A stretch of 64,000 nucleotides of DNA, taken from Spirochaetia bacterium. GTDB lineage: Bacteria > Spirochaetota > Spirochaetia > DSM-27196 > Salinispiraceae. Positions 1 through 64,000 of the stretch are shown in pieces. Below the pieces are notes generated by a model. It was not told where the DNA came from and ran no database searches. It was given only the letters and a program-made list of their open reading frames with translations. Position 1 is the stretch's first letter, and every line of letters starts with the position of its first letter. Both the position numbers and the translations under genes were made by a program. The stretch is from contig JBBRCZ010000006.1 in the NCBI GenBank assembly GCA_038204425.1, positions 64,001 to 128,000 of the forward strand. Reading direction: 5' to 3'.

Positions 1-135
1 TTAGTAAGCTTGATTGAAGACAAGGAAACCAAAGAAAAAATTAGGCAAGCGGGACTCGAGACAGCAGCTCAATATTCTTGGAAGAACGCCGGGGCCGCAC
101 TAAAAAAACATCTGTCGGAATGTTTTAATTTATAG
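1..135 (+). CDS. 3' end of a glycosyltransferase, probably GT4 (partial, runs off the window)
   Basis: Frame 1 is open from base 1 to TAG at 133-135: LVSLIEDKETKEKIRQAGLETAAQYSWKNAGAALKKHL, resembling the C-terminal 'G...A..YSW' helix of GT-B/GT4 enzymes; lies just before the polysaccharide genes. Confidence 0.6.
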   Translation, partial: LVSLIEDKETKEKIRQAGLETAAQYSWKNAGAALKKHLSECFNL

Positions 136-153
136 TATACTAAGGAATTGTTT

Positions 154-1182
154 ATGTTTAAGAATAAGACCCTGTTAATAACGGGGGGCACCGGTTCTTT
201 TGGAAATGCCGTCCTAGATAGATTTTTAAGCACCGATATCGCAGAAATTCGGATCTTTAGCCGGGACGAGAAGAAGCAAGACGATATGCGGCACAAATAC
301 ATGGCCGACAAGCTTCGATTTTACATTGGTGACGTTAGAGATAGAGAGTCCCTAGACAACGCGATGCGTGGCGTCGACTACGTTTTTTCTGCTGCCGCTT
401 TAAAACAAGTTCCATCCTGTGAGTTCTACCCTCTTGAAGCTGTAAAAACCAATGTTTTTGGTACTTCCAATACTATTGAGTCAGCAATTGCTCATGATGT
501 CAAACGAGTGGTTGTCTTGAGTACCGACAAGGCGGTCTATCCGATTAACGCGATGGGCATGTCAAAAGCTATGATGGAAAAAGTAATGGTGGCTAAGTCT
601 CGAAACTTAGATATCAAGAAGACCTTGCTAAGTGGAACTCGCTACGGCAATGTGATGGCATCACGTGGCTCTGTGATTCCTTTATTTATTAGGCAAATCA
701 AGCAAAACAAAGCAATGACCATAACTGATCCAAACATGACCCGTTTCATGATGTCGCTGCTCGATGCAGTAGAACTGGTTCTCTTTGCTTTTAACAACTG
801 CAACCAGGGCGATATGTTTGTACAAAAAGCTCCTGCTGCCACCATTGAAGACCTAGCATACGTCCTCCGCGATATTTTTAATGGCAAGAACGAGGTAGCG
901 GTAATCGGCACCCGACACGGTGAAAAACTGTATGAAACATTGCTTTCAAAAGAAGAAGCAATCTGCGCACACGATATGGGAGACTACTATAGAGTCCCCG
1001 CTGACACGCGAGACTTGAACTATGGTAAGTTCTTTGAAGAAGGCGATACGAGAATCAGCATTTCAGAAGAGTACAACTCACACAATACAGAACGTCTGGA
1101 CAGATCAAGCTTAAAGAAGCTTTTGCTTAACTTGGACTATGTAAAGTCGGCAATTCTGGGCACAGAAGGTGAAGGCGTATGA
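154..1182 (+). CDS. fnlA: UDP-GlcNAc 4,6-dehydratase/5-epimerase (FnlA/CapE/WbjB)
   Basis: ITGGTGSFG, FSRDEKKQDDMR, AAALKQVPSCEFYP, STDKAVYPINAMG, YGNVMASRGSVIP; ATG at 154 follows AAGGA. Confidence 0.92.
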   Translation: MFKNKTLLITGGTGSFGNAVLDRFLSTDIAEIRIFSRDEKKQDDMRHKYMADKLRFYIGDVRDRESLDNAMRGVDYVFSAAALKQVPSCEFYPLEAVKTNVFGTSNTIESAIAHDVKRVVVLSTDKAVYPINAMGMSKAMMEKVMVAKSRNLDIKKTLLSGTRYGNVMASRGSVIPLFIRQIKQNKAMTITDPNMTRFMMSLLDAVELVLFAFNNCNQGDMFVQKAPAATIEDLAYVLRDIFNGKNEVAVIGTRHGEKLYETLLSKEEAICAHDMGDYYRVPADTRDLNYGKFFEEGDTRISISEEYNSHNTERLDRSSLKKLLLNLDYVKSAILGTEGEGV

Positions 1183-2297
1183 TCGAGGTTTTGATAACCG
1201 GCGCCAAAGGATTTATTGGCAAAAACCTTGTTGTGCACCTCGATAATCGGTCAGATATTCATTTGCATAAGTTCGACCATGGCGACTCTTTGGAGAGTTT
1301 GGAACTAGCTCTTAAGTCTTCCGAAGTAGTTTTTCACCTTGCGGGAGTCAATCGTCCGACGGACATGGCTGAGTTTGCTCAAGGAAACCGAGATTTTACC
1401 GGCAAGATGCTCGAGATTCTTCGACGTCTCGATAGGTCACCTTTATTTATGCTAACTTCGTCGATACAAGCTGAACTGGATAACCCCTACGGAAAGAGTA
1501 AAAAAGAGGCAGAAGAATTGATTCTGGAATTCTACAAGGATACGCCAGAACAAGTGTATATATTTCGTCTAACAAATGTATTTGGAAAATGGTGCCGACC
1601 GTTCTACAATTCTGTAGTCGCAACCTTCTGTCACCAATTAAGCCACGGAGAAGAGATTAGAATAGACGACGCCACGAAGCAAATAGAATTTGTTTATATT
1701 GATGATCTAGTCTCAACGTGTTTGTCCATAGTCGAAGGTAATTTCAAAGGCTCAAGCAATCGACCTTTTGTTACGATGCAACCGACTTACCGGGTCGAAC
1801 TGGGTGATCTTGCCGACCGTTTGCGTTTTGTTGCATCGATTCGCAAGACAGGGCTCTTGCCAGATCTTTTTGATCCTATGAATAAGTATCTGTATGCCAC
1901 CTATCTGTCGTACCTTGAGGCAGATGATTTTGCTTATCAACTAGAGAAAAAGTCAGATGACAGAGGCTACCTTTTTGAACTTTTGAAGTCCGCTCATTTT
2001 GGACAAATGTTTGTTTCTCGAACCTATCCAGGGATTAGTCGCGGAAACCATTACCATCACACCAAGGTCGAAAAATTTGTAGTTGTGGAAGGGCAAGCAA
2101 AAATATCCTTTAGACAGATACTTGGCAACCAGAGTTTTGATTATTTGGTCGAAGGTTCAGAATGTCGAGTTGTTGATATTCCACCTGGCTACACCCATTC
2201 AATCACCAACATTGGTGAAACCGATCTTATCACTTTGTTTTGGGCCAATGAAATATTTGATGCAAATCACCCCGATACTACATTTCTAAAAGTTTAA
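1179..2297 (+). CDS. fnlB: SDR + C-terminal cupin UDP-sugar reductase (FnlB/CapF/WbjC)
   Basis: ITGAKGFIG, HLAGVNRP, NPYGKSK, NVFGKWCRPFYNSVVATFC, cupin RGNHYHHTKVEKF...DIPPGYTHSI; ATGA overlap with fnlA. Confidence 0.9.
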   Translation: MIEVLITGAKGFIGKNLVVHLDNRSDIHLHKFDHGDSLESLELALKSSEVVFHLAGVNRPTDMAEFAQGNRDFTGKMLEILRRLDRSPLFMLTSSIQAELDNPYGKSKKEAEELILEFYKDTPEQVYIFRLTNVFGKWCRPFYNSVVATFCHQLSHGEEIRIDDATKQIEFVYIDDLVSTCLSIVEGNFKGSSNRPFVTMQPTYRVELGDLADRLRFVASIRKTGLLPDLFDPMNKYLYATYLSYLEADDFAYQLEKKSDDRGYLFELLKSAHFGQMFVSRTYPGISRGNHYHHTKVEKFVVVEGQAKISFRQILGNQSFDYLVEGSECRVVDIPPGYTHSITNIGETDLITLFWANEIFDANHPDTTFLKV

Positions 2298-2326
2298 CAC
2301 AATGACACAAGGACTGGAAACTTAAG

Positions 2327-3472
2327 ATGCAACAAAACAAAAGAACTAAAGTGATGACTGTAGTTGGCACGCGTCCTGAGATAATTCGTTTAGCGTGTGT
2401 GATGCAATATTTAGATAAGCATGTCGACCATGTCTTAGTGCATACGGGCCAAAACTATGACTATGAATTGAACAAGATTTTTTTTGACGACATGGGACTT
2501 AGGAAGCCCGACCACTTTCTTGAAGCCGCAGGTGAATCTGCCGCAGCAACAATTGGCCGCATAATAGAAAAAATGGATCTAGTGTTGGAAAAGGAAATGC
2601 CCGATGCCTTATTAGTTTTGGGTGACACCAATTCTTGCTTGGCAGCGCTGCCAGCGAAACGCAGAAAAGTTCCAATTTTTCACATGGAAGCTGGCAATCG
2701 ATGTTTTGACCAACGTGTCCCCGAGGAAACCAATCGGAAAATAGTCGACCACCTTGCAGACATCAATATGCCTTACTCGACAATCGCTCGGGATTACCTT
2801 TTGCGCGAAGGCATTCCTGCTGATCGAGTTATTAAAACAGGAAGTCCGATGTTTGAGGTATTAAATCACTATAAAGAAAGAATCGCTGCTTCTCAAATTC
2901 TTAAAACACTGGGACTTAAAACTGGCAGCTACTTTGTGGTGAGCTGCCATCGCGAAGAGAATGTTGACTCGGATACGAATCTCGATAACCTAGTTCTTAG
3001 TTTGAACGCAATTGCGCAGACATTTGGACTACCTATCATCATGTCCACCCATCCCCGAACTAGAAAACGCTTTGAAGCCAAGAAAGTAAAACTCAATTCG
3101 TTGATTCAAACCTTAAAGCCGATGGGCTTTTCTGACTATGTTAAGCTCCAGCTAGAATCAAAGCTGGTTTTATCTGACTCTGGCACTATAAATGAAGAAT
3201 CGTCTATTCTCAATTTTCCGGCACTCAACATTAGAGAAGCACATGAACGACCTGAGGGCATGGAAGAGGGTTCCGTGATCATGTCCGGTTTGGAACCAAA
3301 CAGAGTTTTGGAAGCGGCAAATATAGCTATGGCCCAAACTAGGTTGGATGAACGTCAGTTTCGTTTGGTAGCTGACTATTCAATGCCTAACGTTTCCGAG
3401 AAAGTTTTACGAATTATTCTGAGCTACATTCCCTACATTAACCAGAACGTCTGGAAAAAAGGGTCGTTATAG
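2327..3472 (+). CDS. fnlC: UDP-N-acetylhexosamine 2-epimerase (FnlC/CapG/WbjD, WecB family)
   Basis: VVGTRPEIIRL, HTGQNYDYEL, HMEAGNRCFDQRVPEETNR, SDSGTINEE; third gene of fnlABC. Confidence 0.9.
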   Translation: MQQNKRTKVMTVVGTRPEIIRLACVMQYLDKHVDHVLVHTGQNYDYELNKIFFDDMGLRKPDHFLEAAGESAAATIGRIIEKMDLVLEKEMPDALLVLGDTNSCLAALPAKRRKVPIFHMEAGNRCFDQRVPEETNRKIVDHLADINMPYSTIARDYLLREGIPADRVIKTGSPMFEVLNHYKERIAASQILKTLGLKTGSYFVVSCHREENVDSDTNLDNLVLSLNAIAQTFGLPIIMSTHPRTRKRFEAKKVKLNSLIQTLKPMGFSDYVKLQLESKLVLSDSGTINEESSILNFPALNIREAHERPEGMEEGSVIMSGLEPNRVLEAANIAMAQTRLDERQFRLVADYSMPNVSEKVLRIILSYIPYINQNVWKKGSL

Positions 3473-3473
3473 A

Positions 3474-4313
3474 ATGGCCATCCAAACGATTAGTGCGTCG
3501 GTGGTTCTGTTCCAAACAAAACCCGCGGATTTGTTTAGACTTGTAGAATGTTATCTTAGGTCTGATTGCGCTGGGACCCTGTATTTAATAGACAATTCAC
3601 CGTCAGAAACAGACATTTCCCGCTTTTCCGACTCTCGAATACAGTACCGCTTCAACAATAGCAACCTTGGTTATGGGGCAGGGCACAATGTTGCGATTAA
3701 CGAGAGTGTTAAGAAGGGCTACAAATACCATGTAGTCCTAAATCCCGACGTCTATTTTGACACGGAGCTCTTGACCGGCTTGCTTGGCTACGCTGAGACT
3801 CACTCGTCGGTTGGACTAATAATGCCAAAAGTTCTCTACCCTGACGGAAGCTTGCAATATTTATGTAAACTTTTGCCGACCCCGTTTGACCTCATTGGAC
3901 GCAGATTTTTACCTTTTAAGTCTATTGTCGAGAAGAGAAATCAGAGGTTCGAACTCAGGGGCAGTGGTTATAACCAAGCAATGAACATACCCTACTTGTC
4001 AGGTTGCTTCATGTTTTTGAGAAATGAGGCTGTCACAAAAGTAGGTGCTTTTGATGAAAAAATATTTATGTATTGTGAAGATATCGATCTATCGCGGCGA
4101 ATTCACGAGCACTATCAGACCATATTTTTGCCCAACTTTACCATCATCCACGAGCACAAAAAAGAGTCGTTTGTTAATAAAAAATTACTAAAAGCCCATG
4201 TTAAATCCGCTATTTACTATTTTAATAAGTGGGGATGGATTTTTGATAGGGAAAGACGGTTATTTAACAAGCGTGCATTGACCTACCTAGAGAAACAGGA
4301 TGCACCAGACTAA
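3474..4313 (+). CDS. GT2 glycosyltransferase, probable rhamnosyltransferase
   Basis: IDNS, NLGYGAGHN, LNPDV, SGCFM, FDEKIFMYCEDIDLSRR; directly upstream of the rfb genes. Confidence 0.85.
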   Translation: MAIQTISASVVLFQTKPADLFRLVECYLRSDCAGTLYLIDNSPSETDISRFSDSRIQYRFNNSNLGYGAGHNVAINESVKKGYKYHVVLNPDVYFDTELLTGLLGYAETHSSVGLIMPKVLYPDGSLQYLCKLLPTPFDLIGRRFLPFKSIVEKRNQRFELRGSGYNQAMNIPYLSGCFMFLRNEAVTKVGAFDEKIFMYCEDIDLSRRIHEHYQTIFLPNFTIIHEHKKESFVNKKLLKAHVKSAIYYFNKWGWIFDRERRLFNKRALTYLEKQDAPD

Positions 4314-4322
4314 GGAGTAAAC

Positions 4323-5195
4323 ATGAAAGGTATAATTCTTGCCGGTGGAGCTGGAACGCGTTTGTATCCGGTTACCAAAGTTGTCTGCAAACAGCTTTTG
4401 CCGGTTTTTGATAAACCTATGATCTACTATCCGCTATCTACTCTAATGTTAGCGGGTATCACCGACATTCTCATAATATCGACACCGGAAGATACGCCGC
4501 GCTTTAAGGATCTACTAGGCACTGGTCAAGAAATCGGGATTTCTTTGCACTACAAAGTGCAAGAAGTTCCCAATGGCTTGGCTCAAGCTTTTGTTTTGGG
4601 GCGTGAGTTTATTGGTGATGATTCGGTTTGCCTAGTTCTTGGAGACAATATCTTCTTTGGCCATGGCTTAACTGAAATGCTGCAAAAAGCGGCGGTAATT
4701 CAAAATGGTGCCAAAGTGTTTGGCTATTATGTGGCAGACCCAGAGCGCTACGGAGTGGCCGAATTTGACAAACAGGGGAATGTACTCAGCCTCGAGGAGA
4801 AGCCCACTAAACCAAAGAGCAACTATGCTGTAGTCGGTCTCTACTTTTATGACAATCAAGTGGTGGACATCGCCTCCAAGCTGAAGCCGTCCGCTCGAGG
4901 CGAATATGAGATCACCGACCTCAACAAAGAATATTTGGCCAGTGGGCAGCTGAGTGTCGAGTTAATGGGGCGAGGGTTCGCTTGGTTGGATACTGGAACT
5001 CATGACAGCTTGGCCGATGCAACTTCTTTTGTTAAGGCCGTGCAAGACAGGCAGAACCTAAAAATCGCTTGTATAGAAGAGATCGCTTGGCGCATGGGAT
5101 TTATAGACAAGCAGCAGCTGGCCACGCTGGCCGAGAAACTAAAAAAGTCAACCTACGGTGAGTATTTGCTCAAGTTGCTATCAGATCAAAATTAA
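4323..5195 (+). CDS. rfbA: Glucose-1-phosphate thymidylyltransferase (RmlA)
   Basis: [63 protein letters not shown]. Confidence 0.97.
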
Positions 5196-5212
5196 CTATA
5201 CGAGAGGTTCCA

Positions 5213-5761
5213 ATGCCGTTTGAATTTATCCCAGGCCCACTGAAAGGTATCGTAATCATCAGACCAGGAGTGTTTCCAGATGAGCGTGGGTTCTTTTTTG
5301 AATCCTACAAGCATTCTGAGTTCTGCAAGGCAGGTATTACAGAAACCTTTGTCCAAGACAACCACAGTCGATCTAACCGAGCTGTGTTGCGAGGGCTACA
5401 CTATCAAAATTCGCCACATGCGCAAGGAAAACTTGTCAGGGTCGTAAGAGGAGCGGTTTGGGATGTGGCGGTTGATATTAGACCAGATTCAGAAACCTAT
5501 TTGGAATGGTTTGGAATAGAATTATCAGAAGAGAATCGTACTATGTTTTATGTTCCGGCAGGTTTCGCACATGGCTTTTTGACACTAAAGGACGATACGG
5601 AATTTCTATACAAATGTACAGCTGAGTACCACAAGGCAAGCGAAGCCGGGATTCGCTACAATGATCCCAAACTTGCAATTAAGTGGCCGGATCTGGGAAC
5701 GGCAGCTTTGGTTTCTACCAAAGATGATGTATTGCCGCGCCTCGATCAGGGCAAGGAATAG
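5213..5761 (+). CDS. rfbC: dTDP-4-dehydrorhamnose 3,5-epimerase (RmlC)
   Basis: DERGFFFE, FVQDNHSRS, LRGLHYQ, QGKLVRV, DVAVDIR, GFAHGF. Confidence 0.96.
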   Translation: MPFEFIPGPLKGIVIIRPGVFPDERGFFFESYKHSEFCKAGITETFVQDNHSRSNRAVLRGLHYQNSPHAQGKLVRVVRGAVWDVAVDIRPDSETYLEWFGIELSEENRTMFYVPAGFAHGFLTLKDDTEFLYKCTAEYHKASEAGIRYNDPKLAIKWPDLGTAALVSTKDDVLPRLDQGKE

Positions 5762-5765
5762 AAAT

Positions 5766-6671
5766 ATGATTTGGATTGTTGGTAGTAAAGGCATGCTTGG
5801 AACCGAACTTGCAAAAACTCTTGAACAAACAGGAATTGCTTACCACGGGAGCGATCGAGAACTGGATATAAGGGACTTGGCATTGCTCACTACTTTTGTA
5901 GAAGCGACTTTTGGCAAGTCCACTGAGAGTAGTCTACGATGGATAGTTAATTGTTCTGCCTATACCGCGGTAGATAAAGCCGAAGACGAATATGAACTTG
6001 CAAAGTCGATCAATGCTGACGGCGTTGCCAACTTGGCTACTTTAGCCAATAAGCTGGATGTTCCCTTACTACATCTCAGCACCGACTATGTATTTGACGG
6101 TGAAGGAATAAAAGGTGTTGACGGCCAACTGCGGGCCTACCAGGAGCATGATCCAATTGCGCCACAAGGGGCCTATGGAAAAACCAAATCCATGGGTGAG
6201 CAAGTTCTTAGGTCTATCTGCCCAAAACACGTCATATTGAGAACCGCTTGGCTCTATGGTGAATATGGACCCAATTTTGTTTCAACAATGCTTAGACTAA
6301 TGGCAGAACGTGAGAACTTAGGGGTGGTTGCGGACCAATGGGGAGCACCTAGCTGGGCGGCAGATTTGGCCCAAGCGATTGTTGCAGTGATTCGCCATCC
6401 ATTGCCAAGTTGGGGTACTTTTCATGCCAGCGGAGAAGGCTGCTGCAGCTGGTACGACTTTGCATGTGAGATTCAAAACCAAGCTTTGGAGCTTGGTATC
6501 TTGATCAAGAAGGCAACCATCAATTCATTGAGCAGCGAACAGTACCCCACAAAAACTAAGAGACCTGCTTGGTCGGTACTAGATAAGTCAAAGTTAGCAG
6601 CCGACTATGGCTTTGTTTTTCCTGACTGGCAGTCGAGCTTAATTGCCTACTTAAAAAGCATAGTTAAATAA
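5766..6671 (+). CDS. rfbD: dTDP-4-dehydrorhamnose reductase (RmlD)
   Basis: Start reassigned to ATG 5766 (MIWIVGSKGMLG); AYTAVDKAE, STDYVFDG, YGKTK, RTAWLY, DQWGAP. Confidence 0.95.
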   Translation: MIWIVGSKGMLGTELAKTLEQTGIAYHGSDRELDIRDLALLTTFVEATFGKSTESSLRWIVNCSAYTAVDKAEDEYELAKSINADGVANLATLANKLDVPLLHLSTDYVFDGEGIKGVDGQLRAYQEHDPIAPQGAYGKTKSMGEQVLRSICPKHVILRTAWLYGEYGPNFVSTMLRLMAERENLGVVADQWGAPSWAADLAQAIVAVIRHPLPSWGTFHASGEGCCSWYDFACEIQNQALELGILIKKATINSLSSEQYPTKTKRPAWSVLDKSKLAADYGFVFPDWQSSLIAYLKSIVK

Positions 6672-6684
6672 AGGAAGCGCCATA

Positions 6685-7827
6685 ATGCAACAAACAACTA
6701 ATTCCGCTACTCCACGATCATTAAACAATATTCTGGTCACTGGAGGTGCGGGTTTTATCGGCAGCAATTTTATTCGTTATCTGTTTGGACTCGGCGCTCT
6801 CGACCCCTTTGAACAGCGGCAGTTTAAAGGCCGCGTTATCAATCTGGACGTCTTAACCTATGCTGGCAACCTGTTAAATCTTGTAGACGTTGAAGAAGCT
6901 TTTGGACTTACAGGTCAAAGTCAGTCTGATGTACGTTACTTCTTTGAGCAAGCTGATATTAGTGACCGCCAGGCAATAGAGCTTGTCTTTGCAAAGTACC
7001 AAATCGATACTGTGGTGCACTTTGCTGCAGAAAGCCATGTGGACCGAAGTATCCACGGACCAGAAGCCTTTGTCAAAACTAACGTATTTGGCACTTTTAC
7101 TTTGTTGGATGTGGCGCGGCACTATTGGAAAGACAGATCGGATGTGCTTTTTCACCAGGTTAGCACCGATGAAGTCTATGGCTCGCTTGGCGAGACTGGC
7201 TTTTTTTATGAGGACACAGCCTACGATCCGCGCAGTCCCTACAGTGCGACCAAAGCTGCAAGTGATCACTTGGTAATGGCCTACAGTCATACTTACCACA
7301 TGCCGGTCACCCTAAGTAATTGCAGCAACAACTATGGTCCATTCCAGTTTCCCGAAAAGTTGATACCTGTCATGATTTTAAACATGTTGGAAGCAAAGCC
7401 TTTGCCTGTTTATGGAGACGGTAAAAACATTCGCGATTGGCTCTATGTTGAGGATCACAACAGTGCTGTTTGGGCAATTATGAACCGAGGCAGATTAGGT
7501 CAATGTTATAATATTGGCGGTGAAAATGAGTGGGAAAACATTAGGCTTTTAAAAGCACTTATAGGAATAGTTGCTCGCCAGACTGGTAAGTCAGATGCAG
7601 ACCTCAACTCGTTAATTAGCTATGTGAAGGATAGACCAGGTCATGATCGTCGATATGCCATTAACTGTGACAAGCTAAAAGGGGAACTTGGCTGGCGTCA
7701 ATCGTTAAGCTTTGAAGAAGGCCTAGAAAAAACCGTCGCTTGGTACCTCGGTAACCATGAATGGCTCGCTTTGGTCAAAAGTGGCGTGTACCGAACTTGG
7801 ATGGAACAAAACTACCAATCCCGCTAG
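6685..7827 (+). CDS. rfbB: dTDP-glucose 4,6-dehydratase (RmlB)
   Basis: LVTGGAGFIGSNF, TYAGN, HFAAESHVDRSI, STDEVYG, SPYSATKA, DRPGHDRRYA. Confidence 0.97.
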   Translation: MQQTTNSATPRSLNNILVTGGAGFIGSNFIRYLFGLGALDPFEQRQFKGRVINLDVLTYAGNLLNLVDVEEAFGLTGQSQSDVRYFFEQADISDRQAIELVFAKYQIDTVVHFAAESHVDRSIHGPEAFVKTNVFGTFTLLDVARHYWKDRSDVLFHQVSTDEVYGSLGETGFFYEDTAYDPRSPYSATKAASDHLVMAYSHTYHMPVTLSNCSNNYGPFQFPEKLIPVMILNMLEAKPLPVYGDGKNIRDWLYVEDHNSAVWAIMNRGRLGQCYNIGGENEWENIRLLKALIGIVARQTGKSDADLNSLISYVKDRPGHDRRYAINCDKLKGELGWRQSLSFEEGLEKTVAWYLGNHEWLALVKSGVYRTWMEQNYQSR

Positions 7828-7833
7828 GTCTGC

Positions 7834-9051
7834 TCACATTGAGGCGTTTATTTGGGCCGCAATCGCTATTCCGATTCTTTGGAAGTTGGAAATTTCTCCG
7901 TTTAGTCTGCCATAATACAGCGGTATACCAATTGCAATGTTTAAGTAGGTAAACGGTGTCAAAATAATGCCGGTCTGGACACTGCCGGTGTTGTCAGTAA
8001 AATTGTGTCTCCATTCTATTGCCCAGTCAATGCCGCTATTATCTAAGTTTTTCCACAAAAGCTTAATGGTACAGTTGTGTCCCGACAAGGCAAGAGCGTC
8101 GCTAACTAGGGCCACGCCTTGGTCGCGCTCACCGTTGAAGAAATACTCTCCACCAAGCTGAATATTAGGGGTCTTCCATTCATAATAGAAGCCAGTGACG
8201 ACACTAAAAAACCATTGTGACCAATTAGTAGACACTACTTTGGCTTCGGCAAAGTAGTCTATGCCCAAGAACGCAGTTTTAATCGAAGTGAAGGCCTGCA
8301 GCCCCAAGGATTCTTGATATAAGACTCCAAGTCCCCATTCTATAGGTCCAAGACTTAAAGTACCGCGCAATCCGTAGCCCAAATTATACGGCGAAAAAGC
8401 TGCAGCGCTACCATGGTACCAGTCTTTGGAAATAACGATTGCGCTGAGGTAATGTAGGCCAAGTGGAATATCTGCTTTAATGATAAAAGGATTGCTGCCT
8501 CCCGGGCCTCGAGACAAGAGATCTACGGCGTTGTAGATACGAGCATTGCCCCAAGTGGGTAGTGCATTGCCAAATCGCAGAAAAATAGCGTCTGCAATCG
8601 TGTAGTCAAGAATTAGGTTGCCCAAAGCAATGGTGTAGCCAGGATAGGAAGCGCTTATACTAACCAGTCCATATAGGTCGCTGGTGGGCCTAATTGAAAC
8701 ACCAAATGAGGAGTTGAGTGTAACTCCAGCATTGGGGTCAAAGCCTTTGGCAATATCAGTAAAATCAATCCAGTCGGCCCAGCCGACGCCGAGCCCGCCT
8801 TGGAGCGTAAAACTCGCAAAAACTTTGATGGCACTATCACTTATAAAGCTTTCTAAAAAGTTGGTGTTGTTGTCCTCGACTTTAAGATCCTCGGTGTCGG
8901 TAAACAAATCATCAACAGAAACATCCGGGATTTCCTGATATTCCAAAACAACCAAGTCATCCTCTTGCGCATAAGTCTGGCTAGGTATTGTTAAACAAAG
9001 AGCAAGAAAGCCAAGCAATAAGCGCGCACCGCGGCCGAGCCTATTAACCAT
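7834..9051 (-). CDS. Exported protein, probable outer-membrane beta-barrel
   Basis: Signal peptide (LLLGFLALCLTIPSQTYA-Q), acidic N-terminal segment, alternating hydrophobic/aromatic beta-strand pattern; last gene of the permease/LolA-like operon. Confidence 0.6.
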   Translation of the reverse strand: MVNRLGRGARLLLGFLALCLTIPSQTYAQEDDLVVLEYQEIPDVSVDDLFTDTEDLKVEDNNTNFLESFISDSAIKVFASFTLQGGLGVGWADWIDFTDIAKGFDPNAGVTLNSSFGVSIRPTSDLYGLVSISASYPGYTIALGNLILDYTIADAIFLRFGNALPTWGNARIYNAVDLLSRGPGGSNPFIIKADIPLGLHYLSAIVISKDWYHGSAAAFSPYNLGYGLRGTLSLGPIEWGLGVLYQESLGLQAFTSIKTAFLGIDYFAEAKVVSTNWSQWFFSVVTGFYYEWKTPNIQLGGEYFFNGERDQGVALVSDALALSGHNCTIKLLWKNLDNSGIDWAIEWRHNFTDNTGSVQTGIILTPFTYLNIAIGIPLYYGRLNGEISNFQRIGIAIAAQINASM

Positions 9052-9853
9052 TCAGTTTCTCCAAATAGGCTTGAGTAAAAGTATTTTGTGGCAAATCCAC
9101 AAGAGAAGGCTGACTAATGGTAATCTGTGTTTTTTCGCTCACAAATGAACCGGCAATATTTTTGCCTTTAAGAATATCTACGATAATAATATTGGTAGGG
9201 ATGTAGCGACTGCCCACTTTTTGATACTGTGGAATCGCTGTCGTGCGCAAATGTTGGCCAGACAGACTATAGTCTTTGGTTTGGCGGACGAGGCTATCCG
9301 CGCTGCTCAACCATACTTTCATGCGTGGAAAAGTGACTTCGTCAGTGGTGGACTCTAGATCAAGTACCCAACAATCAAATCGGCCAAGTTTTTCTGGTGT
9401 TACCTTGGTAACCTGGTAGTCGCCACCCAAATTGGATCTTGTAAAGTCAGAATTTCGCGCATTGAGGTTCTGAAAACGATCGCGCGCGCTTGTAAATGTG
9501 GCGCGACGACTTTCGGGGTCATAGAACCACAAGTTGTTATCAACCTTAAGGTATCCTTTGCCCTTGTCCACTTCTGGCAGTTTCATAACAATCAGATACT
9601 TGTTCTCACGGTCCCTTCTAAAGATAATTGCGGTTTTGTATACCTTACCTTCTCCAGGAACATCCTGAACAAACTGATACTGTGCAGTAAAGTCACTATC
9701 CATAAAAGTAACCAGTTGGTCTGACTGTTTGAGAACATCCTGCGCGCGTGCAACGTTGGGAGTTTGTGCTCCAAGACCGGTTGCCATAACAATTAAAAAA
9801 GTTAAGACCAGAAAACTGTGCGTGTGCACTTTAGGTAAACTGAAGACATGCAT
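9044..9853 (-). CDS. LolA-like 'outer membrane lipoprotein-sorting' periplasmic protein
   Basis: Signal peptide; DKGKGYLKVDNNLWFYDP, RDRFQNLNARNSDF and DYSLSGQHLRT resemble this family; follows two FtsX-type permeases. Confidence 0.75.
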   Translation of the reverse strand: MHVFSLPKVHTHSFLVLTFLIVMATGLGAQTPNVARAQDVLKQSDQLVTFMDSDFTAQYQFVQDVPGEGKVYKTAIIFRRDRENKYLIVMKLPEVDKGKGYLKVDNNLWFYDPESRRATFTSARDRFQNLNARNSDFTRSNLGGDYQVTKVTPEKLGRFDCWVLDLESTTDEVTFPRMKVWLSSADSLVRQTKDYSLSGQHLRTTAIPQYQKVGSRYIPTNIIIVDILKGKNIAGSFVSEKTQITISQPSLVDLPQNTFTQAYLEKLNG

Positions 9854-9883
9854 ATTTGATACACTCCTTGTTGGATAAGTGGC

Positions 9884-11173
9884 TTATTCGGCTCGAAGCG
9901 CTTCGCATGGTATAATATTGCGGGCATAACGAGAAGGCAACCAAGCCCCCAGCACGATTGAAGAGGAAACCAAGAGTGCGTCAAAGAGCCAGGTTTCAAA
10001 ATATATATTCCAAGATAGCTTTCCCCTATAGAGAAATATATCAAAGCCCGACAAGTGACTTAGGTCTATATTCTGAACAAGCAAAAGACCCAAAAACCCC
10101 AGCAAAGTGCCGCCGACGATGCCAATACTACTGAGTAAAAAGGCTTCGATCAAAAAAAGGTTACTGATTCTTTGGCGTTTCATACCCAAGGCGCGCATCG
10201 TGCCAATTTCCTTTACACGCTCCCTAACAATGATACGATAGGTGTTTAGCACACCAATAGTGATGATACCAAACATTAGAGCGAGGAAAAACCAGGTCAC
10301 CAGTTCAATTGCTTCAAATAATGAGCGCAGCTGATAGAGGTGGTCTTCAACACTTAAGACTGCATAGCGCCATCCGTCCCAGACTTGACTAAGCTGGTTC
10401 ATATAGTGGTTTCTGTCCTTGCCATAGTCAAAGGTTTTTAGTCCAGACAAGGAAAGGGCTTGACTTATTTTTAAGGTATTGGCCCTGATATCACGTGTTT
10501 CCTCGAGATAGATGCCCAAATTGTTGTAGTCTTCCTCGGGCAGACGTATTAACTCATTGAGGGCTGAACGATCCATATAGACCGTATAGGCGCTAAAAAT
10601 ACTGGCATCTCTAAAAATGCCTGCTACGACTAAATTTATGGTGTTGATAGGCCCAGCAACCATCGGAGCTTGCAAAATTACATCATCGCCAAGCCTAAGG
10701 TCTAAGTTTTTTGCGGTCTGACTAGACACCAATATGCCCGTCTTACTGAAAACGTTTTGTGGACCTCCAGCAAGGTAGCTTAAGTCGTTGAGCACCGGGC
10801 TTGCGGCGCTCCAGTCAAGCCCGATGATCCGACGCAAAGGTCGACGCTCGCCATTAAAGAACAAGAACCCAGTGTCATAAACATGAGTCCGGCGGACAAT
10901 TGCCCGTATTTGGTCAATGCCCGATTGGGCAATTGCAGTCCTAATAAGCGCCTCATCTTTGACGAGATCCAAGTTGTTGGTATTTGACCGCCCATGTACA
11001 AGTATGTGGCCGCCATAATAACGGCTGCCACCATCGTTAAGATTTTTTGCAAGCCCCGCTACCAACGCTTGGGCAATAGTAACAATCGCAAAACCAAATA
11101 TGGCCGCTAATACGAGCAAAACGTAGCGCCGCTTCTGTCTGTTGAGATTACGTCCTGCTAGCCAAAAAATCAT
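9884..11173 (-). CDS. ABC permease, FtsX/MacB/LolE type
   Basis: LAGRNLNRQKRR + TM, large periplasmic domain, ERVKEIGTMRALG, three C-terminal TMs, ends EALRAE. Confidence 0.9.
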   Translation of the reverse strand: MIFWLAGRNLNRQKRRYVLLVLAAIFGFAIVTIAQALVAGLAKNLNDGGSRYYGGHILVHGRSNTNNLDLVKDEALIRTAIAQSGIDQIRAIVRRTHVYDTGFLFFNGERRPLRRIIGLDWSAASPVLNDLSYLAGGPQNVFSKTGILVSSQTAKNLDLRLGDDVILQAPMVAGPINTINLVVAGIFRDASIFSAYTVYMDRSALNELIRLPEEDYNNLGIYLEETRDIRANTLKISQALSLSGLKTFDYGKDRNHYMNQLSQVWDGWRYAVLSVEDHLYQLRSLFEAIELVTWFFLALMFGIITIGVLNTYRIIVRERVKEIGTMRALGMKRQRISNLFLIEAFLLSSIGIVGGTLLGFLGLLLVQNIDLSHLSGFDIFLYRGKLSWNIYFETWLFDALLVSSSIVLGAWLPSRYARNIIPCEALRAE

Positions 11174-11176
11174 AAG

Positions 11177-12685
11177 CTATGACTCCTGTCTAATGGCATT
11201 GAGAGGTGAGATTTTTAGCGCCTTTTGTAAAGGAACTATCCAAGAAATCAGGCCAATGGCCAAAGACAGCGCCACGCTCAATAAGAGACTGTCCAGCTCA
11301 AGAACAGGGCGCAGACTGCGGCTACCAAACAAGTTGATGAGTAGCGCATTCTCTAAGGCAATTCCGTTGCTGTTGAGGACCATGACGGCGATGCTGCCAA
11401 GCACTATACCAGCTATTCCGGCGACAAAGCATAAAAACATGATCTCTGCGCCAAGTAAGACTTTAACAAAGCTTTTACGCGCGCCCAAGGCCCTTATTGT
11501 CCCGATTTCTTTTGTCCGTTCAAAAATTGAAATAAGTAGAGCATTGGAAAGAATAAAAGTAATTACAACAGCTAAAATTATCAAACCCACATTGAAAATC
11601 ATCTTGAGCGCAAGAATGTAGCTTGCGGTTGCGCCGGCCGCCGACTTCCAGTCGCCAATCGTCACCGCTAGTCCGCGTTTGCCTAACAGCTCAGCAATTG
11701 TTAGTCGCGCTTCTGCTGGAGATACCCCGTCTTTAATCTTTATTAGAATAAAATGCCATTGGTCAGAAGGCAGCGAGGCAGTGTTTTCAAATGGGCTATG
11801 TAGTCGTTGTAGTTGCCTTGCTTCTTCCGCAAGGGCAAGCTCATTGCTCAGGTCTGTCAACAATTGATTACTGCGGTTGTCGTTGATCACTAAGTCGACT
11901 CCTGTATCCATAAACAGGTCGTCGAGCGATTGGGTGAGCATAGTATTGCTTTCCGCGGGCACTGTCGTTTGGGTTTCAACTGTAGCTATGCCGAGCAGAT
12001 CCCTGAGGGTATGAGCACCAACCCATACGGTTTTTAAAAGGGCTTCATTGTCCAAGTGGTGGCGGACGATTGCGGCTAATTTGCCTGTTCGTATACTAAA
12101 GCTGGAATTGCTGTAGTAGTTTAGACTTATTTCTTCGCCAATTACTAAGGTTCGGCCTAGGTCCTTTTCTATCTGCAAGGCTCTTTGTTCTGGTATAACT
12201 ATCCAGTTTGCCGCGTTGTTTACTAGGGAACCTCGGATTAAGTCAAACTGGTTAAACGTATCAAAGTATTGTTTCCCATCCACGCCAAACGCAATACTCT
12301 TCAATCGCAAGCCACCAACACCAAAAACAATCGGGCTGGATATCATTTGAACGATTGAACTGGAAAGCTTGGTTTCAAGCACTGCGTTGTACACTTTTTC
12401 GGGAGACTCAAGGTATGGAAGTCGAGCCAGTTCACCAATTACCGGCAGGTCAATACCAAAAAGGCTGCTGGGTTCTTCTGAATTGGCAGCAATTACTAGG
12501 TCGCCCGTAAAATTATTGATAAATGAGGCTTGCAATCCGGCATTAGAGGTGTCGATAATTGCATTACCAAGTACCAAAAAACTTATACCTATGGCAATTA
12601 GTGCGCCAAGGGTCAAGTTGCGGCCTTTGTTGCGGCTCAGATTGCGAATAGATAGTGAGAATGCCAGCCTGAGTGAGAAGGTCAT
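11177..12685 (-). CDS. ABC permease, FtsX/MacB/LolE type
   Basis: SIRNLSRNKGRN + TM, ERTKEIGTIRALG, ISPLNAIR; likely start ATG 12685 (ORF track extends to 12748). Confidence 0.9.
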   Translation of the reverse strand: MTFSLRLAFSLSIRNLSRNKGRNLTLGALIAIGISFLVLGNAIIDTSNAGLQASFINNFTGDLVIAANSEEPSSLFGIDLPVIGELARLPYLESPEKVYNAVLETKLSSSIVQMISSPIVFGVGGLRLKSIAFGVDGKQYFDTFNQFDLIRGSLVNNAANWIVIPEQRALQIEKDLGRTLVIGEEISLNYYSNSSFSIRTGKLAAIVRHHLDNEALLKTVWVGAHTLRDLLGIATVETQTTVPAESNTMLTQSLDDLFMDTGVDLVINDNRSNQLLTDLSNELALAEEARQLQRLHSPFENTASLPSDQWHFILIKIKDGVSPAEARLTIAELLGKRGLAVTIGDWKSAAGATASYILALKMIFNVGLIILAVVITFILSNALLISIFERTKEIGTIRALGARKSFVKVLLGAEIMFLCFVAGIAGIVLGSIAVMVLNSNGIALENALLINLFGSRSLRPVLELDSLLLSVALSLAIGLISWIVPLQKALKISPLNAIRQES

Positions 12686-12760
12686 ATATGCTATGATTGT
12701 AGCACGGCTCTTTATCATGTTACTATAGAAAATAAAGGCAGTGAGCAAGGAGATTAGGCA

Positions 12761-13837
12761 ATGCCGGTTGTTTATTCGGTAGTTTTGGCGGGGTTCATCA
12801 ACCTGCTACTCATACCTTTAGTGCTGTACGTTTCACATAAACGGGCTTGGTTCGATCAGCCCGATGAGCGAAAGATTCACAGTCACCAGATACCGCGTTT
12901 GGGTGGCATAGGTATTTTTTGGTCATTTATAATTGCCTTGGCGATAGGTGGCGTAATCTTTCTTGGAAGCGAAGAAACACTCAATGTCGTAAGGTTGTAC
13001 TGGCCTGCTGTTATAGCCGCTTTACTTATCCATCTGACTGGACTCTTTGATGACTTTGCCAATTTGCGCGCTCTTTTTAAATTTCTCGTGCAAATCGCGG
13101 CGGCGGTTCTTGTTGTTAGTTTTGGCTATCGTTTTACAAGCATCTGGTTGCCGTTTTTGGAAGGCCCACTAGAATTGGGTTTTTTTGGCTATCCCTTAAC
13201 AGTTCTCTGGATAGTCGGCGTCATAAACGCTGTCAACCTCATTGATGGCATGGATGGCCTTTGTGCCGGAATAAGCGGCTTTGCAGCCATGGTTATTGGC
13301 ATGATACTTCTCGGAAATGGACAAACAATTCCCGCTTTAATTGCATTTGTACTTGCTGGATCTCTAGCAGGCTATCTATTTTACAATTTTCCACCTGCTA
13401 CTATTTTTATGGGCGATTCGGGCAGTACTTTTTTAGGTTTTATGTTGGCTGTTTTACCACTTCTCGATGTTTCGGGTCGCAATCCGGGAATGTGGTTTTG
13501 GGATGGGGCACTCATAATGGTAATACCTATATTTGACACCATATCTTCGATGATTAGGCGCAAAAAATCGGGCGCTCCGGTTATGGCTCCCGATCAGTGG
13601 CACTTGCACCACAAACTGCTCAAACTTGGTCTGTCAGTAAGGTCTATTCTCAATTTTATCTATCCAACCATGATAGTAATTGGAACTTCGGTAGTTTCGG
13701 TGCTCTTTGTTTCGCCAATGCTGCACTGGATAATTGTCATTGCCACATTTGCAATGGTGCTTGCCGGTTTTCTTATTTTACATTACCTCAAAGAAAGTAG
13801 GCTATCCAACCATGTTAACATTAGGGAAACCAAGTAG
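12761..13837 (+). CDS. wecA: Undecaprenyl-phosphate GlcNAc-1-phosphate transferase (WecA/TagO, MraY family)
   Basis: DQPDERKIH...IPRLGG, GLFDD, NAVNLIDGMDG, YNFPPATIFMGDSG, HLHHKL; multi-TM; SD AAGGAG. Confidence 0.9.
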   Translation: MPVVYSVVLAGFINLLLIPLVLYVSHKRAWFDQPDERKIHSHQIPRLGGIGIFWSFIIALAIGGVIFLGSEETLNVVRLYWPAVIAALLIHLTGLFDDFANLRALFKFLVQIAAAVLVVSFGYRFTSIWLPFLEGPLELGFFGYPLTVLWIVGVINAVNLIDGMDGLCAGISGFAAMVIGMILLGNGQTIPALIAFVLAGSLAGYLFYNFPPATIFMGDSGSTFLGFMLAVLPLLDVSGRNPGMWFWDGALIMVIPIFDTISSMIRRKKSGAPVMAPDQWHLHHKLLKLGLSVRSILNFIYPTMIVIGTSVVSVLFVSPMLHWIIVIATFAMVLAGFLILHYLKESRLSNHVNIRETK

Positions 13838-15689
13838 AACTAAGGTTGGTGCACCCAGACTTCGTTGGATGTTTCTTTGTCTTATGGCGGTATCGACATT
13901 GTCCGCGGCCAACAGTCAAATCAGCGGCCAAGCTATAGGCCAAGCTATGCTTACCGTTGACGACACTACGGTTGCGGCTATTGAAGAACTTGCAACCATT
14001 CGTGGCCTAGTTAGAGCTTTGCCTGTAAAGCCATGGAGCGTCGCACAGGCTCTTGGCATCCTCGAGGGCTTGGAGAAACCGCAAGGTTTGGATTCGGTAT
14101 TGGCCGGCGCATTTGGCTGGAGCTCTGCCTTGAGTCGTTCCGAACGGCAGCTAATAGAGACGCTACGAGCTGATCTCAATAAATCTATGCTGTTATCTGA
14201 GTCGAGTTTTGACTTTGATGTCTCGTTAGGCATCGCACCGGAACTCTATCTGAAGTCTAGACCAAGTACCTCAATAGACGGAAACGCGTGGGAATACGGC
14301 TATGAAGAACGGTGGCCCTTGATCTGGCTAGATTTGTATGGAGCCTGGGGTGGAGAAAAAGATCTTGAGTCTAGTTTTTATGGTATCTGGGGTGGTGGAA
14401 CTGTTGATATCCGCGAGGACCACAATACGCTTAAGCTTGATCTAAGTGACGGTAGACCAGCCAATTTTAGCAATTTTCCAGAAGACGCAAGTTATATTGA
14501 TTTTCAATTTCCTCATCGCAGCCTTGTGGCCAGCGGTGGAAAAAACTGGCTTTTCTCGCTAGGTCGCGACAAGCTCAATTTTGGCAATGGCAAACAGGGA
14601 AATTTGGGCATTTCAGACCATGCTGACTTTTATGATTATGGACGATTGCAGCTTTACTCTAAGCCGCTTTCCTACACCTCACTCTGGCTTGGCCTTGACC
14701 CAAGCGTATATGGTCTAGAAAATCTAATGCCTGCTAATTATCTAGCCCTTAATTTGGAGGAGGCTAAAAATGCGTTTATCCACAGAATTGACCTCAACTT
14801 TTGGGATACTCTTCATGTTGGCATAGTGGAAGGTGTGATGGTAGGTGGCGTTCAACCATCTCTGAAGTACCTCAACCCTTTTATTATATTTCATAATCTT
14901 TTTCCCTGGTTGGATGATCCAGACATAACCAGTGCGTCTAGCCTCTCAGGCTTTGAGTTTACGCTTACGCCGGTACGCGGCCTTAGACTGTGGTATCAAT
15001 ACTATCAGAATCAAGTTCAAACTGAATTTGAAAAAGCAGTCTATGGTGACTCCGCCGCTGCGCTTCCTGATGCCAACGCACAGTTGGCCGGTGTCGAGTT
15101 TTCCTGGGCTATTGGCGCATTTGACCAAGACTATCTAGAGGGTGACTTGTTGGCGGCTAAAGGCCCATATATTTTTAACCTTGGTATAGAATGGGCAATG
15201 ACCAATCCTTGGATGTACATCAGAGAAAATGCGCTCAACTCTTGGTTTTGGCGCCGCCGTCTCCCCAGCAATGTGGCAGGTGGTGACCTGTTTAAAGACA
15301 AGGTTATCGGTTGGCACTTGGGTCCTGATAGCACAAGCCTTGCGGCCTGGATTCAGATTTCTCGTTACAGACTAGGCGCAGTCAAGCTCGACTTTGAATA
15401 TCGCGCCCAAGGTGAGAATACTATCTATACACCCTATCAAACTGGCCCAGCTGCAGTGTCACTAGTTTCACCAAGTGGGATTCCGATTGAAACCTATCTC
15501 TTTGGCTTATCTGGCAACCTAGATGTTTACAAGCCAAGTAAAGAATGGTCCTTTTTGCCCGCGCTTTCAATTCATACCGACTTGCGATATCTTTACACCA
15601 GTAATGCCCAACACCAAGCCGGACTGACCTGGGACGAATGGCAGTGGGTCGTAGGCTTGAGTCTAAACTGGAAGGTTGCTACGCCATGA
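13812..15689 (+). CDS. Exported Wzi-like (capsule assembly) beta-barrel protein, paralogue 1
   Basis: Signal peptide; LPVKPWS, LGRDKLNFGNG, HRID, YLNPF, PWMY; ends in an aromatic beta-strand; start probably ATG 13812. Confidence 0.6.
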   Translation: MLTLGKPSRTKVGAPRLRWMFLCLMAVSTLSAANSQISGQAIGQAMLTVDDTTVAAIEELATIRGLVRALPVKPWSVAQALGILEGLEKPQGLDSVLAGAFGWSSALSRSERQLIETLRADLNKSMLLSESSFDFDVSLGIAPELYLKSRPSTSIDGNAWEYGYEERWPLIWLDLYGAWGGEKDLESSFYGIWGGGTVDIREDHNTLKLDLSDGRPANFSNFPEDASYIDFQFPHRSLVASGGKNWLFSLGRDKLNFGNGKQGNLGISDHADFYDYGRLQLYSKPLSYTSLWLGLDPSVYGLENLMPANYLALNLEEAKNAFIHRIDLNFWDTLHVGIVEGVMVGGVQPSLKYLNPFIIFHNLFPWLDDPDITSASSLSGFEFTLTPVRGLRLWYQYYQNQVQTEFEKAVYGDSAAALPDANAQLAGVEFSWAIGAFDQDYLEGDLLAAKGPYIFNLGIEWAMTNPWMYIRENALNSWFWRRRLPSNVAGGDLFKDKVIGWHLGPDSTSLAAWIQISRYRLGAVKLDFEYRAQGENTIYTPYQTGPAAVSLVSPSGIPIETYLFGLSGNLDVYKPSKEWSFLPALSIHTDLRYLYTSNAQHQAGLTWDEWQWVVGLSLNWKVATP

Positions 15690-17350
15690 AATTTTTTGCC
15701 AAAAGACGCGTCCCATGCTTCGTGGCATTCGTATTATTTTTTGTGAGCACCACAGTCTTTGGGCAGAATTTTGTGGATCCCAATGATGGTGTATATTTTG
15801 ATCTCGAACGCTGGTCTTTGCTGCGCTTAACGGGGCCCTTGCCGTCGCTCAAACCTTACACTATCCAAACTATAGTTGTCGCTTTAGAAAACGTCCTTGC
15901 TAATCCAAATACGCCAACTGAAGATCAGAGACAGGCCCAAAAATACCGAAGCAGAGTTGGTGACGGATTTCATGCAGGACTCGGGTCCGAATTAAGGGCT
16001 TCTAATTCTGGCAGTGACCCTTTTGGTTTTGTCGCCTTTGAAGCAGAGGCCTCTGCTATGATTATTGACGAAATATCGGCCGCCTTGGACATAAAGCTCT
16101 ACGGTCTTAATCGAGATGGAGGCTTGCAGCTGCCACAGTTTAAAGGTTTAAAAGAAGACTACATAGAGGACTGGTCAGATCTTGGTGATGGCATCTTGAT
16201 AAGGCAAATTGCCCATACTTTGGTGGGCATTGGAAAAACTGGCGAGAGCTTTGAGGCTTCGCTAGGGTTTACCAGAAACAGCTTTGGACCATTCTATCAA
16301 AATGGTATAGTCTTGGGACCTCAGGCGCCAGTCGCGGGTCGTTTTTCAATAAACTTGCGCCAGCCTGGCTTTGATTACACCTTTGCTCTGATAGAAATTA
16401 CTGGTCAATACAACGATTTATCCAGTTTGGTGGGCAACAAAAGACTTTTTTTACACGAACTCAACGGTCACATCTCTCCTTGGTTTGAACTTGGCATCTT
16501 TGAAACCGTGGTAACCGGCGGGCAACTTAATGCTTTGTACTTACTACCCTTGGCGGCGTATTTTCAACTTCAGGGTGTTGGTGGATTTGCGGACAACTCA
16601 TTGCTCGGCCTTACAGCAAAACTAAAGCCGACTCCAGGTTTAGACATAAACGCTGTGCTCTACCTCGACGACCTGCACTTTAATGATATTGCACAGTTTG
16701 AATTTGACACCAAGTGGAAAATGGCGTTTCAACTAGGAGCTTCTTTTAGTCCCAGTGATGAGATCGTTAGTCAGGTACTCAAGCGGATAGATTTTGACTA
16801 CACCGCGGTCATGCCCTACATGTATACCCACATCAATAGCCTGGGTAGCGCCGCCGATGCTATCAACTACGAAAACTATACCCACAATGGCCTCAACCTT
16901 GGCCCTGCCTTAGAACCCAACTCGGAACGTTGGAATCTTAACACCAATATGCTGATCTTCACTAACCCCAGTTATGGACGACTTGAGCTCAATATTGGCT
17001 TTGTCTTGGTTCGACACGGAAATGCGAGTGCCGGTATCATTCCAGGTGGGACTGGTGATATTTTTGACGACGGCTATCTCGCAGGTGTACCCACCTTTCA
17101 ACGACCTTTTGTGGATCCCACAGGACAACCCTACACCCGATTCTTGACTCAAGCAGTTTTAGAAACCACGCTGCAATGTCAGCTCGGGCTGGTATATGAA
17201 CTGGGTTCCAGCGATCCAAATGACAGAGCCGCCGGAAGAATTAGGCTTGCGTTTGACTATACTTTTGAGCAGCAGTGGAATACCGACTTTGCCTTAGGTT
17301 CTGATCGCAGTCTACACTATCTTGGGTTTGGCATTTCTTGGCTCTACTAA
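15686..17350 (+). CDS. Exported Wzi-like beta-barrel protein, paralogue 2
   Basis: Signal peptide; LPSLKPYT, GIFETVV, DNSLLG, LYLDD, PYMYTH, LGPALEPNS; ends GISWLY; ATGA overlap with paralogue 1. Confidence 0.65.
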   Translation: MKFFAKRRVPCFVAFVLFFVSTTVFGQNFVDPNDGVYFDLERWSLLRLTGPLPSLKPYTIQTIVVALENVLANPNTPTEDQRQAQKYRSRVGDGFHAGLGSELRASNSGSDPFGFVAFEAEASAMIIDEISAALDIKLYGLNRDGGLQLPQFKGLKEDYIEDWSDLGDGILIRQIAHTLVGIGKTGESFEASLGFTRNSFGPFYQNGIVLGPQAPVAGRFSINLRQPGFDYTFALIEITGQYNDLSSLVGNKRLFLHELNGHISPWFELGIFETVVTGGQLNALYLLPLAAYFQLQGVGGFADNSLLGLTAKLKPTPGLDINAVLYLDDLHFNDIAQFEFDTKWKMAFQLGASFSPSDEIVSQVLKRIDFDYTAVMPYMYTHINSLGSAADAINYENYTHNGLNLGPALEPNSERWNLNTNMLIFTNPSYGRLELNIGFVLVRHGNASAGIIPGGTGDIFDDGYLAGVPTFQRPFVDPTGQPYTRFLTQAVLETTLQCQLGLVYELGSSDPNDRAAGRIRLAFDYTFEQQWNTDFALGSDRSLHYLGFGISWLY

Positions 17351-17470
17351 ACCCAAGATAGTGTGTCCAATAGTAAAATATTTCTAATATTTAGGTTTTT
17401 TTTGCCGAATTTAAAATCACACTACCGTTGTATGTCGTACATATATCGTACGTAAGTCAAAGGGGCAGTT

Positions 17471-17821
17471 ATGCAAAAGCAAAAAATCGACGAAGTAAGT
17501 GCACGTTTACACTATCTAATCAAAGATGGCGTTGTTCCATTGCCAGCTTTTGGTAAAGCTGAAGTATTGTTGCAGCAAGCGCGTTTGATGGTCACAATGC
17601 GCAAGGTTTTAAGGAGCTATCTCGACGCACTAGCGGATGGCGATTATGGACAAGCTAGTGTTAGGCTTGGCATCTTTCGTTATTTGGAAGAAGGTTCTTG
17701 TAAAGAGCAATTTGAGAAATATGGATATCCCGAGCAGGAGACCAGTGCCTGGGATGAGTTAATTTCGGAATATCAAGCAGACAAAGCAACTATCTGTGTT
17801 CACCAAGCTGGAAATAGCTAA
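17471..17821 (+). CDS. Small hypothetical protein
   Basis: 116-aa ORF with purine-rich SD (AAGGGG) filling the gap before pyrF; no recognisable motif. Confidence 0.55.
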   Translation: MQKQKIDEVSARLHYLIKDGVVPLPAFGKAEVLLQQARLMVTMRKVLRSYLDALADGDYGQASVRLGIFRYLEEGSCKEQFEKYGYPEQETSAWDELISEYQADKATICVHQAGNS

Positions 17822-17890
17822 AGGCATACGGTATACTGACCTGATTTTTAGTCTGGTCTTCTTGGCCAAGGCGAATAAGCTGGAGGATTC

Positions 17891-19405
17891 ATGGGTCAGT
17901 TATTTTTTGAGCAACTGCGTCTTCGTGCGCAGGCTATCGATAGCGTATTGTGTGTGGGGCTCGACCCACGGTTGCCTGAGGGTTTAAGTGGCGAAGAGAT
18001 AACTGCCGGAATACTTGACCAGAATGCGCGCTTAATTGATGCCACCAAAGAATTTGCTGTAGCCTACAAGCCCAATATTGCTTTTTACGAATGTCACGGC
18101 GAGCCAGGCATGCTGGCCCTGCGCGCTACTCTTGCACGAATTCCGCAGGAAATCCCGATTATTTTGGATGCCAAACGAGGCGACATCGGTCCTACTGCAG
18201 AAGCCTACGCGCATATGGCCTTTGAAGAAGTAAAAGCAGATGCAGTCACTCTCAGCCCCTATATGGGCTGGGATTCTATTGAGCCCTTCCTTAGACACCA
18301 AGACAAGGGCGTTTTTATCCTCTGCAAAACCTCCAATCCCGGCGCCAATGACTTACAGTTATTGGGCTTGGGAAACAGCGTTGAGTCCCTCTATCAGCGC
18401 GTAGCCGACTTAACCGCCTCATGGGGAGCTCAGTGCGGCTTGGTAGTTGCTGGCAATGATGTTTTTGCGCTGCAAACCATTCGAAAACGTCACGACAAAA
18501 TTTGGTTTTTAGCACCGGGAATTGGCACCCAAGGCGGCACCATTACGGAAGCAGTGCAAGCGGGTTTGGCTTCTGATGGCTGGGGTATCCTGCCAGTAGT
18601 TGCCAGAAGTATTGCGCAGGCCAGCGATCCGCGGCAGGCAGCACTCGACCTTGTTCTTGAGTTTAGGCAAGCGCGCGATGCAGTTATGGCAGAACGTAGT
18701 CAAAACTTATCAGAATCGGACCATCACGACCATGGCACCATCAATTGGGGTGTAGAGGCCCGTGCTGGTCGCGGCCGCAATGAGCCCGCTTATGCAGAAC
18801 TTAAAGACAGAGTTTTGCGCGGTATGATTGCCAACGGGTGTTTTAAAACGGGTGAGTTTAAGCTCAAGTCAGGCGAAATATCGCCGTTCTATGTTGATTT
18901 AAGAAGAATTATGTCAGACCCGCAACTAATGCGTGATGTGGGGCTGGCTTATGCCAGCTTACTTGGACCAGGTAGCGCACTTTCTACAGTCAAATTTGCC
19001 AGGATAGCTGGAATCCCTGTTGCCGCTTTGCCACTTGCCACAGCCACCAGTCTTGCAACAGGAGTCCCGATGATCTTTCCTCGTATGCAAGCCAAAACCC
19101 ACGGAACAGGACTCAACGTAGAAGGTGAGTTTATTCCAGGAGAAGAAACTTTGCTCCTGGACGATTTGATAACCACGGGCAAAAGCAAACTCGAAGCGTT
19201 TGAGATCCTTAAACAAGCAGGATTGTCGGTCCGTCACTTAGCGGTTTTGCTCGAACGCGGTTCGCAAGGACGCCGCGACATGGAAGCCGCTGGAATCACG
19301 CTTCATGCCTTTGCTCATATCTCAGAGTTTTTGCCACTCTGCCAAGATATGGGTCTGATTACCGTTGCAGAACGAAAGCATTTGGAAACCTATGCGCTTG
19401 CCTAG
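17891..19405 (+). CDS. pyrF: Bifunctional OMP decarboxylase (N-term) / orotate phosphoribosyltransferase (C-term)
   Basis: LCVGLDP, YKPNIAFYE, ILDAKRGDIG, KTSNPG, LAPGIGTQGG; then FKLKSGEISPFYVDLR and the PRPP motif LLLDDLITTGKS; SD GGAGG. Confidence 0.93.
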   Translation: MGQLFFEQLRLRAQAIDSVLCVGLDPRLPEGLSGEEITAGILDQNARLIDATKEFAVAYKPNIAFYECHGEPGMLALRATLARIPQEIPIILDAKRGDIGPTAEAYAHMAFEEVKADAVTLSPYMGWDSIEPFLRHQDKGVFILCKTSNPGANDLQLLGLGNSVESLYQRVADLTASWGAQCGLVVAGNDVFALQTIRKRHDKIWFLAPGIGTQGGTITEAVQAGLASDGWGILPVVARSIAQASDPRQAALDLVLEFRQARDAVMAERSQNLSESDHHDHGTINWGVEARAGRGRNEPAYAELKDRVLRGMIANGCFKTGEFKLKSGEISPFYVDLRRIMSDPQLMRDVGLAYASLLGPGSALSTVKFARIAGIPVAALPLATATSLATGVPMIFPRMQAKTHGTGLNVEGEFIPGEETLLLDDLITTGKSKLEAFEILKQAGLSVRHLAVLLERGSQGRRDMEAAGITLHAFAHISEFLPLCQDMGLITVAERKHLETYALA

Positions 19406-19437
19406 AGTTTTAAGTCCAGTACGTGTGGGAGAAAAAA

Positions 19438-20550
19438 ATGACATGGTTTGAAATTTTTTGGGACAGTCTCGAGCGCCCAATTAGACTTGGCAATCAAGTC
19501 TTCGCTTTTTCTTGGTTGTCAATTATCGCAGAGTGGTTGTTGCCGGTAATCGTGCTCCTTTTTGTTTTTTTGTTTATCAACAAACGTATTGCCCGCGGCC
19601 TCAAGGCAAGCGGTCTGAGCGAAGAGCGCAAACCTAAGCTTATTAGAGCGGTAAAAATACTTTTTCGGGTAACCTGGGTTTTGATTTTGGTAGTGCTTTC
19701 GGCTCGGTTTTTGGAGTCAAGTATTCTTGGCTTCTTTACCAACGCTTACGAGATCATCTCTAGTCCATTTTACAAGAGCGCGGACACTCAAATATCAGTT
19801 TTTACACTGCTATTGATGATTCCAGTCTTCTATGGGGCGTACCTTCTCAGCAAGGCATCAAAACTCGCGATAGATCGAAGCAAATATTTTGCGGTCAATC
19901 TTGGCGAAGCCAGAAAAGGGACTATCTCAAATTTGGTGCGTTATGCTGTATTGGTCATTAGTGTTTTGGTTGGACTTTCGGTCTTGGGAGTTAACCTAAG
20001 TTCAATTTCGTTAATTCTGTTTGCACTTTTGGCGGCCTTATGCCTGGGAATGTTGCAAGTCTTGGTAAGCTTTTTTGCAGGCTTGGTCTTGGTCCTCAAT
20101 CGACCCTTTAGGGAAGGCGACTACATTTCGCTAATTCTTGCTGGCAAACAGATTGAAGGAACCGTCTTGCAAGTCCGCATGATTCATACCTTGGTTCAAA
20201 AGAGCGAGTCAGAGACCGTAGTAGTACCCAACTATCAACTCTTGCATCAAGCTGTAAACAATGCCAGCGTTAACCAAGGTAAGGCAGGTTTGAGTTTGAG
20301 TATCTTGATTGAGCACGAAAGCAACATCGCAACGGTTCGTCAGGTCCTGAGTGCCTTGGTTGGAGATTGTCCATTTTGGAACAAGAAAGACGAAGCAACT
20401 GTTCAGGTTGGCGATATTAGGCCAGAAGGCATACGAATTGATCTTTTTTTGCATCTTGAAGCAGCCAGTGATCACAGAAAGGCTCGCGCATGGCTCAACG
20501 AAGAAATTCTCAGCAGTTTTAGCAAAAAAGCAATCAGGCTTGCAAAGTAA
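19438..20550 (+). CDS. MscS-family small-conductance mechanosensitive channel
   Basis: Several TMs, then FFAGLVLVLNRPFREGDYI, EGTV, VVVPN; ATG 19438 after GGGAGA. Confidence 0.85.
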   Translation: MTWFEIFWDSLERPIRLGNQVFAFSWLSIIAEWLLPVIVLLFVFLFINKRIARGLKASGLSEERKPKLIRAVKILFRVTWVLILVVLSARFLESSILGFFTNAYEIISSPFYKSADTQISVFTLLLMIPVFYGAYLLSKASKLAIDRSKYFAVNLGEARKGTISNLVRYAVLVISVLVGLSVLGVNLSSISLILFALLAALCLGMLQVLVSFFAGLVLVLNRPFREGDYISLILAGKQIEGTVLQVRMIHTLVQKSESETVVVPNYQLLHQAVNNASVNQGKAGLSLSILIEHESNIATVRQVLSALVGDCPFWNKKDEATVQVGDIRPEGIRIDLFLHLEAASDHRKARAWLNEEILSSFSKKAIRLAK

Positions 20551-20585
20551 TATTTGCAAGCTGCTTTATTAAAGCTTCTTTGGTT

Positions 20586-21050
20586 CTATAGCGTGACGTC
20601 AGCGCCAACTAGTAATTCTTGAAGTTTTTTGTCAGTGCTACGGTCAATGATCGATTGCAGAGTGTTTTTGGTAAAGAACGAATTGACGTGGTCATTGGCC
20701 TCAACCCAAATGTCGTGCATAAGACACGAACTTGAGTTCTGACAAACGCTTACGCCCAAATCATCGCAACTTGTGCAAGGCGTAAGTTCTAGCCCTTCTT
20801 CTACCGCGTCAAAAATCATTTTGATGGTGATGGTACTTGGATCCTTGCTTATCAAAAACCCGCCCCCTGGGCCCCTTACGCTGTCGATGATACCCTTCTT
20901 TTTGAGCTTAAAAAAAATCTGTTCTAAAAACTCTGGTGATATCTCTTCTTCGGCGGCTATTATCTTAATTGCCTTTGGTTTGCCGCTTTTATTTAGTGCT
21001 AAGTTAGTGATAGCCAACATAGCGTAGCGTCCTTTGGTTGTAATTCGCAT
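20586..21050 (-). CDS. Rrf2-family transcription regulator with Cys cluster (IscR-like)
   Basis: MRITTKGRYA, FLEQIF, SVRGPGGGF, CTSC-x7-C-x5-CLMH. Confidence 0.92.
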   Translation of the reverse strand: MRITTKGRYAMLAITNLALNKSGKPKAIKIIAAEEEISPEFLEQIFFKLKKKGIIDSVRGPGGGFLISKDPSTITIKMIFDAVEEGLELTPCTSCDDLGVSVCQNSSSCLMHDIWVEANDHVNSFFTKNTLQSIIDRSTDKKLQELLVGADVTL

Positions 21051-21084
21051 AAAGCCGACCTTCTTGTTTCAGTTTTTTTGGAAG

Positions 21085-21115
21085 TATGAGTGTGTATTTT
21101 AGCATTTTACTCATA
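21085..21115. promoter_or_regulatory. Inverted repeat, candidate operator between the divergent rrf2 and STAS genes
   Basis: TATGAGT (21085-21091), 17-nt spacer, ACTCATA (21109-21115). Confidence 0.35.
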
Positions 21116-21218
21116 ATACGAATAGTATCCAGCCAGCGAGCGTTTTAAGTGCCTAGTAAACTGCAAGTCAAAAAAGAACTCTCTATCATGATGAAAAAAA
21201 ATAGGCTACAATAGTCTT

Positions 21219-21629
21219 ATGAAGAAGAATATCTTAACGGTCGAACGAGACACGGCTCTCGGTTCTCACCTCTCTGTCAGAGTTCGGCTTCTAAACGGAG
21301 CCTTGGGGGCTGTGTTGGACTGCTCGGGCTACCTCGACAATGAGAATACCCCAAAATTCTTGATTTTCTGTCGTGAAGTCTTTTTGGAAAAGAAGGTACT
21401 GGGACTTAATCTAGAAAGCCTAAGCTATATTTCTTCTACAGGTGTGGGGGCCTTTAGTTCACTCGGGCTTGAGGCTAGGCACGACCAGAAGCTGTTCTTC
21501 ATAACAGGGGTTCCCGATTCTATAAAAAAAGTACTTTCGGTGCTTGGCTTTAGAGATTTGATCAGAAACATAGACGATATAGAAGACTACGATTTTGGGC
21601 CACATTATGCGGCAAAATACAACCCATAA
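21219..21629 (+). CDS. STAS-domain anti-sigma-factor antagonist
   Basis: GYLD, LNLESLSYISSTGVG (phospho-acceptor Ser motif), IKKVLSVLGF. Confidence 0.85.
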   Translation: MKKNILTVERDTALGSHLSVRVRLLNGALGAVLDCSGYLDNENTPKFLIFCREVFLEKKVLGLNLESLSYISSTGVGAFSSLGLEARHDQKLFFITGVPDSIKKVLSVLGFRDLIRNIDDIEDYDFGPHYAAKYNP

Positions 21630-21680
21630 GATTGACCCATCTGGCGACATAGAGTAGAACGGTAGACACTCGAGGACGAT

Positions 21681-23180
21681 TTGGAAATTGAGCATAAACA
21701 ACCCAACATTTTTAACTCCCAAGAATCCGAAGCACTGATTGTAGAATTAAAGCAACGCGTCAAAGTCCTTAGTTCATTCATCCATCAATTGTCCTCTCTT
21801 GGCTTCTACGAAAGAAATACAAAAACGGGTGAGCTAACGCTCAATGATTTTTGGTTGTCTTGTGGATACGAGCCAGAAGACATACAAGGTGGCGTTTGGC
21901 TTGAACTAGTCCACCCTGACGATTTTTCTAAGGTCGCACAACTGTACAGTCAGGAACACCACAGTGGCAAGTTTGAGCTAGAGTATCGGGTTAGGGCCAA
22001 AGACGGCAGCTACCGTTGGGTACTCACTAAGGGCAACGTAGTCGGTCGAGATGAGCAAGGCAACCCCAATCATTACATCGGTATAGATGTCGATATGACC
22101 GAACGGCATGAGGCCGAGGAACAACTTCGCAATCAGACAGAAGAGGCCGAACAGCGCGCTTTGGAGTCCGACACCTTACGCATGGTTGGGGCAGTGGTTG
22201 CGGCTCAGATAGAGCCGAGCCAAGCAATAGTTCGTATTCTAGAACAAGCTGTGCAAGTTGTTCCTTATGAATTTGCAACCGTCTACCAGATTCGCAATGG
22301 TTCTTTAGTTGCTGTTGGTAGTGCGGCTTCCGACGGCCCGCGCTATGACCAAACCGAGGTGATAGAGTCGGGCGACAATGGCCCGCATGCCCAAGTGCTT
22401 ATCGACGGCCAAGTACTGGTTTTTAACAAAGTCGACGAGCTTTTTTCCGTTCGCACTGTTCAAAACACTGTCATCAAATCTTGGATGGGTGTGCCGCTTA
22501 TGATTCGAGGTGCCTCAACCGGTATGATGTGTTTTGAAAGCTCGTGGTCGGAGTTTTTTACTGATGTTCATGTGCGAATGGCGCTCGCCTTTGCAGACCA
22601 TGTGGCGGTAGCGATGGAAAATACTCGGCTGTATGAAGAAGTACGAAATCTTGCAATTACCGATGAGCTTACCGGTCTTTTGACGAGACGATGGATACAA
22701 GATTTTTCGGGGCGACTGTTAGAACAGGCCTACCGTAGTGCCAAAGACCTTAGTGTGCTCATGATTGATGTAGACCATTTTAAATCAGTAAATGACAACC
22801 TCGGCCACCAGTCTGGTGATGCAGTGCTCAAGACGGTTGCTACTATTTGCGCTAGCGCGCTACGCGCCGGTGATGTACTGTGCCGTTATGGTGGCGAAGA
22901 GTTCCTTGCAATCATGCCCAACACCAAACCAGATGCAGCTTTTCAAGTTGCTGAGCGTCTGCGTGAGTCGGTAATGCAAACTGAACTTGACGGCTATGCA
23001 CGACAAGTCACTATCTCGATCGGTGTAAGTTCATTAGGAGATCGAACCGTAGAAGGCTTAGCTGTCCTAATTGGGGAGGCTGACGCCGCGCTCTATCAAG
23101 CAAAACGACAAGGTCGTAACAGAACCGTGCAGTCCACCGGTGATCAACCGCGCAAGACTTTTCGCAAAATATCCATATAA
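21681..23180 (+). CDS. PAS-GAF-GGDEF diguanylate cyclase
   Basis: PAS (VHPDD, EYRVRAKDGSYRWV), GAF (SWMGVPL), DELTGL, DVDHFKSVND, I-site RAGD, RYGGEEF; TTG start after GAGGA. Confidence 0.93.
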   Translation: MEIEHKQPNIFNSQESEALIVELKQRVKVLSSFIHQLSSLGFYERNTKTGELTLNDFWLSCGYEPEDIQGGVWLELVHPDDFSKVAQLYSQEHHSGKFELEYRVRAKDGSYRWVLTKGNVVGRDEQGNPNHYIGIDVDMTERHEAEEQLRNQTEEAEQRALESDTLRMVGAVVAAQIEPSQAIVRILEQAVQVVPYEFATVYQIRNGSLVAVGSAASDGPRYDQTEVIESGDNGPHAQVLIDGQVLVFNKVDELFSVRTVQNTVIKSWMGVPLMIRGASTGMMCFESSWSEFFTDVHVRMALAFADHVAVAMENTRLYEEVRNLAITDELTGLLTRRWIQDFSGRLLEQAYRSAKDLSVLMIDVDHFKSVNDNLGHQSGDAVLKTVATICASALRAGDVLCRYGGEEFLAIMPNTKPDAAFQVAERLRESVMQTELDGYARQVTISIGVSSLGDRTVEGLAVLIGEADAALYQAKRQGRNRTVQSTGDQPRKTFRKISI

Positions 23181-24043
23181 CTAACTACGCCGATAATTTT
23201 TTGGCCATCGAGTACCGGGATTTGCCGTTTGCGAGTTTTGGTAAACGTAAATACTGCTTCAACTATCGATGTTTGACTGGTAAAACTATTGGTGGGCACA
23301 TCCATAATTTCATTGGCAAGTATTTTTTCCTCTTTGGCCAACAGTTCTTCCATTGGTTCAAAAGTCTTTAGAAAATTTATATTGCCAATCATTTGAGCGT
23401 AGTTGGGAATGCCAAGGTTGAGAATCTCAAGTACTGTAATCTCGCCTTGAAAAACATTGTCGTTTCCAATTACGGGTACAAAGCTGATGGACTTTTCGGC
23501 CATTAGGTCAATCACCTGTTTGATTGGGGTATCTGGGGTGACTGAATACATTTCATGAGTCATAATCTGCTCTATAGTTAGTTCTGTCTTTACTTCAATA
23601 TTTTGGCTCTGGATGCTGCTAATTACTTCTTGCGCACTGGAAAGTAGACCGAGACTTTCAAAAACTGCCGTATTCTTTGAAAGTTTGACAAAAGAGGCCA
23701 AGCAGTTGAGGTAGAGGTTGGAAGTTGTCTTTGACGTTAGAATGAGGACTACCATGCGAATTAAGACACCATTATCCATAAAGGGTGCAGCAGGTATGGC
23801 AATGCCGATCAATATATCGTTAAACAAATCAATACGAGCATGCGGAATAGCGATGCCAGTAGCAAAGGTGGTTCCACCCAGTGTCTCGCGTTCAGCAATT
23901 GCGGCCGTGAGGTCTTGGTGAGGGATCTGAAAATGGTAACGAGCAAACATTTCGCCCAAAAGCAAGCTAGTAAGTTCAGTTCTACTTTCTGACTTGACCT
24001 TGACTTTGATATACTCTGGATCCAGAAGACTGGATAGTTGCAT
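23144..24043 (-). CDS. PTS EIIA(Ntr/Fru)-like domain fused to a CBS pair
   Basis: ERETLGGT, GIAIPHAR (phospho-His), then IMT-x..V.PDT and RQIPVLD...IIGVVS CBS motifs; ATG 24043 after GGAGG. Confidence 0.88.
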   Translation of the reverse strand: MQLSSLLDPEYIKVKVKSESRTELTSLLLGEMFARYHFQIPHQDLTAAIAERETLGGTTFATGIAIPHARIDLFNDILIGIAIPAAPFMDNGVLIRMVVLILTSKTTSNLYLNCLASFVKLSKNTAVFESLGLLSSAQEVISSIQSQNIEVKTELTIEQIMTHEMYSVTPDTPIKQVIDLMAEKSISFVPVIGNDNVFQGEITVLEILNLGIPNYAQMIGNINFLKTFEPMEELLAKEEKILANEIMDVPTNSFTSQTSIVEAVFTFTKTRKRQIPVLDGQKIIGVVSYMDILRKVLRG

Positions 24044-24171
24044 GGATTCCTCCGCAATTATTGTAGGCATGGGAAGGTTCAATCAGTCAACACATTGCTT
24101 AACAAATTGCTCCAATAGAAGCTGATTTGTCATAGTATCTTAACAATCTCCAATGCAGTTTTAATTTACTC

Positions 24172-24200
24172 TTGCCTAAGAAAACCCAAATCAATACAGT
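24172..24200 (+). promoter_or_regulatory. sigma70 promoter, probably leaderless (malY/patB)
   Basis: TTGCCT-17-TACAGT, then 6 nt to GTG 24207; no SD. Confidence 0.55.
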
Positions 24201-24206
24201 CCTAGT

Positions 24207-25397
24207 GTGAAACAATACATAAGTCAGGACTTTGATAGACGAGCTCTGGGTGGCATGAAATGGCACTTGTCCCGAGAACAAGAATTGCCCCTATGGGTCG
24301 CGGATATGGATTTTAAGGTGCCTCCAACAGTTGTGAGCGGACTTCAAAAGCGAGTTGCAGGGGCTTTCTATCCCTATACCTATGCATGGCCTAGCATACG
24401 CGAAGCCTTTGCTAGCTGGTGCAAAACCAATCAAAAGTGGGACCCTTTACAAGGGGATTTCTTGCTCGCACCAGGTCTCTTGACGGCGCTTATGGCAGCT
24501 CTTCAGGCTTACACAGCCGTAGGCGAAGGAGTCATCGTACAGGCGCCAGTATACGGGCCATTTTTTTCTATTCCCAAGCGATTAGGGCGCACGCTCATGG
24601 TCAACCAGCTCCTGGCTTCTGAAACACAAGCGCACGGCCAATTTAGCTATCAAATTGATTTTGAAGACTTTGAAAAGCACTGCCGAGCTGGCGCTAAAGC
24701 TTTTGTACTGTGCTCACCACACAACCCGGTTGGCCGGGTCTGGACACAAAGCGAGCTGCAAACTCTGGGTGAGCTCTGTAGGCGTTATAAACTGTGGCTG
24801 ATTGTGGATGAGATCCATGCCGACATGATTGCCGAAGGCCAGCAATTTGTTGCAAGCGCCCACATGCTCGCAGAGGGTCTGTTTGACGCCCAACGAACCT
24901 TGGTTCTCCAGGCTCCTTCCAAAACTTTTAACATACCAGGCATCGGTTGCGGTTTGGCTTGGTCTTTGGCGATGGAGCCTGTGCGAGAACTTAGGGCTTG
25001 CCTTTCGGACTTGTCGATGGGCTCGATCAACATTCTTGCTATGAATGCCTGCGAAAACGCCTATCTCAATGGACAAGCTTGGTTTGATGAAGTCAAACAA
25101 GTGGTGGACCAAAATGCAAATATGCTTTCTGCTCATCAGCTTGAGGCTTGGCCCAATCTGCGTATAGCTCATCGAGAAGGTAGTTTTTTGACTTGGATTG
25201 ATTGTAAGAGACAGATGGAAAAAGTCGGTATGGAAGATGAGCAATGGAACCGTCACATTAGAGAGAAGGCTAAGGTCTTTTTGAGCCCTGGCACGTACTT
25301 TGGTATCGGTGGTGAGGGCCACGTGAGGTTAAATCTGGGCTGTACCGAGGCGAACTTGCTCCAAGCCTTGGCACGCCTCGATCGGGTATTTTCCTAA
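24207..25397 (+). CDS. MalY/PatB-family PLP cystathionine beta-lyase-like enzyme
   Basis: LPLWVADMDF, LCSPHNPVGRVW, DEIHAD, APSKTFNIPG, FLTWID, VRLNLGC. Confidence 0.9.
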   Translation: MKQYISQDFDRRALGGMKWHLSREQELPLWVADMDFKVPPTVVSGLQKRVAGAFYPYTYAWPSIREAFASWCKTNQKWDPLQGDFLLAPGLLTALMAALQAYTAVGEGVIVQAPVYGPFFSIPKRLGRTLMVNQLLASETQAHGQFSYQIDFEDFEKHCRAGAKAFVLCSPHNPVGRVWTQSELQTLGELCRRYKLWLIVDEIHADMIAEGQQFVASAHMLAEGLFDAQRTLVLQAPSKTFNIPGIGCGLAWSLAMEPVRELRACLSDLSMGSINILAMNACENAYLNGQAWFDEVKQVVDQNANMLSAHQLEAWPNLRIAHREGSFLTWIDCKRQMEKVGMEDEQWNRHIREKAKVFLSPGTYFGIGGEGHVRLNLGCTEANLLQALARLDRVFS

Positions 25398-25417
25398 AAG
25401 ACAGTGTAAGCGATAGC

Positions 25418-26374
25418 TTAGGTGATGCCTTTTTCAGAAAGCCAACGTTCGGCATCTAGGGCAGCCATGCAACCCGAACCAGCAGCGCTTATGGCCTGTC
25501 TGTACACATGGTCCTTAACATCACCTGCTGCAAAGACACCTTGTAGCGAAGTATGCGTGCTGTCCGCCTTGGTAATAAGATAGCCAGTTTCGTCACAGGA
25601 TAATTGACCCTTGAGAAATGCCGTGTTTGGTTGGTGACCGATCGCAAAAAACAACCCTGACGCTTCAATAAGAACTTCGCGGCCGTCTAGGTTGTTTTTC
25701 GTCTTTACCCCAGTTAGCATTTTTTCTCCGACAGCCTCGGTGGCTTCGGTGTTCCATCGAACTTCAATCTTGCTGTTGGCAAAAGTCCTTTCTTGCATTG
25801 TTTTACTGGCCCTTAAACTGTCTCGGCGCACCAAGAGGATCACTTGGCTGCCAAACTTTGAAAGGTAGTTGGCCTCTTCGCAGGCGGTGTCACCACCACC
25901 AATAACAACAAGAGGCTTGTTGCGAAAAGCGGGCAAGCCACCGTCACAAACAGCACAGGCTGAGATTCCTCGCTGCCAGTATTGGTCTTCGCCTTTAATT
26001 AAGAGCCTTTTTGCCGTAGCTCCCGTCGCAATAATGACTGCGTGCGCAAAGTACTCTCCAGAATCGGCTACTATCTTTTTGGGACTCACGCTTAAGTCCA
26101 CTTCATGAACGGTCTCGGTGAGAACTCTCGTGCCAGATTTGATTGATTGTTCTCGCATTTTTTCCATCAACTCTGGCCCTTGAATGCCATCAGGAAAGCC
26201 GGGAAAGTTCTCTACTTCGGTTGTTGTAGTGAGTTGGCCACCCGCAGCCACACCACCGGCCATAAAGCCCTCAAACATTAAGGGCATGAGTTGGGCCCGC
26301 GCGGCATAGATGCCCGCAGTGTGCGCGGCTGGGCCAGAACCAATGATAATTAGACGCTCAACTTCGTTTGCCAT
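25418..26374 (-). CDS. trxB: Thioredoxin-disulfide reductase
   Basis: [63 protein letters not shown]. Confidence 0.97.
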
Positions 26375-26465
26375 AAAAAACTCCTGAAACCTTGGTCAGT
26401 TAGAATATGACTGGATTGAATGTTTGTGGCAAGTCAAAACGTGACACGCCCACTATGCAGAAGCA

Positions 26466-26867
26466 TTAATCAGGCTCACCAAACCTTCGGGTAAAGTGGA
26501 TGCTGCGACCACCGTCTTCCCAATGATGCTCGCTGGCAAACTCGTCAAAGATAAAAAACCCATGCCCTCGCTCGCCGCCAATTTTTCTTTCTGCCATTAC
26601 TCGAGCAAGGTCAAACCCTTGTCCGCTGTCGCTTACAACTGCCAGCCAGTGATCATCAAATAGGCGAATATCAATACTAATACACTGCCGTGGGTCAAAT
26701 AAGCCACCGTGTTCAATCGCGTTTTCGACTGCCTCTCTGAAGAGCAGTTCTATAGCGAAGCGGTCGGCACGGTTCTTAATCAAGGACAAATGCTCTTTGA
26801 GCGTAGCAAAGAATGCTTCGGCTTCCATTGAGCTCGCTTGTATGATAAAAGAAATTGCTTGTTCCAT
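26466..26867 (-). CDS. RsbW/SpoIIAB-like anti-sigma ATP-binding Ser kinase (HATPase_c)
   Basis: N-box EAVENAIEHG, G1 DSGQGFD, G2 ERGHGFFI. Confidence 0.82.
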   Translation of the reverse strand: MEQAISFIIQASSMEAEAFFATLKEHLSLIKNRADRFAIELLFREAVENAIEHGGLFDPRQCISIDIRLFDDHWLAVVSDSGQGFDLARVMAERKIGGERGHGFFIFDEFASEHHWEDGGRSIHFTRRFGEPD

Positions 26868-26988
26868 AATTATAGCTAAAAGTATCGTGCACTGCTGTCT
26901 AAACTTCCAGAAAAACGCGTTTAAATTTCACCTATAGACTAAAAAAGTCCAAACCAGACAATGTCTTCCAAACTGTACTTTGTTTACC

Positions 26989-27017
26989 TTGCAGTCTGGT
27001 GGGTGTCGGGTTAGAAT
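26989..27017 (+). promoter_or_regulatory. sigma70 promoter, probably leaderless (ProRS paralogue)
   Basis: TTGCAG-17-TAGAAT, then 7 nt to ATG 27025; no SD. Confidence 0.6.
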
Positions 27018-27024
27018 GAACACA

Positions 27025-28770
27025 ATGAAGGCGTCTCTGCTATTTCTACCTATCAAATCTAAAGCTCCGAGTGTGGCTCTACCCTCTCTAACGCAACTCT
27101 TAACCGATGGTGGTTATATTCGTAGCATCGGTGATGGTCTCTACGCTTTTTTACCGCTTGGTATGCTTGTTTTGCAAAGCATAATCCAATTGATCCGCAC
27201 CGAGCTCAAAAGGCTCGGTGGTCAAGAAATCTTATTGCCAATGGTGAGCCCAATGCCACTATTGGAAGCCACAGGGCAGGATCAAATTCTGGGGAGTGAG
27301 CTGCTTACTCTAAAAGATAGCAAAGACCGAATCTTGGCTATCGCTCCTTCACACGATGCGCCCATGCTGGAACTTTTAAAGGGTGTCTTGCATTCGAGCT
27401 GGCAATTGCCGGCCTACTTTTTCCAGATCCAAGCCAAGGCCAAAGACGACCTCAGCCTTGGAAGTGCAGAAGCAGGCTTTTTGGCGCCGCGCGAATACTT
27501 GATGAATGATTCATTTAGCGTTCATCAAAGCTTTACGCAACTAAACAACTTTATTCCAAAGATTTACGGTGCGTTTAGACGCATATTTACGCTTTGTGGC
27601 CTGGAGCCCTTAGTATCAGAAGGTGCTCCGAGTGATCCTTTTGGCTTGCACAGTCATGATTTTATTGTGCTGGACAAGCACGGTGATTATCGGGTGGTAG
27701 TTTGTGAACAATGCCACTATATTGCCGACCAAAGGCTGGCAGTTGGCTTGTCCAAGATTAGCTGTCACCGCCCCTTGCCCCTCGAGCGTGGATCAAAGAC
27801 GGCGACGCATTGTTTGGGGGATCTTTTGAGGGAGCTGGGGTTTGCCACAAGTCAATTGGCGCTTGCTCATGTTTACAGTGCCCAAAAAGGCTTTGTGATG
27901 GCTGTTGCAAGAGCAGATCAGGCCATTAGTCGGGTCAAATTGAGTAGAATTTTGGGTGAGCCCATTTTTCAAGCCCTTGATGCGTCTGCACTGGAATCCT
28001 TGGACCTCTGTCCAGGTTTTATGTCGCCAATGGGTTTGGATCTGCAAGATACGCTGTCGTATGGATTAAGGATAGTAGTAGACAAGTCGGTTGCAGAGAC
28101 ACCTAATCTACTGATTGGTGCTAACCTGTCCGGTGAGTACTGGGTCAACAGCAATTTTGGTCGGGACTACGAAGCACATCTGGTTGGTGACATTGCTGTT
28201 GTTGATGAACGCCAACGCTGTTATCACTGTGGTGGTGAGCTTAAAGTATATGAGGCAATCAAGATTGCCTCTATTGATCGTGTCAATGATATGCACTCGC
28301 GCGCTCTGTCATTGTTGGTCAAAGACGACAAGGGTACTTTGATTCCCCCTTGCATGGGATTTTACGGTTTGAGTATCACGCGACTTTTGGGAGCGGTGGC
28401 CTTAAGCTACCGGGACGAACGAGGGCTTCGTTGGCCATTGCAAGTTACTCCTTACAAAGCGGTGCTTCAAGTTGTAGGAAAGAATTTTCGACTTCAGCTT
28501 CTTGCCCAAGAAATCCATGACTCGCTAGGCGAGCATCTACTGTGGGATGACAGGCCGATTTCATTCTCGCAAAAATGTCTCGACGCTGATAGAATGGGCA
28601 TTTCTATGCGGATAATCATTTCTACGGCAAGTCTCGCAGATCGAAGTGTTATGATTCTGTCACGAACCGGTACATTGAGGAAGCGTGTCACTTTTCATAC
28701 CGTTAGGTCGGTTTTGATGGAGTACTGGAGGCTCGAGCGTGAGGCCCACGGACTACACGAAGAGGTATAA
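27025..28770 (+). CDS. Prolyl-tRNA synthetase paralogue (bacterial-type architecture with INS domain), active site degenerate
   Basis: Colinear with ProS: MKASLLF, GLYAFLPLG, QLPAYFFQIQ, REYLMND, SHDF, GANLSGEY..N.NFGRD, MGFYGLSITRLL, DERGLRWP, WDDR; catalytic motifs altered (see findings). Confidence 0.85.
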   Translation: MKASLLFLPIKSKAPSVALPSLTQLLTDGGYIRSIGDGLYAFLPLGMLVLQSIIQLIRTELKRLGGQEILLPMVSPMPLLEATGQDQILGSELLTLKDSKDRILAIAPSHDAPMLELLKGVLHSSWQLPAYFFQIQAKAKDDLSLGSAEAGFLAPREYLMNDSFSVHQSFTQLNNFIPKIYGAFRRIFTLCGLEPLVSEGAPSDPFGLHSHDFIVLDKHGDYRVVVCEQCHYIADQRLAVGLSKISCHRPLPLERGSKTATHCLGDLLRELGFATSQLALAHVYSAQKGFVMAVARADQAISRVKLSRILGEPIFQALDASALESLDLCPGFMSPMGLDLQDTLSYGLRIVVDKSVAETPNLLIGANLSGEYWVNSNFGRDYEAHLVGDIAVVDERQRCYHCGGELKVYEAIKIASIDRVNDMHSRALSLLVKDDKGTLIPPCMGFYGLSITRLLGAVALSYRDERGLRWPLQVTPYKAVLQVVGKNFRLQLLAQEIHDSLGEHLLWDDRPISFSQKCLDADRMGISMRIIISTASLADRSVMILSRTGTLRKRVTFHTVRSVLMEYWRLEREAHGLHEEV

Positions 28771-28776
28771 AACACA

Positions 28777-29667
28777 ATGAGCTTTGAACTGAGCCCAGAT
28801 TTATTGAACGATTTGATTTTTGGCATGGAAAATCAGCAGGCCCAACAAGTTCTTGATACTAAGTCGCTAAAACTCATTGAGGGTCGCCCAGAGCTAAGCG
28901 ATGATGTAAACTATCTGCTTCTGCCCGAATGGACGTCAGCCAATGGTTTTGAATTGATGGAGAGCTTCGTACTAGGGCTGCACAGTCCATTGTTAAGAGA
29001 GCGCCTGTGGTCAATTCTGGAGAGCGGGCGCGGGGTCTTTAAAAACTTTAAGGCCGCATTGCGAGAAGAGCCAGCACTCGAGCAAAAGTGGCAGCGCCAC
29101 AAGCGCTTGGCGATGAGAAGTCATATTTTGGGTTGGTACAACGAATTAAGAGACTATTGGGGGCTTTTGCCGATCGCGGCCATGGAGGAAGAGGACGGAG
29201 ATACTACTGAGCTGGTCAAGTGGGACTTTAGTATTCGATCGGCGGACATAGAGCATATTGTGTCTCTTACTAGTTTAGATAAACACTACTTCCAAGAAAA
29301 TCTGCGGCAACTTGACTTGTCAGATCTAAGCCAGGATGGAGCTGAGCAGCTTTTTTTGTACTTTAGAGAAGGCCTTGCGCCGCCCCGGCCAGAGCAATTT
29401 ATAGTTTGTTATACTCCAGATGACGAGATAGCTGGCTTTCTTTGGTATCAAAACCGTTGCGGACTCAATGAAATTCTTCAACTTGCTGTCGCAGAGGCTT
29501 ATCGAGGCTTGGGAATTGCTAAGTCGCTGATGGAACAATTCCACAAAAAGATTGCTGCTAGCACAGGGCAAAAAATCATTGTAAAACTGCCTTCTCAGCC
29601 AACTTGGGTTGCTCAAAGTTTTGAGAAACAAGGGTTCAAAAGTCTCGGTTCAATTGCTTTGTTTTAG
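28777..29667 (+). CDS. UPF0158-like domain fused to a GNAT acetyltransferase
   Basis: LPEWTSANGFELMESF, GRGVFKNFK (UPF0158-like); acetyl-CoA motif VAEAYRGLGIAKSLM. Confidence 0.8.
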   Translation: MSFELSPDLLNDLIFGMENQQAQQVLDTKSLKLIEGRPELSDDVNYLLLPEWTSANGFELMESFVLGLHSPLLRERLWSILESGRGVFKNFKAALREEPALEQKWQRHKRLAMRSHILGWYNELRDYWGLLPIAAMEEEDGDTTELVKWDFSIRSADIEHIVSLTSLDKHYFQENLRQLDLSDLSQDGAEQLFLYFREGLAPPRPEQFIVCYTPDDEIAGFLWYQNRCGLNEILQLAVAEAYRGLGIAKSLMEQFHKKIAASTGQKIIVKLPSQPTWVAQSFEKQGFKSLGSIALF

Positions 29668-30539
29668 GCTTGCAACCTTATATTTTCGGCGAAGACATGT
29701 ATGCGTTCAAGCTCAGCCATAACTGCGTCAGCGACTGCTTGTTTGGGATCTTCCTCGGTCCGGCCGCGATTGGCGGTCCTAAACTCTTTGGTGTCGAGAA
29801 TCGTGTCGGCATAGAAGACAACTTTATCAGCAAAAGGCATGTCTTTGGTCATGTCGCCATTTGGATTGGGACGCAGGGTATTTCCTGCGATGCCGATCAA
29901 AAGTAGGTGGTCAAAGGACTTTATGTAAGAGTCGATTTCTTTTAGACCTCTCTTGGTTTGGTCATGACCAGGTCTATAACGTGTCCCAGAAGGAAAAACT
30001 AGAACTATGTTGCCTTTGTGTTTGTGACGGACCATTTCATGTAACGCGGCCATGTTAATCGAACGAGCTCGCATAACTTCCTCTTGAGCTGTTGGGCCAT
30101 CCTCTTTGAGTTTGCTTAGGCTTCTGGATGGATAGATAACGATCCGGCTGTAAGCCTCAGCAAACGCGCGTGCAAAATTGGTTTCTTCGTTAAGCTTAGC
30201 ACCCGCCATCGCAATGATCTGATTGACTGCAGCTTTAGCGTCTGCTGAGTGCTGTTCCATTAAGTAGAAGAAATTGGGAATATCAAAGTTAGAGTAGTGT
30301 TCCATGAGTATCAGACAGGATTGGCCGGCCTGTGCTCGTCGGGCTAGTTCCAGAATATTTTCCATACCGGCCACCTGGCTGCCTGGCGTGATCAACTGGC
30401 CCAAAAGTTTATCAATGTGTAGGCGATTGGCGAGATTTGCGACTTGGAAGACATTGCTTGGATCAATTCTGGCGGCTTGGACGGAGTTTTTGAGCATGAC
30501 CGCAATTATTTCCTGCGCCATTACATCTATAGATTTCAC
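29664..30539 (-). CDS. Glycerol-3-phosphate / 1-acylglycerol-phosphate acyltransferase
   Basis: HxxxxD motif EHYSNFD, FPSGTRYRP; GTG 30539 after AGGAG (ORF track extends to 30695). Confidence 0.85.
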   Translation of the reverse strand: MKSIDVMAQEIIAVMLKNSVQAARIDPSNVFQVANLANRLHIDKLLGQLITPGSQVAGMENILELARRAQAGQSCLILMEHYSNFDIPNFFYLMEQHSADAKAAVNQIIAMAGAKLNEETNFARAFAEAYSRIVIYPSRSLSKLKEDGPTAQEEVMRARSINMAALHEMVRHKHKGNIVLVFPSGTRYRPGHDQTKRGLKEIDSYIKSFDHLLLIGIAGNTLRPNPNGDMTKDMPFADKVVFYADTILDTKEFRTANRGRTEEDPKQAVADAVMAELERIHVFAENIRLQA

Positions 30540-30737
30540 CCTGGTGGCTCTCCTGATCAAAAATTGGCTTGAGTTAAGAAAAAAACCGCATAGCCATAGA
30601 ATAGAATCCAGCAAGTAGTTATAGATTGTGTTTGTGATCGTCAATGAGCATGTGCAAATCTTTGATACTTGGTATTCGTGTAAACATAGTATCACAAAAA
30701 AGTTGCTTCTCGTCTACTGGCAGGTGTTAAGCTAAAG

Positions 30738-31709
30738 CTACTGTGGAACGTTGAGTAAGGAGTACAAACGACCCTCTGAGTTGGAGCCGCGAGACAAATT
30801 GAGCGCGTCGAGTTGCGTCTCACCAAAGGACAGGTAATGGTAGTAGTAGGTGCCTGGCAGCAATTTGAGTTCTAGCTCAAAGACTCTGAGCGAAGCGTCG
30901 CGCGGGTAGGAGCCCGCGTCAAGAAGTTGGTGCATGTAGGGGTCAAAGTGATTAAAAGTGCCAGCAGCAAAAATTTCACTGCCTGCCGGGCCAACGTAAC
31001 GTAAGATAACTTTTTTGCCTGACCTACTACCAATAGAAGCTTGACGGGCCATTTCTGCTGCAGTGCTCGCCGTGCGTTGCGGTGTTTGATGAATGTTAAC
31101 AATCTCAGGGCTAATGGTGGCAAGCGAAGGTGCTCGTTCGATCGCTATCTGCGAAACCAACGAACCGTTAATCTTGCGCAGTGTGTTTTTGTTGGCAGGA
31201 TCATGGGTCCAAATGCCATCAATCACATAGCGATACTCAAGTGGTGATCCCGAGGCTGTAAGTTCTTGCTGAGTTTTTCGAGCTAGGGTGTAATAGAGGA
31301 AATAGACCGTGCTTTCTGTCCCGTCGGTAAAGTTGTTAACTGTCTTGGTCATGGTGTGTAGAATTCTATAGTTTTCATGGGCAAAGGCCATCGCTACGTG
31401 ACGAACAACTTTGCTACGCAGATCCTGAACACCACGGTTGCTGGTATGGAAACTTGGTCCCAGATTAGCTGATGTCGCGGCATATGAAAACAAAATAATG
31501 GTTTCGGGCGCTTGAAAGTCAGGTTGGAGCGAAGCTACGAACCTTGGTTGACTTGCTGTTCGCAATGACTTTATTTCCTGATGTCTGGTCTGGCCCATGT
31601 TTTGGCTATAAAGAGGCGAGTTATCAGTGTTTACAGATTCGGCCATAAGCGGATACAATCCGCAAAGGAGCATCACAAAAATACTTGTTGTTTTTCTAAG
31701 ACCACGCAT
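30738..31709 (-). CDS. Exported protein with CBM48/AMPK-beta-like carbohydrate-binding domains
   Basis: Signal peptide; LEYRYVIDGIWTHDPAN, AGTFNHFDPYMH, LLPGTYYYHY. Confidence 0.7.
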   Translation of the reverse strand: MRGLRKTTSIFVMLLCGLYPLMAESVNTDNSPLYSQNMGQTRHQEIKSLRTASQPRFVASLQPDFQAPETIILFSYAATSANLGPSFHTSNRGVQDLRSKVVRHVAMAFAHENYRILHTMTKTVNNFTDGTESTVYFLYYTLARKTQQELTASGSPLEYRYVIDGIWTHDPANKNTLRKINGSLVSQIAIERAPSLATISPEIVNIHQTPQRTASTAAEMARQASIGSRSGKKVILRYVGPAGSEIFAAGTFNHFDPYMHQLLDAGSYPRDASLRVFELELKLLPGTYYYHYLSFGETQLDALNLSRGSNSEGRLYSLLNVPQ

Positions 31710-31793
31710 GTATCTATTGTATCGGCAATGGCGATGCTTTCTTGATACAGTCACTTGAGAAATCTACAAGTATGTCGATGATAGTCTATAGCG

Positions 31794-34700
31794 ATGCCAG
31801 AACTAGAGCAACTTGAAAAGTTTAACCAAGACCTCATCAATATCGGCGACGAACCAGCCCAGGCTAAACGCCGAGGCGAAGATATAGAGAGGGTTATGAC
31901 GCCCGAGGAATATCCTCTCAATAATGTAGGTTCCGGCGTCAAAACAAACAAATCAACCGTCAGTGCTTCAAATGATGAGGGCCAAGGGCAGGACGATGCC
32001 TCGGCCGGAACTGATGATTTTCTTGCCAGTTTGGAGCCAGATCTATTTGAGTCGAATGACGATGAGTCCGGCGGCTCTCCGATTGACTATGGTGAGCTCG
32101 GTCTTGGACTTGATGATGAAGCCTCCAGTTCTGCACAACCTGATGACGATGCGTCAGACCTCTTTGAGGATGACTTGCTATCCACTATTAATGCTGGTTT
32201 GGGCGATGAGGACTTAGAACAAGATGCTGACGCCACCGAAACCAAGGACGACGAAGCAAGTTTCTTAGACGGCTTTAGTGATGACTTTTTGACTGGCGGG
32301 CAAGACGCTCTGACAGAGTTCGATGCCGAACTTGAAACTGAAGCTGAGCCTGAAGCAAAACTTGAAACCGAGCCTGAAGCAAAACTTGAAACCGATAAAA
32401 TACTTGAAACAGACGATCTTGATTCTATTGAAAATAGCCAACTCGGTGATCTCCCCGACCTAGATGATGATCATTTTATTGGCGATCTGGCTTCCAGTGA
32501 TGATCCAGATACAGAACTTGATTTGGTTTTGCCGGATGATTCAAGTCCGGGGGCGGTAGACGCCGGTCTTGACCTCGGTGCTGATTTTGATGAACTAGGT
32601 CTAGACGACTTTGAAACAGATGCTGACAATGAATTTCACCAAGCTGCGCAGAGTTTTGATGCTGATGCCATAGCTGGAAGTCAAGCGGACGCTGAGGCAG
32701 TAAGCGCTAGTTCTGACGAATTCCCCTCAATGCCTGATTTTGGCGCCGACATGGATGCCGACTTTTCTACTGACAGCTTTAATGACGAATTTGACATGAG
32801 TGACTTTGGCAAAGACTTTGGTTTGATGGAAGAAGTCAAGTCAGAAGACTGGGGTAAGCCAGGTGCTGGAGCAAAGTCAGATGACAACAAACTGTCTGTC
32901 GTGTCTGATGCCGAAGAAGAAATTCAAAAAGTAAGCATACAGGACGAAGCCGAAGCTTTTGAAATTTCCGATAAAGATTTTAAGTACCTTCAAGATAGCC
33001 TGAGTGCAATGCCGCTCAATCTCAAAATCGCAGCAGAAGAAGTGCTGGCCTCCGAAACCTATAGCTTTGAAGAGCTACGATTATTGATTGGCATGCTGGT
33101 TAGAGGTGACAGTCCCAAAGATATAGCAAGTGTTGTTAGCCGGATAACTGGCAAGAAAATAAAGGTTCCTGCAGGCTATCAGCGCAAAACTGGTCTGGCT
33201 TTTGAGCAAGAACAAAAGAGTTTTGCCTATCAGTTTAGACATAATATTGTTCCACTGCTTCGAGTGGTTTCGCTCAGTTTTGTCGCCGCTGCTGTTCTCT
33301 TCTACGCCATTTATGAGTTTGTTTATCGACCAATTTATGGAGCCAGCCTCTACGAACAAGGATTGCAAGCTATAAGAAGTGGCGAGTTTGATAGTGGCAA
33401 TCAGTTTTTTAAATGGGCTTGGATCCAGTGGCCCGACGAGAGCCGCTATGTTCAATATGCCCAAGCCTTTAGAGAAATGCGTGCCGACGCTAAGGCACGA
33501 GAAAAGTTTATAGAACTACTAGGTAGACCCAATGTTAAGGACAAACCGATTGGTGTAAATCGATTGCATCGACAGGGAATTTTGCAATTTGCCGATTTTC
33601 TGGGTTACTATCGAAGAGAATACTCATTGGCCGTCAATTATTTACAACGCTTGGTAGACGTCAACAAATTTGACCACGATCCAACTATTATGCAAGGCGA
33701 CATCTTTTTGGAGTGGGCTCGCTACACCAGCTCAAGCAGCGTTTTTTCCATAGAAAGGAACGGCCGTATCGAGTCTCAAAAGACTGTCGCGGATCTGTAT
33801 GAGGCTGCACGCTACAACTATGCAAGTCTTATTTCTAGCGAAGGCCAGACCGACATACTATTGTCTAGAATGCTCAGGTATTTTATGCGAACGGGCAACG
33901 AAGACGAAGTAGTCAAGATCAAGAATCTGTTTCTTAAGGATTCGGAAGCAAAGCCTGATGGAAATGTTACTGCAGAGTTGGCAGGTTACCTGATAGATAG
34001 CGCAGAGGGCAACTTTAAGATAATGGATGAGGCTTACAAACTTATTCTCAAGTCGATCAATGGCGGCTACATGGAAGAGCCAGGGCTGCACTACCAATTG
34101 TCGCGCTATTCACGCTTTTTTAAGAGCCAGGATGAAGAAGAAAAAGCACTCAAGTGGGCCAGAACCTACTATGAGCGCCTTCAAGAGAAGCGTGCCTTTA
34201 ACCAGTTTGAACGCACTCAGTATATCGACACCTTAATTAGGGATGGCGAGCGTCTCTACGGCCCTCTCTATGGCAATACCGACCTACTAAACGCCATAAA
34301 CGTGCTCACTACGGCGCGTGAACTATACGACAGTGGTCTCAAGGCGTCTCTCTTACCGGAAAAAACGCCTTTGCTTGGCAGGGTCTACGCGCGGCTTGGC
34401 GATGTGCTTTATTATGATGCGCGAGATCTACCCGGCGCGCTGCGTCAATATAGAATTGCACGTGATCATGGCTATGGAAATACGCCAAAGGAAGTAGGCT
34501 TGGGTTCGGCGGGACTACTGAGTCAGGGAACACACAAGCGATTGTTCTTGCCCGTCGGCGATGCAGGCGTGCCCCACCTTTCTAGTGTCGAACTCATAGA
34601 AGCAGCGCGCGATATCGCTTACAAATCAGGCTACGTCTACTACAACCTCGCGAGAGTTATGCGCCCGCGCAGCGTCGACCAAGAGCGCAATTTTGATAGA

Positions 34701-35237
34701 GCCGCTTCTGAGTTTATTCAGGCAGAGGGTGCTTTAGTGCATCGCAACATCAATCTGCAGTACGCAATTGCAAACACGCACTACTTGCGAGCAAACTACG
34801 ATGCTGCTTCTAGTGAGTACCGTTTGATCCTTGAGCGTTTGCGTTTAGAACGCGAAAACATACCCGAGCTGCTACTCGAGGAAGACCCCGCCCATCGTGA
34901 GCTTGTTGAGTTTATGATTCGCGTTAACAATAACCTTGGCGTAAGCTACTACCAACTCTATCGCCAAGGCGGCGTAGATGCGGCAGAAAACCTCGGCCAA
35001 GGCTTGTTCCATGTTGGACGTGCGATTGAGTTGTACGAAAACGCAGCGCGCAGCCCAGAAACTGCAGTGCGAGCCGAACGGAAGAGCCAAGCCTATAATA
35101 ACCTCAGAGCCATGATAGCCAAAGACTTTACCGATTCGGTAAGCATTACGCTCGACCTACGTCGAGACCTATCACATACACTTTTTAGCAAAGATCTAAT
35201 GACCATACCAGAAGCATCACCTGAACCTGTCCGATAA
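31794..35237 (+). CDS. flcA: Periplasmic flagellar collar protein FlcA-like
   Basis: N-terminus MPELEQLEKF...IGDEP, long Asp/Glu-rich region, PLNLKIAAEE and KIKVPAGYQRKTG before a single TM, then TPR-like helical region, as I recall for spirochaete FlcA. Confidence 0.7.
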   Translation: MPELEQLEKFNQDLINIGDEPAQAKRRGEDIERVMTPEEYPLNNVGSGVKTNKSTVSASNDEGQGQDDASAGTDDFLASLEPDLFESNDDESGGSPIDYGELGLGLDDEASSSAQPDDDASDLFEDDLLSTINAGLGDEDLEQDADATETKDDEASFLDGFSDDFLTGGQDALTEFDAELETEAEPEAKLETEPEAKLETDKILETDDLDSIENSQLGDLPDLDDDHFIGDLASSDDPDTELDLVLPDDSSPGAVDAGLDLGADFDELGLDDFETDADNEFHQAAQSFDADAIAGSQADAEAVSASSDEFPSMPDFGADMDADFSTDSFNDEFDMSDFGKDFGLMEEVKSEDWGKPGAGAKSDDNKLSVVSDAEEEIQKVSIQDEAEAFEISDKDFKYLQDSLSAMPLNLKIAAEEVLASETYSFEELRLLIGMLVRGDSPKDIASVVSRITGKKIKVPAGYQRKTGLAFEQEQKSFAYQFRHNIVPLLRVVSLSFVAAAVLFYAIYEFVYRPIYGASLYEQGLQAIRSGEFDSGNQFFKWAWIQWPDESRYVQYAQAFREMRADAKAREKFIELLGRPNVKDKPIGVNRLHRQGILQFADFLGYYRREYSLAVNYLQRLVDVNKFDHDPTIMQGDIFLEWARYTSSSSVFSIERNGRIESQKTVADLYEAARYNYASLISSEGQTDILLSRMLRYFMRTGNEDEVVKIKNLFLKDSEAKPDGNVTAELAGYLIDSAEGNFKIMDEAYKLILKSINGGYMEEPGLHYQLSRYSRFFKSQDEEEKALKWARTYYERLQEKRAFNQFERTQYIDTLIRDGERLYGPLYGNTDLLNAINVLTTARELYDSGLKASLLPEKTPLLGRVYARLGDVLYYDARDLPGALRQYRIARDHGYGNTPKEVGLGSAGLLSQGTHKRLFLPVGDAGVPHLSSVELIEAARDIAYKSGYVYYNLARVMRPRSVDQERNFDRAASEFIQAEGALVHRNINLQYAIANTHYLRANYDAASSEYRLILERLRLERENIPELLLEEDPAHRELVEFMIRVNNNLGVSYYQLYRQGGVDAAENLGQGLFHVGRAIELYENAARSPETAVRAERKSQAYNNLRAMIAKDFTDSVSITLDLRRDLSHTLFSKDLMTIPEASPEPVR
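32346..32393 (+). repeat. 24-bp in-frame tandem repeat, two exact copies plus degenerate flanks
   Basis: GAGCCTGAAGCAAAACTTGAAACC x2, encoding EPEAKLET. Confidence 0.9.
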
Positions 35238-35239
35238 GC

Positions 35240-36340
35240 TTAGCCTCTAACTTTGACCATCCAGTTGAACTTGTCTTCCAGCTCACCATATTGAATACCC
35301 TTGAGCGTGCGAAGTAGCTGCAAAGTAAGTTCGCCGGGTTTGCCGTTGCCCATTACTGAGGTTTTTTCTTGATGGGTGATAGACTCCAAATAACTGACGC
35401 CAGCAGCGGTACCAGTGACAAAACACTCTATACCTTCACTCATAGCTTCATCAATGGTAATCGGGCGCTCTTCGCAGCTTACGCCCATGTCCCGGGCCAG
35501 CTCCAAAACGCTTCGGCGGTTGATGCCGTCCAAAATCCTGTCTTCTAGATTTGGAGTCACCAGACTGTTATTCTTGAGTCTAAAGAATATATTGCAGGAC
35601 GAACCCTCTTCTATAAAGGTGCCTGTTTTTGCGTCCAAGAATATGGCTTCCATGTAGCCACGGGCTATGGCATCTTTTTTAGCAAGTGTGGGAATAACAT
35701 AGTTGGCGTTGCACTTGATCCAGCCCGTGCCATGGCTGTTGGCTCTAACCATATTGGTTGTCAAAGCTTTTGAGTTTGCGTTGAGGTCAAAGTAACTGCC
35801 AACCGGTGTTCCGACAATTATGACCCAAGGGTGATGAGAAAGGTTAAGCCCTATGCCACCTTCGCTGAGGGTAAAAGGCCTAAGGTAGATGGCTTCGGCC
35901 GTCACAAAATTATCCTTTTCCCACGCATTTTTGTAGTAGGGTCTAAAGCCAAGGTCAGCATTTTTGGCTACTGTCTCAAGACTTGCATCAACAAACAAGT
36001 TTTGTGGAAAGCCCGGCATCTTGAGGCCGACCATTGATCGTTCAAAGCGTTTGCCGTTCATGTCGGGTCTAAAAATCTTGAGACTGCCGTCTTTTTGAGG
36101 ATAGGCCTTGAGCCCTTCAAAACACCCAAACCCGTACTGGTTGGTGTAATTAATTAGTGGCAGATTGCCAGCAGCGTTTCTTCTTGTATGAATATCCGCG
36201 CGAGCGGAATCGTCCAGAGCGGCTTCTTGTTCTTGACCTTGGTGAGGAGCTTCAAGATAGTGCTCATGCCACGCATTTTGTGGTGTCCATTTGGCCTGAT
36301 AGGTCCAAGGGTATAGTGAAAGGCTAAAGCCTGCTGCCAT
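35240..36340 (-). CDS. ilvE: Branched-chain amino acid aminotransferase (class IV PLP)
   Basis: GCFEGLKAY, IFRPDMNGKRF, YLRPF, WIKCNANY, EEGSSCNIF, ILDGINR, TGTAAGV; SD GGAGG. Confidence 0.9.
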   Translation of the reverse strand: MAAGFSLSLYPWTYQAKWTPQNAWHEHYLEAPHQGQEQEAALDDSARADIHTRRNAAGNLPLINYTNQYGFGCFEGLKAYPQKDGSLKIFRPDMNGKRFERSMVGLKMPGFPQNLFVDASLETVAKNADLGFRPYYKNAWEKDNFVTAEAIYLRPFTLSEGGIGLNLSHHPWVIIVGTPVGSYFDLNANSKALTTNMVRANSHGTGWIKCNANYVIPTLAKKDAIARGYMEAIFLDAKTGTFIEEGSSCNIFFRLKNNSLVTPNLEDRILDGINRRSVLELARDMGVSCEERPITIDEAMSEGIECFVTGTAAGVSYLESITHQEKTSVMGNGKPGELTLQLLRTLKGIQYGELEDKFNWMVKVRG

Positions 36341-36371
36341 GTCAATTCCTCCGACGGATTAAGTGAGGGCT

Positions 36372-36400
36372 ATTGTACGTCCCAAGCGAATTGCGGTCAA
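36372..36400 (-). promoter_or_regulatory. sigma70 promoter of ilvE
   Basis: Minus strand TTGACC-17-TACAAT. Confidence 0.7.
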
Positions 36401-36423
36401 TATATCAACGGATTGAGGTCTAT

Positions 36424-36461
36424 ATTAAAGCGACCAAGCAGGATTACTTGGTCGCTTTAAT
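36424..36461 (-). terminator. Intrinsic terminator-like hairpin after the PP2C gene
   Basis: Perfect 15-bp stem ATTAAAGCGACCAAG / CTTGGTCGCTTTAAT, 8-nt loop, 14 nt past the stop codon. Confidence 0.75.
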
Positions 36462-36475
36462 GGGGTGGGCATTTT

Positions 36476-38590
36476 TTATATCAAACTACGTCTAATGACA
36501 ATAATAGAAATGTCATCGGCAAACTTGCCACCATACTTCTTGAGGTCGCCGCTCGAAGCAAATTCGGTAACTGCATTAAGCAGAGCCTGCCTAATTTCTT
36601 CCACAGGGGCTTCTACTAGTTGTTCTACCACACGCGTCACGCCGTCAGTGTCAAAGAAGCGTCCGTCACGGTCTCGAGCTTCCACCAAACCGTCGGTGTA
36701 GAGTATCAGCAGGTCGCCCGGATCAAGTGTAAACTCGCCAACTGAGGGTTTTGAGTCAACGAACTCCGATATTCCCAAAAACGCCGTCCTATCAGTCATG
36801 CCTGGCAGTTCCAGCATCTTGCGATGTGCCTTGCGGTACAAGAGTGCCGGCAAATGCGCACCAACATGGCTAAAGGTGCCATTCTTTTCTTGGAAGATGT
36901 TGCCTGTCATAAACTTGTCACTGCCGATTCGTTGACGGTTGATCTTGACCAAGACTTTATTGATGACATCGTAGAGCTCATTGATGGTCAGCTCTTTCTT
37001 GAGAGCTTCACAAGTGGTAATGGCACTTTGGAAGGCTGCCAGATGGATGAGGGCCATTAGGCCAGAGGGTAGGCCGTGGCCAGAAACGTCGCCAATGTCA
37101 ATGTAGTTGCCAAACGAGGTGTTGGCGTAGTCATAGAGGTCTCCACCAACTTCAGTAGCAGTCAACATAGAGCCAACTATTTCATAGCCGGGTATTTCGA
37201 TAGTCTTAGGAAGAATTGAAGTCTGAATGTTTTTGGCTGTTTCCATTTCGTCGGAGAGTCTGTTTCGTTCGCCCTGAATTTCCTTACCGTTGATTATGGT
37301 GAACATTATCGAAAAGATGTCTACAAAGGTTGCAAGGATTACTGCTTCCTGGGGGAAGATGTGCTCTACCGCGTCCTTGTACAAAACCAACATGCCCACA
37401 ATCTCGTCTTGGTTCATGATGGGATAGAGCATAATTTTACGATACATACTCTTAAGGTTGGGTGGAAGCTCGAGTGAGGTAGCTTGCTTGCTGCGCATGG
37501 CACTAAGAACGCCGCGTTGGGCAAAGTCGAGCTTTTTGCCTTCTTTCTCTTGACGTTCCAGTTCCTCAATATCAAAGGCCTGAGACATAATATGCTTGTC
37601 CAACTCGGACTTGTTCATTCGCTTTAGATTGTCACTTAAGATCAGAGGAGCGCAAAAATTGTAAATAAACTCTGCGGACTGGACTGCCAAGAGTGTGCCT
37701 TTGCGGTGGTAGACAACTACTGACTTAAAGGCTTGTGGTTTGCTGGGCACGTTTTCTTCGATCTGTTTCATAAACGCAACCATCGACTCTATTAGCAAGG
37801 CCTTGTCGTCTGCAGCTGTAGATACCAAGATCTTGTTGATAACACGCGATCGCTGTTTGTCAATTTCAATTTGGCGCCGGTGAAGGTCGTTGAGGTGGTG
37901 CATGCGATAGACAAAATATTCATGGTAAGCTCTGATGGCATAAACGCCTAAGGTCAAACCCAGACCAATTAAGCTCAGACCGTGCAGCTTGTAGGCTGAT
38001 TCTACAAAAACCAAAACTGTGGTAACTGCAATGCTGATGAGATACAGAACAAAGGGGTAGACCTTGCGGCGGATAACACCGCCTTGCATACCGTAAACAC
38101 CGACTGAAGCCAGTGCGGCGGCTCCAATGCCCAGCAAACTAACGATGAAGACCATTGTTTGAAAGTCGTTGCGCGGAACGCGGGTAAGTTTAGGGTTTGA
38201 GTAACCAAGGTAGGCCATAAAGACATTGACACCAATCACTAGCAAGCTAACGATTAATAGTAGTGGCACCGGCCTAAAGGCTTGCCTAAATGCGCGACGA
38301 AGTTGGTTTTTTTCTATGCGCTGTTGGTGAACCGAATACTCAAGTATTGAAAAAATAGCAAAAACCAACAGTGTATGGAGTGCGGTAAAGCCCTGCAAAA
38401 AGAAGTTTTGTATACGTTCGTCAAAGACGAGAAAATAGACAGTCTCAAGTGCACCCAAGAGGCCGATTAGAATTATTGATGACAGCAGAATCGCCGGGCG
38501 CTTGGCGTACTCAGGGCGTTTGTGTGCATCCCACCACAGAGCCAACGAAGCAACCACCAAAGCGGGGTACAAAAATAGATAAAACTGCAT
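36476..38590 (-). CDS. Membrane-bound SpoIIE/RsbU-type PP2C phosphatase (about 7 TM + GAF-like + PP2C)
   Basis: AKNIQTSILP, VGGDLYD, DVSGHG, YTDGLVE, DDISII; hydrophobic N-terminal 230 aa; SD AGGAGG. Confidence 0.92.
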   Translation of the reverse strand: MQFYLFLYPALVVASLALWWDAHKRPEYAKRPAILLSSIILIGLLGALETVYFLVFDERIQNFFLQGFTALHTLLVFAIFSILEYSVHQQRIEKNQLRRAFRQAFRPVPLLLIVSLLVIGVNVFMAYLGYSNPKLTRVPRNDFQTMVFIVSLLGIGAAALASVGVYGMQGGVIRRKVYPFVLYLISIAVTTVLVFVESAYKLHGLSLIGLGLTLGVYAIRAYHEYFVYRMHHLNDLHRRQIEIDKQRSRVINKILVSTAADDKALLIESMVAFMKQIEENVPSKPQAFKSVVVYHRKGTLLAVQSAEFIYNFCAPLILSDNLKRMNKSELDKHIMSQAFDIEELERQEKEGKKLDFAQRGVLSAMRSKQATSLELPPNLKSMYRKIMLYPIMNQDEIVGMLVLYKDAVEHIFPQEAVILATFVDIFSIMFTIINGKEIQGERNRLSDEMETAKNIQTSILPKTIEIPGYEIVGSMLTATEVGGDLYDYANTSFGNYIDIGDVSGHGLPSGLMALIHLAAFQSAITTCEALKKELTINELYDVINKVLVKINRQRIGSDKFMTGNIFQEKNGTFSHVGAHLPALLYRKAHRKMLELPGMTDRTAFLGISEFVDSKPSVGEFTLDPGDLLILYTDGLVEARDRDGRFFDTDGVTRVVEQLVEAPVEEIRQALLNAVTEFASSGDLKKYGGKFADDISIIVIRRSLI

Positions 38591-38618
38591 GAAACCTCCT
38601 GTTGTTTGAGGTCGTTTT

Positions 38619-39710
38619 TTATGACCTCAGCGGCATCTTACTATGTTCTTTGGCTTGATCTAGCAGAATCAGCAAGTCATCATCTACTTTGTGTTGGCTC
38701 TTGCTTTGGCTGCGTTTGCTGATCAGAGCGAGTAAATCTTGAGATTCTTTTTGAAGTTCCATGGCCTTTTCGCTGGAACTGCCAGAGACGGTCCGGATAA
38801 CCTCTACCGCTAGCACAACGCCCTGGAGGGCACCAGCTACTGAAAGTAGGGTTTGCTTTTCAGCAAGAATTGCACTACTAGACTGGCGAGTCCGGTCTGC
38901 AACCTCTTGAATCTTAGCTTGAATTTCTTTGATGAGAATCTCAATGTTTTCGAGCGAATTGGCAGTGCTCTCGGCCAAGGATCTAATCTCATGGGCAACG
39001 ACTGCAAAGGCCAAACCGTGTGTTCCTGCTCGGGCAGCAACTATGGATGCGTTAATGCTTAAAATGTGCGTGCTGGATGCCACCTGACTCATAACTTCAA
39101 GAATACCGGTTATCTTCTGCGACTCGGTAAGCAAAAACTCAGTCTCTTTGAGCGACATTTCCATTTCGTCCGCCAGAGTTGAAACTTTGCTTTGCATTTG
39201 CTCAGAAAGGGTAAAGGCTTGCTCTGCATTAGCAGCCATATTTTCTGCTATTGCAAAAGCCTGACGATTGTTCTGGTGGATAAGACGGGAGCCTTCGTCT
39301 AGTCTGCTAACGATGGCACTGTCATCGCTTTGATCACTGGATGGATCAGTTTCTTCCAGCTCATCAACACTCATGGCTTCGAGCTTGGAAGTGACGGCAG
39401 CGATTATTGAGCTTAATGAGACCAGTTTTTCTTCCAGCAATAAACTCTTTGCAGTTTCACTTTCCAATCGTTGGTCTAGTTCGTTAACGAGAGCTTGAGC
39501 TTCGATGTTTTGCTTTTCTCTGGCATCGTCTTGTGTTGAACTCGTTTTGGCAAGGTTACGTGCAAGGCTTTGAGCTTGTAGCAGCCACACTATTGTTGAA
39601 AACACCACAGCAAGCGCCAAGACTAACGATAGACGAAGCCAAGGCGATGCCAGTAAAGTTGATAGTGACGCCAGAATAGAAAATGCCAGAAAAGGAAGCA
39701 ATTTACTCAA
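38619..39710 (-). CDS. Methyl-accepting chemotaxis-like protein with no periplasmic sensor
   Basis: Two adjacent N-terminal TMs; tip motif THILSINASIVAARAGTHGLAFAVVAHEIRSLAE. Confidence 0.85.
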   Translation of the reverse strand: MSKLLPFLAFSILASLSTLLASPWLRLSLVLALAVVFSTIVWLLQAQSLARNLAKTSSTQDDAREKQNIEAQALVNELDQRLESETAKSLLLEEKLVSLSSIIAAVTSKLEAMSVDELEETDPSSDQSDDSAIVSRLDEGSRLIHQNNRQAFAIAENMAANAEQAFTLSEQMQSKVSTLADEMEMSLKETEFLLTESQKITGILEVMSQVASSTHILSINASIVAARAGTHGLAFAVVAHEIRSLAESTANSLENIEILIKEIQAKIQEVADRTRQSSSAILAEKQTLLSVAGALQGVVLAVEVIRTVSGSSSEKAMELQKESQDLLALISKRSQSKSQHKVDDDLLILLDQAKEHSKMPLRS

Positions 39711-40083
39711 GGCTTACTGCCCCAGGAACTAAGAAAGTGAGCGTTGGCAGACTCGTTGCTTGCCAGGTTACTTCCTTGCTGTGCAATATTTTAATGGTAT
39801 AGCGCTTGTCGGAAGGAGCGGACGCAAGCGTCATGATCCATTTTGCCAAAGCCTTGATGCCAGATGAGTTAAGGAAAGTTAACGCCCTCATGTCTGCTTC
39901 CACTACTTTAATCCCACTTGACAAAGCGCCTTTGTGCACTTTATCAAAGAGTGGGTCTAGGATCACACTTGGATCCTGCATGTCGATCTCGCCAGTAATT
40001 ATGACCGAGATGCCATCGGGCTTGTCGGCTACTTCTATAGCTACTTTGCCTTGTTTTATCGGCTCTATGCTTAACTTGTTCAT
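39703..40083 (-). CDS. STAS-like phospho-acceptor (SiaC/Slr1659-like)
   Basis: GEIDMQDP, ADMRALTFLNSSGIKALAKWI, TWQATSL. Confidence 0.75.
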   Translation of the reverse strand: MNKLSIEPIKQGKVAIEVADKPDGISVIITGEIDMQDPSVILDPLFDKVHKGALSSGIKVVEADMRALTFLNSSGIKALAKWIMTLASAPSDKRYTIKILHSKEVTWQATSLPTLTFLVPGAVSLE

Positions 40084-40123
40084 TTTATGGTACTCCCTTG
40101 TTTTCCTTTTGTGGGTTAATCTA

Positions 40124-40600
40124 TCATTCTAGTTCTAGGCGGAATGTTACCGTGTCACTGGTTGTATCCAAAAAGATCTTACAACCTGTTTCGTAGCGAA
40201 TGCGAACCAAGCCAAGTTGGCTCTTGCCGTCACTGCGAACAGCGGCTTCCCTCATCATGGCAACATAAGCTTCGAGTGGATCGCCTTCCATAACTCTTTC
40301 AAAGAGTTTTTTTACGTAGGCGATAGATTCGGGAGTCGCTTTGTTGGACACTGCTATCGCCATTGCTTTTTCGCCGTCAGGAAAAAGTGCCATTTGAACC
40401 TTGGTTTCTTCTTCTGATGCATACTTGACGGCGTTCTCGAGCAATTCGCTCGCAGCCATAGCTATCTTATCTGCTTTTGCATTATCTGCAAGGCTAACTG
40501 CAAGGAAATTTTGAATGAATCCGCGTACTACTGCAATGTACTTCCAGCGCGGTCCAAACGCAAGCTTAATGTAACCATCGCGTTTCGTTGTTTCTGCCAT
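40124..40600 (-). CDS. GHKL-type Ser/Thr kinase (SiaB/Slr1658-like)
   Basis: N-box ASELLENAVKY, G2-like KSQLGLVRI; SD AAGGAGG; first gene of the kinase-STAS-MCP-PP2C operon. Confidence 0.75.
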   Translation of the reverse strand: MAETTKRDGYIKLAFGPRWKYIAVVRGFIQNFLAVSLADNAKADKIAMAASELLENAVKYASEEETKVQMALFPDGEKAMAIAVSNKATPESIAYVKKLFERVMEGDPLEAYVAMMREAAVRSDGKSQLGLVRIRYETGCKIFLDTTSDTVTFRLELE

Positions 40601-40653
40601 AATTGTGGCCTCCTTCTATCAACATTTAGCTCAGCCTGGGAACAGGTGGCCAA

Positions 40654-40671
40654 GAGAGAATCCATTCTCTC
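40654..40671. promoter_or_regulatory. Palindrome upstream of the partner-switch operon
   Basis: GAGAGAAT-CC-ATTCTCTC, perfect 8-bp arms. Confidence 0.3.
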
Positions 40672-40733
40672 CAGTCTAAAGGTTAGTGCATGCCGGATCA
40701 GACTTCAAGATAGACATTAGAAACAATTGACTT

Positions 40734-42479
40734 TCAGTTAAGAAAGCCTAGGCTAAGTTCTATAAAAGGTCGCCATTGTGCGGAATTTTCTTGCGCCATA
40801 AGCTGAGCGTCCCAGATAGCACCCGCGCCCACGAAGACGTTTAAGCCTGATTGGTCTGCAAGTCCTGTGTTAATGCCCAAGCGCAGACCTTGGTCGAGCA
40901 AGCCAAGACTGGCCCATTGGTCAAAGGCTCGAGATTGTAGGCTGGCTTGTACGGCAAGATAGAGCCAATCGAGATCAAGGCCCAGACTTAGGCCAGCGCT
41001 TAGACCGGCGTTCCAGTCAATCTGACGAGCGATGCTGCGGTAGGGGCCAAGATAGATGCCAAGCTCGAGCGTTGCAAAAAAGTGTTCATATTCAAACTGG
41101 ATAGTGTTTGAAAGCTTAAAGCCAGGTGTGCGAGAGAAGATCTCGCTTCCAAAAGGCAGTACTTTGTCCTGGTCAATGAGGTAAGCCATAAAGAACTGCA
41201 ACGAACCAGAAAAAACCTGGGCCAGTCGCGCTGGGGCATAGGCCCATTTTAGGTTGCTGCCAATCATAATGTCCGGTTCGGAACCACCAAGATCATTCTG
41301 GTTTTGGTCACTTGCAGTTTCAAGCATTAGTCCTGCCGAAACTTCTATATTGTCGCCAGTGCCGAGTCTCATGCTTGCTGAGAGACTTGTAGAAAGACTG
41401 TCATTTAGTTCTTCGCCCAAGGGCATCAGCATCAGTCCAAAAGCCGCCTGAATGGCGTTTGCCGCCAAGACGTGCGAGTCGTTTACTTGGGTGCTGCCAG
41501 AGAACAGCCCGTTTTGTGAACGATGTTTGAGAAAGCTGGAGCTGTCTATACTTACTGAGCCATTGAGAATCACCTCAGCGCCGCTGACGCTAGGGCCAGG
41601 TTGGAGCACAAGCCGGTAGCGATAGTCACCGTCGTCAAGACGCAAGCCTTGTGAGTCCTTTCCGTCCCACTCAATTTCCTGGAGCCACGTTTTAAAGTCC
41701 GAGCTTTTGGCGGTCCAGGCAACAAGACCATCTTTGCCAAAAAGCAGCAGTTCTGCTGAGCCCGGAGCGTCCACTTCAAAGCGCAGGTTGGTGGTACCAA
41801 GTTTGCCCAAGTTTTCCGGTCTAAAGCGACTGCGACTTGGAGAAACCAATCGAGCCGCAAAGGGTGCTGCTTCTAAGTCGACATACAAACTGGCAAGGTG
41901 ATCCTCTGCAACGTAAAACGCGACACTTTGGTCAACAAAAGCAAATGACCTTACGGTTACTGAGTTGCTTCCCGGGCGGATCTCGTAATAATCGCTTCCA
42001 ATGATGGTCTCGGCCTCTTTGCCGTTGACCAAGACTTGGTCAATCTTTTGGTTTGCGTCGACGCTGAGATAGGCGCGCTCAGGCTCCATGGTCACTTCGT
42101 ATAAATAACGATAGCCATTTCTTATTTGAATGGTTCCGTAAAAGGACTTGTAGTTGTTTCGTTCTACACGGTAGCTGTAAGTTCCGGCTGGAAGCCGCGC
42201 GACGGTTAACGGATTGCCAATGACGCGACGTCCATCTATCCACAATACGCAACCATCTGGATCAGTGTCGATGGAAAAAACATCGCTGGCTTCTGTCTTG
42301 GCGTCTTTTTCTATTTCTTGGCTTTTTTCTACACGAGAGTCTTTTATTTGATAAAACGGCAGCTGAAAATAGTCAATTTTTGCTCGCGCGCTTTGTGAGT
42401 ATGCGCTGCCGCAAAAGACGAGTAGCATAAAAAAGACCCAAAAACCGGTTTTTTTTGACCATAGTTTAAAAGCAATCAT
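40734..42479 (-). CDS. Exported PEGA + FlgD-Ig-like protein with a probable C-terminal beta-barrel
   Basis: Signal peptide; PEGA (IDTDPDGCVLWIDG...LPAGTYSYRVE); WDGKDSQGLRLDDGDYRY; amphipathic C-terminal strands; ATG 42479 after GGAG. Confidence 0.72.
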   Translation of the reverse strand: MIAFKLWSKKTGFWVFFMLLVFCGSAYSQSARAKIDYFQLPFYQIKDSRVEKSQEIEKDAKTEASDVFSIDTDPDGCVLWIDGRRVIGNPLTVARLPAGTYSYRVERNNYKSFYGTIQIRNGYRYLYEVTMEPERAYLSVDANQKIDQVLVNGKEAETIIGSDYYEIRPGSNSVTVRSFAFVDQSVAFYVAEDHLASLYVDLEAAPFAARLVSPSRSRFRPENLGKLGTTNLRFEVDAPGSAELLLFGKDGLVAWTAKSSDFKTWLQEIEWDGKDSQGLRLDDGDYRYRLVLQPGPSVSGAEVILNGSVSIDSSSFLKHRSQNGLFSGSTQVNDSHVLAANAIQAAFGLMLMPLGEELNDSLSTSLSASMRLGTGDNIEVSAGLMLETASDQNQNDLGGSEPDIMIGSNLKWAYAPARLAQVFSGSLQFFMAYLIDQDKVLPFGSEIFSRTPGFKLSNTIQFEYEHFFATLELGIYLGPYRSIARQIDWNAGLSAGLSLGLDLDWLYLAVQASLQSRAFDQWASLGLLDQGLRLGINTGLADQSGLNVFVGAGAIWDAQLMAQENSAQWRPFIELSLGFLN

Positions 42480-42530
42480 TGTTTTGGCTCCGTAAAAAGG
42501 GCTGAAACAGGCTAAGCCTGAGGAGGTCAC

Positions 42531-42947
42531 ATGAACAGTTTAAATTCAATTCTTCTGGAAGGCAATCTCACACGAGATCCAGATGGCAAAGCAACCCCAA
42601 AAGGGGTTCCGGTATGCACCTTTACGATCGCATCCAATCGTTTTTACAATCCTGGTGATGGCGTGCAAAAGGAAACGTCGTTTTTTGATGTAGAAACGTG
42701 GTCAGGACTAGCCGAACGCTGCTCGATTGAACTCAAGAAAGGTCGAGGCGTGCGTGTGGTGGGTCGGCTCAAGCAAGAACGCTGGCAAGATCCCGAAGGC
42801 AAAGGTCGAGTAAAAGTCAAAGTAGTGGCTGAACACGTTGAGTTTAAGCCAATTTTTGCCCGCAAGGAGCAAGAACAGGCCATCGAAGACGATGAAAACG
42901 AGGCATCGGTCGTGCTAGAAGAACAAGAAATGGAGTCGGTTTTGTAA
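42531..42947 (+). CDS. ssb: Single-stranded DNA-binding protein
   Basis: LNSILLEGNLTRDP, FTIASNR, FFDVETW, KGRGVRVVGRLKQERW; acidic tail; SD GGAGG. Confidence 0.95.
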   Translation: MNSLNSILLEGNLTRDPDGKATPKGVPVCTFTIASNRFYNPGDGVQKETSFFDVETWSGLAERCSIELKKGRGVRVVGRLKQERWQDPEGKGRVKVKVVAEHVEFKPIFARKEQEQAIEDDENEASVVLEEQEMESVL

Positions 42948-42965
42948 TCGCCTTACTGTTCCATC

Positions 42966-42995
42966 TTGACGCAGCAAGCTAGCTAACGCTATGGT
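42966..42995 (+). promoter_or_regulatory. sigma70 promoter of the trp operon
   Basis: TTGACG-18-TATGGT, 7 nt before the leader-peptide ATG. Confidence 0.6.
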
Positions 42996-43002
42996 AGTTT
43001 GT

Positions 43003-43065
43003 ATGGAAGTCAAGGAAATAGCAAAGAGCGATTTCATTATTCAAACTTGGTGGTGGCTCGGATAG
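43003..43065 (+). CDS. trpL: trp operon leader peptide MEVKEIAKSDFIIQTWWWLG
   Basis: 20 codons with three consecutive TGG (43048-43056), 149 nt upstream of trpE, followed by attenuator hairpins; below the ORF-track size cut-off. Confidence 0.88.
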   Translation: MEVKEIAKSDFIIQTWWWLG

Positions 43066-43128
43066 TTTTCGGGCCGGCTATGCTATGGACAAAGGCCCCG
43101 TGCGCTACGCTGGGAGTCTACCGAAACG

Positions 43129-43179
43129 AAGGTCGTACATCCTTGCCTTGGATGCGCGGCCTTTTTTTGTTTCTTTTTT
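43129..43179 (+). terminator. Attenuator (intrinsic terminator) of the trp leader
   Basis: Stem GGTCGTACATCC / GGATGCGCGGCC (43131-43161; two G-U pairs, one mismatch), then TTTTTTTGTTTCTTTTTT. Confidence 0.85.
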
Positions 43180-43214
43180 GCTTGGACAAGTAACTGAATG
43201 ATTTGGAGGACCGC

Positions 43215-45128
43215 ATGAGCGACAGAACGAGCGACAGAACAAGCGACAGTGAAATCATAATAAAAATTGTGCCTGGTGAAAAACATACACCGTATTCGTT
43301 GGCCGAAAAACTCGGCGCTCGCTGCATCCTAGAGTCATCGTCAATCGACAAAGGTCGCGAGCGCTATTCGGTGCTTTTGATTAAAGAGGCCTTTAAACTT
43401 ATTCAAGACCAAGAAGACATCTTGTTCCTGCGTCAAGGCGAGCAGAAACCCTACAAAGTGGTCTCGCGGGCGCGTGACATCCTCGATGTTTGCAGCTACT
43501 TTGCCGATCAGCATGATCCAGTGCGCCAAGGCTTTCCGTTACCATCAGGTGGGGTTGGATTTTTAAGCTACGAGTTTGCCCGTTTTTGCGACACGGTCAA
43601 CTTTGCTTATCAGGCTGACCCGCTCGGACTACCAGATGCCGCCTTTATTTTTGGCCACGTCTTTGTTATCTTTGACCATTATACTGACATGCTCTATCTG
43701 ATTGGTATCAACTATAAAGAAGCTAAGATTGACCTCCAAGTCCAAATAAACGCCTTGGAAAAGCGACTGTCAGGACAACGTGGCAGCGACTTAGAACATG
43801 ACATTGAACTGGGAGAACTTGAACAGCTAAATCAGAAGGAAAACGAAAAGGCTTGCGAAGTCTACTGTCTATCTAATCAAGAAGAAGACGAAGCTTACTA
43901 TCGCGCGGGGGTCGACAAAGTTCGCGAGCAGGTAATTGCTGGCAATCTCTTGCAAGCCGTTTTGTCGCGTCGTGTTGTTCTCTATAGCGACATCAAGGCG
44001 CTGCAAGCCTACCGCTACCTAAGATCAAACAATCCATCGCCTTATTTGTTCTATTTGGATTTTGGCAATTTTCAGATTTTTGGTGCCAGTCCTGAGGTTC
44101 ATGTTAAAGTTAAAGAGGGCAATGCTGTGCTTCGACCGATAGCTGGCACTCGGCGCCGCGGTAGCAGCAAGGACGAGGACAAGGCGCTTGAAGCCGAACT
44201 ACTTGCTGATCCAAAAGAAAAGGCAGAACACCTGATGTTAGTTGACCTTGGGCGCAACGACCTTGGTCGAGTATGCGAGGGTGGATCAGTTAAGGTAAGC
44301 GAACTGATGGGAATAGAACGTTACAGCCATGTGATGCACATCGTTAGCCAAGTAGAGGGCAAGCTTGCCAAGGGCAAGAACGGTATTGATGCACTAAGAG
44401 CGACTTTTCCAGCGGGGACCGTATCCGGAGCTCCAAAAATAAGAGCTATGGAAGTTCTCAGCAAAATTGAAAAAGAAAGACGTGGAATTTACGCCGGAGC
44501 TATAGGATACATTGAACCAGGTGGTGATTTGGACACCTGCATTGCCATAAGAACTGGTATCAAGATTGGCAAAAAGTTGATCTTTCAAGCTGGGGCTGGC
44601 ATAGTCTACGATTCCACCGCTGAGCGAGAACTCGAAGAAACGCGCGAAAAAATGGCCACTTTGCTCAGGTCAGTTGGGCTTGACCCGCACAAGGCGTTGA
44701 GTGCTCGTTTGCACAGCAACAATTTTGAAGACGACACCGACACCGACTTTGATGTTAGTGTGGGTTTTTCGGCAGCAGGCACTTCGGTTAAGTCAAAGTT
44801 GGCGCATCGAAAAGACAAAAAACCGCAAGAAAAAACCGAGATAGCAGCATCCAAGACAGTGACCGAACCGTCGGTTCAAAGCAGCATTGACAACTTGGTT
44901 GCGGAGAAGTCCCATGCCTCGCAGTTTGCCCAAAACCTAACCGACCATGTCCCTGACCCCTGGACCGAACAACAAGAGGACATGATGCCACTAGACTGGG
45001 ACTTTGACCCTGAGGGCTCAGGCGGATCAAAGGAAATTCAGTTAGAAATCGATGCTCTTATTCGCAACCGCGCCGAGCACACGCTTGGTGGCACCGAAGA
45101 ACTCGAAGAACTAGAAGAACTGGAGTAA
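43215..45128 (+). CDS. trpE: Anthranilate synthase component I with a long acidic C-terminal extension
   Basis: LESS, GGVGFLSYE, NPSPYLF, GASPE, RPIAGTRRRG, AEHLMLVDLGRND, FPAGTVSGAPKIRAME, QAGAGIVYDS; ATG 43215 after GGAGG. Confidence 0.95.
   Translation: MSDRTSDRTSDSEIIIKIVPGEKHTPYSLAEKLGARCILESSSIDKGRERYSVLLIKEAFKLIQDQEDILFLRQGEQKPYKVVSRARDILDVCSYFADQHDPVRQGFPLPSGGVGFLSYEFARFCDTVNFAYQADPLGLPDAAFIFGHVFVIFDHYTDMLYLIGINYKEAKIDLQVQINALEKRLSGQRGSDLEHDIELGELEQLNQKENEKACEVYCLSNQEEDEAYYRAGVDKVREQVIAGNLLQAVLSRRVVLYSDIKALQAYRYLRSNNPSPYLFYLDFGNFQIFGASPEVHVKVKEGNAVLRPIAGTRRRGSSKDEDKALEAELLADPKEKAEHLMLVDLGRNDLGRVCEGGSVKVSELMGIERYSHVMHIVSQVEGKLAKGKNGIDALRATFPAGTVSGAPKIRAMEVLSKIEKERRGIYAGAIGYIEPGGDLDTCIAIRTGIKIGKKLIFQAGAGIVYDSTAERELEETREKMATLLRSVGLDPHKALSARLHSNNFEDDTDTDFDVSVGFSAAGTSVKSKLAHRKDKKPQEKTEIAASKTVTEPSVQSSIDNLVAEKSHASQFAQNLTDHVPDPWTEQQEDMMPLDWDFDPEGSGGSKEIQLEIDALIRNRAEHTLGGTEELEELEELE
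43218..43249 (+). repeat. 12-bp tandem repeat at the trpE 5' end
   Basis: AGCGACAGAACG AGCGACAGAACA AGCGACAG, encoding SDRT SDRT SD. Confidence 0.85.
45096..45125 (+). repeat. 9-bp tandem repeat at the trpE 3' end
   Basis: GAAGAACTC GAAGAACTA GAAGAACTG GAG, encoding EELEELEELE. Confidence 0.8.
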
Positions 45129-45132
45129 GAAC

Positions 45133-46794
45133 ATGATCTTAATTATCGATAATTTTGATTCTTTCACCCATAACCTCTATCAATATTTCCGCGAGATTAG
45201 TTCTGATGAGGTCAAAGTCGTCAGAAATAACGCGATCACTATTGAACAGATTGCTATAATGCAACCAAGTCACATAGTGATCTCACCGGGACCAGGCAGA
45301 CCCGAGGAAGCTGGAATCTCCGAAGAAGTTATTTTGCGCTTTATGGGCCAGATTCCGATCTTGGGAGTGTGTTTGGGCCATCAAGCAATAGGTCATGCCT
45401 TGGGTGGGCGCATCGTTGGCGCAGACCGAATTGTGCATGGCAAAGTCGAAGGAATTGAAGTGGACGGCAAGGGCATTTTTCGCTCAATTCAGAGCCCTGC
45501 AAATTTTACACGCTATCATTCTTTGGCGGTGGAAGAGTCCAGTCTGCCTGCAGAGCTTGAGATTAGTGCGCGCAGTCCTGACGGTCAAATTATGGGGCTG
45601 AGGCACAAACAATACATTCTCGAAGGTGTGCAGTTTCATCCCGAGTCGATTGCCAGCGAAGAGGGTAAGAAGCTCCTACGCAATTTTCTCAACTATCGCC
45701 GCGAAGCCTTTGATTCAGTCAACGTTCTTTCCAAGATTATGGCACGCAATGACTTAAGCTCGGACGAGGCCGCACTTTTTATGGAAGAACTAACCGAAGG
45801 CAACCTCAACGATTTGCAAATTACAGGATTTTTGACGGCTCTGGCGACCAAGGGCCCCAATGCTGATGAGATCGCTGGATGTGCGCGGGTGCTTAAACGC
45901 AAGCTGCTGCCAATCAAAGCCGCCGCCGACAAAGAATGTCTTGACACTTGTGGCACCGGCGGCGATGGACTACACAGTTTTAACATTTCTAGTATGGCAG
46001 CCTTAGTTGTATCGGCTTGTGGCATCCGCGTAGCCAAACATGGCAACCGCGCCGTCAGTTCACAAGCTGGTAGTGCCGATTTTTATGCAGCGCTTGGTAT
46101 TGAAATACAATTGACTGCAGCCGAATCCACGACTATGCTCAACACCAACGACTTTGCTTTTTTGTTTGCCCCAAACTACCATAGCGCTATGCGTTTTGCC
46201 GGCAACGCCCGCCGTGCTCTACGAGTAAAAACAATTATGAACTTGATGGGACCCTTGGTTAATCCTGCTTCAGCTGGCTATCAGCTGATCGGCGTTTATG
46301 ACCAAGGCTTGTGCTTACCCATGGCCCAGGCGGCAACTATGCTTGGTTCTAAGCGAGTGATGGTAGTGCACGGCCTTGATGGTATGGACGAGATCTCGGT
46401 AAGTGGAGCCAGTCGCATCGTGCTTATGGGACGTGAAGGCGAACATCAAGATTACGTTTTTGACCCACGAGAGAACGGTTTGGAGATTTTTCCGATTGAA
46501 GCTCTGCGTGGTGGAAATGCGGAAATGAATGCAGCCATGGCTAGGGTTTTGGCCGGTCTGGATGGGGTTGAGCAGCTTGCTACTTTGCACTTTCATCCCA
46601 ATGCGCTTGCGGCTTGCAAACAAGCAGTTTTGCTCAACGCCGGCGCTGCTCTGCATGTAGCAGGCAAAGCTGCATCAATAATGGCCGGCTATAGCGTGGC
46701 CGAGCAAGCCTTGAGAGACGGCGGTGTGGCCCGCAAAATATTGGCCAGTATCCAAATGAGTCATGCTCTCTTTGGTAGTGGAGGAAGGCTCTAA
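45133..46794 (+). CDS. trpD: Fused anthranilate synthase II (TrpG) / anthranilate phosphoribosyltransferase (TrpD)
   Basis: IDNFDSFT, SPGPG, GVCLGHQ, QFHPES; then DTCGTGGDG, FNISS, KHGNRAVSS, GMDEIS. Confidence 0.95.
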   Translation: MILIIDNFDSFTHNLYQYFREISSDEVKVVRNNAITIEQIAIMQPSHIVISPGPGRPEEAGISEEVILRFMGQIPILGVCLGHQAIGHALGGRIVGADRIVHGKVEGIEVDGKGIFRSIQSPANFTRYHSLAVEESSLPAELEISARSPDGQIMGLRHKQYILEGVQFHPESIASEEGKKLLRNFLNYRREAFDSVNVLSKIMARNDLSSDEAALFMEELTEGNLNDLQITGFLTALATKGPNADEIAGCARVLKRKLLPIKAAADKECLDTCGTGGDGLHSFNISSMAALVVSACGIRVAKHGNRAVSSQAGSADFYAALGIEIQLTAAESTTMLNTNDFAFLFAPNYHSAMRFAGNARRALRVKTIMNLMGPLVNPASAGYQLIGVYDQGLCLPMAQAATMLGSKRVMVVHGLDGMDEISVSGASRIVLMGREGEHQDYVFDPRENGLEIFPIEALRGGNAEMNAAMARVLAGLDGVEQLATLHFHPNALAACKQAVLLNAGAALHVAGKAASIMAGYSVAEQALRDGGVARKILASIQMSHALFGSGGRL

Positions 46795-48261
46795 GTGAGT
46801 ACCCAGATACGGCAAGAAATCGTTCAACGTCGCAAAGAACGTATTAAGAATCAGGGCCACGACTTTGGTCATGCTGTGCCACTAAAGCGCGAGCAAAAGC
46901 TTGTGCCTTTTGTAAGCCATCCGCTCTTGATTTGTGAAATTAAACGTCGTAGTCCTTCGCGCGGGCAGCTATCAGCAGACCTCGATCCGCTTGTACAAGC
47001 CCAACGCTACCACGCGCTTGGCGTCAATAGCATTTCAATCTTGACCGAAGAAGACTATTTCTCAGGCAGCTTGGAAGACTTGATGCTGGTAAAGCGGTCC
47101 TTGCCTGATGTCGCCGTACTGCGCAAAGATTTTTTGCTAGATATTGAAGATATAGAAGTTAGTTTTAGGGCCGGTGCTGATGCCATATTGTTGATTGCCT
47201 CCATGCTAGAAAAAGAGCTTTTATACAAAATGTATTATCATGCTGTAAAGCTGGGCATGGCAGTCTTGGTGGAAGTACATGACCACGACGAAATAGCGTT
47301 GGTGGCTGAGCTTAAGCCAATTCTGACTGGTATTAACTGTCGCGACTTGCAAAACTTTAGACTTGACCGACTTTTACCACTTGCTAGACGTCAATCGATT
47401 GATTGGCCGTGTGATGTGGTTTTTGAGTCCGGAATCTTTACTGAGGAAGATGCCTATTTTGCGGCCTCTAATGGATTTAGCGGGATTTTAGTCGGCGAAT
47501 CAGTTGTCAAGAATGCCGAGATTATCCCCAGTCTCAAGACCGGCCTTGTACGGGGTATGGATCAAGCGTTAAGCAATCCACAGCAGACTCAGGGCTTTTG
47601 GCAGCGAATAGCTAACACGATAGAACAAAAAGCAGACAAACAGCCTTTGGTAAAGATTTGTGGTTTGTGTCGTGAGGAAGATGCTCGTTTGGCAGCAGAA
47701 CTTGGAGCCGATGTGCTGGGGTTTATCTTTGCCGATAGTCCCCGGCGCTGTGACCCAGCTTTGCTAGAAAAACTGGCCGACTTATCGGTGCTAAAAGTAG
47801 CCGTTGTCGTCGTCGATTCTGCCATGCCTGGCATGCAAAGCTTGCCAAAAGAATTGCTCGACCTACTGGAGCGTGGACTAGTTGACGCCTTGCAACTAAG
47901 TGGCCACGAAAGTCCAAGCTGGTGTGCAAGTTTACCTTGGCCCTATTACAAGGTGGCCCGACTCAAGCAGCTGAGTGATATTGATGCTTTGGACACATGG
48001 CGCAGTCCGCGCATTCTTGTGGATGCTTGGGACCAACATGTTTACGGCGGAAGCGGTAAGCGTTTGTCCCATGAATTAGTGACTGGTTTGGCTAGTAAGC
48101 ATAGTCTTTGGCTGGCTGGCGGACTGAATGCTGACAATGTAAGGCAAGTGATTGAAGACTATCACCCGGAGTTGCTTGACCTTGCCTCTGGTATTGAGGC
48201 CAAACCCGGAGTCAAAGATCATCAACAGATGAGGCGTTTTTTTTCAGGAGTAAACACGTGA
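46795..48261 (+). CDS. trpC: Fused indole-3-glycerol-phosphate synthase (TrpC) / PRA isomerase (TrpF)
   Basis: EIKRRSPSRG, LRKDF, GINCRDL, ESGI; then VKICGL, GFIFADSPR, GGSGK, LAGGL, SGIE. Confidence 0.94.
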   Translation: MSTQIRQEIVQRRKERIKNQGHDFGHAVPLKREQKLVPFVSHPLLICEIKRRSPSRGQLSADLDPLVQAQRYHALGVNSISILTEEDYFSGSLEDLMLVKRSLPDVAVLRKDFLLDIEDIEVSFRAGADAILLIASMLEKELLYKMYYHAVKLGMAVLVEVHDHDEIALVAELKPILTGINCRDLQNFRLDRLLPLARRQSIDWPCDVVFESGIFTEEDAYFAASNGFSGILVGESVVKNAEIIPSLKTGLVRGMDQALSNPQQTQGFWQRIANTIEQKADKQPLVKICGLCREEDARLAAELGADVLGFIFADSPRRCDPALLEKLADLSVLKVAVVVVDSAMPGMQSLPKELLDLLERGLVDALQLSGHESPSWCASLPWPYYKVARLKQLSDIDALDTWRSPRILVDAWDQHVYGGSGKRLSHELVTGLASKHSLWLAGGLNADNVRQVIEDYHPELLDLASGIEAKPGVKDHQQMRRFFSGVNT

Positions 48262-49511
48262 AGACTTATCAAGGAAGTTTTGGACCCTATGGAGGTCGAT
48301 TTGTAGCCGAGATTTTACGACGGCCTCTCGATGAGCTGGAAGAAGAATTTAAAAAGGCTATTGTCGACCCAGCGTTTCATGCTGAGTTTGATGATATTTT
48401 AAAGACTTTTGTCGGACGCCCAACGCCTTTTTTGTTTGCGTCAAATGCCACTAAGGTGCTTGGTGGTGCGCAGATCTATATTAAGCAAGAAGGCCTAGCC
48501 GCTACGGGCGCCCACAAGATCAACAATGCTTTAGGGCAAGCAATCTTGGCAAAGCGCTTGGGCAAAACGCGTATTATTGCCGAAACGGGCGCTGGGCAAC
48601 ACGGTGTCGCCACGGCTGCAGTTTGTGCCAAACTGGGACTGCCCTGTCGCGTCTACATGGGTGAGGTCGATATGCGAAGGCAAAAACCTAATGTTTTTTG
48701 GATGCAGATGTATGGTGCAGAAGTAGTTGCCGTCAAAACCGGTAGTAAGACGCTCAAAGATGCCGTTAACGAAGCAATGCGGGACTGGTCGGGCTCGTTT
48801 TCTGATACGCACTACCTTTTGGGAAGTGCCCTTGGGCCATCGCCCTATCCTGACATGGTTAGGGAGTTCCAGAGCGTAATAGGTCGTGAGATTAAAGAGC
48901 AATGCGCAGCGCTAGGATTTGAACCTGATACTATTGTTGCTTGTGTAGGTGGAGGCTCAAACGCTATTGGCGCCTTTGCTCCCTTTTTGGAAGCAAAACT
49001 TCCTCAATTGATTGGTGTTGAGGCAGGCGGTCGGGGAGAGCAGGTTGGCGACCACGCATCGCGGATGAATGGCCTCGGTGACACCGGCATAGTTCAGGGT
49101 TACAAGAGCAAATTTTTGTTGGATCAGGACGGTCAAGTCTTGCAGACTCACTCAATATCGGCAGGTCTCGACTATCCAGGAATTGGACCGCAATTGGCAT
49201 GGTTGGGCGAAGAAGGAAGGGTGCAATTTCTTAGGGCCACTGATGCTGAGGCACTTGAAGGTTTAAAGTTTTTTGCACGTAAAGAAGGGGTAATCTTTGC
49301 GCTTGAGTCTGCTCACGCTGCCGCTGCGGTAATTAAACTTGCGCCCAGTTTGCCAAAAACCCATCGTTTGGTGATTAACATGTCGGGTCGTGGCGACAAG
49401 GACCTCTTTATTACTGCTCGAGCCTTGGATACAGAATCCTGGAGTCAATTTTTGGCTTCTGAGCTGGACTCAATTAGAGAAGAAGTAAGTCAACCGCAAG
49501 GGACCTTATGA
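48258..49511 (+). CDS. trpB: Tryptophan synthase beta chain
   Basis: GAHKINN, AETGAGQHG, CVGGGSNAIG, SISAGLDYPG, ALESAHA, SGRGDKD. Confidence 0.97.
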   Translation: MKTYQGSFGPYGGRFVAEILRRPLDELEEEFKKAIVDPAFHAEFDDILKTFVGRPTPFLFASNATKVLGGAQIYIKQEGLAATGAHKINNALGQAILAKRLGKTRIIAETGAGQHGVATAAVCAKLGLPCRVYMGEVDMRRQKPNVFWMQMYGAEVVAVKTGSKTLKDAVNEAMRDWSGSFSDTHYLLGSALGPSPYPDMVREFQSVIGREIKEQCAALGFEPDTIVACVGGGSNAIGAFAPFLEAKLPQLIGVEAGGRGEQVGDHASRMNGLGDTGIVQGYKSKFLLDQDGQVLQTHSISAGLDYPGIGPQLAWLGEEGRVQFLRATDAEALEGLKFFARKEGVIFALESAHAAAAVIKLAPSLPKTHRLVINMSGRGDKDLFITARALDTESWSQFLASELDSIREEVSQPQGTL

Positions 49512-50269
49512 TGAACAAAGTACAATTGATGGCGCACATGATCCCCTACTATCCCGACCAGCAAAAATCTGTTGAAGTTGTCGATGCATTGGTGCAGGCC
49601 GGCATTAGTCAACTGGAAGTGCAGTTTCCTTTTTCGGATCCTACTGCCGATGGGCCTGTTATAGAAGCAGCGTGTACCAAAGCACTCAGTTCTGGCTTTA
49701 CTGTCGACAAAGGCTTTGCCTTTGTGGCAGCTGTGGCTGAAGCATGTAAACAAGCTGGTATAGAAATTTTTATTATGACTTACGCAAGCTTGGTACACCG
49801 ACGCGGAGTTAAAGAGTTTATCGAAGCCAGCCTAAAAGCAGGCGCAAGTGGACTAATTGTGCCTGACCTGCCTCCAGACTCCGATGAGGGACTTTATGCA
49901 CTCGGCAAGCAAGCCGGGCTGTCCATCGTACCGGTAATCACCATCAGTATTAGTCAAAAACGACTGGAGATGGTTAGAAAGCTTGACAGCAAGTATCTCT
50001 ATTGTGCTCTACGGGCTGGTACTACTGGCAGTGCAACCAATCTTGACAAGCAAGTGCTCGACTTCTTGGATCTACTCAAAGGCCAGAACAAAAAAATCTT
50101 TGGTGGCTTTGGTATCGACGGACCGGCTAGGGCAGCAGCTCTCGCGCCCCATGTGCATAGCGTAGTAGTTGGTTCGGCTATAGTTAGGGTTATCGATGCT
50201 GCCAATGCGCAGAAACAAAGTGTCAAAGATGCTGTGCTTCACTTTGTGCATCAACTGCAGGGCATATGA
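49508..50269 (+). CDS. trpA: Tryptophan synthase alpha chain
   Basis: EVQFPFSDPTADGPVI, IVPDLP, GTTG, GFGI, VVGSAIV. Confidence 0.95.
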   Translation: MMNKVQLMAHMIPYYPDQQKSVEVVDALVQAGISQLEVQFPFSDPTADGPVIEAACTKALSSGFTVDKGFAFVAAVAEACKQAGIEIFIMTYASLVHRRGVKEFIEASLKAGASGLIVPDLPPDSDEGLYALGKQAGLSIVPVITISISQKRLEMVRKLDSKYLYCALRAGTTGSATNLDKQVLDFLDLLKGQNKKIFGGFGIDGPARAAALAPHVHSVVVGSAIVRVIDAANAQKQSVKDAVLHFVHQLQGI

Positions 50270-50601
50270 GCGAGGTAGGATTTGTTTCAATGGCAGACTT
50301 TGAGTCCACGGTTCTAATGGCAACCAAGCCCGTGATTGTCAATTTTACTGCCAGCTGGTGTGCTCCGTGCAAGGTACTAGAACCCCAGCTCAAATTGCTT
50401 GCAGAGCAGTGGAAGGGCAAACTTAGTCTAGTATCTATCGATGTCGATCAAAATCTCGAGCTTTCTGAGCTCTACGAAGTCATAAGTATACCGCTCTTGC
50501 TGATCTTCAGCGCTGGGCAGCTCAAAGCTCGCCGCGCTGGCATAGTTGCTTTGTCCGCCCTAAATGCCATTTTTGAAGAAGCTTCTGCTTACGGCACATA
50601 A
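50266..50601 (+). CDS. Thioredoxin
   Basis: FTASWCAPCK, SIP; ATGA overlap with trpA. Confidence 0.85.
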   Translation: MSEVGFVSMADFESTVLMATKPVIVNFTASWCAPCKVLEPQLKLLAEQWKGKLSLVSIDVDQNLELSELYEVISIPLLLIFSAGQLKARRAGIVALSALNAIFEEASAYGT

Positions 50602-51641
50602 ACTGCCAAAGAATTGGGCAATCCAATACTTGCTCCTGAGCTTTCGCACACATACCATGCTTGTTTTCCGTTGGGAGAGATTCCTGTCTTTCTGTTGAGA
50701 GACCGTGTGCCCGTAAGTCCCACACTTGAAGCGGCGTCTTCTACTCTAATGCTGGCATCGGCCAATGCCCAGACTGCTTCTTGTTCCAAGAACTGAGCTC
50801 GAGAGAGCATGCGGCTGGATCCAAAACTCAGGTAATCCTTGCCTTCTTGACTCTCTTTGTCACCGTAATAGAGGCAATCCATGAGCGGCCCTAGCGGCGT
50901 TTCGGCCAATGAAATTATTGCGTGGCTGTCGGGTAGTCCAGCGCCTTCCTTTAGCCAAAAGTCCCATGCATCCGGCTGAGCATTCTTTCCACCCGAGGCC
51001 GATTTTGAGCTGGTTTCGTTAACCTCCTGCGTTAAACCTTCGGGCTTAAGGTGCAAGACTATAAGTTCGTCTTTTTTTACCAGCATGTTTGGAAAGATAA
51101 AACGGTGTTCGTAGTCTTCTGGGCTTCCCAAGAAAAAGCACAGCCCTGCCAAATTGCCCGCCCGTTTGACCAAAAACTCCACAGCGTCGCTGTTTTTGCT
51201 AGAAACCTTAGTAAGCACTTCATTAATTATTAGTTGAGCCGGATTTGTATTGGGTCCAAAAAAAGGAAGCACAATGCGCAACATATTGCCACTTTGGTCG
51301 CGCACCGTCAAACCCATATTGTACTGCTGGCCAGGCGTAGAAGGGGCAGCCATCAAAATTTCAAAGTCCGAAAGATAGGCGTCAGACAACTGTTGGTCAT
51401 TGGCAACAGAAAGTCCACCATCCAGAATTAGCGAGTCTTTTAACAGTTGGACGGGTTCGTCAAAGGTCATCAAGACTCGACCGTCAGAACAGACCTGATG
51501 TTTAGTCAATTGAGGGGCCAAGAAATCACCATAACCGAGCTGCGACTGTGGCTCAGCAGTACTTGGGTGTTTGCAAGCGGCGAGGACCATTAGAAATGGC
51601 AAGAGAATACCAAACATCAAAACCAAACTTTTTGCGGGCAT
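50589..51641 (-). CDS. Lipoprotein with Ig-like and lamin-tail-like domains
   Basis: ATG 51641 after AGGAG; lipobox LAAC; TFDEPV, LIINEV...DAVEF. Confidence 0.7.
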   Translation of the reverse strand: MPAKSLVLMFGILLPFLMVLAACKHPSTAEPQSQLGYGDFLAPQLTKHQVCSDGRVLMTFDEPVQLLKDSLILDGGLSVANDQQLSDAYLSDFEILMAAPSTPGQQYNMGLTVRDQSGNMLRIVLPFFGPNTNPAQLIINEVLTKVSSKNSDAVEFLVKRAGNLAGLCFFLGSPEDYEHRFIFPNMLVKKDELIVLHLKPEGLTQEVNETSSKSASGGKNAQPDAWDFWLKEGAGLPDSHAIISLAETPLGPLMDCLYYGDKESQEGKDYLSFGSSRMLSRAQFLEQEAVWALADASIRVEDAASSVGLTGTRSLNRKTGISPNGKQAWYVCESSGASIGLPNSLAVYVP

Positions 51642-51708
51642 AGATCTGCTCCTTTGCCCTATATACCACTTGCCTTTGTACTTTGATTGTACCGACACTA
51701 ATAGAGAG

Positions 51709-52278
51709 ATGAAAAAAACAGCAAAAACCAAAAAAAATCATACGGGACTGCTTGGCCTGATGGCCCTAACAATCTTCCTATTTGGATTTAGCTCGAGTGA
51801 TTCAGCTGCCCAAGGTCTGCCGCGCAAAGAGCCCCTTCCAAATTTCGTTGCAGTAGACGCTGTTTTGCTGGGAGAGCCACGACGGGCCTTTTTGCCTTTG
51901 CTACTTACCGTAGAAGGCATGCAGGACTTTGTGGTCGCCGAATACCGTATAAAAAAAACCGATGCCACTTTTAAGGTTTACTACTTAAAAGACGCGCCAA
52001 AGCCACTGTGGCCAGAGGCCAGACTAAGTTGTCTTCCACTCTTTGGCCCCGGGCGCTGGCGCTGGTATCCGGCTCAAGACAGGACGTACCTTTTTGACCC
52101 AGCTGGTCCAGCACAAAATTGGTTGCTATTTGAGTTCCCGCTAATTGTTGCAGACTCATGCAAGCTGATTACCCGGTTTTTGCAAAGCGCAGCATACTTG
52201 CGCGCAATCGAACAACGAAGAAACCCACTAAAAGACTACGGCAGTTTTTATCCTGCTTTGATTGGGCTCCTGCCTTAA
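51709..52278 (+). CDS. Exported hypothetical protein
   Basis: MKKTAKTKK + hydrophobic signal peptide from ATG 51709. Confidence 0.6.
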   Translation: MKKTAKTKKNHTGLLGLMALTIFLFGFSSSDSAAQGLPRKEPLPNFVAVDAVLLGEPRRAFLPLLLTVEGMQDFVVAEYRIKKTDATFKVYYLKDAPKPLWPEARLSCLPLFGPGRWRWYPAQDRTYLFDPAGPAQNWLLFEFPLIVADSCKLITRFLQSAAYLRAIEQRRNPLKDYGSFYPALIGLLP

Positions 52279-52342
52279 AGACCGTGAGAGTTTCTGCTGA
52301 CTTTGCTTATTTGTGACTTGAGGCGTGCCGACAATTAATAAC

Positions 52343-53455
52343 ATGACTAGCAGCAAGACTTTGTTGATTTTACTGTTTTTAGCGGCACTACTTGTGCCGT
52401 TGAGCGCTCAAGATCTACGTATTGGCAGTTCTGACCTTCGGATCGAAGCAAGCACAGATGCTGGGTATTACCTCTATATTCGCAAGGTAGCTGGGGTACA
52501 ATCGGTTCTAATTACCGAATCCACCGAGGATCCGGCACGAAAAGTTGCGAGTTACGCCTTGCGTAATCCAGTCTATCACCCCGAAAACGGCGACGAAAAA
52601 CGCATGCTTGACGGGCAGATGCTCAGCAACAAGGATCGTTACTCATTGATTGATTCGACGCCCATGAGTGATGCAGGTTTTGGTCAAGCGTTTAGAATCT
52701 ATATTCCTTATGTTATCGTTTTTGGCTATCCCAATGCACGTTACGGCCAAATTCAAGTCTTGGATGGCAGCTATCTAAGCATACGAGCCTTTTCTAAACC
52801 ATATGCCGACTATACTGGCGTATTTACCGACAACCCATTTGTGATTCGCATCGCCCAAGCGGCACGTAGTGAAAAAACGGCGCTAAGCTATTTGGGTGAT
52901 ACCGTCAGAAGCTATACTGACCTAACCAAAGACAGTGATGGAAAACTAATATACTCAAAAGGTGAGGCTGATCTCTTGCGGGACCTAACTGATCTATTGG
53001 GTTCCATTCGTGGTGACGACCTCGACTTTGTTTTGGTGCTCGACGCCACCAAGAGCATGGAAAACGACGCACCATTTCTGCGCGATCAACTAGTTCCCTA
53101 TCTTAATCAACTAACTAAGTCAAAAATTAGTCTGCGTTGTGGCGTTGTTCAGTATCGCGACTACTTGGAAGACTTTCTTTACAAGATTACGCCCTTGCAA
53201 AGCAGTTTTGGGACTATTCAAGAATCGCTAAATACCTATCGTCCGGCGGGCGGCCGCGACACGCCAGAGGCCGTTAACGAGGCGCTTTTTGCAGCCATCA
53301 ACGAGTTTGACTGGAAGGCCAAAAACCGAGTGGTGGTCCTCGTTGGCGATGCGCCGCCACACCCTATACCGCGCGGACTAATTACTTCAGAAATGGTAAA
53401 GGCTATTGCCAAAGAAAAATCTATAATTGTGCATGCGGTCATCTTGCCACAGTAG
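52343..53455 (+). CDS. Exported von Willebrand factor A domain protein
   Basis: Signal peptide; MIDAS-like DATKSM, VQYRDY, GGRDTPEAV, LVGDAPPH. Confidence 0.85.
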   Translation: MTSSKTLLILLFLAALLVPLSAQDLRIGSSDLRIEASTDAGYYLYIRKVAGVQSVLITESTEDPARKVASYALRNPVYHPENGDEKRMLDGQMLSNKDRYSLIDSTPMSDAGFGQAFRIYIPYVIVFGYPNARYGQIQVLDGSYLSIRAFSKPYADYTGVFTDNPFVIRIAQAARSEKTALSYLGDTVRSYTDLTKDSDGKLIYSKGEADLLRDLTDLLGSIRGDDLDFVLVLDATKSMENDAPFLRDQLVPYLNQLTKSKISLRCGVVQYRDYLEDFLYKITPLQSSFGTIQESLNTYRPAGGRDTPEAVNEALFAAINEFDWKAKNRVVVLVGDAPPHPIPRGLITSEMVKAIAKEKSIIVHAVILPQ

Positions 53456-53464
53456 TACGATTGT

Positions 53465-53929
53465 TTAGGGGGCGAGTGTCGTCGTGCTTGTGCTTGTACT
53501 GACTAAACTTCCCAGTTTTGCGTCGATTATAACTAAGAGCCTTTTGGAAAGCACCTTGATTTTTTGGGGCAGCTTGGCGCCGTTTTCACCATCGAATAGT
53601 TTTAACAAGGCATCAAAGGATGCTTTTGCAAGTACTAAGTTACCCGTTTTGTATTCGATCTGTGCCAGTAGGTAGTCCGCTTCAATCGAGGCATCACTAT
53701 CTTCAGCAAACCTAACTTTAAGCGTTTCAAGATAAACAGTCGCTGCCGGATAGTTGTTGAGATTGATAAAGTCCTGCGCCCGTTGAAAGAGAACCGCTTT
53801 GCTTAGGTCTGCGGGAATTTCTTCTGCTTTTACTTGAGTTGCGCAGGCAAACAAGCTGCTACTCATAACAACAACCAACAGTCCAAGACTGCAGATCACT
53901 AGAAACTGGCTAAAAATGTTCTTTTTCAT
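53465..53929 (-). CDS. Small TPR-like lipoprotein (BamD-like)
   Basis: ATG 53929 (MKKNIF), lipobox LFAC, LFQRAQ...EADYLLAQIEYK. Confidence 0.7.
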   Translation of the reverse strand: MKKNIFSQFLVICSLGLLVVVMSSSLFACATQVKAEEIPADLSKAVLFQRAQDFINLNNYPAATVYLETLKVRFAEDSDASIEADYLLAQIEYKTGNLVLAKASFDALLKLFDGENGAKLPQKIKVLSKRLLVIIDAKLGSLVSTSTSTTTLAP

Positions 53930-53935
53930 ATCTGA

Positions 53936-53964
53936 ATAATAACAACAAGCGAGAAGATTGTACA
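53936..53964 (-). promoter_or_regulatory. sigma70 promoter with extended -10, probably leaderless
   Basis: Minus strand TGTACA-17-TATTAT with TGn extension, then 6 nt to ATG 53929; no SD. Confidence 0.55.
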
Positions 53965-53972
53965 TTACAGCT

Positions 53973-55319
53973 TTAGCTCGTGAATTCGGGGTGTTCATCG
54001 AGAATTGGAATCAGAACGGCCTGGGAACTAACTGCAGGCAGGCTATTGATCTGGGCGACGGCCGCATTCATAGCCATTTCGCTGGCTGGGTGCAGAATGA
54101 TTACTAGTGGCGTTGATGACTGTCCACTTTGGTTTTCAGGTATTTCTGCCTGATGGATGCTGGCAACGCTCAGCTGATGGCTTCCTAAAACAGCAGTCAC
54201 CGTGGCCAAGCTGCCGGGTTTGTCGTGTACATTGAGACGCAGGTAGTAACGTCTAATTATCTTGTCGTCGCCCACTAATGCAAGGTCGCTCGACCGGTCC
54301 GACCAAATATTGACTTGCTTAAATACAATCGGATACGAACCAAGGGCTATGCTGATAAGGTCAGAAACAATGGCACTGGCAGTTGGTCGGGCTCCGGCGC
54401 CGCGACCGTAGTAGAGCGTATGGCCAACAGCACTTCCATAGACGCTGAGTGCATTAAAGCTTCCTGACACCCAAGCCAAAGGGTGACTATGACTGATGAA
54501 AGCAGGTTCAACGCGTACAAATATACCGTCTAAGCTGCGCTGGGCTTGGGCTATAAGTTTGATTACATAGCCCAATTTGACACCGGCGCTTACATCCTGA
54601 TAGTCAAGCGAGTCTATGCCTTTGACTGATACCTGCTCAAGTTGGACCTTGCTGCCAAAAGCTAGACCTGCCAAGATTGCGATCTTGTGACTGGCATCGT
54701 GTCCTTGTACGTCAAGGCTTGGATCGGCCTCGGCAAAGCCAGCTTTTTGGGCGTCAGCGAGCGCGCTCGAGTACGAGGCACCTTTGCTTATCATCTCTGT
54801 CAAAATAAAATTGCACGTGCCGTTGACTATGCCAAACAAGGCATTGATGGTATTGGCAGCCAAACCGTCGTAGAGGGCCCTTACGATCGGGATGCCACCT
54901 GCGCAGCTGGCTTCAAATGCTATACTGAGCCCGTTCTGACGAGCGATTTCAAACAGTTCACTGCCGTGATGAGCCAATAGCGCTTTGTTGGCTGTAACTA
55001 CGTGTTTGCCGTTAGTCAGGGCAAGCTTAATCAAGTCGCGCGCAAAACCAGTCCCGCCTACCAACTCCACAATTACATCAACGTTTTTGTCTTTGAGTAC
55101 TGGATCCAGATCTTCGTGTAGCAGCTGTTGTGGCAGGCCTATCTCCCTGGCATGGCTCAAGTTCTTGTCGACAATCGCGACCAGGTCGAGCTGAAGCCCA
55201 AGTCTTGACAGGTAGTTCTGACTATTTTCCAAAAGTACTTGTGCTGTGCCGCCGCCAACAATACCGCAGCCTACTATCGCAATTCCTAGACGTTTGATTT
55301 CTGGTTTGTTGACCGACAT
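53973..55319 (-). CDS. hom: Homoserine dehydrogenase with C-terminal ACT domain
   Basis: GCGIVGGG, VVTANKA, FEASCAGGIP, NGTCNFIL, GFAEADP, GRGAGARPTASA, DKPGSLA. Confidence 0.95.
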   Translation of the reverse strand: MSVNKPEIKRLGIAIVGCGIVGGGTAQVLLENSQNYLSRLGLQLDLVAIVDKNLSHAREIGLPQQLLHEDLDPVLKDKNVDVIVELVGGTGFARDLIKLALTNGKHVVTANKALLAHHGSELFEIARQNGLSIAFEASCAGGIPIVRALYDGLAANTINALFGIVNGTCNFILTEMISKGASYSSALADAQKAGFAEADPSLDVQGHDASHKIAILAGLAFGSKVQLEQVSVKGIDSLDYQDVSAGVKLGYVIKLIAQAQRSLDGIFVRVEPAFISHSHPLAWVSGSFNALSVYGSAVGHTLYYGRGAGARPTASAIVSDLISIALGSYPIVFKQVNIWSDRSSDLALVGDDKIIRRYYLRLNVHDKPGSLATVTAVLGSHQLSVASIHQAEIPENQSGQSSTPLVIILHPASEMAMNAAVAQINSLPAVSSQAVLIPILDEHPEFTS

Positions 55320-55487
55320 ACTTAGCGCTCCTTGGCAGAACTGCCCAAAAAAATTGAAGTCTGATGCTGCAAATTGAGTCAGCGATTGTATTATGACTCC
55401 GCATCTTAGAAATCTTTGCCCAAGCTGTCAATCAAAAAACGTTTTTTGCGCCTTGGACTGGAATTATTTGAAGATATGTAAGAAAAT

Positions 55488-56648
55488 ATGCTTATGAAAA
55501 ACTTAAGCATACGGTCATTGACCGGTCTATTTGCTGGAATATTCTTTCTGTGCTCAAGCACAGCGGCCTTTGCCCTCACCGATGCAATTGGTGAAGTGGT
55601 TTACTTGGATGGTCAGGTGCAAATCCTTCGCAACGCCAAGCTTGTATCGGGACGAGATATCAGTTTTGGTACCGTTATTCAGAATTTTGACCAAATCCGC
55701 GTAGTCAAGAATGGGCAGGTTGAAGTCCAGCTTTATGATAAAACCGGCATTGGTGGATCAATCATTGTAAAGTCGGGTGGGGTCATATCATTTGATCTAA
55801 GTAGTCTGCGCAGCCAGCAGAGTGGCAACGTAGACCTTCTAAAAGGCAGTGTCCAGCTCAAGATTAAGAAACTGGCGACTGGTAATCAACTAAACGTTAG
55901 AACCGGCACCGCCAACATGGGTGTTAGAGGCACCGAGTTTGAAGTTGAGTTTGCAGTCAATGGTGATACCTTGCTGAGCACTTCGGAAGGGCGTGTGGAA
56001 TGTCAAGCTGATGGAAAGACTTTATTTTCTGCCCCTGGTAGCGTAGTTCAAGGAAGTGCTGACGGCAACTGGAACAGTGTACCCGTAGCTGTCTCAAGTC
56101 TTGCTGAGTTTAAAAGGAAGTGGATAGCCGACAGAATTGATGCCTTTAAGGCCGACCCTGGCCGCGCCACTGCCCAGTTTGCTAGCCTTTACTTGGAGTA
56201 CAAAACACGATTTGATGCGGCTTACGATGAACTCTTTAGACAGCGTGACGTCATGCAGAAATGGATCAAAGAAGAGATGGACGGTAACATTGGCTCAACC
56301 GCAGAGCGAAATCGTGAAAAACTAAAGTTGATTACTGCCCTCAAAAAGATCCGCGTAGTCGGTTTTTTGTTTGAGCGGGTTTACTTCCGTCTGCAACAGT
56401 TGGACGAGCTCTACAAGCAAGGCATTGCGGCGACTGGACAGGTCAAACGCGGTCTTAGCGTGGCGGCATTTTTTAGACAGTTTAATGAAGAGCGTGACGT
56501 CCTCGGGCAAAAAATGGCGGATATAAATTTTGTAATTAAACTTTACGCAAAACGCAACGAAGGCACGTTTCCCTTTGATGTTGCTGGTAGCAGCATGGGC
56601 AACGCCGACAGTATGTTTGCCAACGAGAATAGCTTTTTTGGCAATTGA
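55488..56648 (+). CDS. Exported FecR-domain protein
   Basis: Signal peptide; GEVVYLDGQV, VRTGTANMGVRGTEF, EGRV. Confidence 0.8.
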   Translation: MLMKNLSIRSLTGLFAGIFFLCSSTAAFALTDAIGEVVYLDGQVQILRNAKLVSGRDISFGTVIQNFDQIRVVKNGQVEVQLYDKTGIGGSIIVKSGGVISFDLSSLRSQQSGNVDLLKGSVQLKIKKLATGNQLNVRTGTANMGVRGTEFEVEFAVNGDTLLSTSEGRVECQADGKTLFSAPGSVVQGSADGNWNSVPVAVSSLAEFKRKWIADRIDAFKADPGRATAQFASLYLEYKTRFDAAYDELFRQRDVMQKWIKEEMDGNIGSTAERNREKLKLITALKKIRVVGFLFERVYFRLQQLDELYKQGIAATGQVKRGLSVAAFFRQFNEERDVLGQKMADINFVIKLYAKRNEGTFPFDVAGSSMGNADSMFANENSFFGN

Positions 56649-56692
56649 TTAGGCGCCGAGACGCTTTGGAATAGGCGGGGTAGCGAAACAGC

Positions 56693-57313
56693 TCAGAAAA
56701 GAGTAGCTTCGCCGCCCTGCTTTTTTTTGGCGTGTTTGATGTGTTCCAAATAGGAAAGCTCTTGTGCAACAGTTGGTAGCATGCTCTGACCTTGGAATCG
56801 TTTTAACAAGACTCTTCCGTTGGAGCAAAAGACAAAAAGTTTGCGGCCGACACTGCCTCCGGTGTCAGAGCTAAGTATGGGAATATTCTCAAGTGCCAAA
56901 AACTCCATGGCAAGTCTAATGTTGCCATCGGGGATACCTTCGGCAATGTCATCTGAATTGACTTTTGTAAGGTTAACCGCAGACTTTATGTTAAGCACGT
57001 GGCCGCCTCCAAAGACCTTGGCGACAAGACTGTTTTTTGGGGCTCCAGCCTTAAGAACTGCATTGAGCAACTGCTCCATAGCTTGTAGTCCGTACCGACC
57101 TGCATCGTCAGCAAATACTTGCTGGCTACCAAGGTGTCGTGGCAACATATAATGATTCATACCTGTTATACCAAGCGTAGGAGCATGCAGGACTACACTT
57201 ACACAGCTGCCCAGTATGGTACTAATCATGGTTTCTGGCCCGTCGACATGAAACTCACCGGGGTGGATTACGGTCGTAGGTAGTTGGTACTGATGGCTAA
57301 AGGTGTGCAGCAT
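56693..57313 (-). CDS. cheD: Chemoreceptor glutamine deamidase
   Basis: IHPGE, TILGSCVSV (Cys), GMNHYMLP (His), RYG, AKVFGG, DTGG. Confidence 0.93.
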   Translation of the reverse strand: MLHTFSHQYQLPTTVIHPGEFHVDGPETMISTILGSCVSVVLHAPTLGITGMNHYMLPRHLGSQQVFADDAGRYGLQAMEQLLNAVLKAGAPKNSLVAKVFGGGHVLNIKSAVNLTKVNSDDIAEGIPDGNIRLAMEFLALENIPILSSDTGGSVGRKLFVFCSNGRVLLKRFQGQSMLPTVAQELSYLEHIKHAKKKQGGEATLF

Positions 57314-57315
57314 AT

Positions 57316-58143
57316 CTATCGTTCTTTCTTATAGACGGTGTTTCCAAGGTTGGTGAAGCCGTGGTCATCTGCGACCAAGGACTCAGAGTGGCCAAGCAAG
57401 AGAAATGCTCCAGGCTTGAGCACGTGGTCAAAGGCCGATACAATCTGGCCGCGATCAAAGCGATCAAAATAGATAAGAACATTTCGACAAAAAATGAGGT
57501 CAAAGCCATGTTTAAAGGGGAACGGGTGAGTGAGATTAAAGCGACCAAAACGGATCATTTCTCTTAGGTGCGGCTTAATGCCAAAACTGTCTGAACCTTT
57601 GTTGATGCACGACAGGTGAAATATTTCGGGGATATCAGCCAAGTCACTAAGTGGGTACTCAGCTAGTTGTGCCTTTTCCAAAACAGTAGTGTCTATATCG
57701 GTGGCAAGTATTTTTATACCGCCAGGAGGTGTCTGTTTTGGATGTATGTCAAGGTATCGTTTGACTACCATGGCTATCGTATAAGGCTCTTTACCACTTG
57801 AACAACCGGCACTCCATATTCTTAAATCCTGTGGCTTGTTGGCGAGAATTGCCGGCAACCAAGACTCAAAGATAAAGGCAAAGTGGTGAGGCTCGCGAAA
57901 AAAATCTGTTTTGTTGGTAGTGATGCAATTAGTTAGCTCGACCACCTCTTGATCTGTATTTCTTGGATCTTCGAGATAGGCAATATACTGACCAAAGTCT
58001 TCCAGTTTTAGCACCCTAAGGCGTTTGGATAGGCGTGAGACAATCAGCATCTTTTTGTTCTCGCTTAAGCTAATCCCAACCACTTGGTGCACAATTTCGC
58101 GCAGGCGATTAAAGTCATGGTCGTCCAAAGCGGATTCATCCAT
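57316..58143 (-). CDS. cheR: Chemotaxis methyltransferase
   Basis: TTNKTDFFREPHHF, WSAGCSSGKEPY, ATDID, FCRNVLIYF, LGHSES. Confidence 0.95.
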   Translation of the reverse strand: MDESALDDHDFNRLREIVHQVVGISLSENKKMLIVSRLSKRLRVLKLEDFGQYIAYLEDPRNTDQEVVELTNCITTNKTDFFREPHHFAFIFESWLPAILANKPQDLRIWSAGCSSGKEPYTIAMVVKRYLDIHPKQTPPGGIKILATDIDTTVLEKAQLAEYPLSDLADIPEIFHLSCINKGSDSFGIKPHLREMIRFGRFNLTHPFPFKHGFDLIFCRNVLIYFDRFDRGQIVSAFDHVLKPGAFLLLGHSESLVADDHGFTNLGNTVYKKER

Positions 58144-58145
58144 TC

Positions 58146-59918
58146 TCAAAATAGCACCACTTCCCCAGCGTCAGAGCCTTGCTCAACTTCAAAACCGCCG
58201 ATTAATCCGGCTGCTTGTTTATGCTGGTAGATGGTAAAACGTTCTATCATTTCCTGAAGTTGGCGGTTTTTCATGTTCCACTCACTAAGGCCTGCTTCGG
58301 CTAGAGACTGTGAAAAAATACTCTTCATCTGAGTATCTATGTTGTCGAGTTGTTGATGAGCGATAGCAACGTCGTCTATCAGTTGGCCCAGTCTTGTTAG
58401 TTCTGACCGAGCATCCTTAAAGCTGGCCACAAACGAGCGAGAAAAGTCACCTGTTTTTCGGATTGAGTCCATGAGCTCCTTTCGGGATCGTTCCAAGCGC
58501 GAAGTCTTGCTTCTGAAATCATCGATTAGGAACTGGCTGTAGTGCTCATGGTCAAGTTGGGTCTTGCGATAGGCCGATAGAAGTTTATTGATGTCTTTTT
58601 GGAAGACAGCGGTGATTTGCAAGCATTGTTCTACATCCTGGTTGATTTTTTGCGTTAGAACTGTCATTTCCTCAACAGTTCCTGACATTTCTTGCAGGAC
58701 TAGCTGCTTTGCGATTTCAATTCTTGAGGCTACGTCAATTGATTGAAAGCGCGAGCACAGAGACTCAAAGATCAGAAACTGGTCATTAAGGTCTTTGACT
58801 TGGCGCTCTATTTCTCGGCTCTCCTTGGCAGACTGGGACTTGCGTCTAGAAAGCTGTTGCAAATCAAGTGCAAGATCACGACAAATGGTAAGCGCATGGT
58901 TAAAACGACTAAGCAAGGTATTGCCACTTGCTAGCTCGGTTTCATTTTCCAAAAGATTAGTGCGCTCAGTCTCCAACGAGGCAAGGTCGTTTTCGGATTT
59001 TTTGATACATTCTTCAAAACCGAGCAGACAATGTACAAGCTGACTCTTAACTTCATTAAGCACAGCACCGCAAAGCCCGGGTAGCTGAGCGTAAAAAGCC
59101 AGCAGATCTAGCTTTTGGGCAAGATCATCGTCGGTGTAGGTCACGGTTTCGATCCGATTTAAGGATATGAGGCTGTGCTCAATGCTCTGACGGATTCTGT
59201 CTTGGCGTTGCACCAGACTTACCATGGTAACCAAGTTTGACTCAATGTTTGCTGCGGATTGATAGAGGCGAATAAACGAGGCACTGATCTTCATACTAAA
59301 CGAGGCTATTTCGTTTGTTGTTGTTTCAAAGTCCTGTAAAAAGCCACCCAAAATTGTGGTCTCACTGTCATCCAACCAGACCAGCGTTTCTTGAAAGGTG
59401 CCAAAACTCTGATTGAGACTTTCGCCTTTTTTGCTCACGGTGTCGGTAAGCAGGATGGTGCGGTTAGAAAGACGCTTTAGCTCCTCCGTGATATACGAGA
59501 ATGCCTTGCCTTGGCTTCCTGCTTTAAGGGCTACCGTCATGGCATTGAGCGAAACCATTTCCATTGACATCGAGTCTTCTTGTATAGTCCGGATCTTTTG
59601 GGAAAGCTGAGAGACTGACGCAAACCGTTCCGCTAGGCTGGTGAGAATCTGCTCATTGCCCTTGTTTAGCTTCTTGAGTTCTAAGCTGCTTTTTTTGGAA
59701 TAGTTTCTTAAGTCATGTAAGTGACCTACAAAGCTATCGGTGTTGTTCTCATTACCTGAGTTTAGTAGCTCCCAACTGTTTTGCAGGTCTCTTTTTAGGG
59801 CCCGCAAAAGACTAGGAAAAGTTCTTCCCAAAGACAAAAAAATTTCTTCTGTGTTGCTATCGAGTTGACGCAAGGCAGATAGTAATTGTTCTTTGATTTC
59901 TACAATTGAATTGGTCAT
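58146..59918 (-). CDS. Soluble MCP-like coiled-coil protein
   Basis: No TM; tip-like LNAMTVALKAGSQGKAFSYITEELKRLS; QRQDRIRQ; C-terminal GEVVLF. Confidence 0.7.
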   Translation of the reverse strand: MTNSIVEIKEQLLSALRQLDSNTEEIFLSLGRTFPSLLRALKRDLQNSWELLNSGNENNTDSFVGHLHDLRNYSKKSSLELKKLNKGNEQILTSLAERFASVSQLSQKIRTIQEDSMSMEMVSLNAMTVALKAGSQGKAFSYITEELKRLSNRTILLTDTVSKKGESLNQSFGTFQETLVWLDDSETTILGGFLQDFETTTNEIASFSMKISASFIRLYQSAANIESNLVTMVSLVQRQDRIRQSIEHSLISLNRIETVTYTDDDLAQKLDLLAFYAQLPGLCGAVLNEVKSQLVHCLLGFEECIKKSENDLASLETERTNLLENETELASGNTLLSRFNHALTICRDLALDLQQLSRRKSQSAKESREIERQVKDLNDQFLIFESLCSRFQSIDVASRIEIAKQLVLQEMSGTVEEMTVLTQKINQDVEQCLQITAVFQKDINKLLSAYRKTQLDHEHYSQFLIDDFRSKTSRLERSRKELMDSIRKTGDFSRSFVASFKDARSELTRLGQLIDDVAIAHQQLDNIDTQMKSIFSQSLAEAGLSEWNMKNRQLQEMIERFTIYQHKQAAGLIGGFEVEQGSDAGEVVLF

Positions 59919-59939
59919 ACTATGCTTTTAAGTATAAAT

Positions 59940-59966
59940 AAAAAACCGCCCTTGCGGACGGCTTTG
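59940..59966 (-). terminator. Intrinsic terminator after the sugar ABC ATPase gene
   Basis: Minus strand GCCGTCC-GCAA-GGGCGGT followed by a T-run. Confidence 0.8.
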
Positions 59967-60002
59967 TTTAAAATTTTGAAAAATAACTTTGCCCTTAAAT
60001 GT

Positions 60003-61103
60003 CTATTCCAAACCGATTGTAGCTTCGGTTTCGTTGTCAAAGAACAAAATACGCTCGAGGTTTGGAACCAAACGACAAGTATCGCCAACAGAAAAATCTA
60101 TGGTTGGTGGCACACGTGCGACACACTGGTGATTGCTTGTCTGGACAAAAATATGAGTTTCTGCGCCAAGTGGCTCAATAACTTCGATTTTGGCAAGAAA
60201 AGAAACGTCCTCAGTAGCCTTTGGCTCATAGTGGAAGTCTTCTGGTCTAATTCCCATCGACATTTCTTTGCCAATAAAGGGACTTAGATAGCGTATGTGA
60301 TGTGGTCCGAGTCGCAATCGAAAGCTACCTTCGTTGGCAAAAAAGGCCCCGGCTTGTTCTTCAATCTTGACTTGGAAAAAGTTCATCGGAGGCGATCCAA
60401 TAAATCCGGCCACAAAGCGGTTGATTGGCTTGTTGTACAAGGTCAAAGGGTCGCCAATCTGTTGAATAAGTCCACCGCGCATAATTACGATTTTGTCGCC
60501 CATGGTCATAGCTTCTATCTGATCGTGGGTTACGTAAATCATTGTTGCCTGTAGTCTGGTATGCAATGCTGATATTTCCGCGCGCATCTGAACACGCAGT
60601 TTGGCGTCGAGGTTGGAAAGTGGCTCGTCAAAAAGGAAAACCTTAGGATGGCGAACAATAGCGCGGCCAACAGCAACACGCTGGCGTTGACCACCAGATA
60701 GTGCTTTTGGCTTTCTTTGCAGAAGCTCAGTGATTTCAAGAATATTGGCGGCTTCCTGAACACGTTCTGCAATTACTTGCTTGTCAAACTTACGAATTTT
60801 GAGTCCAAACGCCATGTTGTCGTAAACTGACATGTGTGGATACAAAGCGTAGTTTTGAAAAACCATTGCAATGTCGCGGTCTTTTGGTGCCTTTTCGTTG
60901 ACAAGTTCGCCGTCAATAAAAAGCTGGCCGCTTGAAATTTCTTCCAAACCGGCGATCATGCGCAAGGTAGTGGTCTTACCACAACCGGACGGCCCTACCA
61001 ATACTACGAACTCCCGATCCTGGATGGTGATGTTTGCGCTCTTGACAGCGTGAACTCCACCCTCGTACATCTTGTTGATTTCTTTTAGCTCTACTGTTGC
61101 CAT
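60003..61103 (-). CDS. Carbohydrate ABC ATPase (MalK/MsmX/UgpC family)
   Basis: GPSGCGKTT, VFQNYALYPHM, LSGGQRQR, FDEPLSNLD, YVTHDQ, FIGSPPMN, C-terminal TOBE domain. Confidence 0.95.
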   Translation of the reverse strand: MATVELKEINKMYEGGVHAVKSANITIQDREFVVLVGPSGCGKTTTLRMIAGLEEISSGQLFIDGELVNEKAPKDRDIAMVFQNYALYPHMSVYDNMAFGLKIRKFDKQVIAERVQEAANILEITELLQRKPKALSGGQRQRVAVGRAIVRHPKVFLFDEPLSNLDAKLRVQMRAEISALHTRLQATMIYVTHDQIEAMTMGDKIVIMRGGLIQQIGDPLTLYNKPINRFVAGFIGSPPMNFFQVKIEEQAGAFFANEGSFRLRLGPHHIRYLSPFIGKEMSMGIRPEDFHYEPKATEDVSFLAKIEVIEPLGAETHIFVQTSNHQCVARVPPTIDFSVGDTCRLVPNLERILFFDNETEATIGLE

Positions 61104-61137
61104 TAAATGGCCTCCTGAGAATTATATTATGTCAATC

Positions 61138-61166
61138 ATCATAGGTGTGGATTGGTGCCGTGTCAA
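61138..61166 (-). promoter_or_regulatory. sigma70 promoter of the ABC ATPase
   Basis: Minus strand TTGACA-17-TATGAT; SD AGGAGG downstream. Confidence 0.75.
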
Positions 61167-61184
61167 TCTTTTTATGAGCTGCGC

Positions 61185-62486
61185 TTAGGGTTCTAATCCA
61201 TTCATTAGGTACCAACGATTTATTTCATCTCTCAAGTTTCCCACCTTGGACTTACCTGACAAAATTTGATCTTGTATCCATGGTTCAAAGACCTCACGCT
61301 TAAAGTCTTCCCATAGCAAACCACCAATTAATGGCGCTCGCATGAGATTGGATGGCGGAATAGTGCCCTTTAAACTCGGGTAAAAAGTTGGCAGATGCTT
61401 TTCGGTGATTGTTTTATTGCTAGAAAAACCACCCAAAAATCCAAAACTGTCAAAGCCACGTTTTATGAGCTCACTGAGATAGCGGTCTTGATTCTTTGGG
61501 TTGAGCATCCACAAAAGAAAGTCGCGGGCTTGGTTCTTTTTGGACGATTGCAGACTTATCCCGGCATATACGGCGTTGTCCAAGATCTGCAAATTGTTGT
61601 TGTAGAGTGGCCAGTATGGATAGAGGCCTTTTTGAGCATTGGTGCTCAGGCCAAAAAACTCGTTTGACTTGAGGTAGGCCCAAGTAAAACGACCGGTTTT
61701 GGCAAGTGAGAGCGTTGGCGTGTAGGCGAATTTGTCAAGGAAGGCTTTTTCGGCTTGGGCACCGCCCTTGGTCTGAGATGTCCATTGCAGCATGTAGTCA
61801 AGTGTTTTGGAAAGCGCTTGGTTATTCCATTCTGGAAAACCGTTTCTTGCACCTTGCAGCTCGGTGCCAAAGTACTTGCCAACTAAGGACAAAAATTCGC
61901 CCTTATAAAGTGGGCTAAAGCCCATTTTGTTGAGTGCGCCGCGTCTCTCGCTGAGGTAACCCTTGGATTTTTCTCGCAAGGAGTCAAGATCGATAGTAAA
62001 CCCGTCAAGGAAGTCTTGGCTGCCTGATGGCAAATTAGAAACCAAAAGCGGCAGATTAAAAGAAACGATAATCAGAGGCGTTTTTTTGGCACTGTCAATT
62101 CGTGAAAAAGTATACCAATCACTCTCAAAATTTTCTATTTCCGCAAAGATACTGGCAATGTCATCAAGCTTGTCGATGCTCTGTTGGTAGTAAATGCCAC
62201 TCGCCAAGACAAGGTCTGTGTCTTGGTAGAGTTCAGTAGAATTGATCTGCTCGGGCAACTGGACCAAGTCTACAAGTTTTTTGGTTTGCCCAGAATAGAG
62301 CTCGGCGAGCAAAGCAACTGATGCTTGGTTGGTGGCAATTCTTAGAGCCTGTGAACGAGCAGAACAGCCAAACAGAGCAAAGAGAGCCAGCGCTATCCCA
62401 GTAACTTTAAAAATGGCGCCGACTAAGTTATAGACTTGTATGGATTTAGACAGCAAGTTGAGCTGCCACCAAGAATATTTCTTCAT
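61185..62486 (-). CDS. Lipoprotein, divergent extracellular solute-binding-like protein (start uncertain)
   Basis: Lipobox LFGC; SKKNQARDFLLWMLNPKNQ resembles the sugar SBP family; adjacent to the ABC ATPase. Confidence 0.6.
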   Translation of the reverse strand: MKKYSWWQLNLLSKSIQVYNLVGAIFKVTGIALALFALFGCSARSQALRIATNQASVALLAELYSGQTKKLVDLVQLPEQINSTELYQDTDLVLASGIYYQQSIDKLDDIASIFAEIENFESDWYTFSRIDSAKKTPLIIVSFNLPLLVSNLPSGSQDFLDGFTIDLDSLREKSKGYLSERRGALNKMGFSPLYKGEFLSLVGKYFGTELQGARNGFPEWNNQALSKTLDYMLQWTSQTKGGAQAEKAFLDKFAYTPTLSLAKTGRFTWAYLKSNEFFGLSTNAQKGLYPYWPLYNNNLQILDNAVYAGISLQSSKKNQARDFLLWMLNPKNQDRYLSELIKRGFDSFGFLGGFSSNKTITEKHLPTFYPSLKGTIPPSNLMRAPLIGGLLWEDFKREVFEPWIQDQILSGKSKVGNLRDEINRWYLMNGLEP

Positions 62487-63756
62487 AAAGCGTGGCTAAT
62501 TCTGCCAAGTCTATGGCCGAGTAAGCAACTCTAAGGTATCGATCCTTTAAATTGATGGTTCCAATTCCACGCTCAAGCAAGGCTTGGCGCAGTTTTTCGG
62601 CATTGAGTGGGTAGCAATCAAAAGACATAAAATAGCCGGAATTAAAGGGCAACGGTTTGAGCACTTTCGTACCTGGACTATCTTTGTAGTTGGCAATAAT
62701 TTTCTTTACTTCGAAATAGCGAGCTTCAAGTTTTTTGAAGGCGGCACTTTTTTGCTCCGGGTAGGATGGATGCTCATAAGCGTTTTTGAGAATAAACTGC
62801 CCAAGGCCGGATGAATTGGAAATGCTCGATCTAATTGAGCCCATCAGTTTTTGCAAGATTGCGGCAAAATGCTTGTCGGTCATGCTTAGGTTGCCAAAGG
62901 TCACAAAACCGAGTCTAAAACCCCAGACAAAGTCCTCTTTGGTAGAACCGTCAACTTTGATGGCCAAGATGCGTTCGTGGGCCTTGGCGAGCTGTGCAAA
63001 CAAACTTTCGTTGTTGGTTTCCTTCTCGTAAAAAAGGCCAAAGTAAGCGTCGTCACAGATAACTAGTATATCGACGCCTTGGTCTGCTTTTTTGGTCAAA
63101 ATAGCTGCGATTGCTTGAGCTTCGGCCTTGTTTGGGCTGTACCCTGTCGGATTGTTGGGGAAATTTAACAAAACTGCTAGCCGCTTGTGACCTTGCTTTG
63201 GTGTGTTGGCGTCCAAGGCTTGCTCGAGCGCTTTGAGGTTAAAGCCGCCGGCCTCGTTAAACAAATCAAACTCTGCAATCGAAACATTGCGACGCGTTTC
63301 AAAAATTAGTTCATAGTTGTCCCAGTGCATATTGGGTATAATAATAGTGTCGCCAACGTTAAAGAATAGATCGGCGCACTGGAAGATGCCGTTGGTTAAG
63401 CCTGGCACGACCATTGGCAAGGAACAAGTTTTGCTGTCCAAGTTTGGATTCTTGGAGCGCATTTGCTCCAACCAGCCTTCTCTGACCGAAAGTACACCGC
63501 CGGCCGGTGCATAGGCTGCGACTTCACGCGGGCCAAGGCCAGGAACTTGCTGGGCTACGACAGGCAAAACCATCGGTTGCCGAGCCTCTACCGCCATGCC
63601 GATGGTTGCGTCAAAGCGTTTGGCTTTGCTTGCTGCCTCGGCGGCTTGGGCGACTATGCCGCGAGGGAAAAATATCTCTTTGCCAAAATCAGACAAAAGT
63701 CTGCCGCAAACGTTATTACTGAGTACCTGGTTTAGTTCTTGTGCAATTGGATTCAT
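62446..63756 (-). CDS. Class I/II PLP aminotransferase
   Basis: NFPNNPTGY, DDAYFGL, DGSTKEDFVWGFR; ATG 63756 (MNPIAQEL). Confidence 0.9.
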   Translation of the reverse strand: MNPIAQELNQVLSNNVCGRLLSDFGKEIFFPRGIVAQAAEAASKAKRFDATIGMAVEARQPMVLPVVAQQVPGLGPREVAAYAPAGGVLSVREGWLEQMRSKNPNLDSKTCSLPMVVPGLTNGIFQCADLFFNVGDTIIIPNMHWDNYELIFETRRNVSIAEFDLFNEAGGFNLKALEQALDANTPKQGHKRLAVLLNFPNNPTGYSPNKAEAQAIAAILTKKADQGVDILVICDDAYFGLFYEKETNNESLFAQLAKAHERILAIKVDGSTKEDFVWGFRLGFVTFGNLSMTDKHFAAILQKLMGSIRSSISNSSGLGQFILKNAYEHPSYPEQKSAAFKKLEARYFEVKKIIANYKDSPGTKVLKPLPFNSGYFMSFDCYPLNAEKLRQALLERGIGTINLKDRYLRVAYSAIDLAELATLYEEIFLVAAQLAV

Positions 63757-63763
63757 GGCCAAT

Positions 63764-63793
63764 AAGATACTGGGTAACAGGCAATTGGTTCAA
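63764..63793 (-). promoter_or_regulatory. sigma70 promoter, probably leaderless (aminotransferase)
   Basis: Minus strand TTGAAC-18-TATCTT, then 7 nt to ATG 63756. Confidence 0.45.
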
Positions 63794-63840
63794 GAAGCAA
63801 TTGAAATTTTGTACTTTGTGCGATTGTTTAGGTGCTCTCA

Positions 63841-63869
63841 TTGACAAGGGTGTGCGCTAGTCTTAAATT
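63841..63869 (+). promoter_or_regulatory. sigma70 promoter, probably leaderless
   Basis: TTGACA-17-TAAATT, then 8 nt to ATG 63878. Confidence 0.65.
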
Positions 63870-63877
63870 CATTTACG

Positions 63878-64000
63878 ATGGCTATTCAGAAGACTGCGCC
63901 CGTTGGCGCTGACAACAAAAATTCGGACTCAGGTTTAATAGGCTTTTTTGTAAAACTGTTTATGGGTGGCGAAGATCCTGACCGAGAAAAACGTCGTCTA
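63878..64000 (+). CDS. 5' part of a hypothetical protein (partial; possibly DUF5312-like spirochaete family)
   Basis: Open to the window end: MAIQKTAPVGADNKNSDSGLIGFFVKLFMGGEDPDREKRRL, behind a good promoter. Confidence 0.55.
   Translation, partial: MAIQKTAPVGADNKNSDSGLIGFFVKLFMGGEDPDREKRRL

What the first reader, a model, noticed from the sequence alone, without database searches (positions are those of the whole stretch)
27025..28770. Full-length prolyl-tRNA synthetase pseudo-enzyme: all domains kept, catalytic residues replaced
Seen versus bacterial ProS consensus recalled from memory: proline-binding GPTHEE is APSHDA; motif 2 KFRDE.RPRFG.MR.REF.MKDAY is KAKDDLSLGSAEAGFLAPREYLMNDSF (invariant Arg lost, insertion in the loop); GIEVGHIFQLG is AIKIASIDRVN; WxESGRW is LEATGQD; the INS editing-domain Lys appears absent (QLALAHVY). 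Yet the ORF is intact, has its own promoter, and keeps both CxxC pairs (CEQC, CYHC), the motif 3 Arg (ITRLL) and the anticodon-binding domain. Known: inactive class II aaRS paralogues such as HisZ are repurposed as regulatory subunits. Inference: a selectively retained non-aminoacylating ProRS paralogue acting as tRNA binder, heterodimer partner or regulator. I know of no described function for one.
Basis: partly seen in the sequence, partly recalled or inferred. Interest (0 to 1): 0.78.

Follow-up and report, generated by a model that had tools for sequence, protein, structure and literature searches.

The report
Non-charging proline synthetase copy in spirochaetes
This spirochaete keeps, besides its normal proline-tRNA-charging enzyme, an intact second copy that has lost most of its chemical machinery; it belongs to a widespread family of such copies that is under selection and probably works by binding rather than by catalysis.

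Summary
Observation confirmed. The 581-aa ORF folds as a full bacterial-type ProRS but keeps only 2 of 11 substrate-contact positions and lacks the editing lysine. The genome's working ProRS is a family I enzyme on another contig. The gene belongs to a well-supported Spirochaetia paralogue clade marked by LNNFxP. It occurs in 36 of 81 class genomes sampled, and all 36 also carry another ProRS. Most clade members keep intact active sites. This lineage, and probably independently a second one, lost them, yet relatives show dN/dS 0.08-0.22. A conserved leaderless promoter lies 7 nt before the ATG. Best reading (0.5): a non-charging, zinc-braced binding protein that holds tRNA-Pro and an unknown partner through a clade-specific surface. 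Rivals: rewired ligase, trans-editor, slow decay. ProB and the neighbouring UPF0158-GNAT gene are not obligate partners. No description was found in nine literature searches. This scan noted a similar spirochaete paralogue on other DNA (e1-6715899). No activity was measured.

The parts
26989..27017 (+). sigma70-type promoter, -35 TTGCAG (26989-26994), 17-nt spacer, -10 TAGAAT (27012-27017); ends 7 nt before the ATG, so the transcript is probably leaderless
   Evidence: same architecture in 61 of 73 orthologue upstream regions against 1.4 in shuffles; 8/12 match, below the threshold
27025..28770 (+). degenerate family II ProRS paralogue, 581 aa (P0001)
   Evidence: TIGR00409 244 bits, cut-off 306.7; pLDDT 91.8; TM 0.88 to 2J3L
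27349..27360 (+). TXE proline-binding loop, reads SHDA (T109S, E111D, E112A)
   Evidence: role of the loop from PMC13629369 passages
27436..27510 (+). motif 2: R140K, acceptor-loop RPR lost, 3-residue insertion, R154A, F158Y; E157, M160, D162 kept
27541..27558 (+). clade signature LNNFIP (aa 173-178) at the start of the helix after motif 2
   Evidence: N174+P178 in 84 of 84 clade rows (52 of 52 not selected by the pattern) and 0 of 152 outside
27703..27714 (+). first CxxC pair (C227, C230) before the INS domain; zinc binding inferred
   Evidence: 19 of 19 degenerate members keep both
27817..28155 (+). INS editing domain (PF04073 match aa 265-377); editing Lys replaced by Leu280; NFGRD and D353 kept
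28219..28230 (+). second CxxC pair (C399, C402) after the INS domain
   Evidence: 19 of 19 degenerate members
28252..28287 (+). metal/ribose strand: E413K, G415A, H416S, F418D
   Evidence: E413 is K or R in 12 of 12 f1 subclade members, E in 60 of 60 core members
28354..28386 (+). motif 3: G445, Y447, G448, R453 kept; G450S
28477..28716 (+). anticodon-binding domain; D508-D509-R510, K517, D520, D522, R529, R547 kept; G515, F518, P527, E543 changed
28777..29667 (+). UPF0158-GNAT acetyltransferase gene, 6 nt downstream; usual but not obligate neighbour
   Evidence: (91 of 104 loci)

Best explanation
A second, non-charging ProRS that works as a binding protein. Shown by sequence: it descends from an old family II paralogue of Spirochaetia that sits beside a housekeeping ProRS, has a conserved promoter, and keeps fold, motif-1 residues, four cysteines, anticodon-domain residues and clade-specific residues (N174, N175, F176, P178, S302, G485) while the residues for adenylation, acceptor-stem reading and editing are replaced. 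Inferred: (1) it cannot make Pro-tRNA (about 0.9); (2) it stays a zinc-braced dimer that holds tRNA-Pro by the anticodon; (3) the LNNFxP helix is the surface for an unknown partner, so the protein acts as an adaptor or sensor that reports tRNA-Pro or proline status; (4) core members still bind or activate proline and ATP as part of that job, and that chemistry became dispensable in this lineage.
For: Working family I ProRS in the same genome. Another ProRS is present in 36 of 36 paralogue-bearing class genomes (25 family I, 11 canonical-scoring family II) and 36 of 37 in the order sample, so the clade practically never serves alone. P0001 keeps 2 of 11 ligand-contact positions against 11 of 11 in all 27 housekeeping copies and 32 of 75 housekeeping-invariant columns against a median of 68 in 125 non-clade rows. 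The signature, the four Cys, NFGxD and DD..K517 survive in 17-19 of 19 degenerate members. A second degenerate lineage (f83) has dN/dS 0.076 at dS 0.62; four f1 pairs give 0.10-0.22. Model pLDDT 91.8, TM 0.88 to 2J3L. Conserved promoter.
Against: No binding, activity or expression data. No partner identified: proB was not found in 8 of 36 paralogue genomes and UPF0158-GNAT not in 5 of 5 tested for lack of the neighbour. Several changes are conservative (T to S, E to D, R to K, F to Y), which could leave chemistry. Anticodon-domain positions G515, F518, P527, E543 are changed in P0001 and R529/D520 in f83, so tRNA binding may also be gone. No dN/dS could be computed on the branch of P0001 itself (synonymous sites saturated against its nearest fetched relative). 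The gene was not found in 2 of 7 same-family genomes (G001, G004, both 93% complete). The signature could be structural, not an interface; no coordinates were available to check.
Confidence: 0.5

Rival explanations
1. Rewired ligase: still uses ATP, but with another amino acid or acceptor, the fixed E413K replacing a metal ion.
For: The adenine sandwich is kept (Y158, R453); T109S, E111D, R140K, E212D are conservative; E413 is K or R in 12 of 12 f1 members. Core members keep full active sites under selection. An earlier scan note reads a spirochaete paralogue this way (unchecked).
Against: No fixed new pocket: position 109 is S5/M3/A2, 450 is G6/S4/N2, 154 is K5/R2/S2 in f1; two f1 members lose R453; f83 loses a different set. 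G415A and G450S alter the ribose contacts named in PMC13629369. CysRS and the class IIa set are present, so no missing synthetase was seen that it would replace (other synthetases not checked).
Confidence: 0.17
2. Trans-editing factor: it clears Ala-tRNA-Pro made by the family I ProRS, using its INS and anticodon domains.
For: It carries the only PF04073 domain found in G000, G003, G014, G069 and G310. INS editing needs the anticodon domain (PMC3973320 passages). 54 of 60 core members keep the INS Lys.
Against: The Lys whose Ala mutant is called editing-defective is absent from 12 of 12 f1 members and varies K/R/G in f83. The paralogue is kept in 11 genomes whose other ProRS is family II with INS. 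Many family-I-only spirochaetes have no PF04073 match at all, e.g. f15, f64, f66. It may hold for core members, not for this protein.
Confidence: 0.12
3. Relaxed selection: a once useful second ProRS that is drifting towards loss in this lineage.
For: Long branches (1.92 from the clade root against a core mean of 1.05). Not found in G001 and G004 of the same family or in 45 of 81 class genomes. Split ORFs in 3 of 104 loci (one of them has frameshifts in enolase too). No branch-specific dN/dS.
Against: Intact 581-codon frame although synonymous sites are saturated against the nearest fetched relative; 41.8% identity to it, the same as the neighbouring GNAT gene (41.9%). Promoter kept. Losses fall on catalytic columns while signature and Cys columns stay. 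dN/dS 0.08-0.22 in degenerate relatives.
Confidence: 0.13
4. Dedicated subunit of the downstream UPF0158-GNAT acetyltransferase.
For: Adjacent and co-oriented in 91 of 104 loci, often with overlapping stop and start.
Against: Each gene persists without the other: UPF0158-GNAT lies directly beside enolase in 9 of 30 class loci with the same conserved residues, and it was not found in G290, G301, G310, G329, G348, which keep the paralogue.
Confidence: 0.05
5. A working second ProRS that still charges tRNA-Pro.
For: Whole fold and R453 kept; the genome's tRNA-Pro genes have C1:G72 and A73, as family II enzymes need.
Against: 9 of 11 ligand contacts and the acceptor loop are changed; under both HMM cut-offs; the clade is found without another ProRS in only 1 incomplete genome.
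Confidence: 0.03

Closest known systems
Family II (bacterial-type) ProRS with INS domain, e.g. E. faecalis 2J3L/2J3M, S. aureus 5ZNJ (TIGR00409, PRK09194)
   Same: Domain order and fold (TM 0.88), motif 1, motif-3 Arg, anticodon domain
   Different: Under both cut-offs; TXE loop, motif-2 Arg, metal strand, acceptor loop and editing Lys replaced; LNNFxP signature; lives beside another ProRS
LeuRS-I (Sulfolobaceae) and LeuRS2 (Halobacteria)
   Same: Full-length duplicate with damaged editing domain, bound to tRNA but not or hardly charging (PMC9437257 passage)
   Different: Class I, archaeal; LeuRS-I still makes adenylate, which fits the core clade better than P0001
SLIMP (insect mitochondrial SerRS paralogue)
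   Same: Class IIa duplicate that keeps tRNA binding, lacks aminoacylation and works through protein partners
   Different: Eukaryotic; heterodimer with SerRS. Here the co-resident ProRS is family I in some genomes and family II in others, which makes one heterodimer mode less likely (inference)
HisZ
   Same: Class IIa fold without adenylation, allosteric amino-acid sensor
   Different: HisZ lacks the anticodon domain (recalled) and goes with HisG; this protein keeps all domains and does not track proB
ProRSx of Streptomyces
   Same: The only ProRS paralogue in the 2022 review table
   Different: Active, with its own tRNA-ProA; no such tRNA among 41 found here
Editing-only ProRS relics (non-clade rows P0009, P0010, P0125, P0155; scan notes e1-3574167, e1-2316470)
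   Same: Full-length ProRS with a dead synthetic site
   Different: They keep the INS Lys and fall outside this clade; P0001 has lost the Lys

Membership tests
Family II ProRS (functional) | TIGR00409 / PRK09194 score above curated cut-off | tested here: not met
   244.4 vs 306.7 and 314.5 vs 558 bits
Family II ProRS (functional) | Catalytic + INS + anticodon-binding architecture and fold | tested here: met
Family II ProRS (functional) | TXE loop, motif-2 Arg/Phe, metal-binding Glu/His, motif-3 Gly | tested here: not met
   2 of 11 positions kept, counting E142D as kept
Family II ProRS (functional) | Motif-3 Arg | tested here: met
   R453
Family II ProRS (functional) | Charges tRNA-Pro | not testable with these tools
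   needs an assay
INS / ProXp trans-editing factors | Conserved editing Lys (K279) | tested here: not met
   Leu280; Lys in 0 of 12 f1 members
INS / ProXp trans-editing factors | PF04073 domain with GXXXP loop (motif recalled) | tested here: met
   43.9 bits; G331 and P335 kept
ProRSx | Own tRNA-Pro-like tRNA with Ala anticodon | tested here: not met
   none among 41 tRNAs in a 95.6% complete assembly
HisZ-like regulatory subunit | Co-occurs with the amino-acid biosynthetic enzyme it controls (ProB tested) | tested here: not met
   proB not found in G292, G295, G301, G302, G313, G314, G326, G344 (90-97% complete), 8 of 36
HisZ-like regulatory subunit | Loss of the anticodon-binding domain (recalled) | tested here: not met
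   domain present
Full-length non-charging aaRS duplicates (LeuRS-I/LeuRS2, SLIMP type) | Full length, beside a canonical copy, under purifying selection | tested here: met
   (selection shown for relatives, indirectly for P0001)
Full-length non-charging aaRS duplicates (LeuRS-I/LeuRS2, SLIMP type) | Binds cognate tRNA without charging it | not testable with these tools
   anticodon-domain residues partly kept
Full-length non-charging aaRS duplicates (LeuRS-I/LeuRS2, SLIMP type) | Heterodimer with the canonical enzyme | not tested
   no model of the pair with the family I ProRS was run

The most novel reading that the evidence does not exclude
A class-wide bacterial family of ProRS-derived sensors or adaptors that read tRNA-Pro or proline status and signal through a new LNNFxP surface, in which catalysis was shed at least twice while the essential job stayed: a bacterial counterpart of SLIMP or of the GCN2 HisRS-like domain (GCN2 recalled), with live and dead members available for direct comparison.
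Probability: 0.25. Interest if true: 0.82.

Novelty: new variant of a known kind. Interest (0 to 1): 0.6.

Why it matters
The 2022 review table of duplicated synthetases lists only ProRSx for ProRS. This is a second, widespread ProRS paralogue family. The two member records that carried a source name are filed as prolyl-tRNA synthetase or ligase-related protein, and core members pass the TIGR00409 cut-off, so the family hides in annotation. It offers a natural series from intact to dead active sites with one conserved surface, which makes the non-canonical function directly testable and shows how a pseudo-enzyme arises.

Tried and rejected
Complex prediction of P0001 (aa 1-572) with UPF0158-GNAT gave no answer (score 0.00); it is no evidence either way. 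No RNA holder listed for the region. Strain variation: runs X2-X5 gave no difference inside the ORF except one in a depth-2 contig, so no pN/pS. The metagenome scan found no relative closer than 40% (80 loci kept of 174). AU test of f1+f83 as one clade: p 0.10, not rejected, so independent degeneration rests on tree placement (SH-aLRT 99 and 97), different orders and different residues lost. Rfam gathering search of 9 loci: 0 matches, no T-box. tRNA-Pro-anticodon-like hairpins: none upstream of the paralogue; 34 scattered genome hits without a null, not followed. Single-sequence promoter scan not above chance. ProB partner rejected by co-occurrence. Fold search of the neighbour matched only its GNAT half; the UPF0158 half was barely tested. 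ESM Atlas returned only ProRS clusters, the first mostly Spirochaetota. Literature searches gave no description of this clade; the library lacks most subscription papers and no supplements were read.

Full report
1. Observation. The frame 27025-28770 (+) gives 581 residues without stop. A contig from a second study spans 26517-29041 with no difference. Best solved relatives are family II ProRS (5ZNJ E 2e-62, 2J3L E 1e-60). The AlphaFold2 model built on a 78-row alignment has pLDDT 91.8 and matches 2J3L with TM 0.88. It scores under the cut-offs of TIGR00409 and PRK09194.

2. What the changes mean. Passages of PMC13629369 name the contacts in a ProRS-Pro-AMP structure: T111 and E113 (proline amine), R142 (alpha-phosphate, proline carbonyl), E144, F157 and R462 (adenine), E422, G424, G459 (ribose), E211, E422, H425 (metal). 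I mapped these by motif to P0001 (my inference, through): S109, D111, K140, D142, Y158, R453, K413, A415, S450, D212, S416. Allowing D at 142 and H/N/Q at 416, all 27 housekeeping family II copies taken from genomes keep 11 of 11; P0001 keeps 2. Of 75 columns invariant in those 27, it keeps 32; the median of 125 non-clade rows is 68. The INS Lys, whose Ala mutant PMC3973320 uses as editing-defective (passages), is Leu280.

3. The genome has a working ProRS. G000 (95.6% complete) holds a family I ProRS at C5:119173-120609, 612.7 bits over a 437 cut-off, with intact PTSE, FLRTTEF, QAGTSHYLG and STRL motifs. P0001 is its only family II-like gene. Two normal tRNA-Pro genes (C1:G72, A73) and no odd tRNA were found among 41.

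4. A Spirochaetia paralogue clade. Relatives form one clade apart from housekeeping family II enzymes: FastTree support 1.0 (67 of 214 rows; 84 of 236 rows) and SH-aLRT 100 in a 57-row subset. N174+P178 of LNNFxP occur in 84 of 84 clade rows, including 52 not selected by that motif, and in 0 of 152 others. In 81 class genomes I count 36 carriers: 28 at 790 bits or more, 7 lower-scoring ones placed by tree, 1 split over two contigs. All 36 have another ProRS: 25 family I, 11 a second family II match. In the order sample 37 of 41 carry it (some as fragments) and 36 of these have another ProRS; the exception G009 is 92% complete in 200 contigs. In the phylum sample only G000, f8 and f13 genomes scored or sat as carriers among the rows shown (108 weaker rows were not listed). 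Kin are not independent, so these are tallies, not tests.

5. Two tiers. Core members look intact: 36 of 60 keep 11 of 11 contacts and 14 keep 10; 54 of 60 keep the INS Lys. One clade-wide change is the aromatic after SGR: W or Y in 28 of 28 housekeeping copies, Y in 5 and W in 0 of 84 clade rows. P0001 lies in a nested long-branch subclade, f1 (support 0.997 and 99), where E413 is K/R in 12 of 12, the INS Lys and the RPR acceptor loop are gone, and 2-8 contacts remain. A second lineage in 1.9-2.0 Mb genomes (f83: G310, G329, G348) keeps 4 of 11 and loses a different set. The trees place f1 and f83 apart, but the AU test does not reject their union (p 0.10). Across 19 degenerate members the four Cys, E157, S165, LNxFxP, S302, K305, D353, N377/D381, G445 and G525 are kept by all.

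6. Selection. Nei-Gojobori dN/dS: f83 0.076 (dS 0.62) and 0.20; f1 0.10-0.22 in four pairs (dS 1.5-2.8, near saturation); core 0.055-0.21 in 10 of 12 pairs, two saturated. For P0001 itself synonymous sites are saturated against its nearest fetched relative (pN 0.42, pS 0.81), and its identity (41.8%) equals that of the GNAT neighbour (41.9%). GC3 is like that of neighbours. Against: 3 of 104 loci have split frames and two same-family genomes gave no match.

7. Context. The usual locus is enolase (divergent), paralogue, UPF0158-GNAT, then an acyltransferase or oppA. UPF0158-GNAT follows in 91 of 104 loci (some are the same genome twice; several misses end at contig edges). Neither gene needs the other. 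In this window an RsbW-like gene stands where enolase usually is. A TTGAC-N17-TA(C/G)AAT promoter ends 4-12 nt before the start in 61 of 73 upstream regions, 7 nt here, so the mRNA is probably leaderless, which leaves no room for a T-box. Such sites precede an ATG in 162 of 1429 long ORFs of this genome against 50 shuffled, so it is not unique. It was not seen in f83.

8. Mechanism. What is kept across independent-looking losses is scaffold, cysteines, part of the anticodon domain and clade-specific residues; what is lost is chemistry, with no fixed replacement pocket. I therefore favour a non-charging binding protein (0.5): tRNA-Pro held by the anticodon domain, a partner bound through the LNNFxP helix, and possibly residual proline or adenine binding (S109/D111, Y158/R453). 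Every step after loss of contacts is inference. Rivals: rewired ligase 0.17, slow decay 0.13, trans-editor 0.12 (it is the only PF04073 domain found in this genome, but lacks the Lys), GNAT subunit 0.05, working ProRS 0.03.

9. Known comparisons. It works most like LeuRS-I/LeuRS2 or SLIMP (PMC9437257 passages) but belongs to none of them; it fails the tests for functional ProRS, ProRSx, HisZ-type and INS editors. Papers seen as passages only: PMC9437257, PMC5388404, PMC9976931, PMC3973320, PMC13629369, PMC4030129. Nine searches found no description; subscription papers and supplements were not seen. Scan notes (unchecked) report a rewired ProRS copy in another spirochaete and editing-only relics elsewhere.

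10. Verdict. Real, conserved, apparently undescribed; new variant of a known kind; interest 0.6.

Noticed in passing
window 28777-29667 (+): UPF0158-GNAT fusion conserved across many Spirochaetia (MENQ, PxW, GVFRxFK motifs); only one paper in the library mentions UPF0158; substrate unknown.
   Followed up: partly
L225-L227 (G348, G310, G329): Second, more degenerate paralogue lineage in small genomes; enolase, UPF0158-GNAT and acyltransferase neighbours are gone, the gene stays beside the glycogen-binding gene; dN/dS 0.076.
   Followed up: partly
P0009, P0010, P0087, P0116, P0125, P0141, P0152, P0155: Non-clade full-length ProRS with decayed synthetic motifs but intact INS Lys and anticodon motif: candidate editing-only relics, a separate group.
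   Followed up: partly
G295, G322: Genomes with three ProRS-type genes: family I, canonical family II and the paralogue.
   Followed up: no
G000 whole genome: A promoter-like site 5-10 nt before an ATG in 162 of 1429 long ORFs (50 shuffled): leaderless mRNAs may be common here.
   Followed up: partly
window 26466-26867 (-): RsbW-like anti-sigma ATPase gene occupies the divergent position held by enolase in most relatives.
   Followed up: no
window 31794-35237 (+): Flagellar collar protein FlcA (NF047371 over cut-off), confirming a spirochaete.
   Followed up: no
class sample families f15, f64, f66: Family I ProRS with no PF04073 editing domain found anywhere in the genome.
   Followed up: no
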